IMG/VR virus record: IMGVR_UViG_3300020421_000026
Location: 1-54,370 of that record
Reading direction: 5' to 3' (one strand)
DNA length: 54,370 nt
DNA from: a virus
Taxonomy: Duplodnaviria > Caudoviricetes
Shown here piece by piece: positions 1 through 54,370 of this stretch. Positions within the stretch are counted from its first letter, which is position 1, and every line of letters begins with the position of its first letter. The position numbers were made by a program, and so were the translations under genes. The notes below the pieces were generated by a model. That model was not told the DNA's origin and searched no databases. It worked only from the letters and a program-made list of their open reading frames with translations.

Positions 1-737
1 CTTTTTGCTTCTTCTAAATCGCCCATCCAAGCACCCATGACTCGTAAGTCTTGAGCAATTTCGTCTCTAACAGCAGTATCTAGACCTCCACCAATCTCAC
101 CTTGCCACCAATGTGTTGTTCCATTTTCATAATGGTCTGCTAATGCATACTCGAAAGCCATTTTCTTATCTTCTTCATCTTGAAGATTTATACCATCTGT
201 TGCGTTCCACATCCAGTCGTCTTTTTCACCATCGTCTAATTTTTGAAATTCTGGATCTGCTTCTAGTTCAGCCATTTTCTCTTCGTATTCGTCTATGGTA
301 TATTGTGTGCCTGCGATTGCAGTTTTGAGTTTGGATTCTATATCCTCTTCTTCTTTTAACGGAAGTCCTGCTAATTTTCTTAATTCATTTGTTTCTTTCA
401 TGTTGGTCTCTTTTGCTACGTCAACAGAATCGCTACTTGGTTTTAATGTTCTACCAAATACTCTAAAATCTAAGTTCATTAAATAATCTTTGCCTAGATT
501 TTCCAGTTGTTTTCTTAGTTTGTCAGTTTGTTCAGTGTTTTTACTGATACTTAATCTTATTTCTTCATCAGGTATATTTAGTGTAACCAATAAGTTTGGA
601 TCTTCTACAAAAAATCTAATCGCTTCTGATGGGTCACCAACAACTTCACCTACCTTATTAAAAGTGTCTATGCTAAAGCCATACCCTTTTAAAAGATTGA
701 ATGTTTTGTCTGCTACTGTTTTTATACTGATTGCCAT
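1..737 (-). CDS. Hypothetical phage protein downstream of terL (3'-truncated by the window edge); missing from the ORF track
   Basis: Hand translation from ATG at 737 gives MAISIKTVADKTFNLLKGYGF..., open to position 1. Preceded by GATAAATA (743-750). Contains NELRKLAGLP. Confidence 0.75.
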   Translation of the reverse strand, partial: MAISIKTVADKTFNLLKGYGFSIDTFNKVGEVVGDPSEAIRFFVEDPNLLVTLNIPDEEIRLSISKNTEQTDKLRKQLENLGKDYLMNLDFRVFGRTLKPSSDSVDVAKETNMKETNELRKLAGLPLKEEEDIESKLKTAIAGTQYTIDEYEEKMAELEADPEFQKLDDGEKDDWMWNATDGINLQDEEDKKMAFEYALADHYENGTTHWWQGEIGGGLDTAVRDEIAQDLRVMGAWMGDLEEAK

Positions 738-742
738 ACTTG

Positions 743-750
743 TATTTATC
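743..750 (-). promoter_or_regulatory. T4-late-like promoter motif GATAAATA
   Basis: 5 nt upstream of ATG 737; one of about 20 similarly placed copies. Confidence 0.7.
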
Positions 751-2345
751 TAAAGTAGTCCAATTGGCATTGGTTCGTCATACTCATCGATAGGCTTGTT
801 GTCATCGTATCTATCATCTCCACCTAAATTTTGATTAACAACTTCAAATATGTCATCTTCAAAACTTGCAATATATGATATCATCCTACAACAAATAACC
901 AAACTCATAACCAAATCATCTGTTTCACCTGGTTGTGCTGAAAAACTATTTCCTCTTGCAACAAAAGTTTTTAATTCTCTAATACATGCATCAGAAAAAA
1001 TTTTAATTTTATCTTGTTCTATAAATCGTTTTAATGTAATACAGCCGTCCAATTTACTTTTAGAACTTGTGTGAAAACCTTTTCTTCCTCTTTTACCTTG
1101 TACTTTTACAGGATCATGTAAAAAGTTTCCTGGGAAATTTTCTTCTCCTGTGTCTCTGATTACAACAAGAGCGGCTTCACCAATACTATTATTCTCAACT
1201 GTCCAATATATTTCTTTTGCTCCGTATTGATTTATTTCTTTTAAAATTTCTCTCATAACTCTTATTTGACCTTCTACAGGAGTCTTGTTGTGACACCATT
1301 CTGCAACCTGTGTCATCGAAGGAAGTTCAATTACTTGTATTGCGGCATTATCTCCGCCTGTTCCAGCGGCTGGATCAAGTGCTAACACATACGTTTTATC
1401 TGCTGTGGGCCTTTTATACCAACGTACTTCTCCTTGCCTGTACAAGACGTCTGTGTACTTTAGAGTAGCCAACTTTAAAGAGTCTATGAGTGTTTCATTG
1501 TAAATGATAAATTCACATTCATGCTCACGTCTAAAACGTTCTTCACCTATTCTACCTTGTTCTTCATCTTTCCAATCTTGGTCTCTGTCTGGGTGTTGGT
1601 CCCATTTTGCCAAATAGCCTTTAAATCCATTTACACCTACATCAGATGTATTACCATATTCATCTACAGTTTTTACTGCTTGGTGCCAAATCTGTGCAAA
1701 TGTGTCATCATCACTATTTGGTGTGCTGGTCACAATACATTTACCACCTGTTGCTAGTGTTGGTGATAATGAAGTCCAAAACTCTTTGGCTATTCTGGGT
1801 GGTACGAATGCAAACTCATCTAAGTACACTAATGTAAGTGACATACCTCTACCAGTATTTTCAGTTGTTGTACTTGCTACTATTCTACTACCATTATCAA
1901 AACTAATACTCATCTTGTTGTATTCAACAACTCCTGCTCTTATATGATTAGGAATACTTTCATACGCATATCTAATACGTTGCATGATTTCTTGTGAACC
2001 TGCCGCTTTGTGAGCCGCAACTAATATGGTACTGTCTGGTTTAAACATAGCAAACCAAAGTAAGTATCCTGCCGCCACAGTAGTTTTACCCATCTGTCTA
2101 CCCAGCATGTTTATACTGTACCTGTTTTTGTTGTAGTTTTGAATTAAATCTTCTTGGTAATCGTAAGGATCAAAAGCAATACCACCTTTTGTAGGGTGTT
2201 GTATGTTCACATACTTCTTCATAAAGAACATTGGACCGTCATTCGGATCACAACACTTCTGAAAGTCTTGCAACATATCAGAGTCATATTGAATTTTAGA
2301 GTATGCTTGTTTTACTAACTCAGTATTAACTGTTCCTTTTGGCAT
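750..2345 (-). CDS. terL: Terminase large subunit (T4 gp17-like)
   Basis: Adenine-binding PYDYQ, Walker A GRQMGKTT, Walker B LVYLDEFAF, coupling motif TSTPN, nuclease LALDPAAG and C-terminal DDLVMS. Confidence 0.96.
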   Translation of the reverse strand: MPKGTVNTELVKQAYSKIQYDSDMLQDFQKCCDPNDGPMFFMKKYVNIQHPTKGGIAFDPYDYQEDLIQNYNKNRYSINMLGRQMGKTTVAAGYLLWFAMFKPDSTILVAAHKAAGSQEIMQRIRYAYESIPNHIRAGVVEYNKMSISFDNGSRIVASTTTENTGRGMSLTLVYLDEFAFVPPRIAKEFWTSLSPTLATGGKCIVTSTPNSDDDTFAQIWHQAVKTVDEYGNTSDVGVNGFKGYLAKWDQHPDRDQDWKDEEQGRIGEERFRREHECEFIIYNETLIDSLKLATLKYTDVLYRQGEVRWYKRPTADKTYVLALDPAAGTGGDNAAIQVIELPSMTQVAEWCHNKTPVEGQIRVMREILKEINQYGAKEIYWTVENNSIGEAALVVIRDTGEENFPGNFLHDPVKVQGKRGRKGFHTSSKSKLDGCITLKRFIEQDKIKIFSDACIRELKTFVARGNSFSAQPGETDDLVMSLVICCRMISYIASFEDDIFEVVNQNLGGDDRYDDNKPIDEYDEPMPIGLL

Positions 2346-2350
2346 AACAC

Positions 2351-2358
2351 TATTTATT
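2351..2358 (-). promoter_or_regulatory. Late-promoter motif AATAAATA for terL
   Basis: 5 nt upstream of the terL ATG, no SD. Confidence 0.7.
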
Positions 2359-2382
2359 AAGTTTTAGAGGGGAAATAAAGTA

Positions 2383-3138
2383 TTATTTGCCGTTACGCAA
2401 ATAATCTTTAAGTTTATCTTTGAGGATATTTGTTAAAACTTCTTTGGAATCTGGGTCTACTGCTGTTTGTGGGAAGTTCATAGTAGGTTTGTCACCGTCC
2501 ATTTCTGGTTCTGGACTTAATGATACAATTTTCATAGGTTCGTTGTCATCATGGTCATCATCGCCATGTGGTTCGCCACTTGGTAAAGTAATTCCAACTT
2601 TTTGTAACAATACTTTAAGTTCATCTATAGAGTCTGCACTAGCCTCGACTGAAACAGAGCCAGTATCTGTAGAATGATGTTTTGAATATTGATGAGTTTC
2701 TTCACCTTCTGCTTCTGGTGGTCCCATTTCTTCTGAACCTCCACCGCATGTAGGACATGAATCATCACCACAACCTTCTTCAACTGATTCTTCTGGTTCT
2801 TCGCCTTTGTTTATTTTAGCAATATCGTCTGAAGTTGCAGGTTTTTCGTCTGCTTGGTCATCTGGTTTTGGAATCATTAATGCAACTGCTTTGTCAAACA
2901 GTTCATGTGCACCATCTTCATTTTGAAAACCATATTCGTCAGCAAAGTCTACTGAACTAGAAGCAAATAAATCATCTAAGTCTAAATCTTCAATGCCTTT
3001 TAATTTTTCAGCAACTTCTTCTGGTGTTTTACCTAATTCAATGTTTTCATCATTGATAAAAAGTGTTAGTCCACCATCTTCTGCGCCTAGGACACCTCTG
3101 GATTCGATAATCTTTAAGTACTTCTTAATGTCTTCCAT
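2383..3138 (-). CDS. Acidic hypothetical protein, possibly head-internal
   Basis: 251-aa E/D-rich ORF, TAATG-coupled to the upstream gene, co-oriented with terL. Confidence 0.6.
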   Translation of the reverse strand: MEDIKKYLKIIESRGVLGAEDGGLTLFINDENIELGKTPEEVAEKLKGIEDLDLDDLFASSSVDFADEYGFQNEDGAHELFDKAVALMIPKPDDQADEKPATSDDIAKINKGEEPEESVEEGCGDDSCPTCGGGSEEMGPPEAEGEETHQYSKHHSTDTGSVSVEASADSIDELKVLLQKVGITLPSGEPHGDDDHDDNEPMKIVSLSPEPEMDGDKPTMNFPQTAVDPDSKEVLTNILKDKLKDYLRNGK

Positions 3139-3836
3139 TAGTTTCTTCTTGAACTTTGTGATACAACATCAACATGTTTTGGCTCTGGAGCCTGTCCACC
3201 ATGTGCTGTACCTGTGATTTCATCATATTTAGATTTAAGGTCATCTCCCATAAGTTCATCTTTTGAAGGATATCTACGGAAGTAATCTGCACCTTTTTCA
3301 TTTTTAATCTTTTGGAGTTCTGCTAGGAATTTTTCATTGTATGCTTCACCAAAAAGTGACTCTTGACTAGCATCGACATCAACATGCTCGTTCTCATAAT
3401 GCGTCATATCTTCTTGATTTAATACTGCATCTTCTTCTGACACTTGTCTATCAACATTGTTTGCAGTTCTTTCTTGTGCTAAATCGCTTTCTAGTTTCCT
3501 AGGATCTTTAACACCATATGCAATTACTCGTTCGTGGTCTATTCCCATGTTTACTGCAAGGAATACTTCAAGTATTCTTTGGTTTACTGGGTATTTCAAT
3601 ACAACGTCAGTACTGCATACTTCTGAGGTAAAGTTTGCACCTTTTAATCTTTGAAACTCCATAGGATTTTCTTGGATAGGTACACGTTTCCAAGGTGTTG
3701 CACTTACTAAATTGTATTTTGACAACACACTTTCTAATTTTGACAAATCTTCTGTGGAGCAATCACGTGCTATTTTAATTCTATAGCCGTACTCTTTGCT
3801 GAAAGATTCGTTAATGATGTCTTTTAATTCTTTCAT
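3138..3836 (-). CDS. Hypothetical late protein
   Basis: 232-aa ORF with an AGGAG SD and a late motif at 3859-3866. Confidence 0.65.
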   Translation of the reverse strand: MKELKDIINESFSKEYGYRIKIARDCSTEDLSKLESVLSKYNLVSATPWKRVPIQENPMEFQRLKGANFTSEVCSTDVVLKYPVNQRILEVFLAVNMGIDHERVIAYGVKDPRKLESDLAQERTANNVDRQVSEEDAVLNQEDMTHYENEHVDVDASQESLFGEAYNEKFLAELQKIKNEKGADYFRRYPSKDELMGDDLKSKYDEITGTAHGGQAPEPKHVDVVSQSSRRN

Positions 3837-3858
3837 GGTCTAAAACTCCTGTTACACT

Positions 3859-3873
3859 TATTTATCATAAATA
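3859..3873. promoter_or_regulatory. Back-to-back late-promoter motifs
   Basis: TATTTAT-C-ATAAATA inverted repeat between divergent genes. Confidence 0.7.
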
Positions 3874-3881
3874 GTAAAAGT

Positions 3882-4514
3882 ATGCAGTTTAAAAGAAGAG
3901 ATAATAATTTCAATCATATGGGTACATGGGGTGTTGCCATAGAAAACATGGTGTGTCCACGTCCAGAAATGCTTGATAGATTTGACCAAAGTGGGTATGA
4001 CCTGTGTGCATTAGAACAAGAATACGCAAAATGTAACCTAGGTGAACCACAATACATGCGTTATAAAAGATGTATTAAACAAGAATGGTATGAACCATGT
4101 GGTAATTCAACAGGTGCTCACATTAACCATTCTGATTTATATGAAAGAAAAGGTTATCATGGATATGCATTTGAACAATTAAACAATTGGACTAGTGGTA
4201 ACCATTTGTTGTACAAAATGACACAACTTAAACCTAAATGGGGAATAGATATTAGTATAGACTATGTAGATGACCAACGTAATGTTATGGAACTATTTCA
4301 TTACGAATGGGACGACCACAATTTAGACAATGTATTAGAGAAAAAAGACATAATACAGGATATAGTTGAACATAATGATTGGAATGATATTGCTAAAACT
4401 AAATTGCTACGCAAAGATGAATGGCAACATTTAGACTTTGTAGGTCAAAGTGCTTGGACAACTAAATTTTTGAATATACCAGAAGAACGTTTTAAACTAG
4501 TTCCCTGGCAATAG
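3882..4514 (+). CDS. Hypothetical protein
   Basis: 210-aa ORF with normal composition. CATAAATA lies 8 nt upstream. Overlaps the next gene convergently by 23 nt. Confidence 0.7.
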   Translation: MQFKRRDNNFNHMGTWGVAIENMVCPRPEMLDRFDQSGYDLCALEQEYAKCNLGEPQYMRYKRCIKQEWYEPCGNSTGAHINHSDLYERKGYHGYAFEQLNNWTSGNHLLYKMTQLKPKWGIDISIDYVDDQRNVMELFHYEWDDHNLDNVLEKKDIIQDIVEHNDWNDIAKTKLLRKDEWQHLDFVGQSAWTTKFLNIPEERFKLVPWQ

Positions 4515-6177
4515 AAACTTTCTTTAAATTATCTGCATCAACTAGTTGTGACTTTATAAAACTTGTGTGTTTTTCTATAGACATTAATCTTTCAACATAG
4601 TTTTCAAAGTTTTTCTTTTCAATTTTATTCCTATCAAGCCAAGAAAACTTTTTATCCTTAACTAATTGCAAGATTTCATCAGCAGATAAATCACAACCAT
4701 CTAATCCCCATGCTCGAAACTGACCATGGAAAATAAATTTGTATCCGTTTTTGTGTTGAGACATTGTGTTTGCATAACGATGCCTTACACTAAACATTTC
4801 TTCTCCTGTGATACCGTATTTGTTTCTATAATTTGTAAAGTTATTACCTTCAGCAACATATTTCAATACATCTCCTGTCCATGGTATAAGTTCTAATCCA
4901 AAACTTTCAGGATCTGCTGTAAATTTGCTTTCTTCGTTGCTAGATTTAACTCCTTTTTTAGGCAAGTACAAAGGACTTACTACAAAACTGTCTAAAGGAT
5001 TATCATCACTTCTTAAGAATCTTAAATTTTCTCTTAGAGTATCTTTTGAATCACTAGGTAACCCTAAAATAAAATTAGAATGTACAAATACATCTTTCCA
5101 AACGTCTTGTTTTATTTCTCTTAACCAATCCATTAACTTCATTGGGTTTAATCCTTTCCCAATATCTTTAGCACTTTCACTATTAAGTGTTTCTATACCA
5201 CAATGTGCAAACACTAATCCACAGTCTTTTAAAAGTTGTGCTTGTTTTTTGAGCATTACTAAATCCAATCTTATGAAAGCACTCAATGTTATTTTAAAAG
5301 GTAATGATTTTACAACATCTGCAAATTGTTCTAGTCTTTCGTTGTCGTCATTGAATGTATCGTCACTAATCCAGTACCTAGTTGTACCATAGTTGTCATA
5401 ATTGCGTATAAGTTCTTCTCTTATTAAGTCTTTGCCCCTTACATAACTACCTGGTTCTTTGCCTAATAGTCTAAAACTACAAAAACTGCATTGAAAAATA
5501 CAACCTCTTGCAATTTCTAAAGGCATACCTTCTGTTTTTGTAATTAAATCTTCAGGACACCAAGTCATTGTTGATGTTGATATCTCATGTAAACTGTGAG
5601 GGTCCGCATAATATCTTTTTATTTCTGTTTTATTTTTTATAGACATTAAGATATCAGGAACAGTTACTTCTCCATACCCACTTGCAACAATATCTATGTT
5701 AGGATTTTTTAAACTATCCTCATTTACTATTGCTCCACCTACAATTACCTTACAATCAGGACTAATACTTTTAATATGATTTGTAATGTTTGTTTCTATG
5801 TCAAAATCTTCTACAGGTAACCATTGTGCCGCTTCAAACCCATACTGTCCTACCATGTTTAAAGTTTTTCTTGGAGATAAAGGTTGGTGTAACCACGTTG
5901 TACTTGTGCCAACTGCTAATGTATTAGGTCCTACAAACTTATCTATTATGTTATAGAACTGTTTTGCAGATAAAAACTTAGAATAATCTACAACTTGTAC
6001 AGAAAAACCTTGCAATCTGCAATGATAGGCTACTTTATAAGCACCTAATGTTCTTGTTGTAGTAGAAATTAATTCTTGGAATACGTTTCCGTATGTTTTG
6101 TCATTCGGATCAACAGATAAATTTTCAATATCGTTTGCTCTGCCTGTAAAGATTAAAAAATCTACGGGGGTTTTCAT
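4492..6177 (-). CDS. B12-binding-type radical SAM enzyme (paralog 1)
   Basis: LEIARGCIFQCSFC (CxxxCxxC), DDTFND, FIRLDL, GIETL, FILGLP. N-terminal LGAYKVA..RLQGFSVQVVD resembles a cobalamin-binding domain start. Confidence 0.85.
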   Translation of the reverse strand: MKTPVDFLIFTGRANDIENLSVDPNDKTYGNVFQELISTTTRTLGAYKVAYHCRLQGFSVQVVDYSKFLSAKQFYNIIDKFVGPNTLAVGTSTTWLHQPLSPRKTLNMVGQYGFEAAQWLPVEDFDIETNITNHIKSISPDCKVIVGGAIVNEDSLKNPNIDIVASGYGEVTVPDILMSIKNKTEIKRYYADPHSLHEISTSTMTWCPEDLITKTEGMPLEIARGCIFQCSFCSFRLLGKEPGSYVRGKDLIREELIRNYDNYGTTRYWISDDTFNDDNERLEQFADVVKSLPFKITLSAFIRLDLVMLKKQAQLLKDCGLVFAHCGIETLNSESAKDIGKGLNPMKLMDWLREIKQDVWKDVFVHSNFILGLPSDSKDTLRENLRFLRSDDNPLDSFVVSPLYLPKKGVKSSNEESKFTADPESFGLELIPWTGDVLKYVAEGNNFTNYRNKYGITGEEMFSVRHRYANTMSQHKNGYKFIFHGQFRAWGLDGCDLSADEILQLVKDKKFSWLDRNKIEKKNFENYVERLMSIEKHTSFIKSQLVDADNLKKVSIARELV

Positions 6178-6678
6178 TTATTCCCCTTTGTTATTGATAA
6201 TTCTCAGTAGTTCGTTTCGGTCTAATGATGTTCCGCCTGAAGATGTACCATTGCCATTGTTAGTTCCATCAACTCTAGCCTTTTTAAGCATCAAATCTAT
6301 TTGTTTAAGTTTAGCATTTACTTTGCTTTCTTTGGCTTCTAAGGCAGTCTTTAACATTTTTGATGCACTATCAAATATATGTCCGGCTTCTCTATCACCA
6401 ACATTCATACCTAAATTCATCAACTGTTGATAACTGTCCATTGCTTGTTGTCCTATATCATCCATTTCAACATCATGGTCGTCTAAGCCTTTTACGTTTT
6501 GTAATGCTTGGTCAATCTTTTCTGCATTACTTAATGCTGTTTCAACATCTTTGACTTCTACAATTTCTGTTGTAGGGTCAGTAGGATTGTCATAAGATGG
6601 TTTATCGTATGAACTATCTTTCTTAGTTGCTTCTTCTATAGGAGGCAAGTTGAATTCTTCTTCAAGTTTCTTGGTCAT
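6178..6678 (-). CDS. Helical protein, candidate terminase small subunit
   Basis: 166 aa, helical/coiled-coil character, late motif 5 nt upstream, near terL and gp4. The function is inferred only. Confidence 0.4.
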   Translation of the reverse strand: MTKKLEEEFNLPPIEEATKKDSSYDKPSYDNPTDPTTEIVEVKDVETALSNAEKIDQALQNVKGLDDHDVEMDDIGQQAMDSYQQLMNLGMNVGDREAGHIFDSASKMLKTALEAKESKVNAKLKQIDLMLKKARVDGTNNGNGTSSGGTSLDRNELLRIINNKGE

Positions 6679-6686
6679 ACTACTAT

Positions 6687-6836
6687 TTATTTCTTAGACT
6701 TGCGTTTTTTCTTTAATTTGCGTTTAGGATGCCCAAACATTTGGTCAAATCTATGATTTCTAGCATCAATATAGTCTTGTGGCTTGTCGTAAACCTTTTT
6801 TGGTGTTTTAAATTCTACTATTTCTGCTATTTTCAT
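6687..6836 (-). CDS. Small basic protein (49 aa), not in the ORF track
   Basis: ATGA overlap with the upstream stop. Translates as MKIAEIVEFKTPKKVYDKPQDYIDARNHRFDQMFGHPKRKLKKKRKSKK and fills the gap exactly. Confidence 0.7.
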   Translation of the reverse strand: MKIAEIVEFKTPKKVYDKPQDYIDARNHRFDQMFGHPKRKLKKKRKSKK

Positions 6837-7903
6837 TTTAATGGCTTGCTTAGTTCTTCCCAACTTGTTTCATAATCACTATCACCATCAGCATATCCCA
6901 TAACACCAAGTTTTTCGTACTCAGGTATTAGTTCTTCATGTAGTAATCCAATTTTTTTCAAGTTAGGCATAATCCTACTAAACAATACATCTTGGAATTG
7001 TGTTTGGAATATATTTTCTTTTTGATATTCATCAGTATATTCTATATCCATGCCATATTTTTCCCAAACGTCATATGACCTAAGTCTATTTCTGCTTACT
7101 GTACAGGCTTCTAAGGCAAATTTTGCTCTATCTAATTTTTCTTCTTCGCTTAGTGTAGTAACAAACTCTGTTAGATACTGGATACCAAATGTAACATGTC
7201 TTGCTTCATCTCTAATTATGTATTCTAACATTTTTTCGTAAACAGGGTCGTTAGTTGATTGCTTGGCGGCGTTAAAGGCGGCTAATGCCAACCCTTCTAT
7301 TACAACTTGCATACCAATAAATTTTAAATCCCATCTTGGGTCTGTTAAAATTTTATCTAGCAAGCCTTTTAATGCTCTACCAATGGGCCAACTGCGTTTT
7401 AATCTTTGTTGTAGGTATTTGTTAAATGCTTCTACATGCCTTGCTTCATCAAATGTTTGGCTGGCGGCATATAGTTTTGCGTTATACGTTGGCGCACAAC
7501 TGGCTAACTGTGATGCAACCAATAATGCTCCTTGTTCCCCATGTAAAAATTGGCTTGTTGCCCAACTGTTTAAATCTTTAAAAAACTCTAAACGTGTTTG
7601 TTTGTCAAATGTTTTAAATGTTTTATGATTATCCCATTGGGTGTTTTCAAACTCAAACTCTTCGTCACTTATTCCTACAAAGGTTGGAGTCCAATCTACA
7701 TCAACTTCTACGTTCCAATTTAATTGTTTGCCTAATTCATATAATTTTTTAATTCTATTGTCTTGTACTGTGTAATCCCAATTGAATGAACCAGTCAAAG
7801 GTGTTTGAAAAATCTCTACTACATCAGTAGGATCTAAATTAGCCGGAACATCATCGTCAAACTCAACAACGTCCCTTGGGGTTTTCGTATATTCTATTTT
7901 CAT
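6833..7903 (-). CDS. Ferritin-like diiron oxygenase-family protein (AurF-like fold)
   Basis: Paired E...DEARH motifs (FLHGEQGAL/FDEARH and VIEGLA/RDEARH) typical of diiron four-helix bundles. Confidence 0.8.
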   Translation of the reverse strand: MKIEYTKTPRDVVEFDDDVPANLDPTDVVEIFQTPLTGSFNWDYTVQDNRIKKLYELGKQLNWNVEVDVDWTPTFVGISDEEFEFENTQWDNHKTFKTFDKQTRLEFFKDLNSWATSQFLHGEQGALLVASQLASCAPTYNAKLYAASQTFDEARHVEAFNKYLQQRLKRSWPIGRALKGLLDKILTDPRWDLKFIGMQVVIEGLALAAFNAAKQSTNDPVYEKMLEYIIRDEARHVTFGIQYLTEFVTTLSEEEKLDRAKFALEACTVSRNRLRSYDVWEKYGMDIEYTDEYQKENIFQTQFQDVLFSRIMPNLKKIGLLHEELIPEYEKLGVMGYADGDSDYETSWEELSKPLK

Positions 7904-7915
7904 AATAATTATTTA

Positions 7916-8368
7916 TTATATTCGTTTTGTTTTTCTGCCAGATTGTTTTCGGAAAATCTGGTCTTCTGTAATCACTTTAAAGTGTAAACCTTTTGCTTTG
8001 CACCAGGCTTGAGCGGCTTCCCACTTAACTGCATTAACTTGTATAGACATTTTGTCATACTTGTCTCTGGCTTTTTCTTGTAGTGTTTGTGCTTTAGGTT
8101 TGATTTCGATTAAATCAACTCTAGTCTTTCCGTTTTTGTCTGTGTATTGCACCATAAAGTCAGGTACATAATTAGTAATTTTACCACTGAAAGGGTGTCT
8201 ATAAGGAATCTTTACATTCTCACTTGCCCACTTGGTAATGTTAGGATGGCTATCACAAAACCTCATAAACGCCATCTCCCAACTGCTACGAGCAAATGGT
8301 TGCTTATTGCCTACAAACTTTTCTGGATTTTGTACGGAGTAATTGCCTTGTGAATACCTACTAGACAT
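7916..8368 (-). CDS. Head completion protein / TnsA-like nuclease (T4 gp4-like)
   Basis: QG.Y..QNPEKFVG, RSSWE..FM.FCD.HP.I.KWASE...IPY, YVPDF, IEIKP, KWEAA, VITED. Confidence 0.88.
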   Translation of the reverse strand: MSSRYSQGNYSVQNPEKFVGNKQPFARSSWEMAFMRFCDSHPNITKWASENVKIPYRHPFSGKITNYVPDFMVQYTDKNGKTRVDLIEIKPKAQTLQEKARDKYDKMSIQVNAVKWEAAQAWCKAKGLHFKVITEDQIFRKQSGRKTKRI

Positions 8369-8377
8369 GTGTTACTC

Positions 8378-8812
8378 CTACGGTCTAATCTTATTTGCGA
8401 TTTTAGATTGATTGTTTTTGCTAGATACTTTAAGACCTATCTGGTTACCCACTGGTCTTAATTCATTTATTGCTTTATAAGTATTTTCTGCTAACTTGAT
8501 TGAATCTTCATTTATTTCAAAATAAGATATAGGATGAACTCCTTGTGCATCAGCAACTTTAATAAGTGCTACTGCTAATGCTCTTGCATTAGACTTTGCA
8601 AAGCCTATGCTTGTTAATCTGTTAAACACTATATCCATTTTGTCTGCAGATATGCCTCTGTCATCTACTGCTAACATGTTGACTAGTATTTCTAAACTTG
8701 CTTCTGGTAAAGGAAAGTTTATTGTGTTGTTTTCTAAAAACTTCACAAGTTTGTCTCTACGAACTTCGTAACTTATTTCATTACCAAATGTTGTATATAA
8801 ACTCTCACTCAT
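8378..8812 (-). CDS. Hypothetical protein in tail operon
   Basis: 144-aa ORF TAATG-coupled to the upstream gene. Confidence 0.65.
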   Translation of the reverse strand: MSESLYTTFGNEISYEVRRDKLVKFLENNTINFPLPEASLEILVNMLAVDDRGISADKMDIVFNRLTSIGFAKSNARALAVALIKVADAQGVHPISYFEINEDSIKLAENTYKAINELRPVGNQIGLKVSSKNNQSKIANKIRP

Positions 8813-10059
8813 TATGCTGATCCGCCTCCACCAAAGCCTGCCGCCGCGGCTTGAGCCGCATTGTATTCATCTGCCATTGCCGCCGCTTCTTCATCTGTAA
8901 GTGGGCCTGCACCTTGAGGTCCAGTCTTATCTTGTTGTATGCTGGTATCTTTTTTAGCACCTTGTTCTTTAGGAACTTCTTTATTTCCAGTAGCACCTGG
9001 TGTACTGTTATTTGCAAAGTTACCTAACCATGAAGTTTGTTCGTTTCTATTTACTGCATCAACAAAATTTTCTGTTCTTGATTCAGACCAAGATGGACTT
9101 CTAGAGTTTGCTCTACTACCACCTGGTATGTCATCTGTGTTTGGATCACCATCTCTTAATCTGCTCCAGTGTCCTCTATTGAAGTCTGAAAATCTTTGTA
9201 GGTCATCTTCAGTAATAAATTCATTTATGATTGGTTGCATAGCAAAATTTTCATATGTTATATCCATAGTAATTAAGTTTGCTTCACTTGAACTGTGGTC
9301 AATGCCATCAATTTCAAAATTTGTAATCATTGGTCTGAACAAAGTGTACTTAATACACCTTTGTCCGTGATATTGAACTATGTCAATGCTGTCTATAAAG
9401 TTCCTAACAGCGGCAGGTTGTAATCTCAAACCCATAAAGTCGCTATCAAAACTATCATTGAACGAAGCAAAACCACTTCCATCTCCACTAGGTACTTCTC
9501 CTGGAACTATGTCATGCGGAGTTGCAACAGGCAACAAAGGATCACCTGCACTGGAACCTGGTTGAAATTTTCCTGATGGATTTAAAAACAAATGTTGGTA
9601 AGCCGCCATTAATACACTTACCCATATAGAATCAACTGTATCATATGCAACCATTTGTAATGGTTTAAATTCTGTATGAGTTACAGTTATTCTCTTTCTG
9701 TTGTATTGATTTTTTACGTCTGTTTGTATTTCAGCACTTGGAATACCAGATTGTCTAATTAAACTGCTTAACGTAAGTTGGTCTTGAAGACCTTGTTGTA
9801 CAGCAACTGGTAAGTCAACTTCCGGGTTGAAGTGGAAGTTGACATAACCATTAAATTTTTGACGTACTGGTGTATTTCCAGGCTTGAACCTTCTTGCATT
9901 TTGAAAGTCTCGCATGTAATGGTTCTTACCAAATTTGTCTTCACCATTAGTTCCATGTGAGTCTTCTACCCTTTGGCCATTGAACATATCAAAGCCGCCG
10001 GCTCGCATCAGAAAGTATCTACCATAACCTCTTATTTTTTCTTTACTTAAAAAAGCCAT
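8812..10059 (-). CDS. Tail-tube-like / baseplate tube initiator protein (gp54/gp48-like)
   Basis: Directly downstream of the tube gene, with tube-fold-like motifs (IPSAEIQTDVKNQYNRKR, PMITNF...DHS, ITMDITYE). Confidence 0.55.
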   Translation of the reverse strand: MAFLSKEKIRGYGRYFLMRAGGFDMFNGQRVEDSHGTNGEDKFGKNHYMRDFQNARRFKPGNTPVRQKFNGYVNFHFNPEVDLPVAVQQGLQDQLTLSSLIRQSGIPSAEIQTDVKNQYNRKRITVTHTEFKPLQMVAYDTVDSIWVSVLMAAYQHLFLNPSGKFQPGSSAGDPLLPVATPHDIVPGEVPSGDGSGFASFNDSFDSDFMGLRLQPAAVRNFIDSIDIVQYHGQRCIKYTLFRPMITNFEIDGIDHSSSEANLITMDITYENFAMQPIINEFITEDDLQRFSDFNRGHWSRLRDGDPNTDDIPGGSRANSRSPSWSESRTENFVDAVNRNEQTSWLGNFANNSTPGATGNKEVPKEQGAKKDTSIQQDKTGPQGAGPLTDEEAAAMADEYNAAQAAAAGFGGGGSA

Positions 10060-10097
10060 TAGTTATACTCTCTTAAATCGTTATAATCTTAAAAAGA

Positions 10098-10736
10098 TTA
10101 TGCAGATTCGTTGTCAGTTGCGCCAGGTACTATTGAACTATCAAATGGGTTACCTGCTTCAACATTAGAAACAATACCACTAGGTCCTTGACTGTGTATA
10201 GCATTGTCATATCTAATTGTTAGAGAAACAGTAACAGGTTCATTTGTAGCATAGTCTGAGTCACTGTAATCAACGTTAGTTAAGAAACATCCTTCTAAGT
10301 TCCAAACTTCCATTGCGTCTGCAGTACTACCATCTAACACTTCAATTTGCATGTTAAATTTGTAATCTTCACCAGCAATTGGAGAAGTTTGTTCAAAGTG
10401 GTTTAATTGTCTTTGGTTCTGAGCACCAACAAGTCTTGCAACACTATTAGAAATATCATCACGTAATACTACTGTGATTGGATCCCAAGCATGTTTACCT
10501 TGTACATATACTTTTGAATTGTAAGAATCAATTACGACCTCTTCATAATTAACTTTAGGACGAGTAACGTTCATAACATTTTGTGTGAACCTTCTAGTGG
10601 ATTGGTCTCCACCAAAGCCATCAAGCATACTAACCCTAAATCTGAATTTCAGTTTAGGCATTAAGATACCTTGTTCACCAGCGACTACTGGAACACCAAA
10701 TTTGTTCTTTGTTTTATCAACTGTTGGACTTGCCAT
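10098..10736 (-). CDS. Tail tube protein (gp19-like)
   Basis: Downstream of the sheath. Motifs KVYVQGKHAWDPITVVLRDD, EVWNLEGCFLTNVDYSDSDY, TVSLTIRYD. Confidence 0.88.
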   Translation of the reverse strand: MASPTVDKTKNKFGVPVVAGEQGILMPKLKFRFRVSMLDGFGGDQSTRRFTQNVMNVTRPKVNYEEVVIDSYNSKVYVQGKHAWDPITVVLRDDISNSVARLVGAQNQRQLNHFEQTSPIAGEDYKFNMQIEVLDGSTADAMEVWNLEGCFLTNVDYSDSDYATNEPVTVSLTIRYDNAIHSQGPSGIVSNVEAGNPFDSSIVPGATDNESA

Positions 10737-10796
10737 TTCATTATCTCCTAATACCCATAAACCCCTTGATATAGTTTATGGGTTTATCGTTACAGT

Positions 10797-10804
10797 TATT
10801 TATC
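10797..10804 (-). promoter_or_regulatory. Late-promoter motif for the tail tube gene
   Basis: GATAAATA downstream of the sheath terminator, followed by a hairpin and an AGGAG SD. Confidence 0.7.
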
Positions 10805-10847
10805 AATTATTGCCCAAAAATATTAACTACTGTTTTAATCAGGCAAT

Positions 10848-10876
10848 AAAAAAGGGGCCTATAAAGACCCCTTTTT
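10848..10876 (-). terminator. Rho-independent terminator after the tail sheath gene
   Basis: Minus strand GGGGTCT-TTAT-AGGCCCC followed by a T run, with A/T tracts on both sides. Confidence 0.8.
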
Positions 10877-10894
10877 ATGTTAAATCTAATTAAC

Positions 10895-13684
10895 TTATGC
10901 TGTTGAACCCAAAGTGTTTTGAATTCTAATCGGTATGTAAATAAACTCAACTGCTTTGACTGGCTGTATCGCTATGTCAATGTAAAGTTCATTTCTATCA
11001 ATTCGAGCCGCTGTATTGTTTGTTGCGTCACAAACAGTTACAAAGTCGAATAGACCTCTTTGAATAACTAACTGACTTAAGAATCCATCAACAACGGATT
11101 TTGCATTTGCTCTTGTCAACTCATCGTTTGGTTCAAACAAGAAAGGCTTAACTGCATCGTCAAGTTGCTCTCTTATGTAAACTAACAATCTAGCAACATT
11201 AACTCTATCTAATGCACTTGAATTTGGATTCAATGTTTTTTGTCCAAATACTGCAAGTCCTCTTCCTGGGAATTGGGCAATAGGGTTAATTTTGTTTGCG
11301 TACAATGTGTCTCTCTGACCTTCGTTTAATGTAACTGAGTTATATTCACCGTCGGTTGGATTAACAAATCCTACTGATGTTGCGTTTTGTACAAGACCTC
11401 TTTGGAATCCTGCTGGTGCAAACCAAGGGAAAGCCACTTGGTCGTTGAATGCGAATGTTCTTAAAGCAACATGACTTGGCGGAACAACTACGTTAGTTCC
11501 ATCTAAGTTTGTTGTTAAAGCACTTGGATAGTAAACACCAGCATATGGTGAACTTGAAACAAGTCCATCTTCACCGTTTTCACTAGCATTGTTGGCGTTT
11601 GTTGCCCAATTTTTAGTGCTTGTTGCATCTGCTTTAAGTCTAAATGGTGTATCAGCAATAACAAAGGCAGTATTTCTTCTGTCTGTGCTTAGTGATATCA
11701 TTTCATCTAGCATTTCAGGGAAACCAGGAGCGGCTATTAAGTTGAATGAATTAGTTTCTGCTCTAATGTCATCATTAGAAACAATAGCGGCTTGCATTTT
11801 GATTTTCACCAAATTGTGAACTGCTTTTCTTAATCCAAACATTTTACCGTTTACTTGGTTACCACTTGCATCAACCCAAACATTACCAATGTTTGTTGAA
11901 GCAGGAGTATAGTTAATCTTATACTCTTTGACGTTACCTGCTGAAGCACGTTTGTTCCATCCTAGCATACCTGCAGGGTAGGCTGTTTGTGCAGGAGCAT
12001 CAGCATCTAAACTTGAAGTTTTAGACTGTCTGAAGTCTCCATAAATGATACCTTCTGAAGTAACTTGGTCTGTGCCGTCAACTTTAACCCATGCAGTACC
12101 ACTCCACTTGTAAAGACAAGGGAAGTTTTCAGTATCATCTGAGTCTAACCAAATGTCACCTGCCACTAGAGCAGTTCCATCTGATTGTGTTGTTGGAGCA
12201 GAAGCGGCAACACTTAAATCTTTAGTTAATGTCTGCCATCCACTTGATGCGTCATTTTCTAAGATGTCTACGTTTGCTTTTGCTACTGTGGCGTTATACC
12301 AGTAAGTTCCTTCTGCAAGAGTACCTGTGATAGATGTTTTACTTGCTTCGTAACTTAAATCTGCAAAGTTAGAGTATGTTTTACCTGCTGTAACCGCCTG
12401 TGATCCAAATCCTACTGAACTTGGTCCAAAGTCTGCGTGGTTACTTTGTAATACTATGTCTCTACCATCGCTTGATGTTAATACGACATTGTTGTCAGTT
12501 CCTAGACTTGCTGTAACTTTTGTAATTGATGCACCCGCTAATGCTGAGTTAATATCAAATACGGCATCTTCCGCAGTTGATGTTGCAGGTGTACCTGAAA
12601 TAGTACCTGCTAAAGTTACTACAACTGTTGTTCCGCCATATACTATGTCAAAACTTGAGTTGCCTGAAACGTCTAAGTTACTAATGGCTGAACCAGTAGC
12701 AACTACTGTTGAATTACCATTGTGTCTTTTTAACACAACAGTTGCTTCTTCTGGATCTACATTGTCAAACAAAGAAACTAAGTTTCCAACACTTACGTTT
12801 GCAGTACCAATGGAGGCGTATGCCGCATCACTGTTTGCATAGAAAGGAGCACTTACTGTAGAAAATGCTTTTGTTGAAGAACTATAAAGTTTTGCTTTTA
12901 AGTCTGCACCTTGGTTAGGTGTACTTGTTTGAATGAATAAATCCCCAGCGGATAATGAACTAACACCATCGCTCTTAAGTGCTGGTACTGTTGTGTGGCT
13001 TGCCCATTGGAAGTCTCCGCTTGTAGCAGATGCCCAACTTGTGCTACCAACAAGGTACCAGTCGTCACTGAATTTTTCGTAATACTTAACATTTGCGGCT
13101 GTTCCACCTGCACTTGTGTTTGCTACAACGGCATAATCACCGTTCAAACCAAATGCTCTTTTAGGTCCGCCTGTTGAAGAATTGATATTGATTGCGTCTA
13201 CAACGGATACGTCTTTTTTAACCCAAGCAGTACCACTATATTCTCTTAGTCCGTAGACTGAATTCGCTGTGTCTAACCAGTAACTTCCGTCAGCAATAGC
13301 ACCAGTTGGTGCGGCTGAAGAAGCCTCTAGTTGACCTAAATCAATGTCTGCTCTCAGAACGTATGCTCTGTTTGCCAAACCTAAGAATGAGTGGGCCGCT
13401 AGTAAGCCGTATTCATTGAGATCATAACCATGCAACTGATTACTACCTGACTTGTAAAATAAAGGATTTCCAAATTGTTGTAGTAATTCACGTTGACTTG
13501 TAATTAGTTGTAATTTTCCTGCATTAGCCTTAGATGTAAATGCCGCAGTCCCTGAACCATCTGGACTACTCTTATCTTGAGCAGTTGCAATGATTATCAA
13601 TGGAACTGTACCAGCACCAGCCGCCGCGTAAAACGATTCGTCTGATACACTAATACTAACACCAGGTGATACTAATGTTGCCAT
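10895..13684 (-). CDS. Contractile tail sheath protein (gp18-like) with a large insertion
   Basis: N-terminal LVSPGVSI. C-terminal PWFAPAG..RG, LY.NKINPI, FGQKTL, LDRVNVARL, FEPND, NNT..RIDRNEL, PVKAVEFI. Confidence 0.96.
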   Translation of the reverse strand: MATLVSPGVSISVSDESFYAAAGAGTVPLIIIATAQDKSSPDGSGTAAFTSKANAGKLQLITSQRELLQQFGNPLFYKSGSNQLHGYDLNEYGLLAAHSFLGLANRAYVLRADIDLGQLEASSAAPTGAIADGSYWLDTANSVYGLREYSGTAWVKKDVSVVDAININSSTGGPKRAFGLNGDYAVVANTSAGGTAANVKYYEKFSDDWYLVGSTSWASATSGDFQWASHTTVPALKSDGVSSLSAGDLFIQTSTPNQGADLKAKLYSSSTKAFSTVSAPFYANSDAAYASIGTANVSVGNLVSLFDNVDPEEATVVLKRHNGNSTVVATGSAISNLDVSGNSSFDIVYGGTTVVVTLAGTISGTPATSTAEDAVFDINSALAGASITKVTASLGTDNNVVLTSSDGRDIVLQSNHADFGPSSVGFGSQAVTAGKTYSNFADLSYEASKTSITGTLAEGTYWYNATVAKANVDILENDASSGWQTLTKDLSVAASAPTTQSDGTALVAGDIWLDSDDTENFPCLYKWSGTAWVKVDGTDQVTSEGIIYGDFRQSKTSSLDADAPAQTAYPAGMLGWNKRASAGNVKEYKINYTPASTNIGNVWVDASGNQVNGKMFGLRKAVHNLVKIKMQAAIVSNDDIRAETNSFNLIAAPGFPEMLDEMISLSTDRRNTAFVIADTPFRLKADATSTKNWATNANNASENGEDGLVSSSPYAGVYYPSALTTNLDGTNVVVPPSHVALRTFAFNDQVAFPWFAPAGFQRGLVQNATSVGFVNPTDGEYNSVTLNEGQRDTLYANKINPIAQFPGRGLAVFGQKTLNPNSSALDRVNVARLLVYIREQLDDAVKPFLFEPNDELTRANAKSVVDGFLSQLVIQRGLFDFVTVCDATNNTAARIDRNELYIDIAIQPVKAVEFIYIPIRIQNTLGSTA

Positions 13685-13715
13685 AATTAATCTCCTTAAT
13701 GAATTATTATACGAA

Positions 13716-13723
13716 TATTTATC
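13716..13723 (-). promoter_or_regulatory. Late-promoter motif for the tail sheath gene
   Basis: GATAAATA followed by an AAGGAG SD. Confidence 0.7.
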
Positions 13724-13829
13724 TAAAATACTGGAAAATAGGTATTATACAAACCGGGGGTACAAAGGTTTTTTAACTTTTGGATAAATATAGAAATTTT
13801 TAATGTTTTAAAGGGATTTGGTATTATTT

Positions 13830-14531
13830 CTAATCGTTGTCGAATATATTTAGCACATTGTCTTTAACAGATGTTTTTTTGGTTTCTACCTGCTGTGCTT
13901 TAATGTCTAAGTACATATTGTTTACTTCTTGTTCTAAATCTTCTAAACTGCCTTTATTACTTATAACATAATCAAAATCATAGCCTACCCATTTCCATTC
14001 ACTGGCGTGAACTTTTGCAAAACGTGTTTCCATAGTGTGTTTTGCAGGCACACTACCTTTGTTGGCGTGTACGGCTGTTTCATACCACTCAGGGAGTTCA
14101 TCTCTTATAACATGTACAACAATGCCATTCAAAGATTTAATTAAATCTAATTCGTTTTTAAATCTACAATCACTTACAACAACCATTGTGTCTTGTTGTT
14201 CATTTTTTCTTATACGATATTCTAAACTGTCTAACCAAATATCTTGATTAAAATGGGTACGCATTATTTCTGTACCTAATAATTGTAATGCAAGTCTTGG
14301 AGTAAATTGGTCAATGCCTAGTTTTCTTGTCCAATACATGTCAGGTGTTTCTCTAAAGTCTCTACTTTCAATAGTATCACCTTGTAACATGTCTCTGGGC
14401 CAACCAAACACACTTGCACATAAGTCTTTTAAAGGAGCCGCAAAACTATCTTGAACTGCACCTTTTTCAACTAACATTTTGGCAACTGTGTCTTTGCCAC
14501 TTCCAATAAATCCTGTAATACCTACTATCAT
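13830..14531 (-). CDS. Deoxynucleoside monophosphate kinase (T4 gp1-like)
   Basis: MIVGITGFIGSGKDT P-loop, SFAAPLKD, TPR..LQ..GTE, VSDCRF.NE, HASE. Confidence 0.92.
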   Translation of the reverse strand: MIVGITGFIGSGKDTVAKMLVEKGAVQDSFAAPLKDLCASVFGWPRDMLQGDTIESRDFRETPDMYWTRKLGIDQFTPRLALQLLGTEIMRTHFNQDIWLDSLEYRIRKNEQQDTMVVVSDCRFKNELDLIKSLNGIVVHVIRDELPEWYETAVHANKGSVPAKHTMETRFAKVHASEWKWVGYDFDYVISNKGSLEDLEQEVNNMYLDIKAQQVETKKTSVKDNVLNIFDND

Positions 14532-14554
14532 ACTTTTATATATTCCTATTTTAT

Positions 14555-15415
14555 TTATTTAAAAAAATTTCCGGTATCTACCAGTTCTTCTATTTGTTTG
14601 AAAGTAAATTCTGTATTTGCATGTACTCTAAATGAAACTCTAGGTGTGCCATTTGTAAGTACTCTATGCCATTGGGCAAGGTTTACAATGTAAGCATTGT
14701 GCATACCCTTGTGTTCTACTATTGGTGTCAAATCATCATACCAACTTTCATCCGAAAGCCAATGTTGAGTTGCTTTCATGCACATTTTATTTTGTTCAAC
14801 AATCTTTTCCCAAAAAGGTTCATCAGGTCTTTCTGTAAAAAATTTATTGATTAATTCTTTCTCATTTTGTAACATACGTTCAGTAGGTCTGGCAAATTCT
14901 AATACACTACCGTCTATGTCTCCTAGCAATCTAAAATTTATTACAGCAGGTGCTCTCATATTTTTTATATACTCAACACCAAATTCTTTTGGTATTGTTT
15001 CTTCATTAGGTATCTCTATAGGGCCTTCTTTATGCCAACCAGAAGGATCTGAAAAACATAAAATAGTTACAGGAGGATGAGAATGCATTCCATCTTTCCA
15101 TATTTTTTGAAAAACATCTGGTCTAAACGTATCATTCATCCAAGTCCAAACGTCATGTTTCATTTTTGTATCTGTTATTACTGCTTCACCATTAAAAAGA
15201 TTTTCTCTTTGAACATATTTCCATGCATCTTTATTCTTATTATCCATATATGTTCCAGCCATCCAATTATTCCATCTTACTGTTTTTCCGTTTATAGTTA
15301 AATCTGAGGGAACAGGTATATTACCATTGAACAAATCGAATTCGTAGTCACTAAAAATATTTTCAGCAGTAAACGGAAAGTCTATATCAGGAATATCACA
15401 ATAACATTCTAACAT
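14555..15415 (-). CDS. DSBH (2OG-Fe(II)/cupin-like) oxygenase-like protein, paralog A
   Basis: WHKE ... INFRL ... VNLAQWHRV ... RVSFR pattern shared with neighbours. Confidence 0.55.
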   Translation of the reverse strand: MLECYCDIPDIDFPFTAENIFSDYEFDLFNGNIPVPSDLTINGKTVRWNNWMAGTYMDNKNKDAWKYVQRENLFNGEAVITDTKMKHDVWTWMNDTFRPDVFQKIWKDGMHSHPPVTILCFSDPSGWHKEGPIEIPNEETIPKEFGVEYIKNMRAPAVINFRLLGDIDGSVLEFARPTERMLQNEKELINKFFTERPDEPFWEKIVEQNKMCMKATQHWLSDESWYDDLTPIVEHKGMHNAYIVNLAQWHRVLTNGTPRVSFRVHANTEFTFKQIEELVDTGNFFK

Positions 15416-16311
15416 TTTAATAATATCCCTTGTTGCCTATAATCTTTCATTGTGTTCCAATCTAATTTCATACCACTATGCAGTCTAAAAGTAACTCTAG
15501 TAGATTGGTCTCCTACAAGTACTCTGTGTAAACTTCCAAAATCTAACATAAAAGGAGACTTAAATCCTTTTTTAGTCTCTTGTACATTCATATGATTGTG
15601 CCATGGTTTTGTATCTAGTATTTGATCCACTGGTCCATAGGATTGAATTGTTGGCGACTCTTCGTTATCTCTAGCAAAAGTATAAAATCCTTCTTTTGCC
15701 TCCATCCACTTTTTAAAAAATTTTTCTCTAGTATCAATTATTGTTTGACTAAATTCATCTGACATTTCTGCAAATTCTATAGAACTGTTTTCTTCATCGC
15801 CTATTAATCTAAAATTGCAAACTGACGTAGAAACTCTCCACCATGGTCCCCACCATTTAGATAGATTGGATCTATTTTCTCTAATATGTTTTAATCTAAT
15901 AGGATCTGTTTCGCCGGGCTCCATGTGCCAAGGAGAATTGTTATTCCATACTAATATTGATACAGGTGCAATATTTGGAAAAGAACCACCCTTAAATAAA
16001 TCGCCAATCCAGTCTTCATGATATGTATCATTTACCCATTCCCAAAATATTCGTGAGAGTTTATTAGGTCTATTTCTGAGAATTCCTGTTGAACCTTTAG
16101 CAACTTTGACAATCTCGTCACCGTTTTCATTGACATGTCTTTTTACATTCCTAATCCATATAATATTTTCTGTTTGTATCGTATTTTCACTAATTGTTGT
16201 ATTAGTGTAATTATTTCCATATATCTCATCATAATCTTCATCTGTAAATAATTCATCTACTGTAAATGGTAAAGAGAGTTCTTCATTTGTGAATTCTAAA
16301 TAGTTGTTCAT
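15409..16311 (-). CDS. DSBH oxygenase-like protein, paralog B
   Basis: WHME ... CNFRL ... PFMLDFGSLHRV ... RVTFR. Confidence 0.55.
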   Translation of the reverse strand: MNNYLEFTNEELSLPFTVDELFTDEDYDEIYGNNYTNTTISENTIQTENIIWIRNVKRHVNENGDEIVKVAKGSTGILRNRPNKLSRIFWEWVNDTYHEDWIGDLFKGGSFPNIAPVSILVWNNNSPWHMEPGETDPIRLKHIRENRSNLSKWWGPWWRVSTSVCNFRLIGDEENSSIEFAEMSDEFSQTIIDTREKFFKKWMEAKEGFYTFARDNEESPTIQSYGPVDQILDTKPWHNHMNVQETKKGFKSPFMLDFGSLHRVLVGDQSTRVTFRLHSGMKLDWNTMKDYRQQGILLKC

Positions 16312-17189
16312 TTTAAAAGTTCTCCTTCTTCATGCATTTTTCTAAATGTACTAAAAGGAGTATCTTGTTTTGATTGGAAAACTAAACTTAATCTTATCTC
16401 ACCAGGGTTGTCTAAATACACTCTGTGCCAACTTGCTACATTTACTAAAAAAGGACTGTCGTATCCTTCTTTACAATTTATTTCTGTTAGATTGCTTTCC
16501 ATTTTACTACCAGGTTTTATTGCATCTCTGTTTGCAAAAGACTTAAAACTTTTGGTTTCATCTTCAGCATACTCTACTTGAGATACAAAAGGAGCATTAT
16601 TAAATTTATTATCTAACTCATTATATACGTTTCTTAATGAATTGTCAAATGTTTTATCATGATTTGCAAATTTTATTCTTGTGCCTGTTGTTGGGCCTAC
16701 TAAGTTAAAATTTAATCTTGTGCTGGATCTAAATCGTTGAAAATGTTTTGGGTTTGCAAAAGAATGCATTCCTTCGTGATGCCAATGCCCTGTGTCTGGA
16801 TAATGTAAAATTAAACTTGCTGGAAATATCTGTTCTCCAACATTAAATCCGGGCCACTTTTGATGTGTCCACATGTTATCTAAAAATTGTTTGGGATTTT
16901 TAAATGTATCATTTATAAAACTGTAAAGTCTTCTTGCAATCTTTTTATCCGTAATCATTGCCATTGCGGCTGTCCAATGTAACTTGTCTGTTTTTATCCA
17001 GGACTCTTGTCTTGCTTGTGCTTGTTGTATGAGTGCTAAATCGCCACGCATAATACGACGGTCATCTTCACATAATAACTCGTCAGCACTTATGGGACAT
17101 TCTAGTTGGGGTAGGTTGATAAATGTGTCTTTATCCGATAACAAATCCGAGTGGTGCATTTCCTTCTTCCATATTGTGTAATGATGCAA
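16308..17189 (-). CDS. DSBH oxygenase-like protein, paralog C (start uncertain; overlaps the neck gene 3' end)
   Basis: WHHEG ... LNFNL ... PFLVNVASWHRV ... RLSL. Confidence 0.55.
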   Translation of the reverse strand: MHHYTIWKKEMHHSDLLSDKDTFINLPQLECPISADELLCEDDRRIMRGDLALIQQAQARQESWIKTDKLHWTAAMAMITDKKIARRLYSFINDTFKNPKQFLDNMWTHQKWPGFNVGEQIFPASLILHYPDTGHWHHEGMHSFANPKHFQRFRSSTRLNFNLVGPTTGTRIKFANHDKTFDNSLRNVYNELDNKFNNAPFVSQVEYAEDETKSFKSFANRDAIKPGSKMESNLTEINCKEGYDSPFLVNVASWHRVYLDNPGEIRLSLVFQSKQDTPFSTFRKMHEEGELLK

Positions 17190-17898
17190 TCAATTGTTCC
17201 ATTTCAGTTAATGCTTCACTTTTTAGAGCATCACCATTCAATGTTGTAGCACCGCCAGGTCCAGGAAGTCCACCAGGGAATTTGCTTCTTGCCTCACCTA
17301 ACATCATTTTACTTTGTGCTAAGGCATAGGCACTTAGCCACTCTGCGGCATAAACGTCTTTGATTAACACACTTTCTGGAATAAAGTTATTGACTCCTAC
17401 TGCAATATCTTCTTCGTGATTTACATTTCTTAGAATTGTTAATTCTTTTGTATTCCTGTTAAAGGTAAAGTTGTATTCGCTACCAAACACACGACCAATA
17501 GTTTCTTTGTATTGTGCAAATGCATCAAATACTGCTAGTCCACCTATTTGTCCTGCTTGTAACATATACATATTGTTGAATGCAACATCAAATGGATCAA
17601 AGTTAGTACCGCCACCACTATTGGTACCAATACCACGTCTATATAATCTTTTAACGTCTATAACTTCTTGAGGTAATGTATATTTTGTAACACCTGCTTG
17701 AGTTTGAACGAATATAACTGCTTCTTCTACACTTCCTGTACTTAATTGTCTGTACTTTTGTATAGATTTATTAATTGCTACATCGTAATGGTCCCTGTCT
17801 AATTCAACATCTACCATACCATCAGCAAGACGTAATTGAATTTCTTCAATTATTTCGTTTCTACTGTTATATCCTATTTGGTCTATTCTTGTTGCCAT
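17131..17898 (-). CDS. Neck protein (gp13-like)
   Basis: LRLADGMVDVELDRDHYDVAI and the C-terminal ALAQSK..LGEARSKF...LPGPGG..TLNG. Start reassigned to ATG 17898, 5 nt after GATAAATA. Confidence 0.85.
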   Translation of the reverse strand: MATRIDQIGYNSRNEIIEEIQLRLADGMVDVELDRDHYDVAINKSIQKYRQLSTGSVEEAVIFVQTQAGVTKYTLPQEVIDVKRLYRRGIGTNSGGGTNFDPFDVAFNNMYMLQAGQIGGLAVFDAFAQYKETIGRVFGSEYNFTFNRNTKELTILRNVNHEEDIAVGVNNFIPESVLIKDVYAAEWLSAYALAQSKMMLGEARSKFPGGLPGPGGATTLNGDALKSEALTEMEQLIASLHNMEEGNAPLGFVIG

Positions 17899-17903
17899 AC
17901 TAC

Positions 17904-17938
17904 TATTTATCACTTTTTGGTATTATACCAGATAAATA
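17904..17938. promoter_or_regulatory. Divergent late-promoter pair
   Basis: GATAAATA on minus (17904-17911) and on plus (17931-17938), each 5 nt from an ATG. Confidence 0.72.
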
Positions 17939-17943
17939 TATGC

Positions 17944-19026
17944 ATGGATACAAACTACTACAACTATATAGAACATACAAAGCATAATATGTCTAAAATT
18001 TTAGACAAAGGCAGTATTGTACCCATAAAAGATGATGTAGGCGTAGGTTTTAGGTACTATGACACCGATAAAACAGACCAACTACAAATGAAAAAATTTA
18101 GAACAGTTGCTGATTATGATCCTAGATTATCAAATCAGTTTACTAAAGAAGATTCTTTTTTAGACTTTCCTGAGTTAAATTTACCTATAGACCTAGATGA
18201 TTTCTTTACAGATATAGACCACGAAATTTGTGAAAAGAAATTTTGGGGGAAAGGTGATGAGGACGACTCATCTACTCAACAAGTTGTTCATTCAAAGAAT
18301 ATAGGCTGGTTAATACATCCTGCTAGAAGTATAGGAACTAAAGTTGCTAAAGATGATAAAAGAGGTGTGTGCATTGGACATATTTTAAGTCCTAAGTACA
18401 AAAAATATTTTTGGGAATATGCAAACGACACTTTCCATGAAGATTTTATAGACATTATTAAAGACCATTTAGGATACAAACAAGTTCCTGTTAGTATTAT
18501 ATCAATAAAAGATTTACATCATTGGCATCACGAAGGTGTTCAACCTTGGCATGATTATACTCCAATTCCATATTATACAAGACGCACAGAAACATGTATT
18601 AACTTTAGATTATTTTCATCAACTGACGATGACGAAACAGAAGTAAATTTTGGTTGGCCCTCCGTTGAAGTGCATAAAGAGTTTTCTAAAATATCAGACG
18701 AACTAAATGAAAATATTATAGATAAATTTCAAGGAGATGAAGGCAGAAAGGTTGAATGGATACATAATGAAAATCTACAAATAAAAACTGCACTACATCA
18801 AGATACTATACTACCAGATTCACAACTCAATGACGAGATAGAATTAGTTGCAACTAAAAAAGGATATCATTGCCCTTTTATGATTAACACTAACTACTGG
18901 CATAGAGTTTACACAAAGGATACAAAGACACCTAGAATAACTTTAAGATTTTTTAGTCCTATGGGAGTTCCGTTTCATCATTTTAGAAAGTTACACCAGG
19001 AAGGTAAACTTTTAAAAAACTTGTAA
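17944..19026 (+). CDS. DSBH oxygenase-like protein, paralog D
   Basis: HWHHEG ... CINFRL ... PFMINTNYWHRV ... RITLRF. Start reassigned to ATG 17944, 5 nt after GATAAATA. Confidence 0.55.
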   Translation: MDTNYYNYIEHTKHNMSKILDKGSIVPIKDDVGVGFRYYDTDKTDQLQMKKFRTVADYDPRLSNQFTKEDSFLDFPELNLPIDLDDFFTDIDHEICEKKFWGKGDEDDSSTQQVVHSKNIGWLIHPARSIGTKVAKDDKRGVCIGHILSPKYKKYFWEYANDTFHEDFIDIIKDHLGYKQVPVSIISIKDLHHWHHEGVQPWHDYTPIPYYTRRTETCINFRLFSSTDDDETEVNFGWPSVEVHKEFSKISDELNENIIDKFQGDEGRKVEWIHNENLQIKTALHQDTILPDSQLNDEIELVATKKGYHCPFMINTNYWHRVYTKDTKTPRITLRFFSPMGVPFHHFRKLHQEGKLLKNL

Positions 19027-20172
19027 TAATATAGTTTGTTCATTTAACCTACCTGTAAGTTTAGTAGGTGTTGTTTTTACTTCATCAAATGCTTTTGCAA
19101 ATTTTGTTTTTGCTCTACCAGTCCAATTATTAATTTGTTCTGCAGGCTTTCTTAAAGTTTTTTGCAAACTTGTTTCTTCGTCAAAGTCTTGTATAGTAGT
19201 TCCTTTAACCATTAAACCTGCACCTTGTCTTTGTAACCCACGTGGGTCTTTGTCTTTTGCGTGGTAAACTCCTACTTTACGGGTCTTTGTATTGTACACC
19301 CATAGTTCATTGGCGTAAACGACGTCTGTGGGCGAGATAGATGCTATTCCTAATGCTCCATCGTTGAGTTGAAACTTTAGTTTTTTAATAATTACATCTT
19401 TACTTCTTGCTCTAGGCTTACGTTGTTTTCTGTTTGCTTTACCTGTAAGTATAATTGCATCACAGGCGGCATTTATTTTTTCAAAGAATGCAACATAATC
19501 TTTCTTCATTTTCTTATCCATAAAACTATATGCTTCTTTAAGTTGTTCACATGTGCCTTCCAAACTTTCTACTGCTTCTGCATGATTAAGTTCATATTGG
19601 TCTTTAATCATTTTAGCATGTGCTGGCTTAATAACTCCGCCACCAAATACTTTCATATCTTTCTCAGGATCAAACTTTTTAAGATTAAACTTTTCTGTTT
19701 CTATAAAAGTATCTAGTAAGTCGTCCCATTCGCCGCATAGGTCAGTTATTTGCAAAAGCATTCTTTCTTGTATTGATATTTTTGGTGGTGCTTCTTTTTG
19801 TTTTTCTTGTATCTCTTCCACAATTTCCATACCTGTCTTAATAAGTTCTTCTTTTTTTGTAGCATAGAATTTAGCAAAACGTTCTGGCATATATCCTAAC
19901 TTATACCAACACCAGCCGTACTTTGCACTACTGCTAAATCTCCAGTCTGGATTTTTAAGTATTATTTTTATTTCTTCTTTGTCCCAACCACTTGCTTCTT
20001 TTACCCACTTGCGATATTTGGATACTGCATCTTTAGTTGAAATTTCAGAATGTACAAAATAGTCAACCGACCTGAATGCCAACTCTTGTTGTTCAGGATC
20101 AGTGATAGCCTGATACTTTTTCCAGTCAGGCTCTTTTGTTACATATACTGTTCTTTGCTTTCGTTTTGCCAT
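19012..20172 (-). CDS. Basic hypothetical protein, probably early-expressed
   Basis: 386-aa Lys-rich ORF with C-terminal LWVYNTKTRKVGVY..KGTTI..KTLRKP..GRLNE and a sigma70-like promoter upstream. Confidence 0.7.
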   Translation of the reverse strand: MAKRKQRTVYVTKEPDWKKYQAITDPEQQELAFRSVDYFVHSEISTKDAVSKYRKWVKEASGWDKEEIKIILKNPDWRFSSSAKYGWCWYKLGYMPERFAKFYATKKEELIKTGMEIVEEIQEKQKEAPPKISIQERMLLQITDLCGEWDDLLDTFIETEKFNLKKFDPEKDMKVFGGGVIKPAHAKMIKDQYELNHAEAVESLEGTCEQLKEAYSFMDKKMKKDYVAFFEKINAACDAIILTGKANRKQRKPRARSKDVIIKKLKFQLNDGALGIASISPTDVVYANELWVYNTKTRKVGVYHAKDKDPRGLQRQGAGLMVKGTTIQDFDEETSLQKTLRKPAEQINNWTGRAKTKFAKAFDEVKTTPTKLTGRLNEQTILLQVF

Positions 20173-20204
20173 CTTTTGTTTTTTACCAAAATATAGTGCT
20201 AGTT

Positions 20205-20233
20205 AGTATAACTTCAAAAATTTTTTATGTCAA
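20205..20233 (-). promoter_or_regulatory. Sigma70-type promoter TTGACA-N17-TATACT
   Basis: Minus strand TTGACA (20228-20233), 17-nt spacer, TATACT (20205-20210). Confidence 0.8.
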
Positions 20234-20263
20234 TTGGTAATTTTTGAACTAAAAGGAGGTTTT

Positions 20264-20686
20264 TTATAGTTTTTTGGCTGTTAATCCTACTGTTGCTGAT
20301 GCAACACGTGATTCACCATCGAATACTTTGCAATCATAAAACATATGATGCATTTTACGTTTGGCAAGTTTGGCTTCTAACCTTAATCTTGTTCCAGGAA
20401 ATACAGGATATCTAAATTTACATTTGTCAACACTAGTAACAAATGTAACATAATCTTCATGTTTAAGTTCACCATTCTCTTTTCCTGCTAAGTGAAGTGC
20501 GTGAAGTCCAGCACATTGGTTCATACCTTCAATAATATAAACACCGGGCCATATTTTTACATGTGGGAAATGTCCTTCTAATACTGGATGAGCATCATGA
20601 ACCATATATGTTGCTTCTATTTCTTCATCACTAAGAATAGTGTGTTCGTCAATCAGTGCTATTGGATGTCTGTGTGGTAGTTCCAT
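20264..20686 (-). CDS. fabZ: 3-hydroxyacyl-ACP dehydratase FabZ-family (hotdog fold)
   Basis: LPHRHPIALID, GHFP...PGVYIIEGMNQ, KFRYPVFPG. Confidence 0.9.
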   Translation of the reverse strand: MELPHRHPIALIDEHTILSDEEIEATYMVHDAHPVLEGHFPHVKIWPGVYIIEGMNQCAGLHALHLAGKENGELKHEDYVTFVTSVDKCKFRYPVFPGTRLRLEAKLAKRKMHHMFYDCKVFDGESRVASATVGLTAKKL

Positions 20687-22562
20687 GTAGAGTATTTACA
20701 CCGTCAACATAAATTACTTTGTCATATTTGGTATGACTTGATACTTGCCCAACTAGGTTCCAATATTTTCTCAAATAATTTTCACCTGTTGGAGTATGGA
20801 CTGCTTCTTTTTTGAAGTACCCACCACTCATCATTTGTCGCGGTATATATCCTTTGCTATCAAAATATCTCATAGTTGTTTGCAAAGCAAATCTCATAGC
20901 AGTCATGTGTGTAATTCCGTGTCTATTAATATAACTGCTAAAATTATGTGCTAGTTCATCTTGTGGTAAATGTTTTGATTGTGGATTTATTCTAGAAAAT
21001 TTATATCCATATTTTTCTGGATCTTCAACTATAGGAGATTCTTTGCCTCCTGTAATTTGTTTTACTCTAGAAGATTCTGGTGCGTTCATAGTGTATGCAT
21101 TTACGTCTAAACAATCTAATTTATTGTAGTTTGGATCACAAATTTTATCAGCCATAATCTTCAATTCTTTTTTACTGTCCTCAGGTAAGCCTACCATAAA
21201 CATACTGAACAATGTTACCTGGTCTCCAAATGGAGTATCTTGTAAATCGGCAATGTATGCCATTTGTTCATCTGGATGCCAACCTTTATTAATAGCAACA
21301 GCACTATCAGGGATAAGTGTCTCAATGCCATAATGTGCAAATACTAACCCTGAGTCTATTAATACTTGTTCTTGTTTTAATCTGTTTTGTAAATCTAATC
21401 TTATAAATGCTGTATATTCCAAAGGTATATCTAACTTTTCTTTTAGTTTTGCAATTTTAATAATTTTTTCTGTATCATCATTAAAAGTATCATCTGCCAT
21501 CCAATACCTATGTACTCCATGCTCGTACCAATTACGTTTGATTTCATCTTCTAATAAACTTTGACTTCTAAGATAACTGCCTTTTTCTTTTCCAGTTAAA
21601 CCAAAATTACAAAAACTACATTCAAAAATACAACCTCTTGCTGTTTCCATTGTAAGCATATCATTTGTTTGCAAACAATCTTCAGGTGTATATTGCATAG
21701 TTGAATTAGTTATATCAAGTCTACTACCAACATCTGTATAAAAATTTACTCGTTTTTTATTGTCTATATCTTCTAAAATTTCTGTAATCGTGACATCTCC
21801 ATATCCATTGTTTACTATATCAATGTCTCCAATTGGAGAATCAGACATTTCAATTGTTTCTTTCTTAAGTGCAGGTCCAATTGCTCCACCTAATATCATT
21901 TTAGTATCTGGATTTCTTTCATGTATCCACTGTTTTATCTTTTTTTGACGACCAGGCATGAAATATAAACTGTGAACTAATCCATGAGGATTTGATATAC
22001 CTGAAAATACAGTACTAAAACAAACCGCTCTAGTATTTTCCCCAACAAATTTGTAAAATATCTTTTGAAAATCTTGTTCAGTTGCATAAAAATGGTGTCC
22101 TATAACTTGACAAGTGTACCCTGCTTTTCTTATTTCATGTGCAACTTTAAATCCGCCAAAACCTTTTGCAGTAACATCATATACCATGTGTTCACTGTAA
22201 TCCCAAAGACCAACTGGACTCTCTTCAATAGGATGGTCTCGTTGAGCACATCTTAAATATGCTCTATATTCTCTGTCTGTTAATTCTTTTCTTCCCAATT
22301 CCTGAAAAGCGGCACCGGGATATGTAATAGAAGAATACCATGCAGGAGTAATATCAGATGTAAACATCAAAACATCTGCCGGTGTATGTTCTATTTCGTG
22401 TAATGGGGTATCATCTAACATGCCTACTGGTGAGATAGGTATGCCAGCAAATGCATATGGATCTTCTTCTGTAAACTTTCTTTCTCTAAACCTTTCCCAA
22501 ACTGGTGCACGAATTCTTACTTTTTCTAGTGTATTATATATTCGTTTTTCTTCTGGTGTCAT
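20649..22562 (-). CDS. B12-binding-type radical SAM enzyme (paralog 2)
   Basis: ETARGCIFECSFC, DDTFND, FIRLDL, GIETL, FMVGLP. N-terminal GGFKVAHEIRKAGYTCQVI. Confidence 0.85.
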   Translation of the reverse strand: MTPEEKRIYNTLEKVRIRAPVWERFRERKFTEEDPYAFAGIPISPVGMLDDTPLHEIEHTPADVLMFTSDITPAWYSSITYPGAAFQELGRKELTDREYRAYLRCAQRDHPIEESPVGLWDYSEHMVYDVTAKGFGGFKVAHEIRKAGYTCQVIGHHFYATEQDFQKIFYKFVGENTRAVCFSTVFSGISNPHGLVHSLYFMPGRQKKIKQWIHERNPDTKMILGGAIGPALKKETIEMSDSPIGDIDIVNNGYGDVTITEILEDIDNKKRVNFYTDVGSRLDITNSTMQYTPEDCLQTNDMLTMETARGCIFECSFCNFGLTGKEKGSYLRSQSLLEDEIKRNWYEHGVHRYWMADDTFNDDTEKIIKIAKLKEKLDIPLEYTAFIRLDLQNRLKQEQVLIDSGLVFAHYGIETLIPDSAVAINKGWHPDEQMAYIADLQDTPFGDQVTLFSMFMVGLPEDSKKELKIMADKICDPNYNKLDCLDVNAYTMNAPESSRVKQITGGKESPIVEDPEKYGYKFSRINPQSKHLPQDELAHNFSSYINRHGITHMTAMRFALQTTMRYFDSKGYIPRQMMSGGYFKKEAVHTPTGENYLRKYWNLVGQVSSHTKYDKVIYVDGVNTLHGTTTQTSNSTD

Positions 22563-24346
22563 TTTTTTAATACTTGTTCTATGTATTTGTTGTACCTGTT
22601 AATCTCTACTTTGTTAATTCTTTCTACAGAATCCAAATCAAACTCATCAAATTCTTCAGGTGTAATATTTTCGCCTTCTTTGTAAGGTAATCCAAAAGAT
22701 TTAAAAAGCATATTGGGCCAAAGTTTACCTGCGTCCATTAGTCTTTTATTTAATCTATTAGAAAATTTTAAGGCATCTACAAATGTAATGCCATTTTTAT
22801 TTTTATATAAAAATTGTGCATGAAAAAACTTTTGTATTTCTGGTTCCATTTCTTTTCCATTCATATATTGTGTAGTAGGTTCGTAACCGTAATCTCTCCA
22901 ATTCTTCTGGAATTCACTATCAGTTCTTTCATCAAATCCTTCTGGTGTAATACTTAATGGTCTTACTGCTGTACCTACCATAGGATTTTTATCTGATACT
23001 AAAAAGTTTGCCATTTCTTTTATACTTTTCTTTGTATCACTAGGTAGTCCTACAATCATACCGCTACCCATATCAACATGTGACCAAACACCGTCTTTAA
23101 GTTCACGCATGTATTCAAATTGTGTCATTGGATTTAAACCTTTACCAATGTCGACTGCACTATCGGGGTCAGTTGTTTCCACTCCAAACTGTACATGTAC
23201 TATTCCTGCATCTCGAATAATTTCTGCTTGACTAGGAGTTCTATTTCTATTTGCATATAATAAATCTAATCTTATGTAACAAGCAAACTTTAATTTAAAA
23301 GGCAATGTTTTGGACATTTCCATAAAGTCTATCATTTTATCGTGGTCATCATTGAACGTATCATCTACAATCCAATAATGTTCTACTCCAAACTTTTCAT
23401 AATTATGTACAAGTTCTTCTCGTATAAGATCCATGCATCTAATACCTTCACCTTTTTGTTTTCCATTTAATGCAAAAGAACAAAACTTACATTTGAATAT
23501 ACAACCTCTGCTAATTTCAATAGGTAATATTTCGCCTGGATATAAACAATCGTCTTCGTGCCATTTCATTGTGGAGTGTTTTACATCTTGTTTGCTGAAT
23601 ACATCTTCTTTAAAAGGTAACCCAAAATTGTTTTTAGGTAATTGTTCTACATCTCCGTCTTTTAATTCTGTTAGTATTTCAGGTACAGTGATATCGCCAT
23701 ATCCTATGTTTACAATATCAACATGTTTGTAATCTGATTTTTTATTTGTAAATGCTCCGCCTTTCATTAATTTTGTTTTTGGGTTGACTTTCTTAAGATG
23801 TTCTACAAACAGTTCATCTATTTCAGGACCATGTGGTAAAAATCCTACATACGCCTGTGTATCATCTGAGGTTGCACCATATTTTTCTTTAACGTCATGT
23901 CCATAAAAAGGATCTAAGTTTGTATAGGAAGGTCGTACATTTAATCTATTTGGTATTTTTGCTATAAAAGTATTACTAATACCTACTGCTAAAGTATTTT
24001 CTCCAACGTATTTGTCTAATACTTTTCTCAAAGTTGCTATATCCATATGAGTTATTAAGTCAACTACTTGTACAGTAAAGCCACTTTCTCTAACTTCATG
24101 AGCAACTTTATAAGGTCCTAATGCTCTACTGCCTACAAAAGGGAACATATCAAACCAGCCAAGTTGCCACAAAGGTGAATTAAGTCTCTCAGGATCATTT
24201 TCTTTTAAGTATTTGCTGGACTCAGCAAGATGTTGTTTTACTTCATATCCGTGTGATTGTATTCCCCAGCCGATATTATCAGCAAGTAGTAGGAAATCTA
24301 CAGGTGTATGTTCCACCTCTATTGAACTATAAGGGTTATATTGCAT
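22559..24346 (-). CDS. B12-binding-type radical SAM enzyme (paralog 3)
   Basis: EISRGCIFKCKFC, DDTFND, YIRLDL, GVETT, MIVGLP. N-terminal LGPYKVAHEVRESGFTVQVVD. Confidence 0.85.
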   Translation of the reverse strand: MQYNPYSSIEVEHTPVDFLLLADNIGWGIQSHGYEVKQHLAESSKYLKENDPERLNSPLWQLGWFDMFPFVGSRALGPYKVAHEVRESGFTVQVVDLITHMDIATLRKVLDKYVGENTLAVGISNTFIAKIPNRLNVRPSYTNLDPFYGHDVKEKYGATSDDTQAYVGFLPHGPEIDELFVEHLKKVNPKTKLMKGGAFTNKKSDYKHVDIVNIGYGDITVPEILTELKDGDVEQLPKNNFGLPFKEDVFSKQDVKHSTMKWHEDDCLYPGEILPIEISRGCIFKCKFCSFALNGKQKGEGIRCMDLIREELVHNYEKFGVEHYWIVDDTFNDDHDKMIDFMEMSKTLPFKLKFACYIRLDLLYANRNRTPSQAEIIRDAGIVHVQFGVETTDPDSAVDIGKGLNPMTQFEYMRELKDGVWSHVDMGSGMIVGLPSDTKKSIKEMANFLVSDKNPMVGTAVRPLSITPEGFDERTDSEFQKNWRDYGYEPTTQYMNGKEMEPEIQKFFHAQFLYKNKNGITFVDALKFSNRLNKRLMDAGKLWPNMLFKSFGLPYKEGENITPEEFDEFDLDSVERINKVEINRYNKYIEQVLKK

Positions 24347-24366
24347 TACGCAATATTTATCAGGAA

Positions 24367-24443
24367 TGGCCCGCCCGGCAAGACTCGAACTTGCAACCTA
24401 CGGTTTAGAAGACCGTTGTTCTATCCAATTGAACTACGGGCGG
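24367..24443 (-). tRNA. tRNA-Arg (anticodon TCT)
   Basis: Acceptor CCGCCCG/CGGGCGG, anticodon arm ACGGT-CTTCTAA-ACCGT, GTTCGA T-loop, encoded CCA. Confidence 0.95.
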
Positions 24444-24450
24444 ATTGTTT

Positions 24451-25167
24451 TTAATCTACAAATGCCCTTTCTAGAACAAAGTCTCCTGGCTCACCTAGAT
24501 TTCCTTCTTGGAAACCTAAATTTTCAAAATAGTCCCTACATTCATAATTCATGTCTGGACCTCCACACACCATAACTCTATCAGTTTCTTTGTTAAATCC
24601 ACCATTAGTAAAGTTATCAATGTGTTCCCAAAAACGACCTTTACGCACATAATCGTCTTGTGTGCAAGTGTCGTAGTATGTTAAAGGAAATGTATTGCAC
24701 ATTTCTTGTATAACATCTGTGTAGGTATGCTCTGCATGTGTTCTTGTGGTATGACAGAGTATAACACTTTTGAACTTTTCATAAGTTTCTGGGTCTCTTA
24801 TAATACTCATAAAAGGTGCTATACCTGTCCCTGTTGATAGCAAATATAAGTTGTCTGCTTGTGTTACGTTATCAATCGTTAAAGTGCCGGTACACTTGGG
24901 GTTTACTAAAACTTCGTCTCCAACTTTTAAATGCTGTAAACGACTTGTAAGAGGTCCGTCGGGTACCTTAATACTTAAGAACTCCAACTCATCTTCGTAG
25001 TTTGCACTAGCAATACTGTATGCTCTTAGTAAAGGCTTTTCATCTACCCTTAATCCAATCATAGCAAACTCTCCGTTTACAAAACGAAAAGATTGATTTC
25101 TGGTTGTTTTAAAACTGAATGTTTTATCAGTCCAGTGATGTACCCATGTTACTGTTTCTGTGTTCAA
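24451..25167 (-). CDS. fpr: Ferredoxin(flavodoxin)-NADP+ reductase
   Basis: HHWTD..FSF, RAYSIAS, KVPDGPLTSRL, TGTGIAPF, VCGGPDM, ERAFVD. TTG start. Confidence 0.93.
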   Translation of the reverse strand: MNTETVTWVHHWTDKTFSFKTTRNQSFRFVNGEFAMIGLRVDEKPLLRAYSIASANYEDELEFLSIKVPDGPLTSRLQHLKVGDEVLVNPKCTGTLTIDNVTQADNLYLLSTGTGIAPFMSIIRDPETYEKFKSVILCHTTRTHAEHTYTDVIQEMCNTFPLTYYDTCTQDDYVRKGRFWEHIDNFTNGGFNKETDRVMVCGGPDMNYECRDYFENLGFQEGNLGEPGDFVLERAFVD

Positions 25168-25421
25168 TGTTTAGTCGCCTTAAATGATTCAATCATTGCA
25201 TTTCTAACTTCTGGATCTTTAAGTTTTTCTAAAAATTCAGCATTTATTTCAAAAGTCATGCCTTTTTCCATCTTTGATATCAAACTTAAATCATCAACGC
25301 CTAGCATAACACATACTTCTTCAAATGTCAATAAGTTCAAGCCTTTTTCTTTAGCATCTATCAACAAATCAAAAATTGCGTCTGTTATTAAATCTTCTAA
25401 ATCTTTATACTTTTCACTCAT
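25164..25421 (-). CDS. Small hypothetical protein
   Basis: 85-aa ORF between tRNA-Ala and fpr, with a GGTGA SD and a 4-nt overlap with fpr. Confidence 0.65.
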   Translation of the reverse strand: MSEKYKDLEDLITDAIFDLLIDAKEKGLNLLTFEEVCVMLGVDDLSLISKMEKGMTFEINAEFLEKLKDPEVRNAMIESFKATKH

Positions 25422-25432
25422 TTCTCACCACG

Positions 25433-25508
25433 TGGTGGAGCGGACAGGGGTCGAACCTGCGACCTTCTGGATGCAAACCAGACGCTCTCCCAACTGAGCT
25501 ACCGCCCC
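25433..25508 (-). tRNA. tRNA-Ala (anticodon TGC)
   Basis: GGGGCGG acceptor with G3:U70, anticodon arm TCTGG-TTTGCAT-CCAGA, GTTCGA, CCA. Confidence 0.95.
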
Positions 25509-25514
25509 AAACTT

Positions 25515-25697
25515 CTATCTATTCATTAAAGCCTTCATATTATTACCAATCCTTTCTGCATTGGCACTAACATTCTTTGCTATTTCTTCTGCGTTCTTTC
25601 TAATGTTCTCTGCTATTACTTCACCACTCCATGGGTTAGGTGTAACTTTGGATACCTTTTTTGTTTTAGCCTTTACTTTGGCTTTTGTTTTAGTCAT
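25515..25697 (-). CDS. Small basic hypothetical protein (60 aa)
   Basis: MTKTKAKVKAKTKK..., with an AGGA SD, an upstream GGTAAATA and a 5' hairpin. Confidence 0.55.
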   Translation of the reverse strand: MTKTKAKVKAKTKKVSKVTPNPWSGEVIAENIRKNAEEIAKNVSANAERIGNNMKALMNR

Positions 25698-25759
25698 TCT
25701 AATATTTCCTAATATATGATCCACTTTATTAAGTGGACTGCATATTTACCAGATAAATC

Positions 25760-25849
25760 TGGCGGAGAGTGAGAGATTCGAACTCTCGGTACAGTTACCC
25801 GTACTCTTCCTTAGCAGGGAAGTGCTTTAAGCCACTCAGCCAACTCTCC
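25760..25849 (-). tRNA. tRNA-Ser (anticodon GCT)
   Basis: GGAGAGT acceptor, anticodon arm CTTCC-CTGCTAA-GGAAG, long variable arm, GTTCGA, CCA. Confidence 0.95.
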
Positions 25850-25860
25850 TGTTAATTTGT

Positions 25861-25888
25861 ATTATACGTTATTTGAAAGGAATGTCAA
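25861..25888 (-). promoter_or_regulatory. Consensus sigma70 promoter for the tRNA cluster (TTGACA-N16-TATAAT)
   Basis: Minus strand TTGACA (25883-25888) and TATAAT (25861-25866), 11 nt before tRNA-Ser. Confidence 0.85.
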
Positions 25889-26498
25889 GTCTTATTGTAA
25901 GACCTAATTTAGATTCACAGGTCATTTTGCCTGTTGCATGAATACTCTTTGCATCAAACTTTAAAACATTGCCAGGTTCAAAGGGATATGCTGTTCCACT
26001 TAATCCATGCCAATAGTCTTTAGGTTGGTGATCCAAATGTGAATATAATTCATCATCAACTTCTTTGTTTGTTGAATACAGGATGTCATAATCACATGGT
26101 CTGCCTAAAAGTTCTTTGTTATGTTGAAACTTTGCTTGTTTATCTTTAAACACCCAAGTGTTTGCAGGATTGTCCCACACTTGGTCAAATATTATTAAGT
26201 GTGGTTTAGAATCATCTGCTACTTCTAAAGGCATTACAATATTTGATATTTCTCGTTCATGATAATCTGTATGAGGATATAATGGCTGTGTGTGTTTATA
26301 AAAATGTGCTAATGTAATATTTTCTGCATTTACATTTATCAAGTCTGCAATGAATTTTATATCAGCCTTTTTATCAACTTTAATCATATTGTTAGGAAGT
26401 TTTACTCTACTAAATGGATTACTGTAAAACATTTTTTTAAGATGTTCTATAGTGTGTTGGTCTATAACATTCTTTAATAGTTGCGGTTGTAAAATCAT
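25869..26498 (-). CDS. 2OG-Fe(II) oxygenase-like protein
   Basis: PHTD (HxD) ... NIVMPL ... FDAKSIHAT. Start reassigned to the TAATG-coupled ATG at 26498. Confidence 0.55.
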   Translation of the reverse strand: MILQPQLLKNVIDQHTIEHLKKMFYSNPFSRVKLPNNMIKVDKKADIKFIADLINVNAENITLAHFYKHTQPLYPHTDYHEREISNIVMPLEVADDSKPHLIIFDQVWDNPANTWVFKDKQAKFQHNKELLGRPCDYDILYSTNKEVDDELYSHLDHQPKDYWHGLSGTAYPFEPGNVLKFDAKSIHATGKMTCESKLGLTIRLDIPFK

Positions 26499-27817
26499 TA
26501 TGTTTCTTTTATTGTTGGTATCAAGTGGTCTAATTTGTGTATATCGAAACGTATATTTTCCCATTTTGTATAATGTGTTTCTCTTAAAGCCGCATACTCT
26601 GGAAATGTTTTAAAAAAATTATCTTTACGCATTCTGTCTAGTTTTTCTGTGTATGTTAAAAACTTAGGCAACAATGCTGAATAATCTTCTTTTAAAAGTT
26701 TTTTTGCACCTGCTATTTGTTCTGCGAGTCTGTGAAGGTCATTTTGTACACAATAAGTATGGAACTCATTCCATTTTCTCAAAACTTCTAGTTTTACACT
26801 TGGAGGCAAAACACTACATCTATAATGCTCTGGTGCATGGCAATAGTTTATAGTAAATTCTTCTGGGCCAATTTTAAGTTCATTTACACATTCAAAATAG
26901 AAGTCTGGCATGTGCCATGCATTAAAAACTGTTAAACTAAATTGTATTCCCAATTTCAAATGTGGAACATGCTTTTGCATATATTTTATATTGTTTTTTA
27001 AAACTTGGTAGTCTAAACCTTTTCTAATGTACTCACCTCTTTCATAACTGCCATCTACACTTAACATAAAACTTACTTGTGGGAAATGTTTTACAATGTC
27101 TGCTATATGTTGGTCTTTGTATGTAAGTCTAGAACCATTTGTGTTATATAAAAGACTAATTTTTTTCTCATGTCCTTCTTCTAATATTTTATTCATTGTA
27201 ACCCAATGCTCATCTGTAAGCATAGGTTCTCCACCTGCCCAGTAAATATGTTCTATATGTGGTAACATTTTGTCTATTAGTGTATCAAAATTATCAGTAA
27301 GTTTTTTAATTTGTATAACTTTTGTATCAGGTTGGCTTTCACTGGTTTCACTTAGTTCAACTGCATCTTCAAACCATTCACTGCTCAGTTCATGATGACA
27401 CATTCTACATTTAAAGTTACATAAATTGCTAACTCTAAAGTCCATATACTTAATGTGAAACTCGTTTAAATGTCCATCCTCTTTTGTATTTTTAACTAAT
27501 TCTTTACATTCGTTTATAGAATCTTTATTTTCTGGTAACTGTGGATTATACCAACGACTATTGCTGTTCAGTCTTAGACTTTCACTATTAAACCTTTCTT
27601 GTTCTGTACAAGTTTTACACTCTGGATTTAGAACATCATTTAACATATTGCGTCTAATTCGCTTGTAATTTTCGTTATTCCATATTTCTTCTGGTGTGCT
27701 ATCATTCAAATTTCCCATGACACCGCCCACACAACATAGTTGACAACTGCCGTTAGGTGTTGGGTGCATGTGTATCCAAGGCAGGATACAAAATGACTTA
27801 TTAGCATATTTGGACAT
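26498..27817 (-). CDS. Radical SAM protein with N-terminal twitch/SPASM-like Cys cluster
   Basis: FCILPW...G..QLCC...C..C N-terminus, NLCNFKCRMC, AGGEP, YNTNG, SVDG. Confidence 0.88.
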   Translation of the reverse strand: MSKYANKSFCILPWIHMHPTPNGSCQLCCVGGVMGNLNDSTPEEIWNNENYKRIRRNMLNDVLNPECKTCTEQERFNSESLRLNSNSRWYNPQLPENKDSINECKELVKNTKEDGHLNEFHIKYMDFRVSNLCNFKCRMCHHELSSEWFEDAVELSETSESQPDTKVIQIKKLTDNFDTLIDKMLPHIEHIYWAGGEPMLTDEHWVTMNKILEEGHEKKISLLYNTNGSRLTYKDQHIADIVKHFPQVSFMLSVDGSYERGEYIRKGLDYQVLKNNIKYMQKHVPHLKLGIQFSLTVFNAWHMPDFYFECVNELKIGPEEFTINYCHAPEHYRCSVLPPSVKLEVLRKWNEFHTYCVQNDLHRLAEQIAGAKKLLKEDYSALLPKFLTYTEKLDRMRKDNFFKTFPEYAALRETHYTKWENIRFDIHKLDHLIPTIKET

Positions 27818-27822
27818 GCATA

Positions 27823-27866
27823 TATTTATCAGTACCCTGAACCGTTATTCCACAAAGTGATAAATA
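27823..27866. promoter_or_regulatory. Divergent late-promoter pair
   Basis: GATAAATA on minus (27823-27830) and on plus (27859-27866), 5 and 7 nt from ATGs. Confidence 0.72.
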
Positions 27867-27873
27867 CTACATT

Positions 27874-28902
27874 ATGCCAAGAATACAACTGTGGAACAAA
27901 TTTAAAACCAATGACTATGACTTCATAGACAGAGCAACTGCCGAATTTATTAATGCAGGTGGTACTGGTGTGTTTGTACACAAATATATTGGAACATATC
28001 AAGATGATACTAGTGCTAGTATAGGTTCAGACGAACTTTATATACAAGATGTACTGTTTTTAGAAAACAGAGATAGGAAGTATGATACTGATATTTACGA
28101 ATTAAGAGGTGCATATACACCTGCAGATCCAGATTTTGATTTAACACAATTTGGTTTATTTGTAAACAATGATAATATTTTTATGACTTTCCACATGAAT
28201 ACATGTGCAAGTTTACTTGGCAGACGTTTAATGGCAGGTGATGTTATAGAATTACCACATTTAAGAGACGATTTGTTATTAGGTGGCGGTGATGCTGTTA
28301 ATAGATTCTTTGTTGTAAGTGACTCAGGCAGACCAGCAGAAGGATATGATCCTAGATGGTGGCCTCACTTGTGGAGAGTTAAACTAACAAACATTACAGA
28401 TAGTCCAGAATACAGAGATATATTAGGCACAGGCGATACTGCAACTGACCTTAGAAACACATTGAGTACTTACAGTACTGAACTTGCTGTTTCCGATAAG
28501 GTAATGGAATTAGCAAATGCTGATGTGAAATATGATACAGGTTACTTTGAAGGTGGTCATTTATACATAGATGAAAACAGTCAAGACAAACCAGGTGTAC
28601 ATTTTTCAGGAGACGGTACTCCTCCAAATGGTATAAGTATTGTTGGCAGTGGTACAAGTTTCCCTGCAAGTTGTGAAAACGGAGATTATTTCTTGAGAAC
28701 AGATTTTGAACCCAATAGATTATTTAAGAAAAATGGATCTAGATGGAGTAAAGTAAGTGACGATACCACTAGAAAATGGTCAGCCGCAAATAAACTGCTT
28801 ACAACATTTGTCAATAATAGTAACATAACTACAAATAGTGATGGTACTACACAGGCAGAAAAAACTAATTTAAGTAAAGCGGTTAAACCAAAGGCAGATT
28901 AA
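27874..28902 (+). CDS. Neck/head-closure protein (gp14-like)
   Basis: Directly upstream of the gp15-like gene. DLTQFGL, GDVIELPH and a late motif are consistent. Assignment is by position plus weak motif. Confidence 0.6.
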   Translation: MPRIQLWNKFKTNDYDFIDRATAEFINAGGTGVFVHKYIGTYQDDTSASIGSDELYIQDVLFLENRDRKYDTDIYELRGAYTPADPDFDLTQFGLFVNNDNIFMTFHMNTCASLLGRRLMAGDVIELPHLRDDLLLGGGDAVNRFFVVSDSGRPAEGYDPRWWPHLWRVKLTNITDSPEYRDILGTGDTATDLRNTLSTYSTELAVSDKVMELANADVKYDTGYFEGGHLYIDENSQDKPGVHFSGDGTPPNGISIVGSGTSFPASCENGDYFLRTDFEPNRLFKKNGSRWSKVSDDTTRKWSAANKLLTTFVNNSNITTNSDGTTQAEKTNLSKAVKPKAD

Positions 28903-28903
28903 T

Positions 28904-30319
28904 ATGAGTACAAATTTAGATTATTGGTATGACGCACAGATAAGACGGTACCTTACACAATTTATGCGTATTTTCAGTGGCTTTAAAGTCAGCGAAGGTG
29001 TGCGTGATGGTGCTCAACACTATAATAGAGTACCAGTAAGATATGCTGACATGCAACGAATGGTAGCTCATATACTTAAGAAAGGTAGTGAGAACATGGT
29101 AAACAGCACACCTTTTATTGCTTGTAGTATTAACAGTTTACTAATTGCTAGAGATAGAGTACATGAACCTATGCTAGTAGATAAAGTGCAAATAGCAGAA
29201 AGACAATTTGATTCTACTGCTAATGCATACGCATCAAGTGGTAATGCAACTAGTAGACCAGGTAACTTATACAGCACAGATAGATACATGCCTGTTCCTT
29301 ATAACTTAACTATGCAAGTAGATATATGGAGCGGAAATACAGACCAAAAGTTACAACTGTTAGAACAAATTTTAATTCTGTTCAATCCAAGTATTCAATT
29401 ACAACAAAACACTAATCCGCTAGATTGGACTAGTGTATTTGAAGTAGAACTTACAGATATGCAATGGAGTAATAGAAGTATTCCAGCAGGTGTTGATGAA
29501 ACTATAGACGTTTCAACATTAACATTTACTTTGCCTATTTGGTTAAGTCCTCCTGCAAAAGTTAAAAGACAAAAAATTATCAATACTATTGTAAACAACA
29601 TTTATGATACAAGTAGCATTAGTAACTTAGGTTACGATGAAGATATTTACGACTTCTTTAGAACATTAGAAGATGACTTTGAAATGCACACTATTGTACC
29701 TAATAATTATGAAGTTAAAATAGAAGGCAATGATGCTGTACTTTATAAAGACGGATCTACGTTAGCAAATTGGAATGATTTACTAGAAATACTTTCACCC
29801 CAAGGTAGTCAAGGCAGTTTAGCAAATTCAAGTATTCAAATAGATGATATTCCTTTAACAACAGGAAGTACCTTACAACTTAATATTTCAAATGATGTTG
29901 ATGCAACAACTAATTTAATATCAGGGTTTGTAACTAGAAATAGTTTAGAATCTTCTAAATTAGTATTTACTTTAGACTCAGACACATTACCTAGCACTAC
30001 ATTAACAGATGTAACTAGAATTGTTGATGCTAGTGTAAATTATCCAGGCGATGGAGTTTTAGATGCGGCGGCAATAGGACAAAGATATTTGCTTACAGGT
30101 GAAATACAAGGTAACCAGTGGGGCATAAATGCAGACGTCAATGATATTATTGAATATAGTGGAAGTACATGGAGCATAGTATTTGATGCCAGCACAGTCA
30201 CAACAATTCAGTATGCTAAAAACTTATACACAAACAAACAGTACAAATGGGAAAACAATTTATGGACAAGCACTTACGAAGGTCAGTACAATCCAGGGTT
30301 TTGGAGACTCAACATATAA
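28904..30319 (+). CDS. Tail sheath stabiliser/terminator (gp15-like) with a C-terminal extension
   Basis: YWYDAQIRRY...F..IFS, VPVRY, PVPYNL...DIW..NTDQKLQLLEQIL..FNP. Confidence 0.85.
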   Translation: MSTNLDYWYDAQIRRYLTQFMRIFSGFKVSEGVRDGAQHYNRVPVRYADMQRMVAHILKKGSENMVNSTPFIACSINSLLIARDRVHEPMLVDKVQIAERQFDSTANAYASSGNATSRPGNLYSTDRYMPVPYNLTMQVDIWSGNTDQKLQLLEQILILFNPSIQLQQNTNPLDWTSVFEVELTDMQWSNRSIPAGVDETIDVSTLTFTLPIWLSPPAKVKRQKIINTIVNNIYDTSSISNLGYDEDIYDFFRTLEDDFEMHTIVPNNYEVKIEGNDAVLYKDGSTLANWNDLLEILSPQGSQGSLANSSIQIDDIPLTTGSTLQLNISNDVDATTNLISGFVTRNSLESSKLVFTLDSDTLPSTTLTDVTRIVDASVNYPGDGVLDAAAIGQRYLLTGEIQGNQWGINADVNDIIEYSGSTWSIVFDASTVTTIQYAKNLYTNKQYKWENNLWTSTYEGQYNPGFWRLNI

Positions 30320-30792
30320 GTATTTTAGATACAATAAATCCTTTAACTAATCTAAGAAAGCATAAAGGTGTTACTGGTGCAGGTGTATTATTTTTAGCAC
30401 TTGATACAGGGCGATGCTTATTCCAATTAAGAAACAGTGATAAACGTCATAAAAATACATGGGGATTTTGGGGCGGAATGATTGAAGGTAACGAGACACC
30501 TTATGAATGTATTCAACGTGAACTAGATGAGGAAATAGGTTTTGTTCCAGAACTTAAAAAATTAAATCCAATAGACACATATCAAAGCAAAGATAAAAAC
30601 TTTATGTATTACAGTTTTGTTTATGTAATAGATAAAGAATTTATTCCAACACTTAACTCTGAAACTTGTGGTTATGCTTGGGTAAACATAGGCAAATGGC
30701 CCAAACCTTTACATGACGGGGCAAGAAGCACACTAGGAAGAAATAAAGGCGCAGGTAAACTGCACACTATTTTACATATCAATTCTAAATAA
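30247..30792 (+). CDS. NUDIX hydrolase (start uncertain)
   Basis: Nudix box GGMIEGNETPYECIQRELDEEIG. Confidence 0.88.
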   Translation: MGKQFMDKHLRRSVQSRVLETQHISILDTINPLTNLRKHKGVTGAGVLFLALDTGRCLFQLRNSDKRHKNTWGFWGGMIEGNETPYECIQRELDEEIGFVPELKKLNPIDTYQSKDKNFMYYSFVYVIDKEFIPTLNSETCGYAWVNIGKWPKPLHDGARSTLGRNKGAGKLHTILHINSK

Positions 30793-30800
30793 ATAGTAGC

Positions 30801-31430
30801 ATGTCAAAAGATATTATAAATTTTGATGCTATTCGTTTGACAACTGAACTGAACAAATATCAGCGACATAAGGAAATACCTAATAGTTTTTTAGACGGCA
30901 CATTCACAATACTAGATGTAAAAGAAATTTTACCCACACTAAGCAGAAAACACCAAATAATTGCTAATAAACTTATTAAACAATATGATGTAGATGTTAA
31001 ACAAAGTAAAGACGGTTTACTTAAAGTTTTCTTGAACGAATACAGGTCATTTTTAAACAACCAACATACCAGAAATGAACGTTGGGTGTTTCCCAATGTC
31101 ATGAAGAAATATCGTTACAATATAAATCCTGTAAGAGCATTAACATATGATGTTAGGGAAATGGCATATTCATTTAATCCAGACAATGACCATCACATTT
31201 GGTTACAAGAACTAATCACAGATCCAAACTTTTTTCACAGAATTATACAAGATATTATTAAAGATAGGAAAAAAGTTGACAAAATTATTAACTACTATGT
31301 TCCATTGTTCAATACTGCAAACATAAACTTTGAAGAACCTCTAGAAATGAAACATTTACGAACTTTAAGAACAGACTTATTGGAGTATGCAAATTTATTT
31401 ACAGAGTTTAGAAGATTCTACCCAGATTAA
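30801..31430 (+). CDS. Hypothetical protein
   Basis: 209-aa ORF with AATAAATA 5 nt upstream. Confidence 0.7.
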   Translation: MSKDIINFDAIRLTTELNKYQRHKEIPNSFLDGTFTILDVKEILPTLSRKHQIIANKLIKQYDVDVKQSKDGLLKVFLNEYRSFLNNQHTRNERWVFPNVMKKYRYNINPVRALTYDVREMAYSFNPDNDHHIWLQELITDPNFFHRIIQDIIKDRKKVDKIINYYVPLFNTANINFEEPLEMKHLRTLRTDLLEYANLFTEFRRFYPD

Positions 31431-31482
31431 AAGTTATAAACAAATAACTTGAACATAATTTTTTTGCATATAAATATCTTGC

Positions 31483-31716
31483 ATGACACAACCAAAACAT
31501 GTACAAGAATATTACAACAATATAACATATCCTGAATATACCGAAGAAGATAAAAAACGTGGTATGAATAACAAAGACTTAGATTACATGACTGACGGAA
31601 ACAACGGCATGTACTATGCAGTTTTTCTTCCATCGTTAGTGGCAATTGGTATGGGTATTCTACCTTTTATTGTGATGTTTATATTTTTTGAAAAGCCAGA
31701 GTTTTTAAAACCGTAG
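31483..31716 (+). CDS. Small membrane protein
   Basis: 77 aa with a C-terminal hydrophobic segment. TATAAATA lies 6 nt upstream. Confidence 0.6.
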   Translation: MTQPKHVQEYYNNITYPEYTEEDKKRGMNNKDLDYMTDGNNGMYYAVFLPSLVAIGMGILPFIVMFIFFEKPEFLKP

Positions 31717-33597
31717 TTACTTGTACAGTAATCTTTTAGCAGATTCACCATTTATAAGTGGTGCATATATTTTAACTGGTTCTTCTTTGCCTTTTACAGT
31801 TACACTACCCAATTTTTCATAAACAATGCCTGAAGGTTCCTTAAACTGATTTAATGTGAACTCACTAAACAGTATAGGAGTATCTTGTTTTCTAGTTTCT
31901 GCTTCTAATCTTGCACCCAAGTTTACAGCATCTCCAATCACACTATAATCTAATCTGTTTTCACTACCCATGTTTCCTACAATGCATGTTCCTGTGTTTA
32001 TACCTGTGCCAAATTTAACTCTTGGAAGTCCTAATTTTTCCATTTCTTTTTCTAATTCATCACCTAATAACTCAATTTCTATTGCACTCTTTAGAGCCAT
32101 GTCAGCATGATTATCACAAGGTATAGGTGCATTCCAAAAAGCCATAATACAGTCGCCCATGTACTTGTCTATAGTTCCCCCGTTGGCAAGTATAATTTTA
32201 GTCATCTTATCTAAGAAACTATTGATTAAATCTACTAACCCTTCAGGGTCATCTTGTTTCATAAACTTTTCTGATATAGGTGTAAAGCCTACAATGTCTG
32301 CAAATAGGAAACTCATCTCCCTTCTTTCACCACCCAACTTCATAAGACTTGGGTCTTTTACTAACATATTAACGTAATCTGGCGATATATACTTGCTGAA
32401 TTGACCTTTTATTTGCTGTCTTAGTCTGTATTGCTTGTAAAAATTGTTAAATGCACTATGAGTAAACACTAAAAATCCACTCAAAACTGGAAAAGTTGCA
32501 TCAATTAAGACCAGTTTATTGGTATAAAACCACACACTAGCATAGGCTTCTGTACCCAAAATCAGCATGGAAATTGGTGCTGTCCACACTAACGGTAACT
32601 TATAAACAGCAAAACCTATTAAAACCATGCTCATAAAAGCAACTAGAAGCTCTATAAAGGGCGATAACTCATTTCGTGTTATGTTACTACCATCTACAAA
32701 ATTTTGTAGCATATGGCCCTGTATTTGCTGTGGATACATGAGTCCTTTTGGAGTAGGTACAGCATTCTGTATGCCTTCTGCACTAACTCCTACTATAACA
32801 AATTTGCCTTTTAGGTCTGGTAGGCTCTGTATGTCCACATATTCTACTTCTTCAAACGTATTATTAAAACGTATAAAAGCAGTTCCGTTTGATTGTGATA
32901 CTATAGGTTCAAAAGGAGGTACAGCAAACTCTTGTATTCCTATTTCAGATGTTTTTAAGATATAACTGGGTTTTTGTGTATAAGTTCTCAACATCTCAAT
33001 AGCAAAACTAGGATATATTTTACCCTCAACTCCTATTGCTAATGGATATGTTCTAGTAACTAAATCAGGTTGTGGTGCTGATGCAAGTACGCCTATGCCT
33101 TCTGCATGTTCCTCAAGTGCTGGAATGTTTGTTACTAGGTTGGGCCAACTTAACAAAAAGTCCTGTGCTGGTAAAGGGCCTATTGTTCCTGTACCAATGT
33201 GCGGACCTGTACTCTTTACTCCTTTTGTACTTGGGGTCTGGGATAAAATCAGTCCGTTCCCCTTTATCCAACTCGCTAGTACTTCGTCCCCGCCGAACCG
33301 ATCCGCCTCCGGAAACATCACGGTCAATCCAATCATACCACCATTCTTCTGTCTGATATCGTGGATTAGTTGTGCAAAATTCTGTCTGGGCCATGGCCAT
33401 TGTCCCCATTGTTGTAAACTTTTTTCACCTATATTTATAATAACAACTTCGTCACTATTCTTAGGTTCATCTAGATTTTGTAATGCATCAAATGTTTGTA
33501 ATCTTAAACTTTGTAGTGGTGCTGGGTCAAAAACTTTTAATGTTGTTAGTAAACAAATTGTAAAAACGACTGCCCAGCCGCTGTAAAACCATTTCAT
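31717..33597 (-). CDS. CHASE2-domain class III adenylate cyclase
   Basis: N-terminal TM, CHASE2 signature GQWPWPR, three TM helices, then cyclase motifs FADIVGFT, IDKYMGD, YSVIGDAVNLGARLE, VKGK. Confidence 0.93.
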   Translation of the reverse strand: MKWFYSGWAVVFTICLLTTLKVFDPAPLQSLRLQTFDALQNLDEPKNSDEVVIINIGEKSLQQWGQWPWPRQNFAQLIHDIRQKNGGMIGLTVMFPEADRFGGDEVLASWIKGNGLILSQTPSTKGVKSTGPHIGTGTIGPLPAQDFLLSWPNLVTNIPALEEHAEGIGVLASAPQPDLVTRTYPLAIGVEGKIYPSFAIEMLRTYTQKPSYILKTSEIGIQEFAVPPFEPIVSQSNGTAFIRFNNTFEEVEYVDIQSLPDLKGKFVIVGVSAEGIQNAVPTPKGLMYPQQIQGHMLQNFVDGSNITRNELSPFIELLVAFMSMVLIGFAVYKLPLVWTAPISMLILGTEAYASVWFYTNKLVLIDATFPVLSGFLVFTHSAFNNFYKQYRLRQQIKGQFSKYISPDYVNMLVKDPSLMKLGGERREMSFLFADIVGFTPISEKFMKQDDPEGLVDLINSFLDKMTKIILANGGTIDKYMGDCIMAFWNAPIPCDNHADMALKSAIEIELLGDELEKEMEKLGLPRVKFGTGINTGTCIVGNMGSENRLDYSVIGDAVNLGARLEAETRKQDTPILFSEFTLNQFKEPSGIVYEKLGSVTVKGKEEPVKIYAPLINGESAKRLLYK

Positions 33598-33613
33598 GCA
33601 TGTATTTATTATA

Positions 33614-34519
33614 TTAATCTTGAGTTATTGTAATAGAACAGCCACCAGCAGTTTGACAAGTCTGGTTGAGGTTGTAAGATTGTGCTGTACCACTCATTTG
33701 TATTAAGTTTAATGTTGTTGGTTGTGATCCGTATAATGTGATATTGGCAGTATGAGCACCATTACCTTTTTGTACACCACTGATTTGACTACCGTTTTGA
33801 TAACTTTTATAATTTACAGTTTTGTTTCCGTCGTTGATTTGCTTCCACCAAATATCCTGATTGTTACCATATATCCAAATGTTTGCAGTATGGTATCCTG
33901 GATTACTTGTATTACCATTTGTTTGATAACCAGCAATAACATTATTGTCTCCGTGATAGTCTAAAATTGCTTTATGTCCACCGTGTTCTGAACTATCGCC
34001 TGTATCAAAGTCTGTATCATTTATGTTAGTAAGACCAACACCTTGACCCCATCTCATTAGATTGTTGTCTCCCCAAACGTGAAAACCTGCTTCTGTATAT
34101 TGACAACTGCCATCTTCTGTACACTTCTGTTTAATGTAAATATCATTATCAACACCATCTACATCTCCACAGAATGTTGCATTATTACAATTTACTTTAC
34201 CCCATGTGCTAGTAAATCCAGCAAAATTATTTTGTCCTTCTTGAGCAATTTTAACTAGATTACCATCACCTGATACAGAAAATTCAACCTCGTTGTCTTC
34301 TCCTAGTTGTCCAATCCACATAGTTAAATTATCAACATTACCGTATTGTAATCCTAAGTCTAAATCTATGTGTTGGTCTTTTCCTTCTTGGGAAATTGTT
34401 AAATCTAAGTTGTCGCCAACTTGGTCAATATGAACATGATTGTGCCCTTCTCCAGCAAACAAATCAAAACTTGCTGTTGCACAAAAAATTCCTAACAATG
34501 TTGCATATATAAATTTCAT
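33614..34519 (-). CDS. Curlin-repeat secreted protein (CsgA/CsgB-like)
   Basis: Signal peptide and repeated x-I-x-Q-x-G-x-x-N units (IDQVGDN, IGQLGEDN, IAQEGQNN). Cys pairs are present. Confidence 0.72.
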   Translation of the reverse strand: MKFIYATLLGIFCATASFDLFAGEGHNHVHIDQVGDNLDLTISQEGKDQHIDLDLGLQYGNVDNLTMWIGQLGEDNEVEFSVSGDGNLVKIAQEGQNNFAGFTSTWGKVNCNNATFCGDVDGVDNDIYIKQKCTEDGSCQYTEAGFHVWGDNNLMRWGQGVGLTNINDTDFDTGDSSEHGGHKAILDYHGDNNVIAGYQTNGNTSNPGYHTANIWIYGNNQDIWWKQINDGNKTVNYKSYQNGSQISGVQKGNGAHTANITLYGSQPTTLNLIQMSGTAQSYNLNQTCQTAGGCSITITQD

Positions 34520-35721
34520 TAATCCACCTGTATAATTGTGATGAATGTTCCTTCACAATCATTTAAACATATTGTAGCATCTTTTAAATTACTGTCTTCT
34601 ACAAATATTTGGGCACTATTACCTGAGTTTATTCTAACACTAACTGTATTTGTTACTTGTCTAAAAAAGAATAATTTTCCATCTTCTAAGACTGTGTTAA
34701 ATTGTGTTTCAGGGTCAAACCCAATAGCAGTACCTGTAATTTTGTCTGCGGCAATACTGCCTTCAGATTCGCTACCACCTTCTTTTTTCTCTTCTCCTAC
34801 ACTCACTTCTTCTATTGATTCAAGCAAGTCTTGTAAAAAATCAACATCTAGAAAATTTATATCTAGTGTTGTAAATTCTAAATCTTCTGTTGTGTCTGCT
34901 AACACATCTGCTTCAATGGCATTAGCATCTAATCCATCAAAGTCTAAAAGTCCAGCATCACCTTTTGCTTCTTCTTGTTGCTCCTCAACTGCTTCTTTTA
35001 TTTCACTTGGTTCACTTACAATAAACATGTTATCAATCATGTTTAAGTCTAAATCAGCAAGTAAAACAGGATTTGTTGGAGCCTGTTCTAATGTACTAAC
35101 CATAACAGCCTGAAAGGCTTCTGTTAATACTTGCACACCACCGTCATTTGTTATTGTTATACTACCTGACGGTCTGCACCCTTCTTCTAATTTTACTGTA
35201 TCTGTACAACCTGAGTCTGGTAATAATATTACTAGACTTCTTCCTAACTCGTCAACTGTTGTTGTAAAGTCAGTACCCCTAATACCTATTGTGGCTGTAG
35301 GAGTTTGTACAACTATATTTTCTTTAGGTACTAATCCCAATCCGCCTGTGGCAAAACGTGCTGTTCCTTGCACAAAATCTAATGCCATCCTACTCTTACT
35401 TGGATCAGGATCGTACACATACTCATTAATAACCATATATGTGTGTTCAGTTAAACTAACTTGTGTATCATCTATGAATTTTAATTTTAAACGACCATTT
35501 ATCGTTTCAACTTCATCATTGCTTTGTATGTCTGTGTCTAGTTCTGCAATCAATCTTTCACCAGACGTTCTACTAATACTGCCAGGCGAGCCCACTTGCT
35601 CTAATATCCCGCCGATGCTCTCATTGGCACCGGCGGAAATACTGTATGTTGCACTAAACAACAAAAATGCATATAAACAAACTTTAGTCAGTTTGTCTAA
35701 TTGAAACTGAAGCATTTTCAC
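34519..35721 (-). CDS. FecR-domain exported protein
   Basis: Signal/TM, then D.VET..G.L.L.F.DDTQV.L..H, GTARF, QTPTATIGIRGTDF. Acidic C-terminal half. Confidence 0.85.
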   Translation of the reverse strand: MKMLQFQLDKLTKVCLYAFLLFSATYSISAGANESIGGILEQVGSPGSISRTSGERLIAELDTDIQSNDEVETINGRLKLKFIDDTQVSLTEHTYMVINEYVYDPDPSKSRMALDFVQGTARFATGGLGLVPKENIVVQTPTATIGIRGTDFTTTVDELGRSLVILLPDSGCTDTVKLEEGCRPSGSITITNDGGVQVLTEAFQAVMVSTLEQAPTNPVLLADLDLNMIDNMFIVSEPSEIKEAVEEQQEEAKGDAGLLDFDGLDANAIEADVLADTTEDLEFTTLDINFLDVDFLQDLLESIEEVSVGEEKKEGGSESEGSIAADKITGTAIGFDPETQFNTVLEDGKLFFFRQVTNTVSVRINSGNSAQIFVEDSNLKDATICLNDCEGTFITIIQVD

Positions 35722-36502
35722 TGTCTAAATCAACGTCTATTTTACCAGGACATGCAGGACTACAAGTAGCCGCATTACTTTGTAAGAATTGAAAATCACC
35801 GTCTGACCCTACTAAAACAAATTTTAAGTAGTGGTTAGCATTACCTGTTTGGTTAGATGTGATAGCATTATCATCACCCGTGATATTCATTTCCCAAGTT
35901 GCGGAACCGGAGTCTACTTTAACACCACTTTGTGAAAAAGCAGATGTGTTATTCCAATCAGAACCAGGAGTACCACTCCATGCTTTTGAGTTTGAAACAG
36001 CATTCCTAAAGTCGTTCCTGTCACCTAGTATCGTCAAATCCATATTAAGGTTGTCTGCGGCAAAGTTTGCACCAATATCTATATCAAAAATGTTTGTATC
36101 ACCTTGAATGTTCCAAAGCATATCAACATTATCTGCACTACCAGATGCACCTATGTTTAAATCTAATGAATTAGAATCTCCTAAAAAGTAGAAATCCCAT
36201 ACAGTTGATCCAGAACCGTCTCCAGTCCATGCACCAAATATTTCATTACCATCACCGTCTTGAATGATATCAATAATCAAATTAGATCCTGTGATAACTA
36301 AATCGCTACCGTCACCAGCATCACCTGATATCTTGTTAGCACTACCAGCCTGTAATATGGTCAAAGTTAGATTATCCCCTTGTTGGTCTAATAAAACTTC
36401 GTTGTCGTCAGCACCTATGGCAGGAGCAAATAATCCTACTGTTAGGCCCATGACTGCGAAGACATTGATTGCAAAATTTTTAAATAAATTTTTAGTCTTC
36501 AT
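35684..36502 (-). CDS. Curlin-repeat secreted protein (CsgA/CsgB-like)
   Basis: Signal peptide and repeats LDQQGDN, ILQAGSAN, IIQDGDGN, SNQTGNAN. A GGAG SD favours ATG 36502. Confidence 0.72.
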   Translation of the reverse strand: MKTKNLFKNFAINVFAVMGLTVGLFAPAIGADDNEVLLDQQGDNLTLTILQAGSANKISGDAGDGSDLVITGSNLIIDIIQDGDGNEIFGAWTGDGSGSTVWDFYFLGDSNSLDLNIGASGSADNVDMLWNIQGDTNIFDIDIGANFAADNLNMDLTILGDRNDFRNAVSNSKAWSGTPGSDWNNTSAFSQSGVKVDSGSATWEMNITGDDNAITSNQTGNANHYLKFVLVGSDGDFQFLQSNAATCSPACPGKIDVDLDSENASVSIRQTD

Positions 36503-37472
36503 CATTTTCTCCATTTTTCTTCAGGAGCATTTTCTCCCAAAGTTTTTTATCGGCTTTAAGATCCTCTTCTTCTATATCAACTTGCATCCATGTTGCGTTT
36601 TCGTCCTCTGATAATTCTTGAACGTCCCACCCTTCAGGATACACAATTTTCCAATAGCCTCTCTCATCGCCTTGTTGTATCAATGCCAATACCGCGGCTT
36701 CAATAGCCGAACGTACTGCCCATGTAACACTTTCGTTCTCTGTCATACCACTTTCTAATTCAAGAAGTTTTGTGTCCATGTCTAAAAATCTAAACACATC
36801 TCCTCCTATCCCTGTACTCAAAATGGTTTTGTATGTCTGTACGTTGAGTAACACTTCGCCCGTGAGTGTGCTTACGGCTCTCAGTGATACAACAACACTA
36901 TCTCTTCGATATTGATTAGTTGTTCCAATACCTAGATATCTTGCCCCATTACCTCCAGTTTCAATATTAGTGTCATATCCAATGATACCACCTTCTAATA
37001 TCATACCTGCAAATAATAGCGGTTGGACTCCTTCTGCTGGTTTTTCGTCTGTGGCAAATTGTTCACGAGTACTTCGAACAATTTGTCTTTCTCGCACAAG
37101 GTTGTCTAGTCCTAAACCTCTTTCTACAACTCTAAACCACGTGCCTTTAGGATCATCCTTAGCACCTGCGGCTTTTAAAGAGTCAATTAATAAATCTTTT
37201 GCACCTTGCGTAACTGCGGTGCTGAAACTTGCAACTCCATCTGAACTCATCCTTTGTCCAGTTAAGTCGTCAAATTTGTAAACTGCAACCACTGGCTTTA
37301 CTTCTGCTGGTGGCAAGTTTCTTAGTTTCTTATATGTGGGTAATTCAACGAATTTTGGTTCTTCAATACATTCTAATAATGACGTATTGCAGACTTTGTC
37401 GCCAGGTATGGAAATGCTGGCGCATCCGCTAATTAGCAAAGCAAATATTACTGCTATAATTCCATTTTTCAA
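36492..37472 (-). CDS. csgG: Curli secretion channel CsgG (lipoprotein)
   Basis: Lipobox LISGC, VAVYKF.D.TGQ, FSTAVTQG, WFRVVER.GL.NL.RERQI, EGGIIGYD, GARYLGIG, AIEAAV. Confidence 0.93.
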   Translation of the reverse strand: MKNGIIAVIFALLISGCASISIPGDKVCNTSLLECIEEPKFVELPTYKKLRNLPPAEVKPVVAVYKFDDLTGQRMSSDGVASFSTAVTQGAKDLLIDSLKAAGAKDDPKGTWFRVVERGLGLDNLVRERQIVRSTREQFATDEKPAEGVQPLLFAGMILEGGIIGYDTNIETGGNGARYLGIGTTNQYRRDSVVVSLRAVSTLTGEVLLNVQTYKTILSTGIGGDVFRFLDMDTKLLELESGMTENESVTWAVRSAIEAAVLALIQQGDERGYWKIVYPEGWDVQELSEDENATWMQVDIEEEDLKADKKLWEKMLLKKNGENDED

Positions 37473-37475
37473 TTT

Positions 37476-37976
37476 TTATCCGCCTAATGTTCCAATTCCG
37501 ATAGGTATTTCTATTTCAGTAATTGTTCCATCTGCGTCAACAATAGTTAGTCTAATGTATTCTATTCCATCTACTGTAACTACCGTGTATGAGACGTTAC
37601 TGTCCTCAATAGTAAATGCACCTTCGGTAGAATTGGTACAAGTTGGTACTTCTGCTGGATTACAAAACATACTATCAACCAATCCCTTAGAAATTTGTGA
37701 ATAAATCCTACTCTCCAAATTTCTAATAAATTTGTTAATTGTGCTGTTATTTTCCAATCTATCTGCCGCTCTAAGAGCCGCTTCTATATCATCTGCTATT
37801 TTATCTTTTCTGCTCTTTTCCTGATTTTCAATCGTAAGGTAATGAGCACCGGTTCCTATTCCACTAAAACTTGGATTTTTAAACTTATGTTTTAGTTGGT
37901 CAGCAAACACGGTTTGTGATGCAAAAAATGCCAACATGACTACAATTCCTAAATGTGTTCCTGTTATCTTCATCAT
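37476..37976 (-). CDS. csgF: Curli assembly component CsgF
   Basis: Signal peptide, then H.FKNPSFSG, F..NL.SRI.SQ and a C-terminal DG.ITEIEIP. Adjacent to csgG. Confidence 0.85.
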   Translation of the reverse strand: MMKITGTHLGIVVMLAFFASQTVFADQLKHKFKNPSFSGIGTGAHYLTIENQEKSRKDKIADDIEAALRAADRLENNSTINKFIRNLESRIYSQISKGLVDSMFCNPAEVPTCTNSTEGAFTIEDSNVSYTVVTVDGIEYIRLTIVDADGTITEIEIPIGIGTLGG

Positions 37977-38278
37977 TTTTTCTTCTTTTGTTGAGACATT
38001 TCCCTTTCAGCGAGTGCCTCTTTTTCCTCTGCGTCTTGCAAAATTTCTTGCCGTGTTCTATACTCTAACACAACATCTACTTTTTGTTGCAAACGAATTA
38101 AGTCTTGGTCCAACATTCTTGTTTGGTCTATAACTCTTATAAGAGCCATATGCATCTTTCCTAATGCTGGTTTTATTTCCGTATTAATATATTTCCATAC
38201 ATAGTATATAAAATATCCTAAGCCTACACAGGCTACGACCGGAAAACCATATTGTGAAATTAATGCCGCTATGTCCAT
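37973..38278 (-). CDS. Small single-TM coiled-coil protein (GFP-motif, YvrJ-like)
   Basis: LISQYGFPVVACVGLGYFIYY followed by a helical tail. ATGA-coupled to csgF. Confidence 0.7.
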   Translation of the reverse strand: MDIAALISQYGFPVVACVGLGYFIYYVWKYINTEIKPALGKMHMALIRVIDQTRMLDQDLIRLQQKVDVVLEYRTRQEILQDAEEKEALAEREMSQQKKKK

Positions 38279-38580
38279 TAATCTCTCCTTACATCGAGTT
38301 TACCGTCCTCAATAAAGTTTTCTGCCCGGGCTACCCGTTCGATATCAGGTCTTAACTCCAATGCACTACTGACTAACATATCGATTTTAATCATCTCGTT
38401 ACTCATAGTTCTTGCTCTATTTTCTAAGGATTCGCAAAACTTAGTCAATGTTTCGACCTGACCGACGACGCCAGCCATTAATTGCTTAATTATAATAAAA
38501 ATAAAATATCCCATTACGATTGCTCCGGCAATAGGGAATCCTACTTCTGCTATTAATTGAAATACTTCTTTCATCTGCAC
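38278..38580 (-). CDS. Small single-TM coiled-coil protein, paralog of the downstream gene
   Basis: LIAEVGFPIAGAIVMGYFIF followed by a helical tail. TAATG-coupled. Confidence 0.7.
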   Translation of the reverse strand: MQMKEVFQLIAEVGFPIAGAIVMGYFIFIIIKQLMAGVVGQVETLTKFCESLENRARTMSNEMIKIDMLVSSALELRPDIERVARAENFIEDGKLDVRRD

Positions 38581-38659
38581 ACTCTGTTTGTTTATAATTC
38601 TATTTTTGTAGTGTGATGTATGTGTTACTCTACAAGTAAGACTCTAGGTCTTACGTTCT

Positions 38660-38667
38660 TATTTATC
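38660..38667 (-). promoter_or_regulatory. Late-promoter motif heading the curli/FecR/cyclase cluster
   Basis: GATAAATA followed after 5 nt by the hairpin GTAAGAC-N5-GTCTTAC. Confidence 0.65.
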
Positions 38668-38828
38668 AATTTTTCTGGTAAAAATTTACATCTATATAAG
38701 AAACTGGCATAAATAAACTTGTAACATGATTGTAACATTACGTTGCAGAACATTTTTGTAATACCCATTAGGGCTGATACAATAACAATGTGTGTAGCAA
38801 TTATTTACATCACAATCGGAGAAGAAAA

Positions 38829-38954
38829 ATGGCGAAATCCTTAGGAATAGTAGCCAATGCAACTCAACGTTTTGCTTTGGACTACTTTAGAAAATTTGAC
38901 TCGATGATGAAATCTGGCTCTATAGAAAGAGTTTTAGAAGACGCATTATTTTAG
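38829..38954 (+). CDS. 41-aa small protein, not in the ORF track
   Basis: GGAG SD, MAKSLGIVANATQRFALDYFRKFDSMMKSGSIERVLEDALF, upstream CATAAATA and downstream terminator. Confidence 0.65.
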   Translation: MAKSLGIVANATQRFALDYFRKFDSMMKSGSIERVLEDALF

Positions 38955-38960
38955 TCAGTC

Positions 38961-38992
38961 AAAAAAAAGCACCCATAAAGGGTGCTTTTTTT
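38961..38992. terminator. Bidirectional Rho-independent terminator
   Basis: A8-GCACCC-ATAAA-GGGTGC-T7 between convergent genes. Confidence 0.9.
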
Positions 38993-39005
38993 AATTTTGT
39001 TTTTA

Positions 39006-41231
39006 TTACATCATATTAACTAAAACTTCAATAACACCTTCTCCACTATCAATAGAACCTATTGCTTTACCAATTATTCTACCTGGGCCTGCATTATTAT
39101 CTGCTTTAGCATGACCTTCAACACCTGAAGCAACCATTAAGTCACCTTTAGCAACTGGACCAACTACTTTACAAGGAACCCTTCCTGTTAAAGCAACGTA
39201 TTGTCCTTCTGCATCTGCGTTCATCATGTATGCTGGATCTGTACTAATAACACCTGCAACTCTGTGGTCAAGTTCTTCGCCACATGCAGTAACTTCAGAC
39301 TCTCCTCCAAAGCATACTACAGTACCTGCTTCATATTCTGCATCACTTTCGTATTTCTCAGCCAAATCCGCGTATCTTGCCGCTGTTGCTGTACCTACAA
39401 AGAACGATGCGGCAACATTTGCTGTTGTAGTAACATTACCTGCCAAACTAGTCATTGCGCCAGTGTAACCTGTAATTCTTGCGTCTGCTCTTGCGTTGGT
39501 GTAATATAAGTTTGTTGAACCTTCTGATAAATTATCAGTGTCAAATGCACCCATGTTTACAGCAACGTCATCAGCATTTACAGTAATACCTGTACCTGCT
39601 CCAATGTTTAATGTAACTGCACCTGAAGTACCGCCACCTGTTAAACCTGATCCTGCTGTAACACCTTCAATGTCACCTGCGTCATTAGTAAAACTAATTA
39701 CACCTGTTGAACTGTTATATGAAATATCACCACTTGCACTAAGAGCCGCTCTTGCTCTTGCAGTTGTGAAGTATTGATTGTCGCCTTCTGTGATATCAGT
39801 TGTTGTTAATGCTTCAGCAATAGTAATTGTTCCTGCGGAATCATCATATGTTACACTGATGTTACCTGAACCAGACATAATAGCACCAACTCTGTCATCT
39901 ACTCTCTCATTGGTATAGTAAAGGTTTGAACCTTCTGCTAAATCGCCTGTATCTTGATTAGAAATATCTAAGTTTGTACCAACTTGTAATGCAATTCTGG
40001 CATCTGCTCTTGCTGATGTATGGTAAAGATTACTTGAACCTTCTGACAATGAGTCAGTGTCTGCCGCCGCAATCTTAACATCAAATCTAGCATCTGCTCT
40101 TGCTGATGTATGGTAAAGATTACTTGAACCTTCACTAAGTGCATCTGTATCAGCCGCCGCTATCCTGGCATCTGCTCTTGCGTTTGTGAAGTATAAGTTT
40201 GTTGAACCTTCTGCTAAAGCATCTGTGCCAGTTGCTATAGAATAATATGTTGTTCCATCATTTGTGAATTGCCATACGTCTGAAGTTTCGTTCCATTGTA
40301 AAAATACATCTGCACTACTTCCTCTGTTTACTTGTAAACCTGCGTTCTCACTTGGAGAACCACTGGCATCTCTGTTCAATTCAACAATGTTATCTGCCAA
40401 ACTTGCTGTTGTTGTATTAACAATAGTGTTCGTACCATTAACTGTTAAGTCACCGCTAATAACAACGTCACTACTAAATGTTTTTGCACCGCCAACAGTT
40501 TGGTCTCCAGTTGTTCTAACAACTGTACTGTCTGCGGTAAGTGTTGCTCCAGATATATCTATACCTGAGCCACCTGTTAAATATGTTGCACCATCAACGT
40601 ATGCCTTTCTTGCGGCATCGTTAGCCTGTGCTGGTGCTGGTAAATTATTAATTGAATTACTGTTTATATTAATGTTTGACCCCATTGTCAAACCACCAGT
40701 ACCTGTAAGTACTTGTCCACTATCAATTGTGATTGCACTTTGTAAATTAATTACACCAGTACCACTTGCGTTTAATTCAACGTCACCTGATCCTGAAGTT
40801 ATAATGCCAACGTTTTGGTTAGCATCTGCACTAAGTTGAATTGTACCTGAATTATCTTCAATAACTTTTTGTCCATTAACATAAAGTGATCCTGGACCAA
40901 CGTACAAGTCTCGCCATTGTTTACTTGATGAACCTAAGTCATATGTAACATCTGCTGAAGGTAAAATATGTTGTGCTACTGCTGAACCATCAAATGCTAG
41001 TGATACAGCACCTGACGTGCCTCCACCAGATAAACTTGATCCTGCCGTAACGGCTGTAATATCACCTGCTTGTATGTCTGAAAATTTTGCTAGTCTATGC
41101 CCACCTGCTGTTGAACCATCGTGGACCCTAATGGTATCTAAATCTGTATCTACGGTAATCTCACCTACTAGTCCTGTGAATGAACTGTGTTGGGAGGTTG
41201 TACCTCGTCTCCATTGGATTGCTGTTGCCAT
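39006..41231 (-). CDS. Fibre-like virion protein (Mtd-N-like N-terminus, repeats, peptidase-G2/chaperone-like C-terminus)
   Basis: IQWRRGTT..H..FTG..GEITVDTD....VHDG.TAGG, multiple TD.L.EG..NLY.T..RA repeats, ARYADLAE.Y C-terminal domain. Confidence 0.75.
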   Translation of the reverse strand: MATAIQWRRGTTSQHSSFTGLVGEITVDTDLDTIRVHDGSTAGGHRLAKFSDIQAGDITAVTAGSSLSGGGTSGAVSLAFDGSAVAQHILPSADVTYDLGSSSKQWRDLYVGPGSLYVNGQKVIEDNSGTIQLSADANQNVGIITSGSGDVELNASGTGVINLQSAITIDSGQVLTGTGGLTMGSNININSNSINNLPAPAQANDAARKAYVDGATYLTGGSGIDISGATLTADSTVVRTTGDQTVGGAKTFSSDVVISGDLTVNGTNTIVNTTTASLADNIVELNRDASGSPSENAGLQVNRGSSADVFLQWNETSDVWQFTNDGTTYYSIATGTDALAEGSTNLYFTNARADARIAAADTDALSEGSSNLYHTSARADARFDVKIAAADTDSLSEGSSNLYHTSARADARIALQVGTNLDISNQDTGDLAEGSNLYYTNERVDDRVGAIMSGSGNISVTYDDSAGTITIAEALTTTDITEGDNQYFTTARARAALSASGDISYNSSTGVISFTNDAGDIEGVTAGSGLTGGGTSGAVTLNIGAGTGITVNADDVAVNMGAFDTDNLSEGSTNLYYTNARADARITGYTGAMTSLAGNVTTTANVAASFFVGTATAARYADLAEKYESDAEYEAGTVVCFGGESEVTACGEELDHRVAGVISTDPAYMMNADAEGQYVALTGRVPCKVVGPVAKGDLMVASGVEGHAKADNNAGPGRIIGKAIGSIDSGEGVIEVLVNMM
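40000..40133. repeat. Perfect 44-bp direct repeat within the fibre gene (90-nt period)
   Basis: gcatctgctcttgctgatgtatggtaaagattacttgaaccttc at 40000-40043 and 40090-40133. Confidence 0.9.
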
Positions 41232-41335
41232 CGTTATCTCTTCCTATATAGTTTGTTCTACATTATTTGTAGTCTACACTCACGTCTGAGTCTAGTCAAA
41301 AGGATTACCTTTTATATAAGAGTATTTATCTAGAT

Positions 41336-44300
41336 TTACTTAATTAGTGCTTCTACAACACCGGTTCCGCTTGTTAGGTTTTCGCTTATCGCTACACCTA
41401 TCACACTTGCACCAGCATGGTATCCGTTGAATGGAGCCGCTTGAGCATGTCCTGGAGTATTACTTGCAATCAGTACATCACCTTTTCTAACAGCACCTGC
41501 AACTTTAACTGGAACACGACCTTTGAGTGCAACTGCTACAACATTGTCGCCTTCTAATTCTGCGTTCATTAAGTGTGCTGGGTTGGTTGAAACAACACCT
41601 GCTACTGCTGGACTGTTCTGTTTTGTTACTTCTGTAACTTCTGCACTTCCGCCTATAACCATAACTGTTCCAGGCTCATAAGGTTTGTCTGCCAAATAGT
41701 TCTCTGCCAAGTCAGCATATCGAGCCGCTGTTGCTGTACCAGTTATAATGTTTGCCGCAAAGTTGCCTGAGGCATCTCTAACTACGGCTTTACTTGCAGT
41801 ATTTGTACTTGTGAATATTGCTGTATCAGTTAAGTCTACTGCTAAACTAACTGCACCAGATGTACCGCCACCTGATAAACCATTACCTGCTGTAACACTT
41901 TCAATATCACCTGCATCGTTAGTAAAACTAATTACACCAGTTGAATTATCATAACTGATGTCTCCACTAGCACTAAACAATGCTCTTATTTCTGAAGTGT
42001 CTGCTGTAATGGCACCTGTTGAATTATCGTAGTTTACACCACTGCTACCACTTAAATGTGCTCTTACTTCTGAGGCACTTGGACCTGTGTATGTAAATAC
42101 ACCTGTTGTATTATCATATGCTAAACTTCCGTCACCGCCTGAATCAGTTACACTTAAAAGTGCTTCTACTTGAGTTACTGTTAAAATGTCGTTGTATGTT
42201 GAACCATCGTTTGTGAACTGCCACTTATCTGTGCCTTCATCAAACTGTAATTTTACATTAGTTGATGTTCCTCTTTCAACTTCAATACCAGCATCCTGTG
42301 AAGGAGTGCCTGATTCATTATTGTTAAGAACAATAATGTTATCATCTACAGTTAAAGTTTCAGTATTAACAACTGTTTGTGTTCCGTTTACAGTTAAGTT
42401 TCCGTTAAATACTGCATCGTCACTAAATGTTTTAGCACCTGCAATAGTTTGTGCGGTGTTTGTTCTAACCACTGTAGCATCTACATCAATAGTACCACTG
42501 CCATAAGCAATACCATTACCGCCATCTAAGTAATCATCGATTCTAGTGGTTGTAAAGTATAAGTTATCGCCTTCTGTGATATCTGTTGTTGTTAAACTTT
42601 CACTAACTACAATAGTATCTGCGGTGTCATCGTATGTAACAGTAATGTTACCTGAACCAGACATAATAGCACCAATTTTATCTGCCGCTCTTTCATCTGT
42701 ATAATATAAATTTGTGCCTTCTGCTAAATCACTTGTTGTTTTACTTGCTAATGATAAGTTACCTGCTGTAACACTAAGAACTTCTGCATCAACGTATGCT
42801 TTAATACTTTGCTGTGAAGCGGCATGAGTCGAACTATCTGACGCCATGTTGTCTTCATCTTTTAAGTCTATTGCAATATCATTTGCATTTACTGTCATAC
42901 CTGTGCCAGCAACTACATTTAATGTCACATCGCCTGATGAGCCACCGCCTGTTAAACCAGCACCTGCAACAACACCAGTTACATCACCTGTTAGGTCATT
43001 GTCAATAACAAATGTACCGTTGGTATCATCGTATGTTACTGTTATATTTGCACCACCGGAGACCAATACATTAATTTGGTCATCTACTGCTTCTGCAAAG
43101 TCACTAACTTGTGATGCTGTAATGTTTATGGAAGTGTTTGCCGCACCAGTTACTTGTCCTTGTGCGTTTATAGTTAATGCAGGAACTTTGTTTGCATCGC
43201 CATATACACCTGCTGTTACACCTGTGTTAGTGATTGCTATATCATTTGCGTTAGCAGTAATACCTGTACCACCAACTACATTTAGTGTGACATCACCACT
43301 TGTTGCGTCACCTGTTAAACCTGTTCCAGCGGTTACACTTGTAATGTCTCCGCTTAAATCTGCATCTAGTGTGAGTGTGCCGCCAGTATCATCATAAGTC
43401 GCAGTTATGTTTGCGCCTCCTACTATTAATGCACCTACTCTATCATCTACACGTTCGTCTGTATAAAATAAATTTGTTCCTTCTGTAATGTGATCCGATG
43501 TACTCGGAACACTAATTACACCTGTACCGCTGTTGTATCCTTGGCTTCCTGCACTTACACTAAACAGACCTCTTATGTCTGCATTACTTGTTTCTATTAC
43601 TGCAACATTGGCAGTTGTGTTAGCAATTCTGCTAACTGTGATTCCGTAATCACCTTTTATTCCTGCTGGGAAGAAAGTAGTACCTGCTTGAGTCATTATA
43701 GTGGTGTCTGAACCATTATTTGCACTACCTAAATCAATTGTGTTTACTCCTGCCTGCACAAGTGTTTTTGGAACACCTGCTTCAACACCATAGAACTGAG
43801 AACCATCATAATAAATTGTTCCGTCTGCGTGATATGTATCACTTTGTTTATCACCAATAATGATAGCACCATCAACTGTTAATCTTTCTATTAGACCATC
43901 ACCTGCACTACTTGAAGCACTTGTTACTGAGTAAACATCTGCACCTGAATTTGCAGATACCGTTTGATTAGTAATATATGTGCTAATATCACCACCCACA
44001 AACATTACACTATCTTCAAAAGTGTGTCTGCTGGCTCTTGGTGAACCTATTTTAACTGTACTTGCACTTGCTTGTGAACTAATATTTCCGCCATAACTGT
44101 CTGCATTTCTATCAGTAACATCACTTGAATGAGCAAATGTAAATATGTTTCCTGATGCAACACCTAAACCTGAAGAAGTTCCACCAAAGAAACTTGGTGT
44201 GCCTATTTCTTCTTTAAAGAACAATGATGTTATGTTTGAAGCATAAGATTGACTTGTAATATTTGAATCTCTTTGAATAGTAATGTTACTTAGGAATACA

Positions 44301-46264
44301 ACATCACCTGATCCTAATCTTGAACCTTGTTTAATTGTATGTGGATCAACACTAGCATTACTGCTATGGTTGGCTCTTCTACCTGACATAAATCTTGTAG
44401 CACCACTAAATGTTATGTTACCATCTCTCTTCTGGAAGTCTCCTGTTGGGTTAGGATCAAAGAAGTCTTGCGTATTAGCATTACTATCTGCGTTACCAGT
44501 TCCTTGGGTAAAAGTATTTGTATTAGGTGCTGTAAATGTTGTGTCACCAGTTTTTGTTATAATAAAAGTACCATGTGCTTCAGTGTTACTAGTATTTTGA
44601 ATTGTAACTGAGTCACCAGTAACTAATCTGTGATTACCTGATGTAACAACTGACATCACTGAACCATTACCTTCAACTGTGGCAATTTTACCACTTACAT
44701 TTTGTTGTCCTGTATGCAATACTGCATACGGAGAATTAAATTTCTGCGTTTGTAGGAAAATGTCTGCTAAAGGCGTACCTGTGGAACTTTGGAATGTTAT
44801 AACATTTGAATCTATTTGAGTATTACTCATTATAGCATTTGAACTATCTACAACTGTACCATTTGCTAATTTATGTCTAGGTAATATACTACCATCAGTT
44901 TCAATTATAAAAGTTTTATCAACTTTGTTAGTATCTGTATAATCTTTTAATTCTGTATTAGCAGTTACAATATTGGCTTCTGCCGCGGCAATTGATGCCA
45001 CTAAAGTATTTGCAACTGTTGTATTATTGTTTAATGAATCTGTTATTTCTCTTAGAGTATCTAACTGCGATGGAGCACCACCAATTAAATCTGTTAATTC
45101 TGTTTGCACATAAGCAGTTGTGGCAATATTTGTGCTATTGTCGTTTGCTGATTGAGTACTTGCTGTTGCTGTTGCACCTGTTAAATCTACAGTACCAGTA
45201 AATGTATAATCTGCTGTTAATGTATCATTTCTATCTGTTGTAACAACATCGCCTGTTACATCTATAGTACCACTTGATTCTGTTAAGTATGTACCTGGTG
45301 TAACATAGTTACTAATAGCACCGTCAAAGTCTGTGACTTGGTCTGCTGTAATGGCTATTGCAACTGTATTAGCATCTGTTAGTTGTCCTTGTTGATTAAC
45401 AACAAAAGAACTTACTTGACTTGCGTTGCCGCCATAACTTGCGGCTGTAACACTAGTGTCAGTAATATTGAATACACCAGTTGCTTCAGTATATGTTAGT
45501 CCTGTTGTAGCACTTACATTTCCTCTAACTCGTGCTTGAAAGTCTGTAACTTGCGAACTTGGTATAGCAATCATTACAGAGTTTGCATCTATTAATCTAC
45601 CTTTTGAATCTACATTGTATGTTGCAACTGCTGTGGCATTTCCTTGAGCGCCAGCAGTAACAGTAGTATCTACTAAATCTATTGTAATATCAGAACCATC
45701 ATCTGTTCCTTGACTTGCAACAATAATGTTACTGTTGCTTAAACCTTGTGCTGATTTAACGTATGCACCTTGTGTGTGGTAATCTAATATTACTGCATTT
45801 GCATTTATGTTTGCGGCAAAACTGTCAGTGAACGGACCTTCAAAACTTACACTACCTGTAAGGTCTCCGTCTAATGTTAGGTTTACATTGCCTGTGAATT
45901 TTTGTGCTGAAGTGGCTATACCTTCAAAGTAAGGACCAGTAACATTACCAGTTGTGGTCAATGTTCCTTCAACATTTGAATTTGCGTCTAGTACAATTTT
46001 ATTGGTAACACCTGTTGTTCCAATAGTTAAGTCTGCACTATTATATGTTAATCTTATATTGCTAGTTTGTGAGTTTAATTGCAGATAAGAACTGTCAACA
46101 TCACTGTCGCTATTAATCACATAGCCGTCAGCATCATTAACTGTAACTGTGTCGTTCAAAAATGTTGTGGTACCATATCCTACAATATTACCACGGACCG
46201 TTAAGTTTCCTTGTACGTCAAGATTTCCGTCTGGTCTGAAATTCGATTTGTTGTTTGTTGCCAT
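41336..46264 (-). CDS. Long fibre-like virion protein (1642 aa)
   Basis: G/T/S/N-rich, with GDIT.VTAG.GL.GG and EG.NLY.T repeats and the same ARYADLAE C-terminal domain as the downstream gene. Confidence 0.75.
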   Translation of the reverse strand: MATNNKSNFRPDGNLDVQGNLTVRGNIVGYGTTTFLNDTVTVNDADGYVINSDSDVDSSYLQLNSQTSNIRLTYNSADLTIGTTGVTNKIVLDANSNVEGTLTTTGNVTGPYFEGIATSAQKFTGNVNLTLDGDLTGSVSFEGPFTDSFAANINANAVILDYHTQGAYVKSAQGLSNSNIIVASQGTDDGSDITIDLVDTTVTAGAQGNATAVATYNVDSKGRLIDANSVMIAIPSSQVTDFQARVRGNVSATTGLTYTEATGVFNITDTSVTAASYGGNASQVSSFVVNQQGQLTDANTVAIAITADQVTDFDGAISNYVTPGTYLTESSGTIDVTGDVVTTDRNDTLTADYTFTGTVDLTGATATASTQSANDNSTNIATTAYVQTELTDLIGGAPSQLDTLREITDSLNNNTTVANTLVASIAAAEANIVTANTELKDYTDTNKVDKTFIIETDGSILPRHKLANGTVVDSSNAIMSNTQIDSNVITFQSSTGTPLADIFLQTQKFNSPYAVLHTGQQNVSGKIATVEGNGSVMSVVTSGNHRLVTGDSVTIQNTSNTEAHGTFIITKTGDTTFTAPNTNTFTQGTGNADSNANTQDFFDPNPTGDFQKRDGNITFSGATRFMSGRRANHSSNASVDPHTIKQGSRLGSGDVVFLSNITIQRDSNITSQSYASNITSLFFKEEIGTPSFFGGTSSGLGVASGNIFTFAHSSDVTDRNADSYGGNISSQASASTVKIGSPRASRHTFEDSVMFVGGDISTYITNQTVSANSGADVYSVTSASSSAGDGLIERLTVDGAIIIGDKQSDTYHADGTIYYDGSQFYGVEAGVPKTLVQAGVNTIDLGSANNGSDTTIMTQAGTTFFPAGIKGDYGITVSRIANTTANVAVIETSNADIRGLFSVSAGSQGYNSGTGVISVPSTSDHITEGTNLFYTDERVDDRVGALIVGGANITATYDDTGGTLTLDADLSGDITSVTAGTGLTGDATSGDVTLNVVGGTGITANANDIAITNTGVTAGVYGDANKVPALTINAQGQVTGAANTSINITASQVSDFAEAVDDQINVLVSGGANITVTYDDTNGTFVIDNDLTGDVTGVVAGAGLTGGGSSGDVTLNVVAGTGMTVNANDIAIDLKDEDNMASDSSTHAASQQSIKAYVDAEVLSVTAGNLSLASKTTSDLAEGTNLYYTDERAADKIGAIMSGSGNITVTYDDTADTIVVSESLTTTDITEGDNLYFTTTRIDDYLDGGNGIAYGSGTIDVDATVVRTNTAQTIAGAKTFSDDAVFNGNLTVNGTQTVVNTETLTVDDNIIVLNNNESGTPSQDAGIEVERGTSTNVKLQFDEGTDKWQFTNDGSTYNDILTVTQVEALLSVTDSGGDGSLAYDNTTGVFTYTGPSASEVRAHLSGSSGVNYDNSTGAITADTSEIRALFSASGDISYDNSTGVISFTNDAGDIESVTAGNGLSGGGTSGAVSLAVDLTDTAIFTSTNTASKAVVRDASGNFAANIITGTATAARYADLAENYLADKPYEPGTVMVIGGSAEVTEVTKQNSPAVAGVVSTNPAHLMNAELEGDNVVAVALKGRVPVKVAGAVRKGDVLIASNTPGHAQAAPFNGYHAGASVIGVAISENLTSGTGVVEALIK

Positions 46265-46320
46265 CTATTATCTCACATTAGCATTGTATTAGTTGTATTT
46301 ATCTTTTTGAGTCAAAAGTC

Positions 46321-46352
46321 AAAAAAAAGCACCTCCCGAAGGAAGTGCTTTT
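46321..46352 (-). terminator. Rho-independent terminator after MCP with a cUUCGg tetraloop
   Basis: Minus strand GCACTTCC-TTCG-GGAGGTGC-T8. Confidence 0.92.
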
Positions 46353-46392
46353 CTATTGGTTTTTGCGTTCGCAAAAAGAATTAAATTAATTC

Positions 46393-47532
46393 TTACTGGA
46401 ATGCTACGTTGGACAATGTGATTGCATCAACATAGTCAGCCGCGTTACCCAATGAACTTGCTGTGTTAGTAAGTTCAATGTAACCATATCTTGTCATAAA
46501 TGACACTACTGGTTCAAATGTAGCAGGGTCCATTACTGGGCCTGTGCTCATTAGTGGGATATACGGACAGTAGAACGCAGGTGCATCAGTTTCGCTTGAT
46601 CCTTTGTAACCAACAAGTACTTTAGTACCGTCAGCCGCATAACTGTCAACAAAAACTTTGATAGATCCGTTAAGGACACCAGCAAGTTTAGTGTTTGTAG
46701 GTGCTTCGAAAGAACCTTCAGTTGTTCTAGCAAAAGTTGAAGTAGATGCTGATTGTAATATTGTAAGTGCTTCAGGTGAAACAACAATATAGTTACCAGC
46801 GCCACGTCTTGTTCTTGCCGCGATTCTGTTTGCCGCTCTGTTAATCTCAATAGCCAATACCGCGTGTCTGTCACCAACGTAAGTTTGTGTACCAGTCACT
46901 GAGTTAAAGTCTAAAGTAGTACCAGAACCTGCAAGACTTCTTAGTGAACCGATAATTTCTTGGTCGATTTCAACTACGATTTCTTGTGCAAGTGCCTGCA
47001 TAATTTCTGCTTCAACATCAAGACCGTGCATTGATTCGGCATCTTGAGCTGACTCAAATGTCCATCTAGCACTTAAACGTCTTGTTTTTGCTTCAACAGT
47101 TTGCTTTAAGATTTGGATTGATAATTTCTTACCAGCAGTTCCTTCCGAAGCCGCTGTTGCATCAGGTGAACCTGAATATGCATTCGCAATCTTAAATGGT
47201 GAAAGTGCTTCATCACCTGGATTAACTCCAGTTGCACTCTCGGCATACCTTGTTCTTAAAGTATGGATTTGTCCTACTGGACCAGTCATAGGTTGAACAC
47301 CTACTAATTCGTTAGCAATAACTGAAGGCATAACCCTTCTAATTAAAGGTAACATTACTTTGTTTAATGTAGCAACGTTGCCAGCCTGAGTAGCACCACT
47401 GGATGCTGATTCTTGAAGATGTCTTTTAGTATTTTCTAGAACCACGTCCAATGAACTTTTTCTAGAACCGTTAAGTCCTTCTAAAAGTGCGTCCTTGGTT
47501 GCTGACCAATTGCTTTCAAATAATTCTGCCAT
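46393..47532 (-). CDS. Major capsid protein (gp23-like)
   Basis: LIRRVMP..IA.E.VGVQPMTGPVGQI, VEAKTR.L.ARWT.E..QD, RTRRGAGN, VGYKG..E.DA..FYCPYIPL, TRYG. Confidence 0.96.
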   Translation of the reverse strand: MAELFESNWSATKDALLEGLNGSRKSSLDVVLENTKRHLQESASSGATQAGNVATLNKVMLPLIRRVMPSVIANELVGVQPMTGPVGQIHTLRTRYAESATGVNPGDEALSPFKIANAYSGSPDATAASEGTAGKKLSIQILKQTVEAKTRRLSARWTFESAQDAESMHGLDVEAEIMQALAQEIVVEIDQEIIGSLRSLAGSGTTLDFNSVTGTQTYVGDRHAVLAIEINRAANRIAARTRRGAGNYIVVSPEALTILQSASTSTFARTTEGSFEAPTNTKLAGVLNGSIKVFVDSYAADGTKVLVGYKGSSETDAPAFYCPYIPLMSTGPVMDPATFEPVVSFMTRYGYIELTNTASSLGNAADYVDAITLSNVAFQ

Positions 47533-47542
47533 TTCTTATCTC

Positions 47543-48649
47543 CTAATTTGAAAGTCCGGCTAATTTACGGATAGCATCAATTTCGACGATATCCTGTCCA
47601 TCTTCAGTTGAAGGCTGAACATCTTTGTCACCAGTGTGTTCTGATGTCACTGATTCCGTTAATGGTTTACGACTCTCTTTCGGTGCTTCGCCGTCTAAAA
47701 CACTTGGTAAGTATTTGTTAAATTGCTTCTCAAGGTTTTCTGTTTTAACACTTTCTAATAAGTCAACCATAATTTCTTTTTTGCCTTTTGCTAGAGGTTT
47801 AAGCAAAGTATCAAGTTGTTCTTTACGAGCATACTTGTCTTCTGCTATTCTCAACTTGCTTTCAGTAAGTTTAGTTGCTTCTGCTTTCGCATCTGCTTCT
47901 GCTTTACTTTCTTCAAGTTGTCTTCTAACATCGGCGATTGTTTTTTCTAGGTCTTTAACATCTGAACTTTCGTTTAAGTAACTTGAACGATATTCATTTG
48001 CAAAAGATTCGAATATTCTTCGACCAAAGTCATTTTCTCTGGCGGCTGTGATGTCATCTCTAAACTGTTGTACGTTGTCAGACACAACTTTATTAACAAC
48101 AGCCTCGACTTTGTCAGCGGCACGTTTAATGAAGTCTGATTTGGATTCAGCAAGTTGTTTCTTACCTTCTCTAACCATTTTCACTTTTTGTTCAACTAGT
48201 GCTTGTTTATCCTCGTGGAATTCTTTAATCTCTCCAGCAAGTGATTCAACAACAAAGTTATCAAGTTTTTCAACATGTGCTTGAACACTTTCGCGTTCCA
48301 GTCTTAACTCTTTAACTTCTTTAGCAAGTTGTTCTGCAATAAAACCTTCCAGTTTCTTTGCATGTTCGCTAACAGCCTTTTTGTAAGCAACTCTTTCTTC
48401 AGCGACTTTAACTTTATCTTCAGCAAGTTCTTGCATTTCTGCTTCGATTCTTTCTTTGATAAATCCGTCAACTGCTTCAACAATTAAGCCTTTGTCATGC
48501 TCATATCTTTGAGCAAACTCTTCTCTTAATTCTGCAGTGAGTTCCTCACGGGCTTCGGCAAGACGACTTTCCCAGGCCTCGACGATTTGACCTTGTGATT
48601 CCTCGGTCAATTCGGTAGACTTGATAAGGTCTTCAAATTTTTCTGCCAT
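47543..48649 (-). CDS. Prohead scaffolding protein (gp22-like)
   Basis: E/K-rich coiled coil between the protease and MCP genes. Confidence 0.85.
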   Translation of the reverse strand: MAEKFEDLIKSTELTEESQGQIVEAWESRLAEAREELTAELREEFAQRYEHDKGLIVEAVDGFIKERIEAEMQELAEDKVKVAEERVAYKKAVSEHAKKLEGFIAEQLAKEVKELRLERESVQAHVEKLDNFVVESLAGEIKEFHEDKQALVEQKVKMVREGKKQLAESKSDFIKRAADKVEAVVNKVVSDNVQQFRDDITAARENDFGRRIFESFANEYRSSYLNESSDVKDLEKTIADVRRQLEESKAEADAKAEATKLTESKLRIAEDKYARKEQLDTLLKPLAKGKKEIMVDLLESVKTENLEKQFNKYLPSVLDGEAPKESRKPLTESVTSEHTGDKDVQPSTEDGQDIVEIDAIRKLAGLSN

Positions 48650-48658
48650 AGTAGTCTC

Positions 48659-49288
48659 CTACCTCAATTTTAATTCATTAATAAAATTAATGATATTTTT
48701 ATCTAGATGCATTTTTGCACCTAAGGTTTTTTCGTGTGTATAGTCTTTGGCAATATCATGTATCATGCTACCACCTCTCATATTAAACAAAGACTCATAA
48801 ATGGTCTTTGGATAGGCGTCCGGGGCGGACGGTTGTGCAACAATATCCACAGTAACGATATCAAAATCAGACACACGACCTGATTCATTTACGTTTCCAC
48901 TTCCTCTACTGCTCACACCTAGTTTTGCTCCTGCTTTTAATAAAGCCCTTGCAATATTCCCCATTGGTGTATCTATTACTTTTAGTTTACCCATTCCGTT
49001 TGCGCCATTACATGCCATTTCTGTAATGATATGGCTCACACGGTCTAAGTTAATTTGTAATTCTTCTGGATGGTCTAATTCGCCCATCACAGTTTCACCT
49101 TTGTTGAGTCTTTCAGTAACGTTGTCAACGGCCCGTGATATTTCATCCTTCGGATATACTCGTCCATTCTGGTTCTTTACATCACCTTGAATAAACAATC
49201 CTTGCATGTATAAGTCTTTACCATCGCTAGATTCCGTTAAAGAAATCTGACTTTGTTCAGGACTCATGTATTCATATAACTTACGCAC
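48659..49288 (-). CDS. Prohead protease (gp21-like)
   Basis: KNQNGRVYP, GELDHP, LDRVSH, TPMG.I, LGVSSRGSG, DIVAQPSAP.A. Confidence 0.95.
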   Translation of the reverse strand: MRKLYEYMSPEQSQISLTESSDGKDLYMQGLFIQGDVKNQNGRVYPKDEISRAVDNVTERLNKGETVMGELDHPEELQINLDRVSHIITEMACNGANGMGKLKVIDTPMGNIARALLKAGAKLGVSSRGSGNVNESGRVSDFDIVTVDIVAQPSAPDAYPKTIYESLFNMRGGSMIHDIAKDYTHEKTLGAKMHLDKNIINFINELKLR

Positions 49289-49319
49289 CGTTTAACTCCG
49301 TTAAAATCTTATTCAAGCC

Positions 49320-50225
49320 TTACTTAATCTCGTCTGAGTTATTTACTGCTTGAGAGTCAACTTTAAGATTGCTTGATCCACCTGAATCTTTTGCTGAGTT
49401 AGGGTTACCTTTCTCACTTGCGTTACCGTCTCCACCACTGTTGGTTTTAGTTGGTTCGCCTTGTCCATGTGGGCTCAATACTTTACTCGGGCCACCTTTA
49501 GCATTACCTGAGTCATTGTTGTCTGCCGCGCCACCTTTAAGTGGTTCTTTAGCACCCATATCAGCGACTTTGTCACTCATTTGAGTTGCTTCTTCAACAA
49601 CATCGTCATCTTCATCGACAACTTCTTCGTCTAGGTCATACTCAACGGATTCTTCTTCCATTTCTGCGTCCATGTCCATGTCGTCTCCGTCCATGTCCAT
49701 CATGTCTGCATCCATTTCTGCTTCTTCACCGTCTTCGCCTTCTTCGTCACCTTCTTTATCAAGAAGTTTTTCGAATTCAGCTCTTAGGTCTTCGAGTTCA
49801 GATTCAAGTTCATCAACTTTATCTTCAATCTCGCCGTCTTCCATTTCCTCGCCAATCTCGTCAGATTCGATATCTGCATCTGCTTCTTCAACATCTGCAA
49901 CAAAATCTGCTTCTGGATCTGCTTGGTTAATTTCTTCTTCTACTGCTTCATCTTCAGAATCAACTGATTCATCCATGTCCTTTTCAGCATCAAGTTTTTC
50001 TTTCTTTTTGCCTTTGGGTTTCATTTCTTCGTCAATTTCTTCTTCGCTGTCTACTGCTTCTGCAACAGTTTCATCTGTTGAGACTTCAGCATCATCTAAG
50101 ATACGTTCGTATTCCTTACGAGCTGTTTCAACAACGTATTCGTGAAGCAGTTCTTCGGCACGTTCGTTATCTTCAGCAAGTAAGAATTCTAGTACTTGTT
50201 CTAGTTTACTTTTGCTTTCTGACAT
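49320..50225 (-). CDS. Highly acidic prohead core-like protein
   Basis: E/D-rich, located between portal and protease like T4 gp67/gp68. AGGAG SD. Confidence 0.65.
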   Translation of the reverse strand: MSESKSKLEQVLEFLLAEDNERAEELLHEYVVETARKEYERILDDAEVSTDETVAEAVDSEEEIDEEMKPKGKKKEKLDAEKDMDESVDSEDEAVEEEINQADPEADFVADVEEADADIESDEIGEEMEDGEIEDKVDELESELEDLRAEFEKLLDKEGDEEGEDGEEAEMDADMMDMDGDDMDMDAEMEEESVEYDLDEEVVDEDDDVVEEATQMSDKVADMGAKEPLKGGAADNNDSGNAKGGPSKVLSPHGQGEPTKTNSGGDGNASEKGNPNSAKDSGGSSNLKVDSQAVNNSDEIK

Positions 50226-50449
50226 TATTGTGCTCCTATAAATTTATTATAATTCATAATTAACTACTCTCCGCGATTGTGGATTGTAGTTATGTCGTAT
50301 TTGTACTTATATATAACTGTGTTTTATAGACAAAAAGGGCCTATTTTGATGTGTTTTTGTCAAAATAGTGTGAAATGAGTGTTTTTGGCATCTGTTTGTA
50401 CCATTGTATGCAAATATTTATCTGTTAGTAATATTTGATAAAGTACTAG

Positions 50450-50656
50450 TTAAAGTGCTGGTGAATCGTCGCCACCTGATTTAGCATACATCATACTAGC
50501 AAGTTTTTTACGTTCTAGGTTTTCAGATTTTTTAAGTTCTCTATATTTTCTTAATTTACTGAGAGCCTCTAATGTAAGTTTAGACTTACGAGTATCGTCC
50601 ATTTTGCGAGTGGCTTCTCTGTCTTTCTCTGGATTGTAAAATTCGTCCAATCTCAT
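50450..50656 (-). CDS. Small basic head-module protein
   Basis: 68 aa, TAATG-coupled to the portal gene. Confidence 0.7.
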   Translation of the reverse strand: MRLDEFYNPEKDREATRKMDDTRKSKLTLEALSKLRKYRELKKSENLERKKLASMMYAKSGGDDSPAL

Positions 50657-52362
50657 TATATTTGCTCTCCTGTATCAGTACCTGGTCCAATTGGTGTAAC
50701 ATCTGGTGCTTGTACATCATCCATTGGCTCAATTGGAATATCATCGACTGGTGCGTCTAAATCTAAATCTGCACTAGGTCCTGGTCTGATTCCTACATTT
50801 CTTAAACCAATATCTCCGACGTTTCCGGAAACTTGGTCTTCATTGTATTTATTCTCTTCTTTCCAATATTCTTCGTTTGCTTTCATTTCGTCTTGTGTAA
50901 GTCCCAAGTACTTTTGCATTTTAAATTGTTGCGACAAGTAAGGTACTGCTTCTAACGAACTGAACAACGATGCTCTTTGTGTATCTAAATCTAATTCTCT
51001 ATAACTGCTAAAGTTTTGTGGTGGAGCAAATTCTATTTTAAATGTGCTATTATCCATCTCAACGCCTTTATATGCTAGATACATTTTAAATTCTCTGTCT
51101 AAGTTTCTAATAACTTGTTTTTGCAAACGTTCACAATATTTTGCAAATTGAAATTCTTGTATAAATGCAACTCCCACTTTACCATCATTGTATTGTGCAG
51201 ATCCATCATCTGGTCCTGTTGGCAAATAAGAACTAGGAACTCTTAAACCTCTTAACAGTTTGTTGTTAAAGTATTTAAGGTCATCTATTTGTCCTAGATT
51301 TTCACCACCTGGTAATGTGTCAACTTTACTACCTCTACCATCTGCCGTTTGTGCAAAGAAATAATCTTCTAACATACTCATTGGATTGTATGCCGCATCT
51401 GCTACGTTGCCACCATCTTTATTTTTGTTTGGTACACGTTTTTGTTGCACTTCATATTTTACTCTTTCCAAATATTGTTGTGCTTTGTGTGGAGGCATGT
51501 TGCCTACGTCAATAAAGAACACACGTCTTTCTGGTGCTCTGTGTACTCTATAAATGATTATAGAATCTTCTAATAATTCTTTTTGTTTGAAAACTTTAAA
51601 TACAGGTTCTAATATACTGATACCAAAGGGCCAGTTATGATCCATGCCTTCAGTTAGACTTAAATGTACAACGTGTTGGGCATCTACAGGAGTACCATAA
51701 TTAGTTCCTTGGTCTCCTAAATTTTGCGTACTATAATTACTAACACTTGTTCCAACATTTCTGCCTGTCATCATACCTGCACCAGCACCATAGGGTCTAC
51801 TATGTAATGCTGAGGCACTAGTTGCCGCAAGTTGTTCAAAGTTTGCTTCTAAGTTTTTAATAAAGTAAGTTTCAATCTTCTTACCTTCACTTTCATTTAC
51901 AACAACCTTTTCAACATTAGCAGGATCAGTCCAATACAGTTTGTATGTTTCTGGATCTCTAACAAAGAATTGGTCTCCATACTTTAAAGTGCTTCTTAAC
52001 ATTTTAAACACACGTCTGTTTAAGTCATTTAAGTTACACCATTGCTCCATAGTCTTGTTGAGAATTTTCATCTCAGTTGCACTAGGGTCTTCTGTGAATT
52101 TGAATACAAACGGTTGTTCAGAAGAATCATCTTCTTGTGAACAAAATTCTGCTAAAATATCTAATGCGGCATTAATTTCCAAATCGTTGTCCATTTGGTC
52201 ATATTGAATATATCGCATTAACCTATTTGGTGAACCAGCATATACTTCTGGTAACCAACTACTAAATCTAGCATTGGCAAAGTTTCCAGTAGACTGGTCT
52301 CCAGTAACATTACTGGGTAGCCCTGCGTTGCTATTATTAAAGTATTTTCTCCAAGTCGCCAT
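50656..52362 (-). CDS. Portal protein (gp20-like)
   Basis: LLEDSIIIYRVHRAPERRVFFIDVGNMP..KA.QY, SMLEDYF, GRGSKVDTLPGG.NLG.IDD..YF..KL.R.L.VP. Confidence 0.96.
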   Translation of the reverse strand: MATWRKYFNNSNAGLPSNVTGDQSTGNFANARFSSWLPEVYAGSPNRLMRYIQYDQMDNDLEINAALDILAEFCSQEDDSSEQPFVFKFTEDPSATEMKILNKTMEQWCNLNDLNRRVFKMLRSTLKYGDQFFVRDPETYKLYWTDPANVEKVVVNESEGKKIETYFIKNLEANFEQLAATSASALHSRPYGAGAGMMTGRNVGTSVSNYSTQNLGDQGTNYGTPVDAQHVVHLSLTEGMDHNWPFGISILEPVFKVFKQKELLEDSIIIYRVHRAPERRVFFIDVGNMPPHKAQQYLERVKYEVQQKRVPNKNKDGGNVADAAYNPMSMLEDYFFAQTADGRGSKVDTLPGGENLGQIDDLKYFNNKLLRGLRVPSSYLPTGPDDGSAQYNDGKVGVAFIQEFQFAKYCERLQKQVIRNLDREFKMYLAYKGVEMDNSTFKIEFAPPQNFSSYRELDLDTQRASLFSSLEAVPYLSQQFKMQKYLGLTQDEMKANEEYWKEENKYNEDQVSGNVGDIGLRNVGIRPGPSADLDLDAPVDDIPIEPMDDVQAPDVTPIGPGTDTGEQI

Positions 52363-52384
52363 AAAATCTCTCTTTATATGCGTA

Positions 52385-52392
52385 TATTTATC
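52385..52392 (-). promoter_or_regulatory. Late-promoter motif for the portal gene
   Basis: GATAAATA 22 nt upstream of the portal ATG. Confidence 0.65.
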
Positions 52393-52428
52393 ACTTTTTG
52401 ATTATTATGTCAACAAATTACTGGACGA

Positions 52429-54370
52429 TTAAAAATCCATCTCTTCAGTTGCGGAGATTTGTCTCTTAGAAAGTTTGTTATTTTCTGCTTGTAGTCTTAC
52501 TAATTCTGCTAAAAGAGCCGCAGTATCAGTATCTGGTGTATCTGCTTTTTTAGGTCCCGGAGTAGGTTTAGAATCTGAGTAATCACCTGTTAAGTCGCTG
52601 ATGTCATCATCAGTCATATAATCTCTACCCCCAGTTGTTGGAACTGCTGATGTGTCAACTTGCGATATAGCCGTTGGCATTCCTGCTGGAGTTCCTGCTG
52701 TAGGTTGAACTTGTGTTTGACCAGCACCGCCTGAGAAAAATGCTCCTACTTGACTTGCAACATCTTTAATTTTGTCAAAGAATGTTGTTTCTGCTGGAAC
52801 ACCTTTTTCTAATCTTGACAATGCGGCAGTTAGTGTATCTATGCTTGAAGCAAATTTTATAACATTATCTGCTGTACCGTCTAAGCCGTCAAACATATCT
52901 ATAACACTCTTAGATTCTGCTAGTCCTTTAAATGATTCTCCTAATATGAATATGCCTGCCATATCCACGCCTTGTAATCCTTTAGCAAAGTCTATAACTT
53001 TTTCCATTGGAGATTTAGAACCAAACAGTTTTCCAATTCCGTCCATTAAACCTGAAAGTAAAGAACCACCGGACATTACTGCCAAGCCGGCACCAATTGC
53101 CGCCAGTCCTGCACCAACCATAATTAAGTTTTTGCCATCTACCACACTCATCATAACAATGCTTGGTACAAACATGTCAAATGCTTTTGCGGCAATCATA
53201 GCCGCTACTGCAAATGGAATAAGTGCGGCACCCAATACACCAATTGCTAATGCACCTGCCATCACAAATCCCACAATAGGCGGCATACCAATAATACCAG
53301 CCGCAACTGCCAGAGCGGCAATCGCCGTTGCCAACACACCTATTGTTTTAAATCCTACATCTTTCATTAGGTTTAATCCAAATGCTAATGGCACCATTGC
53401 AGTACTAAGTGCTAATACTCCGACTGCACCTTTGAGCATACTGCCTGTTGATTTTTCTAATAGTTTGGATAATCCAATTAGACCACCCATTGCAAGTAAG
53501 CCTTTACCTAATGAAGAGAAATCTACTTCGTTAAATGTTTTAAGTCCTACAGCCAATAATGCAACTGCACCACCCATTAGTGCCATACTTGCGGCACCTT
53601 TAACTACTTTGTTGTCTCCAAATTTCTTAACTGCGTTTGCTATGCTTTGCAAGAAGCCACCGCTCTTGCCACCTTTGGTCATAGCACCTGTCATACCATC
53701 TGCTTTACTACTTGCACCTTGTAACATCTTAGCCGCAGTAGAACCTTTACTACCTACGCCTCCAGCGGCACTGGCAACTGTATTGCCTCCGCCACCCATT
53801 ATGCTACTTACTAAAGATTTTCCACCTTTTTTGACCATGTCTCCTAGGAAACTTAAAGCCTGCTTACTAGCACTATATAAGAATATAGCACCAATTAAAT
53901 ATTTTACTCCAGATAATAATGCAGATATCAATGCACCTTTTATTTTATCAACTACATCAGTAAGCATTTTACTAATGTCAAATGATCCGTCTGTTTTAAA
54001 TGCTTCTTGTCCAAAATAGTCTGCTAATTTTTGGAAGGCATTTACGGCAAATTCAATTCCTCGTTTAAGTCCTGGTAAAACTTTTTTGGCTAAGTCTTTA
54101 CCTACGTCTGCCATACCTTGTGCGGCTCCACTGGCGTCATCTACGCCAAAGCCAAATATACCCATTATCTCTTTTAAGCCATCTTCTAATGCCCCTGTAA
54201 TTTCTGGGTCTGCAAATAAACTGTAGAATGCACTACTAAATCCTGATGTTGCTTGTGCTACAACTTTGTTGAATGCGTTAGTACCTTTTTGTACAGAGTC
54301 CATATTAAATCCTGTACCAAGCATTTCATTGACTTCTTTCATTTTGTCTTCACTTTGTTCGAATTGTGTG
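52429..54370 (-). CDS. Tape-measure-like protein (5'-truncated by the window edge)
   Basis: A/G-rich helical protein with a central hydrophobic region. The frame stays open upstream of 54342 to the window end. Confidence 0.65.
   Translation of the reverse strand, partial: TQFEQSEDKMKEVNEMLGTGFNMDSVQKGTNAFNKVVAQATSGFSSAFYSLFADPEITGALEDGLKEIMGIFGFGVDDASGAAQGMADVGKDLAKKVLPGLKRGIEFAVNAFQKLADYFGQEAFKTDGSFDISKMLTDVVDKIKGALISALLSGVKYLIGAIFLYSASKQALSFLGDMVKKGGKSLVSSIMGGGGNTVASAAGGVGSKGSTAAKMLQGASSKADGMTGAMTKGGKSGGFLQSIANAVKKFGDNKVVKGAASMALMGGAVALLAVGLKTFNEVDFSSLGKGLLAMGGLIGLSKLLEKSTGSMLKGAVGVLALSTAMVPLAFGLNLMKDVGFKTIGVLATAIAALAVAAGIIGMPPIVGFVMAGALAIGVLGAALIPFAVAAMIAAKAFDMFVPSIVMMSVVDGKNLIMVGAGLAAIGAGLAVMSGGSLLSGLMDGIGKLFGSKSPMEKVIDFAKGLQGVDMAGIFILGESFKGLAESKSVIDMFDGLDGTADNVIKFASSIDTLTAALSRLEKGVPAETTFFDKIKDVASQVGAFFSGGAGQTQVQPTAGTPAGMPTAISQVDTSAVPTTGGRDYMTDDDISDLTGDYSDSKPTPGPKKADTPDTDTAALLAELVRLQAENNKLSKRQISATEEMDF

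Follow-up and report, generated by a model that had tools for sequence, protein, structure and literature searches.

Type VIII secretion (curli) genes accompanied by genes for a FecR-domain protein and an adenylate cyclase were described in pelagiphages in 2022 (PMC9599517), and uncultured podophages of the HTVC023P type are reported to carry the pelagiphage curli module with FecR and cyclase (PMC7029224, PMC9004378, PMC9599517). In bacteria, the CHASE2-cyclase clusters of Campylobacterota are described as carrying FecR, TPR and phosphodiesterase genes (PMC9239204), and the Burkholderia BiofilmReg operon as joining a LysM-FecR protein to a CHASE2 kinase (PMC5192318). In S. meliloti, genetics reportedly place the outer-membrane beta-barrel NsrA upstream of the CHASE2 cyclases CyaK, CyaD1 and CyaD2, and it is needed for their response to an external protein signal, the output being read by the CRP-type protein Clr (PMC7529298, PMC13001267). 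A neighbouring FecR-domain gene, smc02177, is reported to be dispensable for signal perception.

The window analysed here, a stretch of 54,370 nucleotides of viral DNA, carries eight minus-strand genes between 31717 and 38580 in the order, from the 5' end, A, B, CsgF, CsgG, curlin-like 1, FecR, curlin-like 2 and CHASE2-cyclase (Table 1). All of the open reading frames were found where the initial annotation had placed them, and Pfam searches with the eight proteins bore out its gene identities and order, though with a Pfam cut-off for Curlin_rpt of 20.7 bits curlin-like 1 falls below and only curlin-like 2, in three stretches, above. Overlaps or gaps of 16 nt or less had been proposed throughout. 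This holds for five junctions but not for the remaining two: from A to the cyclase there are overlaps of 1 and 4 nt, a gap of 3 nt, overlaps of 23, 38 and 1 nt and a gap of 16 nt, based on longest-ORF calls, so that later start codons would shorten the overlaps.

Table 1. Features of the cluster and its upstream region in the window.
Feature	Position	Strand	Details
Small membrane protein A	38278..38580	-	100 aa; phrog_18771 6.2e-27
Small membrane protein B	37973..38278	-	101 aa; phrog_18771 2.7e-26; paralogue of A
CsgF-like, signal peptide	37476..37976	-	Pfam CsgF 2.6e-11; phrog_35372 4e-39
CsgG outer-membrane lipoprotein	36492..37472	-	326 aa; Pfam CsgG 1.7e-47
Curlin-like repeat protein 1	35684..36514	-	276 aa, signal peptide; Curlin_rpt 0.0029, 18 bits
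Secreted FecR-domain protein	34519..35721	-	400 aa; Pfam FecR 2.6e-9
Curlin-like repeat protein 2	33614..34519	-	301 aa, signal peptide; Curlin_rpt 8.2e-6, 26.1 bits
CHASE2 sensor + class III adenylate cyclase	31717..33597	-	626 aa; CHASE2 3.9e-40, Guanylate_cyc 2e-16
Upstream leader	38581..38680	-	late-promoter-like GATAAATA, hairpin, GTAGAG..TAACA box, TATAAACA
Intrinsic-terminator-like hairpin	38962..38992	.	13-pair stem, then T run

In their GenBank annotation HTVC008M and Melnitz have the same gene order, from the two small proteins to the cyclase, and they share with the window a marine T4-like (Kyanoviridae-type) background and the same PHROG families. The window is a distant relative: its FecR protein is 41.7 % identical to that of HTVC008M and 36.6 % to that of Melnitz over about 57 % of the length, DNA similarity to the pelagiphage relatives covers 7 % of the region, and CheckV estimates point to a genome that is much larger. 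Its cyclase gene follows curlin-like 2 after 16 nt, where many relatives have inserts. The cluster is therefore known, if functionally unsolved, and not new. The initial annotation knew of no characterised phage system of this kind; the joining had already been printed (PMC9599517) and deposited in GenBank, although it is not known to have been characterised experimentally. Our additions are the recognition of the cyclase's sensor as CHASE2, a term that does not occur in the main texts of PMC7029224, PMC9004378 and PMC9599517, the PupR-like fold of the FecR protein and its CHASE2-adjacent lineage, the bacterial modules of FecR, Slam-like barrel and CHASE2-cyclase, and the finding of bacterial curli loci that lack FecR, cyclase and small proteins.

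The cluster is far beyond chance, as the same order is found in every related viral locus that the contigs reach. Had FecR and cyclase genes not accompanied csgFG elsewhere, the signalling idea of the initial annotation would by its own account have fallen. Among viral loci seeded on csgG, every one of the 60 that extend 2.5 kb or more downstream has FecR, 34 of the 36 that extend 6 kb or more downstream have the cyclase, and all 72 with room upstream have CsgF together with A or B. All 79 FecR-seeded viral loci show the order A-B-F-G-C1-R-C2-AC as far as their contigs reach. The cyclase is present in 54 of 62 loci with room and missing from eight, where the FecR gene is intact and the curli genes are kept, and in 19 of 54 loci inserted genes taking up over 400 nt separate it from curlin-like 2. 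Given this loss and displacement, FecR cannot be solely a relay to the cyclase.

The secretion genes encode a CsgG lipoprotein pore and a CsgF cap. CsgG aligns with the solved E. coli CsgG (8.2e-45, residues 43-276). It carries a lipobox, L-I-S-G-C, in its N-terminus and is extended by an acidic stretch at its C-terminus; a lipobox pattern is matched by 48 of 70 family members. In the CsgF-like protein the motif F-x-N-P-x-F, present in 44 of 69 family members, immediately follows the signal peptide in register with E. coli CsgF, the rest of the alignment being weak (E 0.78). The two curlin-like proteins are homologous to one another (hhalign 99.7 %, E 3.3e-25), and in 8 of 9 bacterial curli loci their profiles pick up curlin-like genes next to csgFG, with E-values down to 2e-25 for the curlin-like 2 family profile. 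Both are predicted to be Sec-exported curlin-repeat proteins, and profile comparison identifies them as true homologues of the fibre genes adjoining bacterial csgFG. CsgG, CsgF with its motif and curlin-repeat substrates are thus common to the window and to E. coli curli (CsgA-G), and the order F-G-curlin resembles that of two non-enterobacterial loci (L138, L139). Unlike E. coli curli, the window has no CsgE and adds FecR, the CHASE2-cyclase and the two small membrane proteins, all of which are missing from the nine sampled bacterial curli loci. The absence of csgC, csgD and csgE had been remarked on from the outset; CsgE was not found in the window and CsgC and CsgD were not found by Pfam among the eight cluster proteins.

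The FecR protein consists of a signal peptide, a FecR/PupR-like beta domain (~35-235), an acidic region (~227-325) that is strongly conserved in the family alignment and a C-terminal beta domain (328-398). It is a predicted soluble, secreted protein, and in its AF2 model (pLDDT 71.7) the periplasmic domain has the fold of the C-terminal cell-surface signalling domain (CCSSD) of PupR (6ovk_R, Z 15.0, 159 aligned, rmsd 5.2; 4m0n, Z 13.3). The PupR signalling domain contacts the outer-membrane transducer in a solved complex. In contrast to FecA-FecR-FecI and PupB-PupR, the phage FecR lacks a transmembrane anchor leading into a cytoplasmic anti-sigma domain, and the phage cluster has neither an ECF sigma factor nor a TonB-dependent transducer. 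A profile of the phage FecR N-domain matched nine of ten CHASE2-adjacent bacterial FecR proteins at E<=0.01 (seven below 1e-5) and none of ten canonical FecR proteins at E<0.1; by this measure the phage protein belongs to the lineage of bacterial CHASE2-adjacent FecR, not to the iron anti-sigma type. The acidic motifs and the C-terminal domain have no counterpart in these bacterial relatives. The latter is modelled at pLDDT 93, with a best PDB match of only Z 3.6.

The last gene encodes a predicted inner-membrane CHASE2 sensor (residues 16-327) fused to an adenylate cyclase domain (Guanylate_cyc, 427-607; both Pfam), with the adenylate cyclases 6fht (1.8e-32) and CyaB 3r5g (5.6e-32) as the closest solved chains. 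Its catalytic residues are intact: all seven positions are canonical, five of them invariant in 22/22 family members, and serine occupies two specificity or catalytic positions in 4 of the 22. In the sampled bacteria, FecR was the commonest upstream-neighbour family of 40 CHASE2 genes (7/76 ORFs) and was not among the 25 families listed for the 77 downstream ORFs. A hand comparison of two match lists gave a FecR match within 5 kb, among the matches listed, for ~34 of the 150 listed CHASE2 places, where ~1 would be expected by chance. A FecR neighbour is common without being the rule, as only about a quarter of bacterial CHASE2 genes have one. In five such modules (L097, L125, L126, L133, L136) a secreted FecR lies just upstream of the CHASE2 sensor, which in many cases is a class III cyclase. 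The FecR proteins of CHASE2 modules are matched by the phage profile at E 1e-14 to 1e-20 and have in common with the phage protein a signal peptide, FecR domain, low-complexity linker and variable C-terminal domain. L133 and L136 are trios of FecR, a SlipAM+TPR (Slam-like) outer-membrane barrel and CHASE2-cyclase, L126 consists of TPR, FecR and CHASE2-cyclase, and in the sole cellular match of the genome scan (L094) a FecR-like gene directly precedes a CHASE2-cyclase-like gene. The bacterial modules contain Slam-like/TPR outer-membrane, phosphodiesterase (HD/GAF) or cNMP-binding genes and, unlike the phage cluster, neither csgFG nor curlins.

The link between FecR and CHASE2 is independently supported by these bacterial neighbours, the specificity of the phage FecR profile, the Slam-like barrels and the NsrA genetics. 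Our preferred reading, which we hold tentatively and as falling somewhat short of probable, is a marine pelagiphage-type module of curli secretion, FecR and cyclase in which FecR connects pore or fibre to CHASE2 and cAMP. FecR and the CHASE2 cyclase would be a sensing pair captured from bacteria, as bacterial synteny suggests, with CsgG/CsgF and the curlin substrates in the position of the pair's third partner, often a Slam-like/TPR translocon or barrel. Late in infection the cell would build the pore and export curlin-like subunits, and periplasmic FecR would report the condition of the pore or fibre, or a cue from outside that reaches FecR, to CHASE2 and so set cAMP synthesis. As FecR is kept where the cyclase is lost, it would have to serve a further function in the secretion or fibre apparatus itself, for example as an adaptor or gate replacing the missing CsgE.

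The logic of the NsrA pathway is that of the trans-envelope model put forward in the initial annotation, although NsrA is not CsgG. That model is plausible but unproven: co-occurrence in phages and the bacterial FecR-CHASE2 link speak for it, while some loci do without the cyclase and neither the phages nor a candidate host family show a recognisable cAMP receptor. Searches for cNMP-binding domains gave no match in the window or in five of five related records, the complete genomes of HTVC008M and Melnitz among them, nor was an equivalent of Clr found in the window, HTVC008M, Melnitz or other related phage records. In the Pelagibacter family, which is a candidate only for the window's host, 59 of 61 sampled genomes had no cNMP-binding domain and three of 61 a class III cyclase, one of these being a mis-binned phage contig. 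Any cAMP made would thus seem to have no visible reader.

It is possible, though we consider it rather unlikely, that the cluster serves only to make fibres. A curli-like amyloid would then coat the infected cell and bring about aggregation ('sibling capture'), a shield against superinfection or retention of progeny, as already proposed in print (PMC7029224, PMC9599517), with FecR as a periplasmic chaperone, adaptor or nucleator taking on CsgE/CsgB functions and the cyclase as a loosely attached, dispensable regulator. The invariant core A-B-F-G-C1-R fits this, FecR being present in all 60 csgG-seeded loci while the cyclase may be missing or displaced, as do the homology of the curlin-like proteins to bacterial fibre genes, the lack of CsgE in the window and the conserved acidic region and confident C-terminal domain of the phage FecR, which its bacterial CHASE2-adjacent relatives do not have. 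However, a FecR of the CHASE2-associated lineage and the retention of the cyclase in most loci argue for selection on the pair, the Melnitz study reports that neither cytograms nor TEM showed clumping (PMC9004378), and a comparison of the FecR C-terminus with curlins did not establish a likeness.

Less likely again, and in our estimate improbable, is the proposal published for Melnitz (PMC9004378) that CsgG/CsgF serve as a gated channel of the outer membrane, like a secretin or pinholin, and help to trigger or time lysis, with A and B as holin/antiholin-like partners and the sensor pair setting the timing. A and B are paralogous proteins of ~100 residues, each with an N-terminal hydrophobic segment, to which their holin matches (phrog_4898; A 2.8e-4, B 1.1e-5) are confined. 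[quoted passage not shown] Protein A has a charged helical tail, no Pfam family at E<=0.1 and viral hypotheticals as its closest Atlas clusters. The label "histidine kinase" given to the small proteins in PMC9599517 is unsupported, A having no histidine and B no Pfam match to HisKA or HATPase_c. An ungated CsgG importing cofactors or siderophores with FecR as an iron-dependent regulator as in Fec, a possibility raised in PMC9599517 and PMC7029224 and in keeping with the absence of the gate CsgE, is very improbable, since only a signal peptide precedes the FecR domain with no cytoplasmic anti-sigma domain, the FecR profile picks out CHASE2-adjacent and not canonical proteins, and CsgF and the curlin-like substrates are left unexplained.

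As part of our preferred reading, and with the same reserve, we place the cluster at the end of a late structural gene block, with a late-promoter-like motif in front of it. Its flanks hold head, tail-fibre and sheath genes; the neighbouring gene at 39006-41231 matches tail and structural PHROGs, and the terminator-like hairpin that ends this preceding tail-fibre-like gene forms the upstream boundary. RNA libraries of two studies contain contigs that match the window exactly, and a contig of 1,259 nt from a ~93 % relative covers the start of FecR, curlin-like 1 and the end of CsgG, with DNA carry-over possible. The phage late motif first noted at the head of the cluster is not there as the exact T4 TATAAATA, which occurs twice in the window against 6.7 expected, but one-mismatch forms are, GATAAATA at 38660-38667 and TATAAACA at 38589-38596. 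Among 65 related loci, 49 have TATAAATA with at most one mismatch (21 exact) in the 100 nt before the first gene; for random 100-nt windows drawn from these loci the figure is ~14 % (1.5 % exact). The leader, which matches no Rfam family above threshold, has a hairpin at 38636-38654 and, at 38621-38635, the GTAGAG..TAACA box, which is conserved in the clade comparison.

The initial annotation described eight tightly coupled minus-strand genes, encoding small proteins A and B, CsgF, CsgG, curlin-1, a FecR-domain protein, curlin-2 and a CHASE2-cyclase (order A-B-F-G-C1-R-C2-AC). All eight open reading frames are present on that strand where it had placed them and Pfam agrees with each call, the CHASE2, Guanylate_cyc, Curlin_rpt, FecR, CsgG and CsgF families all being matched, with one of the Curlin_rpt matches below its cut-off. 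The coupling is indeed tight, the longest-ORF calls giving overlaps of 1, 4, 23, 38 and 1 nt and gaps of 3 and 16 nt, but the upper limit of 16 nt claimed for the junctions is exceeded at two of them (the 23- and 38-nt overlaps). The cluster lies at the end of a minus-strand block that holds major-head, structural and tail-fibre-like genes, with a terminator standing before it, and the window is itself a fragment of a viral contig (IMG/VR).

Features of the curli, FecR and CHASE2-cyclase cluster and of its surroundings in the window
Feature	Position	Strand	Basis
Phage tRNA genes Arg(tct), Ala(tgc), Ser(gct)	24367-25849		
CHASE2-cyclase	31717-33597	-	CHASE2 3.9e-40 and Guanylate_cyc 2e-16 (Pfam)
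Curlin-2	33614-34519	-	Curlin_rpt 8.2e-6 (Pfam)
FecR protein	34519-35721	-	FecR 2.6e-9 (Pfam)
Curlin-1	35684-36514	-	Curlin_rpt 18 bits, below the cut-off of 20.7 bits (Pfam)
CsgG	36492-37472	-	CsgG 1.7e-47 (Pfam)
CsgF	37476-37976	-	CsgF 2.6e-11 (Pfam)
Small proteins A and B, ~100 aa each	37973-38580	-	No Pfam family
Late motif TATAAACA	38589-38596		One mismatch
Hairpin and GTAGAG..TAACA box, with GATAAATA	38621-38667		Common to the window's clade
Hairpin	38636-38654		
Late motif GATAAATA	38660-38667		One mismatch
Divergent ORF, 54 aa	38790-38954	+	Longest call
Terminator	38962-38992		

The combination is not new. The initial annotation knew of no phage system joining csgFG to FecR and a cyclase, yet such clusters have already been published, and that of the window is a further member of this kind. 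When 50,697 deposited phage records were searched with the FecR protein by tblastn, only the Pelagibacter phage HTVC008M (41.7 %) and four Methylophilales Melnitz phages (36.6 %) were found, all with the gene order of the window and with genes named in GenBank as CsgF, CsgG, curlin-associated proteins, 'FecR domain protein' and 'adenylate/guanylate cyclase'. A curli operon of unclear function has been described in pelagimyophages (PMC7029224, 2020), a pore for the timing of lysis has been proposed for Melnitz (PMC9004378, 2022), and in podo- and myo-pelagiphages another curlin gene and an adenylate cyclase gene are reported often to lie behind FecR, with detection in metatranscriptomes (PMC9599517). 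Passages of all three papers call the function of the cluster a mystery. What is new here is the identification of the phage sensor pair as a CHASE2 pair, together with a bacterial parallel for the mechanism proposed in the initial annotation: the term CHASE2 does not occur in the main text of any of the three papers, and no phage paper stands among those listed that treat CHASE2 together with FecR. The cluster is found in phages whose marine hosts are very abundant, and viral curli proteins are reported at all 65 ocean virome stations, where they make up ~0.1 % of assembled viral proteins (PMC9599517).

The cluster is real, strongly conserved and was correctly read. A survey seeded with the FecR protein found 112 viral stretches with a relative, and in all 79 loci kept from the 80 best matches the gene order holds as far as each contig extends, the sole deviations being a missing or extra curlin match (L073, L013; L001 by tblastn). 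The cyclase is present in 54 of the 62 loci with at least 2 kb past curlin-2. In the eight loci lacking it (L006, L007, L009, L011, L024, L025, L027, L028), its place is taken by a small membrane protein, a lipoprotein of ~95 aa and two secreted proteins, one T/N-rich with 450-550 aa and the other of ~1070 aa; together these may represent a different output or set of cargo. Other genes totalling more than 400 nt intervene between curlin-2 and the cyclase in 19/54 loci (L003, L008, L013-L017, L019-L023, L026, L032, L062, L067, L071, L074, L075); this junction is an insertion hot-spot, at which a pair of a small membrane protein and a small lipoprotein recurs along with other ORFs. The initial annotation had made its reading depend on the co-occurrence of the FecR and cyclase genes with csgFG elsewhere, and this was borne out in a second survey, seeded with CsgG and covering the best 80 of 127 relatives, in which FecR was present at every locus with at least 2.5 kb downstream (60/60), the cyclase at 34 of the 36 with at least 6 kb downstream, and CsgF with A/B at all 72 with at least 1.5 kb upstream, the two surveys sharing contigs and reaching only to a CsgG identity of at least ~58 %.

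The curli components are readily recognised. CsgG scores 161.9 bits in Pfam (cut-off 20.8), matches the solved E. coli CsgG structures across residues 43-276 (8.2e-45), and has an N-terminal lipobox and an acidic C-terminal extension of ~50 residues. CsgF scores 44.2 bits (cut-off 25.8) and carries, straight behind its signal peptide, an F-x-N-P-x-F motif in register with E. coli CsgF, the pairwise E-value being just 0.78; the N-terminal segment with this motif is what we take to be the CsgG-binding segment. Curlin-2 scores 26.1 bits with Curlin_rpt (cut-off 20.7) and is homologous to curlin-1 (hhalign 99.7 %, E 3.3e-25). The initial annotation recognised no csgE, and a search of the window with PF10627 likewise came up empty at E ≤ 0.1, the E. 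coli control being positive; CsgE is also missing from many non-enterobacterial curli systems, according to the account in PMC9599517. Judged by sequence, the cluster would qualify as a type VIII secretion system in its CsgG pore, CsgF and curlin-repeat substrates and not in CsgE, with export and fibres putative.

The FecR protein scores 37.9 bits with Pfam FecR (cut-off 24) and is made up of four regions: a signal-peptide-like N-terminus, a confidently modelled beta domain, an acidic region and a small C-terminal beta domain. In the model, the beta domain (residues 66-257) aligns with the C-terminal cell-surface signalling domain of PupR, 6ovk_R (Z 15.0, rmsd 5.2, 159 aligned; VIA-align), and with 4m0n (Z 13.3, rmsd 2.8, 136 aligned), so that the protein is predicted to have a periplasmic FecR domain of PupR-like fold. 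The ~30 residues ahead of it show, in the family alignment and the model, an n-region and a hydrophobic core, then small residues leading up to a conserved I-G-G/D, and read as a signal peptide that is presumably cleaved. Neither a cytoplasmic anti-sigma domain nor a membrane anchor is seen in the same alignment and model, and Pfam finds no ECF sigma factor or TonB-dependent transducer among the eight genes. The acidic region is modelled with low confidence and is strongly conserved, with 30 acidic and 5 basic residues in 95 positions and invariant motifs of N-M-I-D-N-M-F-I-V and L-D-x-D-F-L type repeats. The C-terminal domain, folded on its own, is a six-strand beta sandwich (pLDDT 93) for which the best of 48,161 PDB representatives gave a Z of 3.6, with no convincing match or known fold. 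All three families, the FecR protein and both curlins, share an I/V-x-I/V-x-Q C-terminal end. The idea that the FecR C-terminus is a curlin-like repeat was dropped (hhalign 7.5 %, E 0.0047 with curlin-2; 1.1 %, E 0.047 with curlin-1), and a match of residues 33-106 to the 'cell surface anchoring domain' 5ix9 was left unused because its Z of 6.7 is too low to trust.

A profile of the phage FecR N-domain separates two kinds of bacterial FecR protein. It matches nine of ten CHASE2-adjacent FecR proteins at E ≤ 0.01, seven of them below 1e-5, and none of the ten best-scoring canonical FecR proteins of ~320 aa at E < 0.1. This contrast places the phage protein, by its sequence, in the CHASE2-associated FecR lineage and not with the anti-sigma type of iron signalling.

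The partner of this protein is predicted to be a CHASE2 sensor joined to a class III adenylate cyclase. CHASE2 is matched at 138.5 bits (cut-off 26.3) over residues 16-327 and Guanylate_cyc at 60.5 bits (cut-off 21.9), both in Pfam; hydrophobic segments lie at 314-332 and 362-380, and an N-terminal one was read off the sequence. Among solved chains, the nearest are genuine adenylate cyclases (6fht, 1.8e-32; P. aeruginosa CyaB 3r5g, 5.6e-32). The window has each of the seven canonical class III residues (D434, K478, D482, D550, N559, R563 and K602), which presumably serve as the metal-binding Asp pair, the Lys/Asp adenine pair and the Asn/Arg/Lys transition-state and phosphate residues. Five of the positions do not vary among 22 family members. 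At the remaining two, the adenine-specifying Asp and the transition-state Asn, 18 members agree with the window; L015, L022, L026 and L062 carry Ser in both places and may, to judge from these residues, be altered in specificity or inactive. CHASE2 itself is described in a passage of PMC5192318 as a sensor domain without a known signal.

The pairing of FecR with CHASE2 also occurs in bacteria. When 185,579 species genomes were scanned with the FecR alignment, 12 loci came up, and 11 of them (L083-L093) are marine MAG contigs (GTDB) with the entire phage-type cluster, assigned to Rhodobacterales, Synechococcus, Saprospirales, Pelagibacter, Planctomycetaceae and others. The phyla of these MAGs are unrelated; the contigs were rejected as bacterial evidence and are in all likelihood phage DNA wrongly binned with bacterial genomes. 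At the twelfth, on a Vicinamibacteria contig (L094), a FecR-like gene is directly followed by one matching CHASE2. Of the 151 genomes in a phylum-level sample, 101 contain CHASE2, and the neighbourhoods of CHASE2 were examined at the best match in 40 distinct genomes, 5 kb to either side, leaving out five matches that lay within 3 kb of a contig start. Among the same-strand upstream ORFs (n = 76, at most two per locus) FecR leads the Pfam families with 7, ahead of HD/GAF (5), TPR_19 (3), SlipAM (2) and cNMP_binding (2), and it is not among the 25 families listed for the downstream ORFs (n = 77). By hand comparison of coordinates, a listed FecR match lies within 5 kb of at least ~34 of the 150 CHASE2 places listed, where ~1 would be expected by chance; this is a lower bound because just 150 of 329 FecR matches were listed.

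Upstream neighbours at several of these loci are matched by the phage FecR N-domain profile. The arrangements are TPR protein, FecR, CHASE2-cyclase in L126 (3.5e-20), FecR+cadherin followed by CHASE2-cyclase in L097 (1.3e-18), FecR, SlipAM+TPR_Slam outer-membrane barrel, CHASE2-cyclase in L136 (3.4e-14) and L133 (3.8e-14), and LysM-FecR followed by a CHASE2 histidine kinase in L125 (1.8e-5). In the window the FecR gene likewise stands one gene upstream of the CHASE2 gene, the same spacing as in L133 and L136. Such bacterial modules agree with the accounts of Campylobacterota in PMC9239204 and of Burkholderia in PMC5192318. A complex prediction in which the periplasmic part of CHASE2 (24-311) was paired with the FecR domain (32-235), run without controls, scored 0.20 against a mark of 0.32 and weighs neither for nor against a contact.

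Bacterial curli loci are organised differently. CsgF occurs in 10 of the 151 genomes, the tenth being a mis-binned phage contig; in the nine loci examined, the phage-family profiles match CsgG in all nine and, with both curlin profiles, curlin-like genes beside csgFG in eight, and within 8 kb they find FecR, the CHASE2-cyclase, A or B in none (0/9). The fusion of curli genes with the FecR/cyclase module, and A/B, are phage-specific in the sampled genomes.

With the parts, the kinship of each and their conserved linkage established, the signalling mechanism proposed in the initial annotation, in which a pore with curlin-like ligands acts through a FecR relay on cAMP output, is a reasonable hypothesis that now has, by analogy, a bacterial parallel; no reader of cAMP was recognised, which leaves a serious gap in it. 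The synteny in bacteria and phages suggests that FecR and CHASE2 act together. Their third partner would be an outer-membrane translocon, Slam-like or TPR in bacteria, and in the phage CsgG/CsgF with the curlin substrates would occupy its position. Seeing FecR and the cyclase as a bacterial-type CHASE2 sensing pair, normally found beside such a translocon, redirects experiments, for which Melnitz or HTVC008M would be a compact, culturable model of CHASE2 sensing. The FecR protein may also work inside the secretion apparatus, possibly as an adaptor replacing CsgE, because it is kept at every locus including those without a cyclase and has phage-specific acidic motifs and an extra domain. There is a genetic precedent in S. 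meliloti, where the outer-membrane barrel NsrA is reported to be needed for the response of CHASE2 cyclases to an external protein signal, a signal also found in crude bacterial and yeast extracts (PMC7529298, PMC13001267). Against the model, the FecR-domain gene beside that system is reported to be unnecessary for signal perception.

Both the missing cyclase at 8/62 loci and the changed residues in 4/22 cyclases count against signalling. A reader of cAMP is also hard to find: a search for cNMP-binding domains found none in the window and none in five further records (0/5), namely the complete HTVC008M and Melnitz genomes, two large related contigs and one Pelagibacter MAG. In a sample of the Pelagibacter family (G005-G065, n = 61) a cNMP-binding domain occurs in two genomes and a class III cyclase in three, one of these being a mis-binned phage contig, so this lineage is largely without recognisable cAMP signalling. 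If the host of the window is SAR11-like, its cAMP would have no recognisable reader. We therefore hold the model that couples pore and fibre through FecR and CHASE2 to cAMP only tentatively, and would put it at slightly under an even chance.

A bolder form of it, an envelope-spanning sense organ, seems to us unlikely. Here the CsgG/CsgF pore and curlin-like fibres would expose a surface or the state of the pore to the outside, and the periplasmic FecR protein would pass this state on to the CHASE2 cyclase, perhaps by way of a conserved acidic segment that takes the position of CsgE at the pore. The cAMP would be read by an unrecognised phage receptor, in hosts themselves without cAMP signalling, and a cell late in infection would sense neighbours, superinfection or released cell contents, in the way that free ribosomal protein is sensed by the NsrA-dependent CHASE2 cyclases of S. 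meliloti, and adjust the timing of lysis or aggregation. If true, phages would have taken a bacterial sensor made of outer-membrane translocon, FecR and CHASE2 cyclase and rebuilt it with type VIII secretion as the chassis.

The small proteins A and B (100 and 101 aa) have a single N-terminal hydrophobic segment. The 'histidine kinase' label given to them in PMC9599517, the basis of which may lie in the supplements, is not backed by a domain match: neither HisKA nor HATPase_c matches A or B in Pfam at E ≤ 0.1, and histidine is absent from protein A and from 53/68 members of its family. A weak resemblance of both to the holin family phrog_4898 (2.8e-4 for A, 1.1e-5 for B) is confined to the hydrophobic segment. 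The Atlas neighbours of protein A are viral hypothetical clusters alone, one of them auto-named 'MotA/TolQ/ExbB' without Pfam backing. A FecR protein outside the iron-regulator type, and small upstream proteins for which a histidine-kinase role has no support, shift the experimental focus.

A phage late motif had been placed at the head of the cluster. The exact T4-type late promoter octamer TATAAATA was rejected as the cluster promoter, since it occurs twice in the window, fewer than the 6.7 expected, and nowhere upstream of the cluster, but two one-mismatch forms of it, GATAAATA and TATAAACA, do stand there. Across relatives a motif with at most one mismatch lies upstream of the first gene in 49 of 65 loci (21 exact), compared with ~14 % of random windows (1.5 % exact), a clear enrichment. 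A hairpin and a GTAGAG..TAACA box downstream of GATAAATA are possibly a conserved 5' leader element. Rfam gave no family at gathering score over 38400-39050, every weak match falling on the terminator hairpin. Between this leader and the terminator that closes the tail-fibre-like gene there is a small divergent ORF.

In five marine RNA-library runs, 5-7 % of the sampled words of the region were present. Contigs identical to the window were found in run X1 (33403-33550, 36810-37031, 37930-38121) and run X2 (33906-34053, 34293-34565), and run X5 contained a contig of 1,259 nt, from a relative at ~93 %, that spans 35263-36521 and with it the FecR start, curlin-1 and the CsgG end. These contigs, in which DNA carry-over is possible and which by themselves do not show transcription, its strand or transcript ends, are consistent with the transcription reported in PMC9599517.

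CheckV puts the completeness of the 54-kb window at 11 % and that of a related 250-kb contig (L016) at 66 %, which implies genomes of roughly 0.4-0.5 Mb, far above HTVC008M (147 kb), and the window's clade may be jumbo relatives of pelagimyophages. The window also carries three phage tRNA genes, listed in the table.
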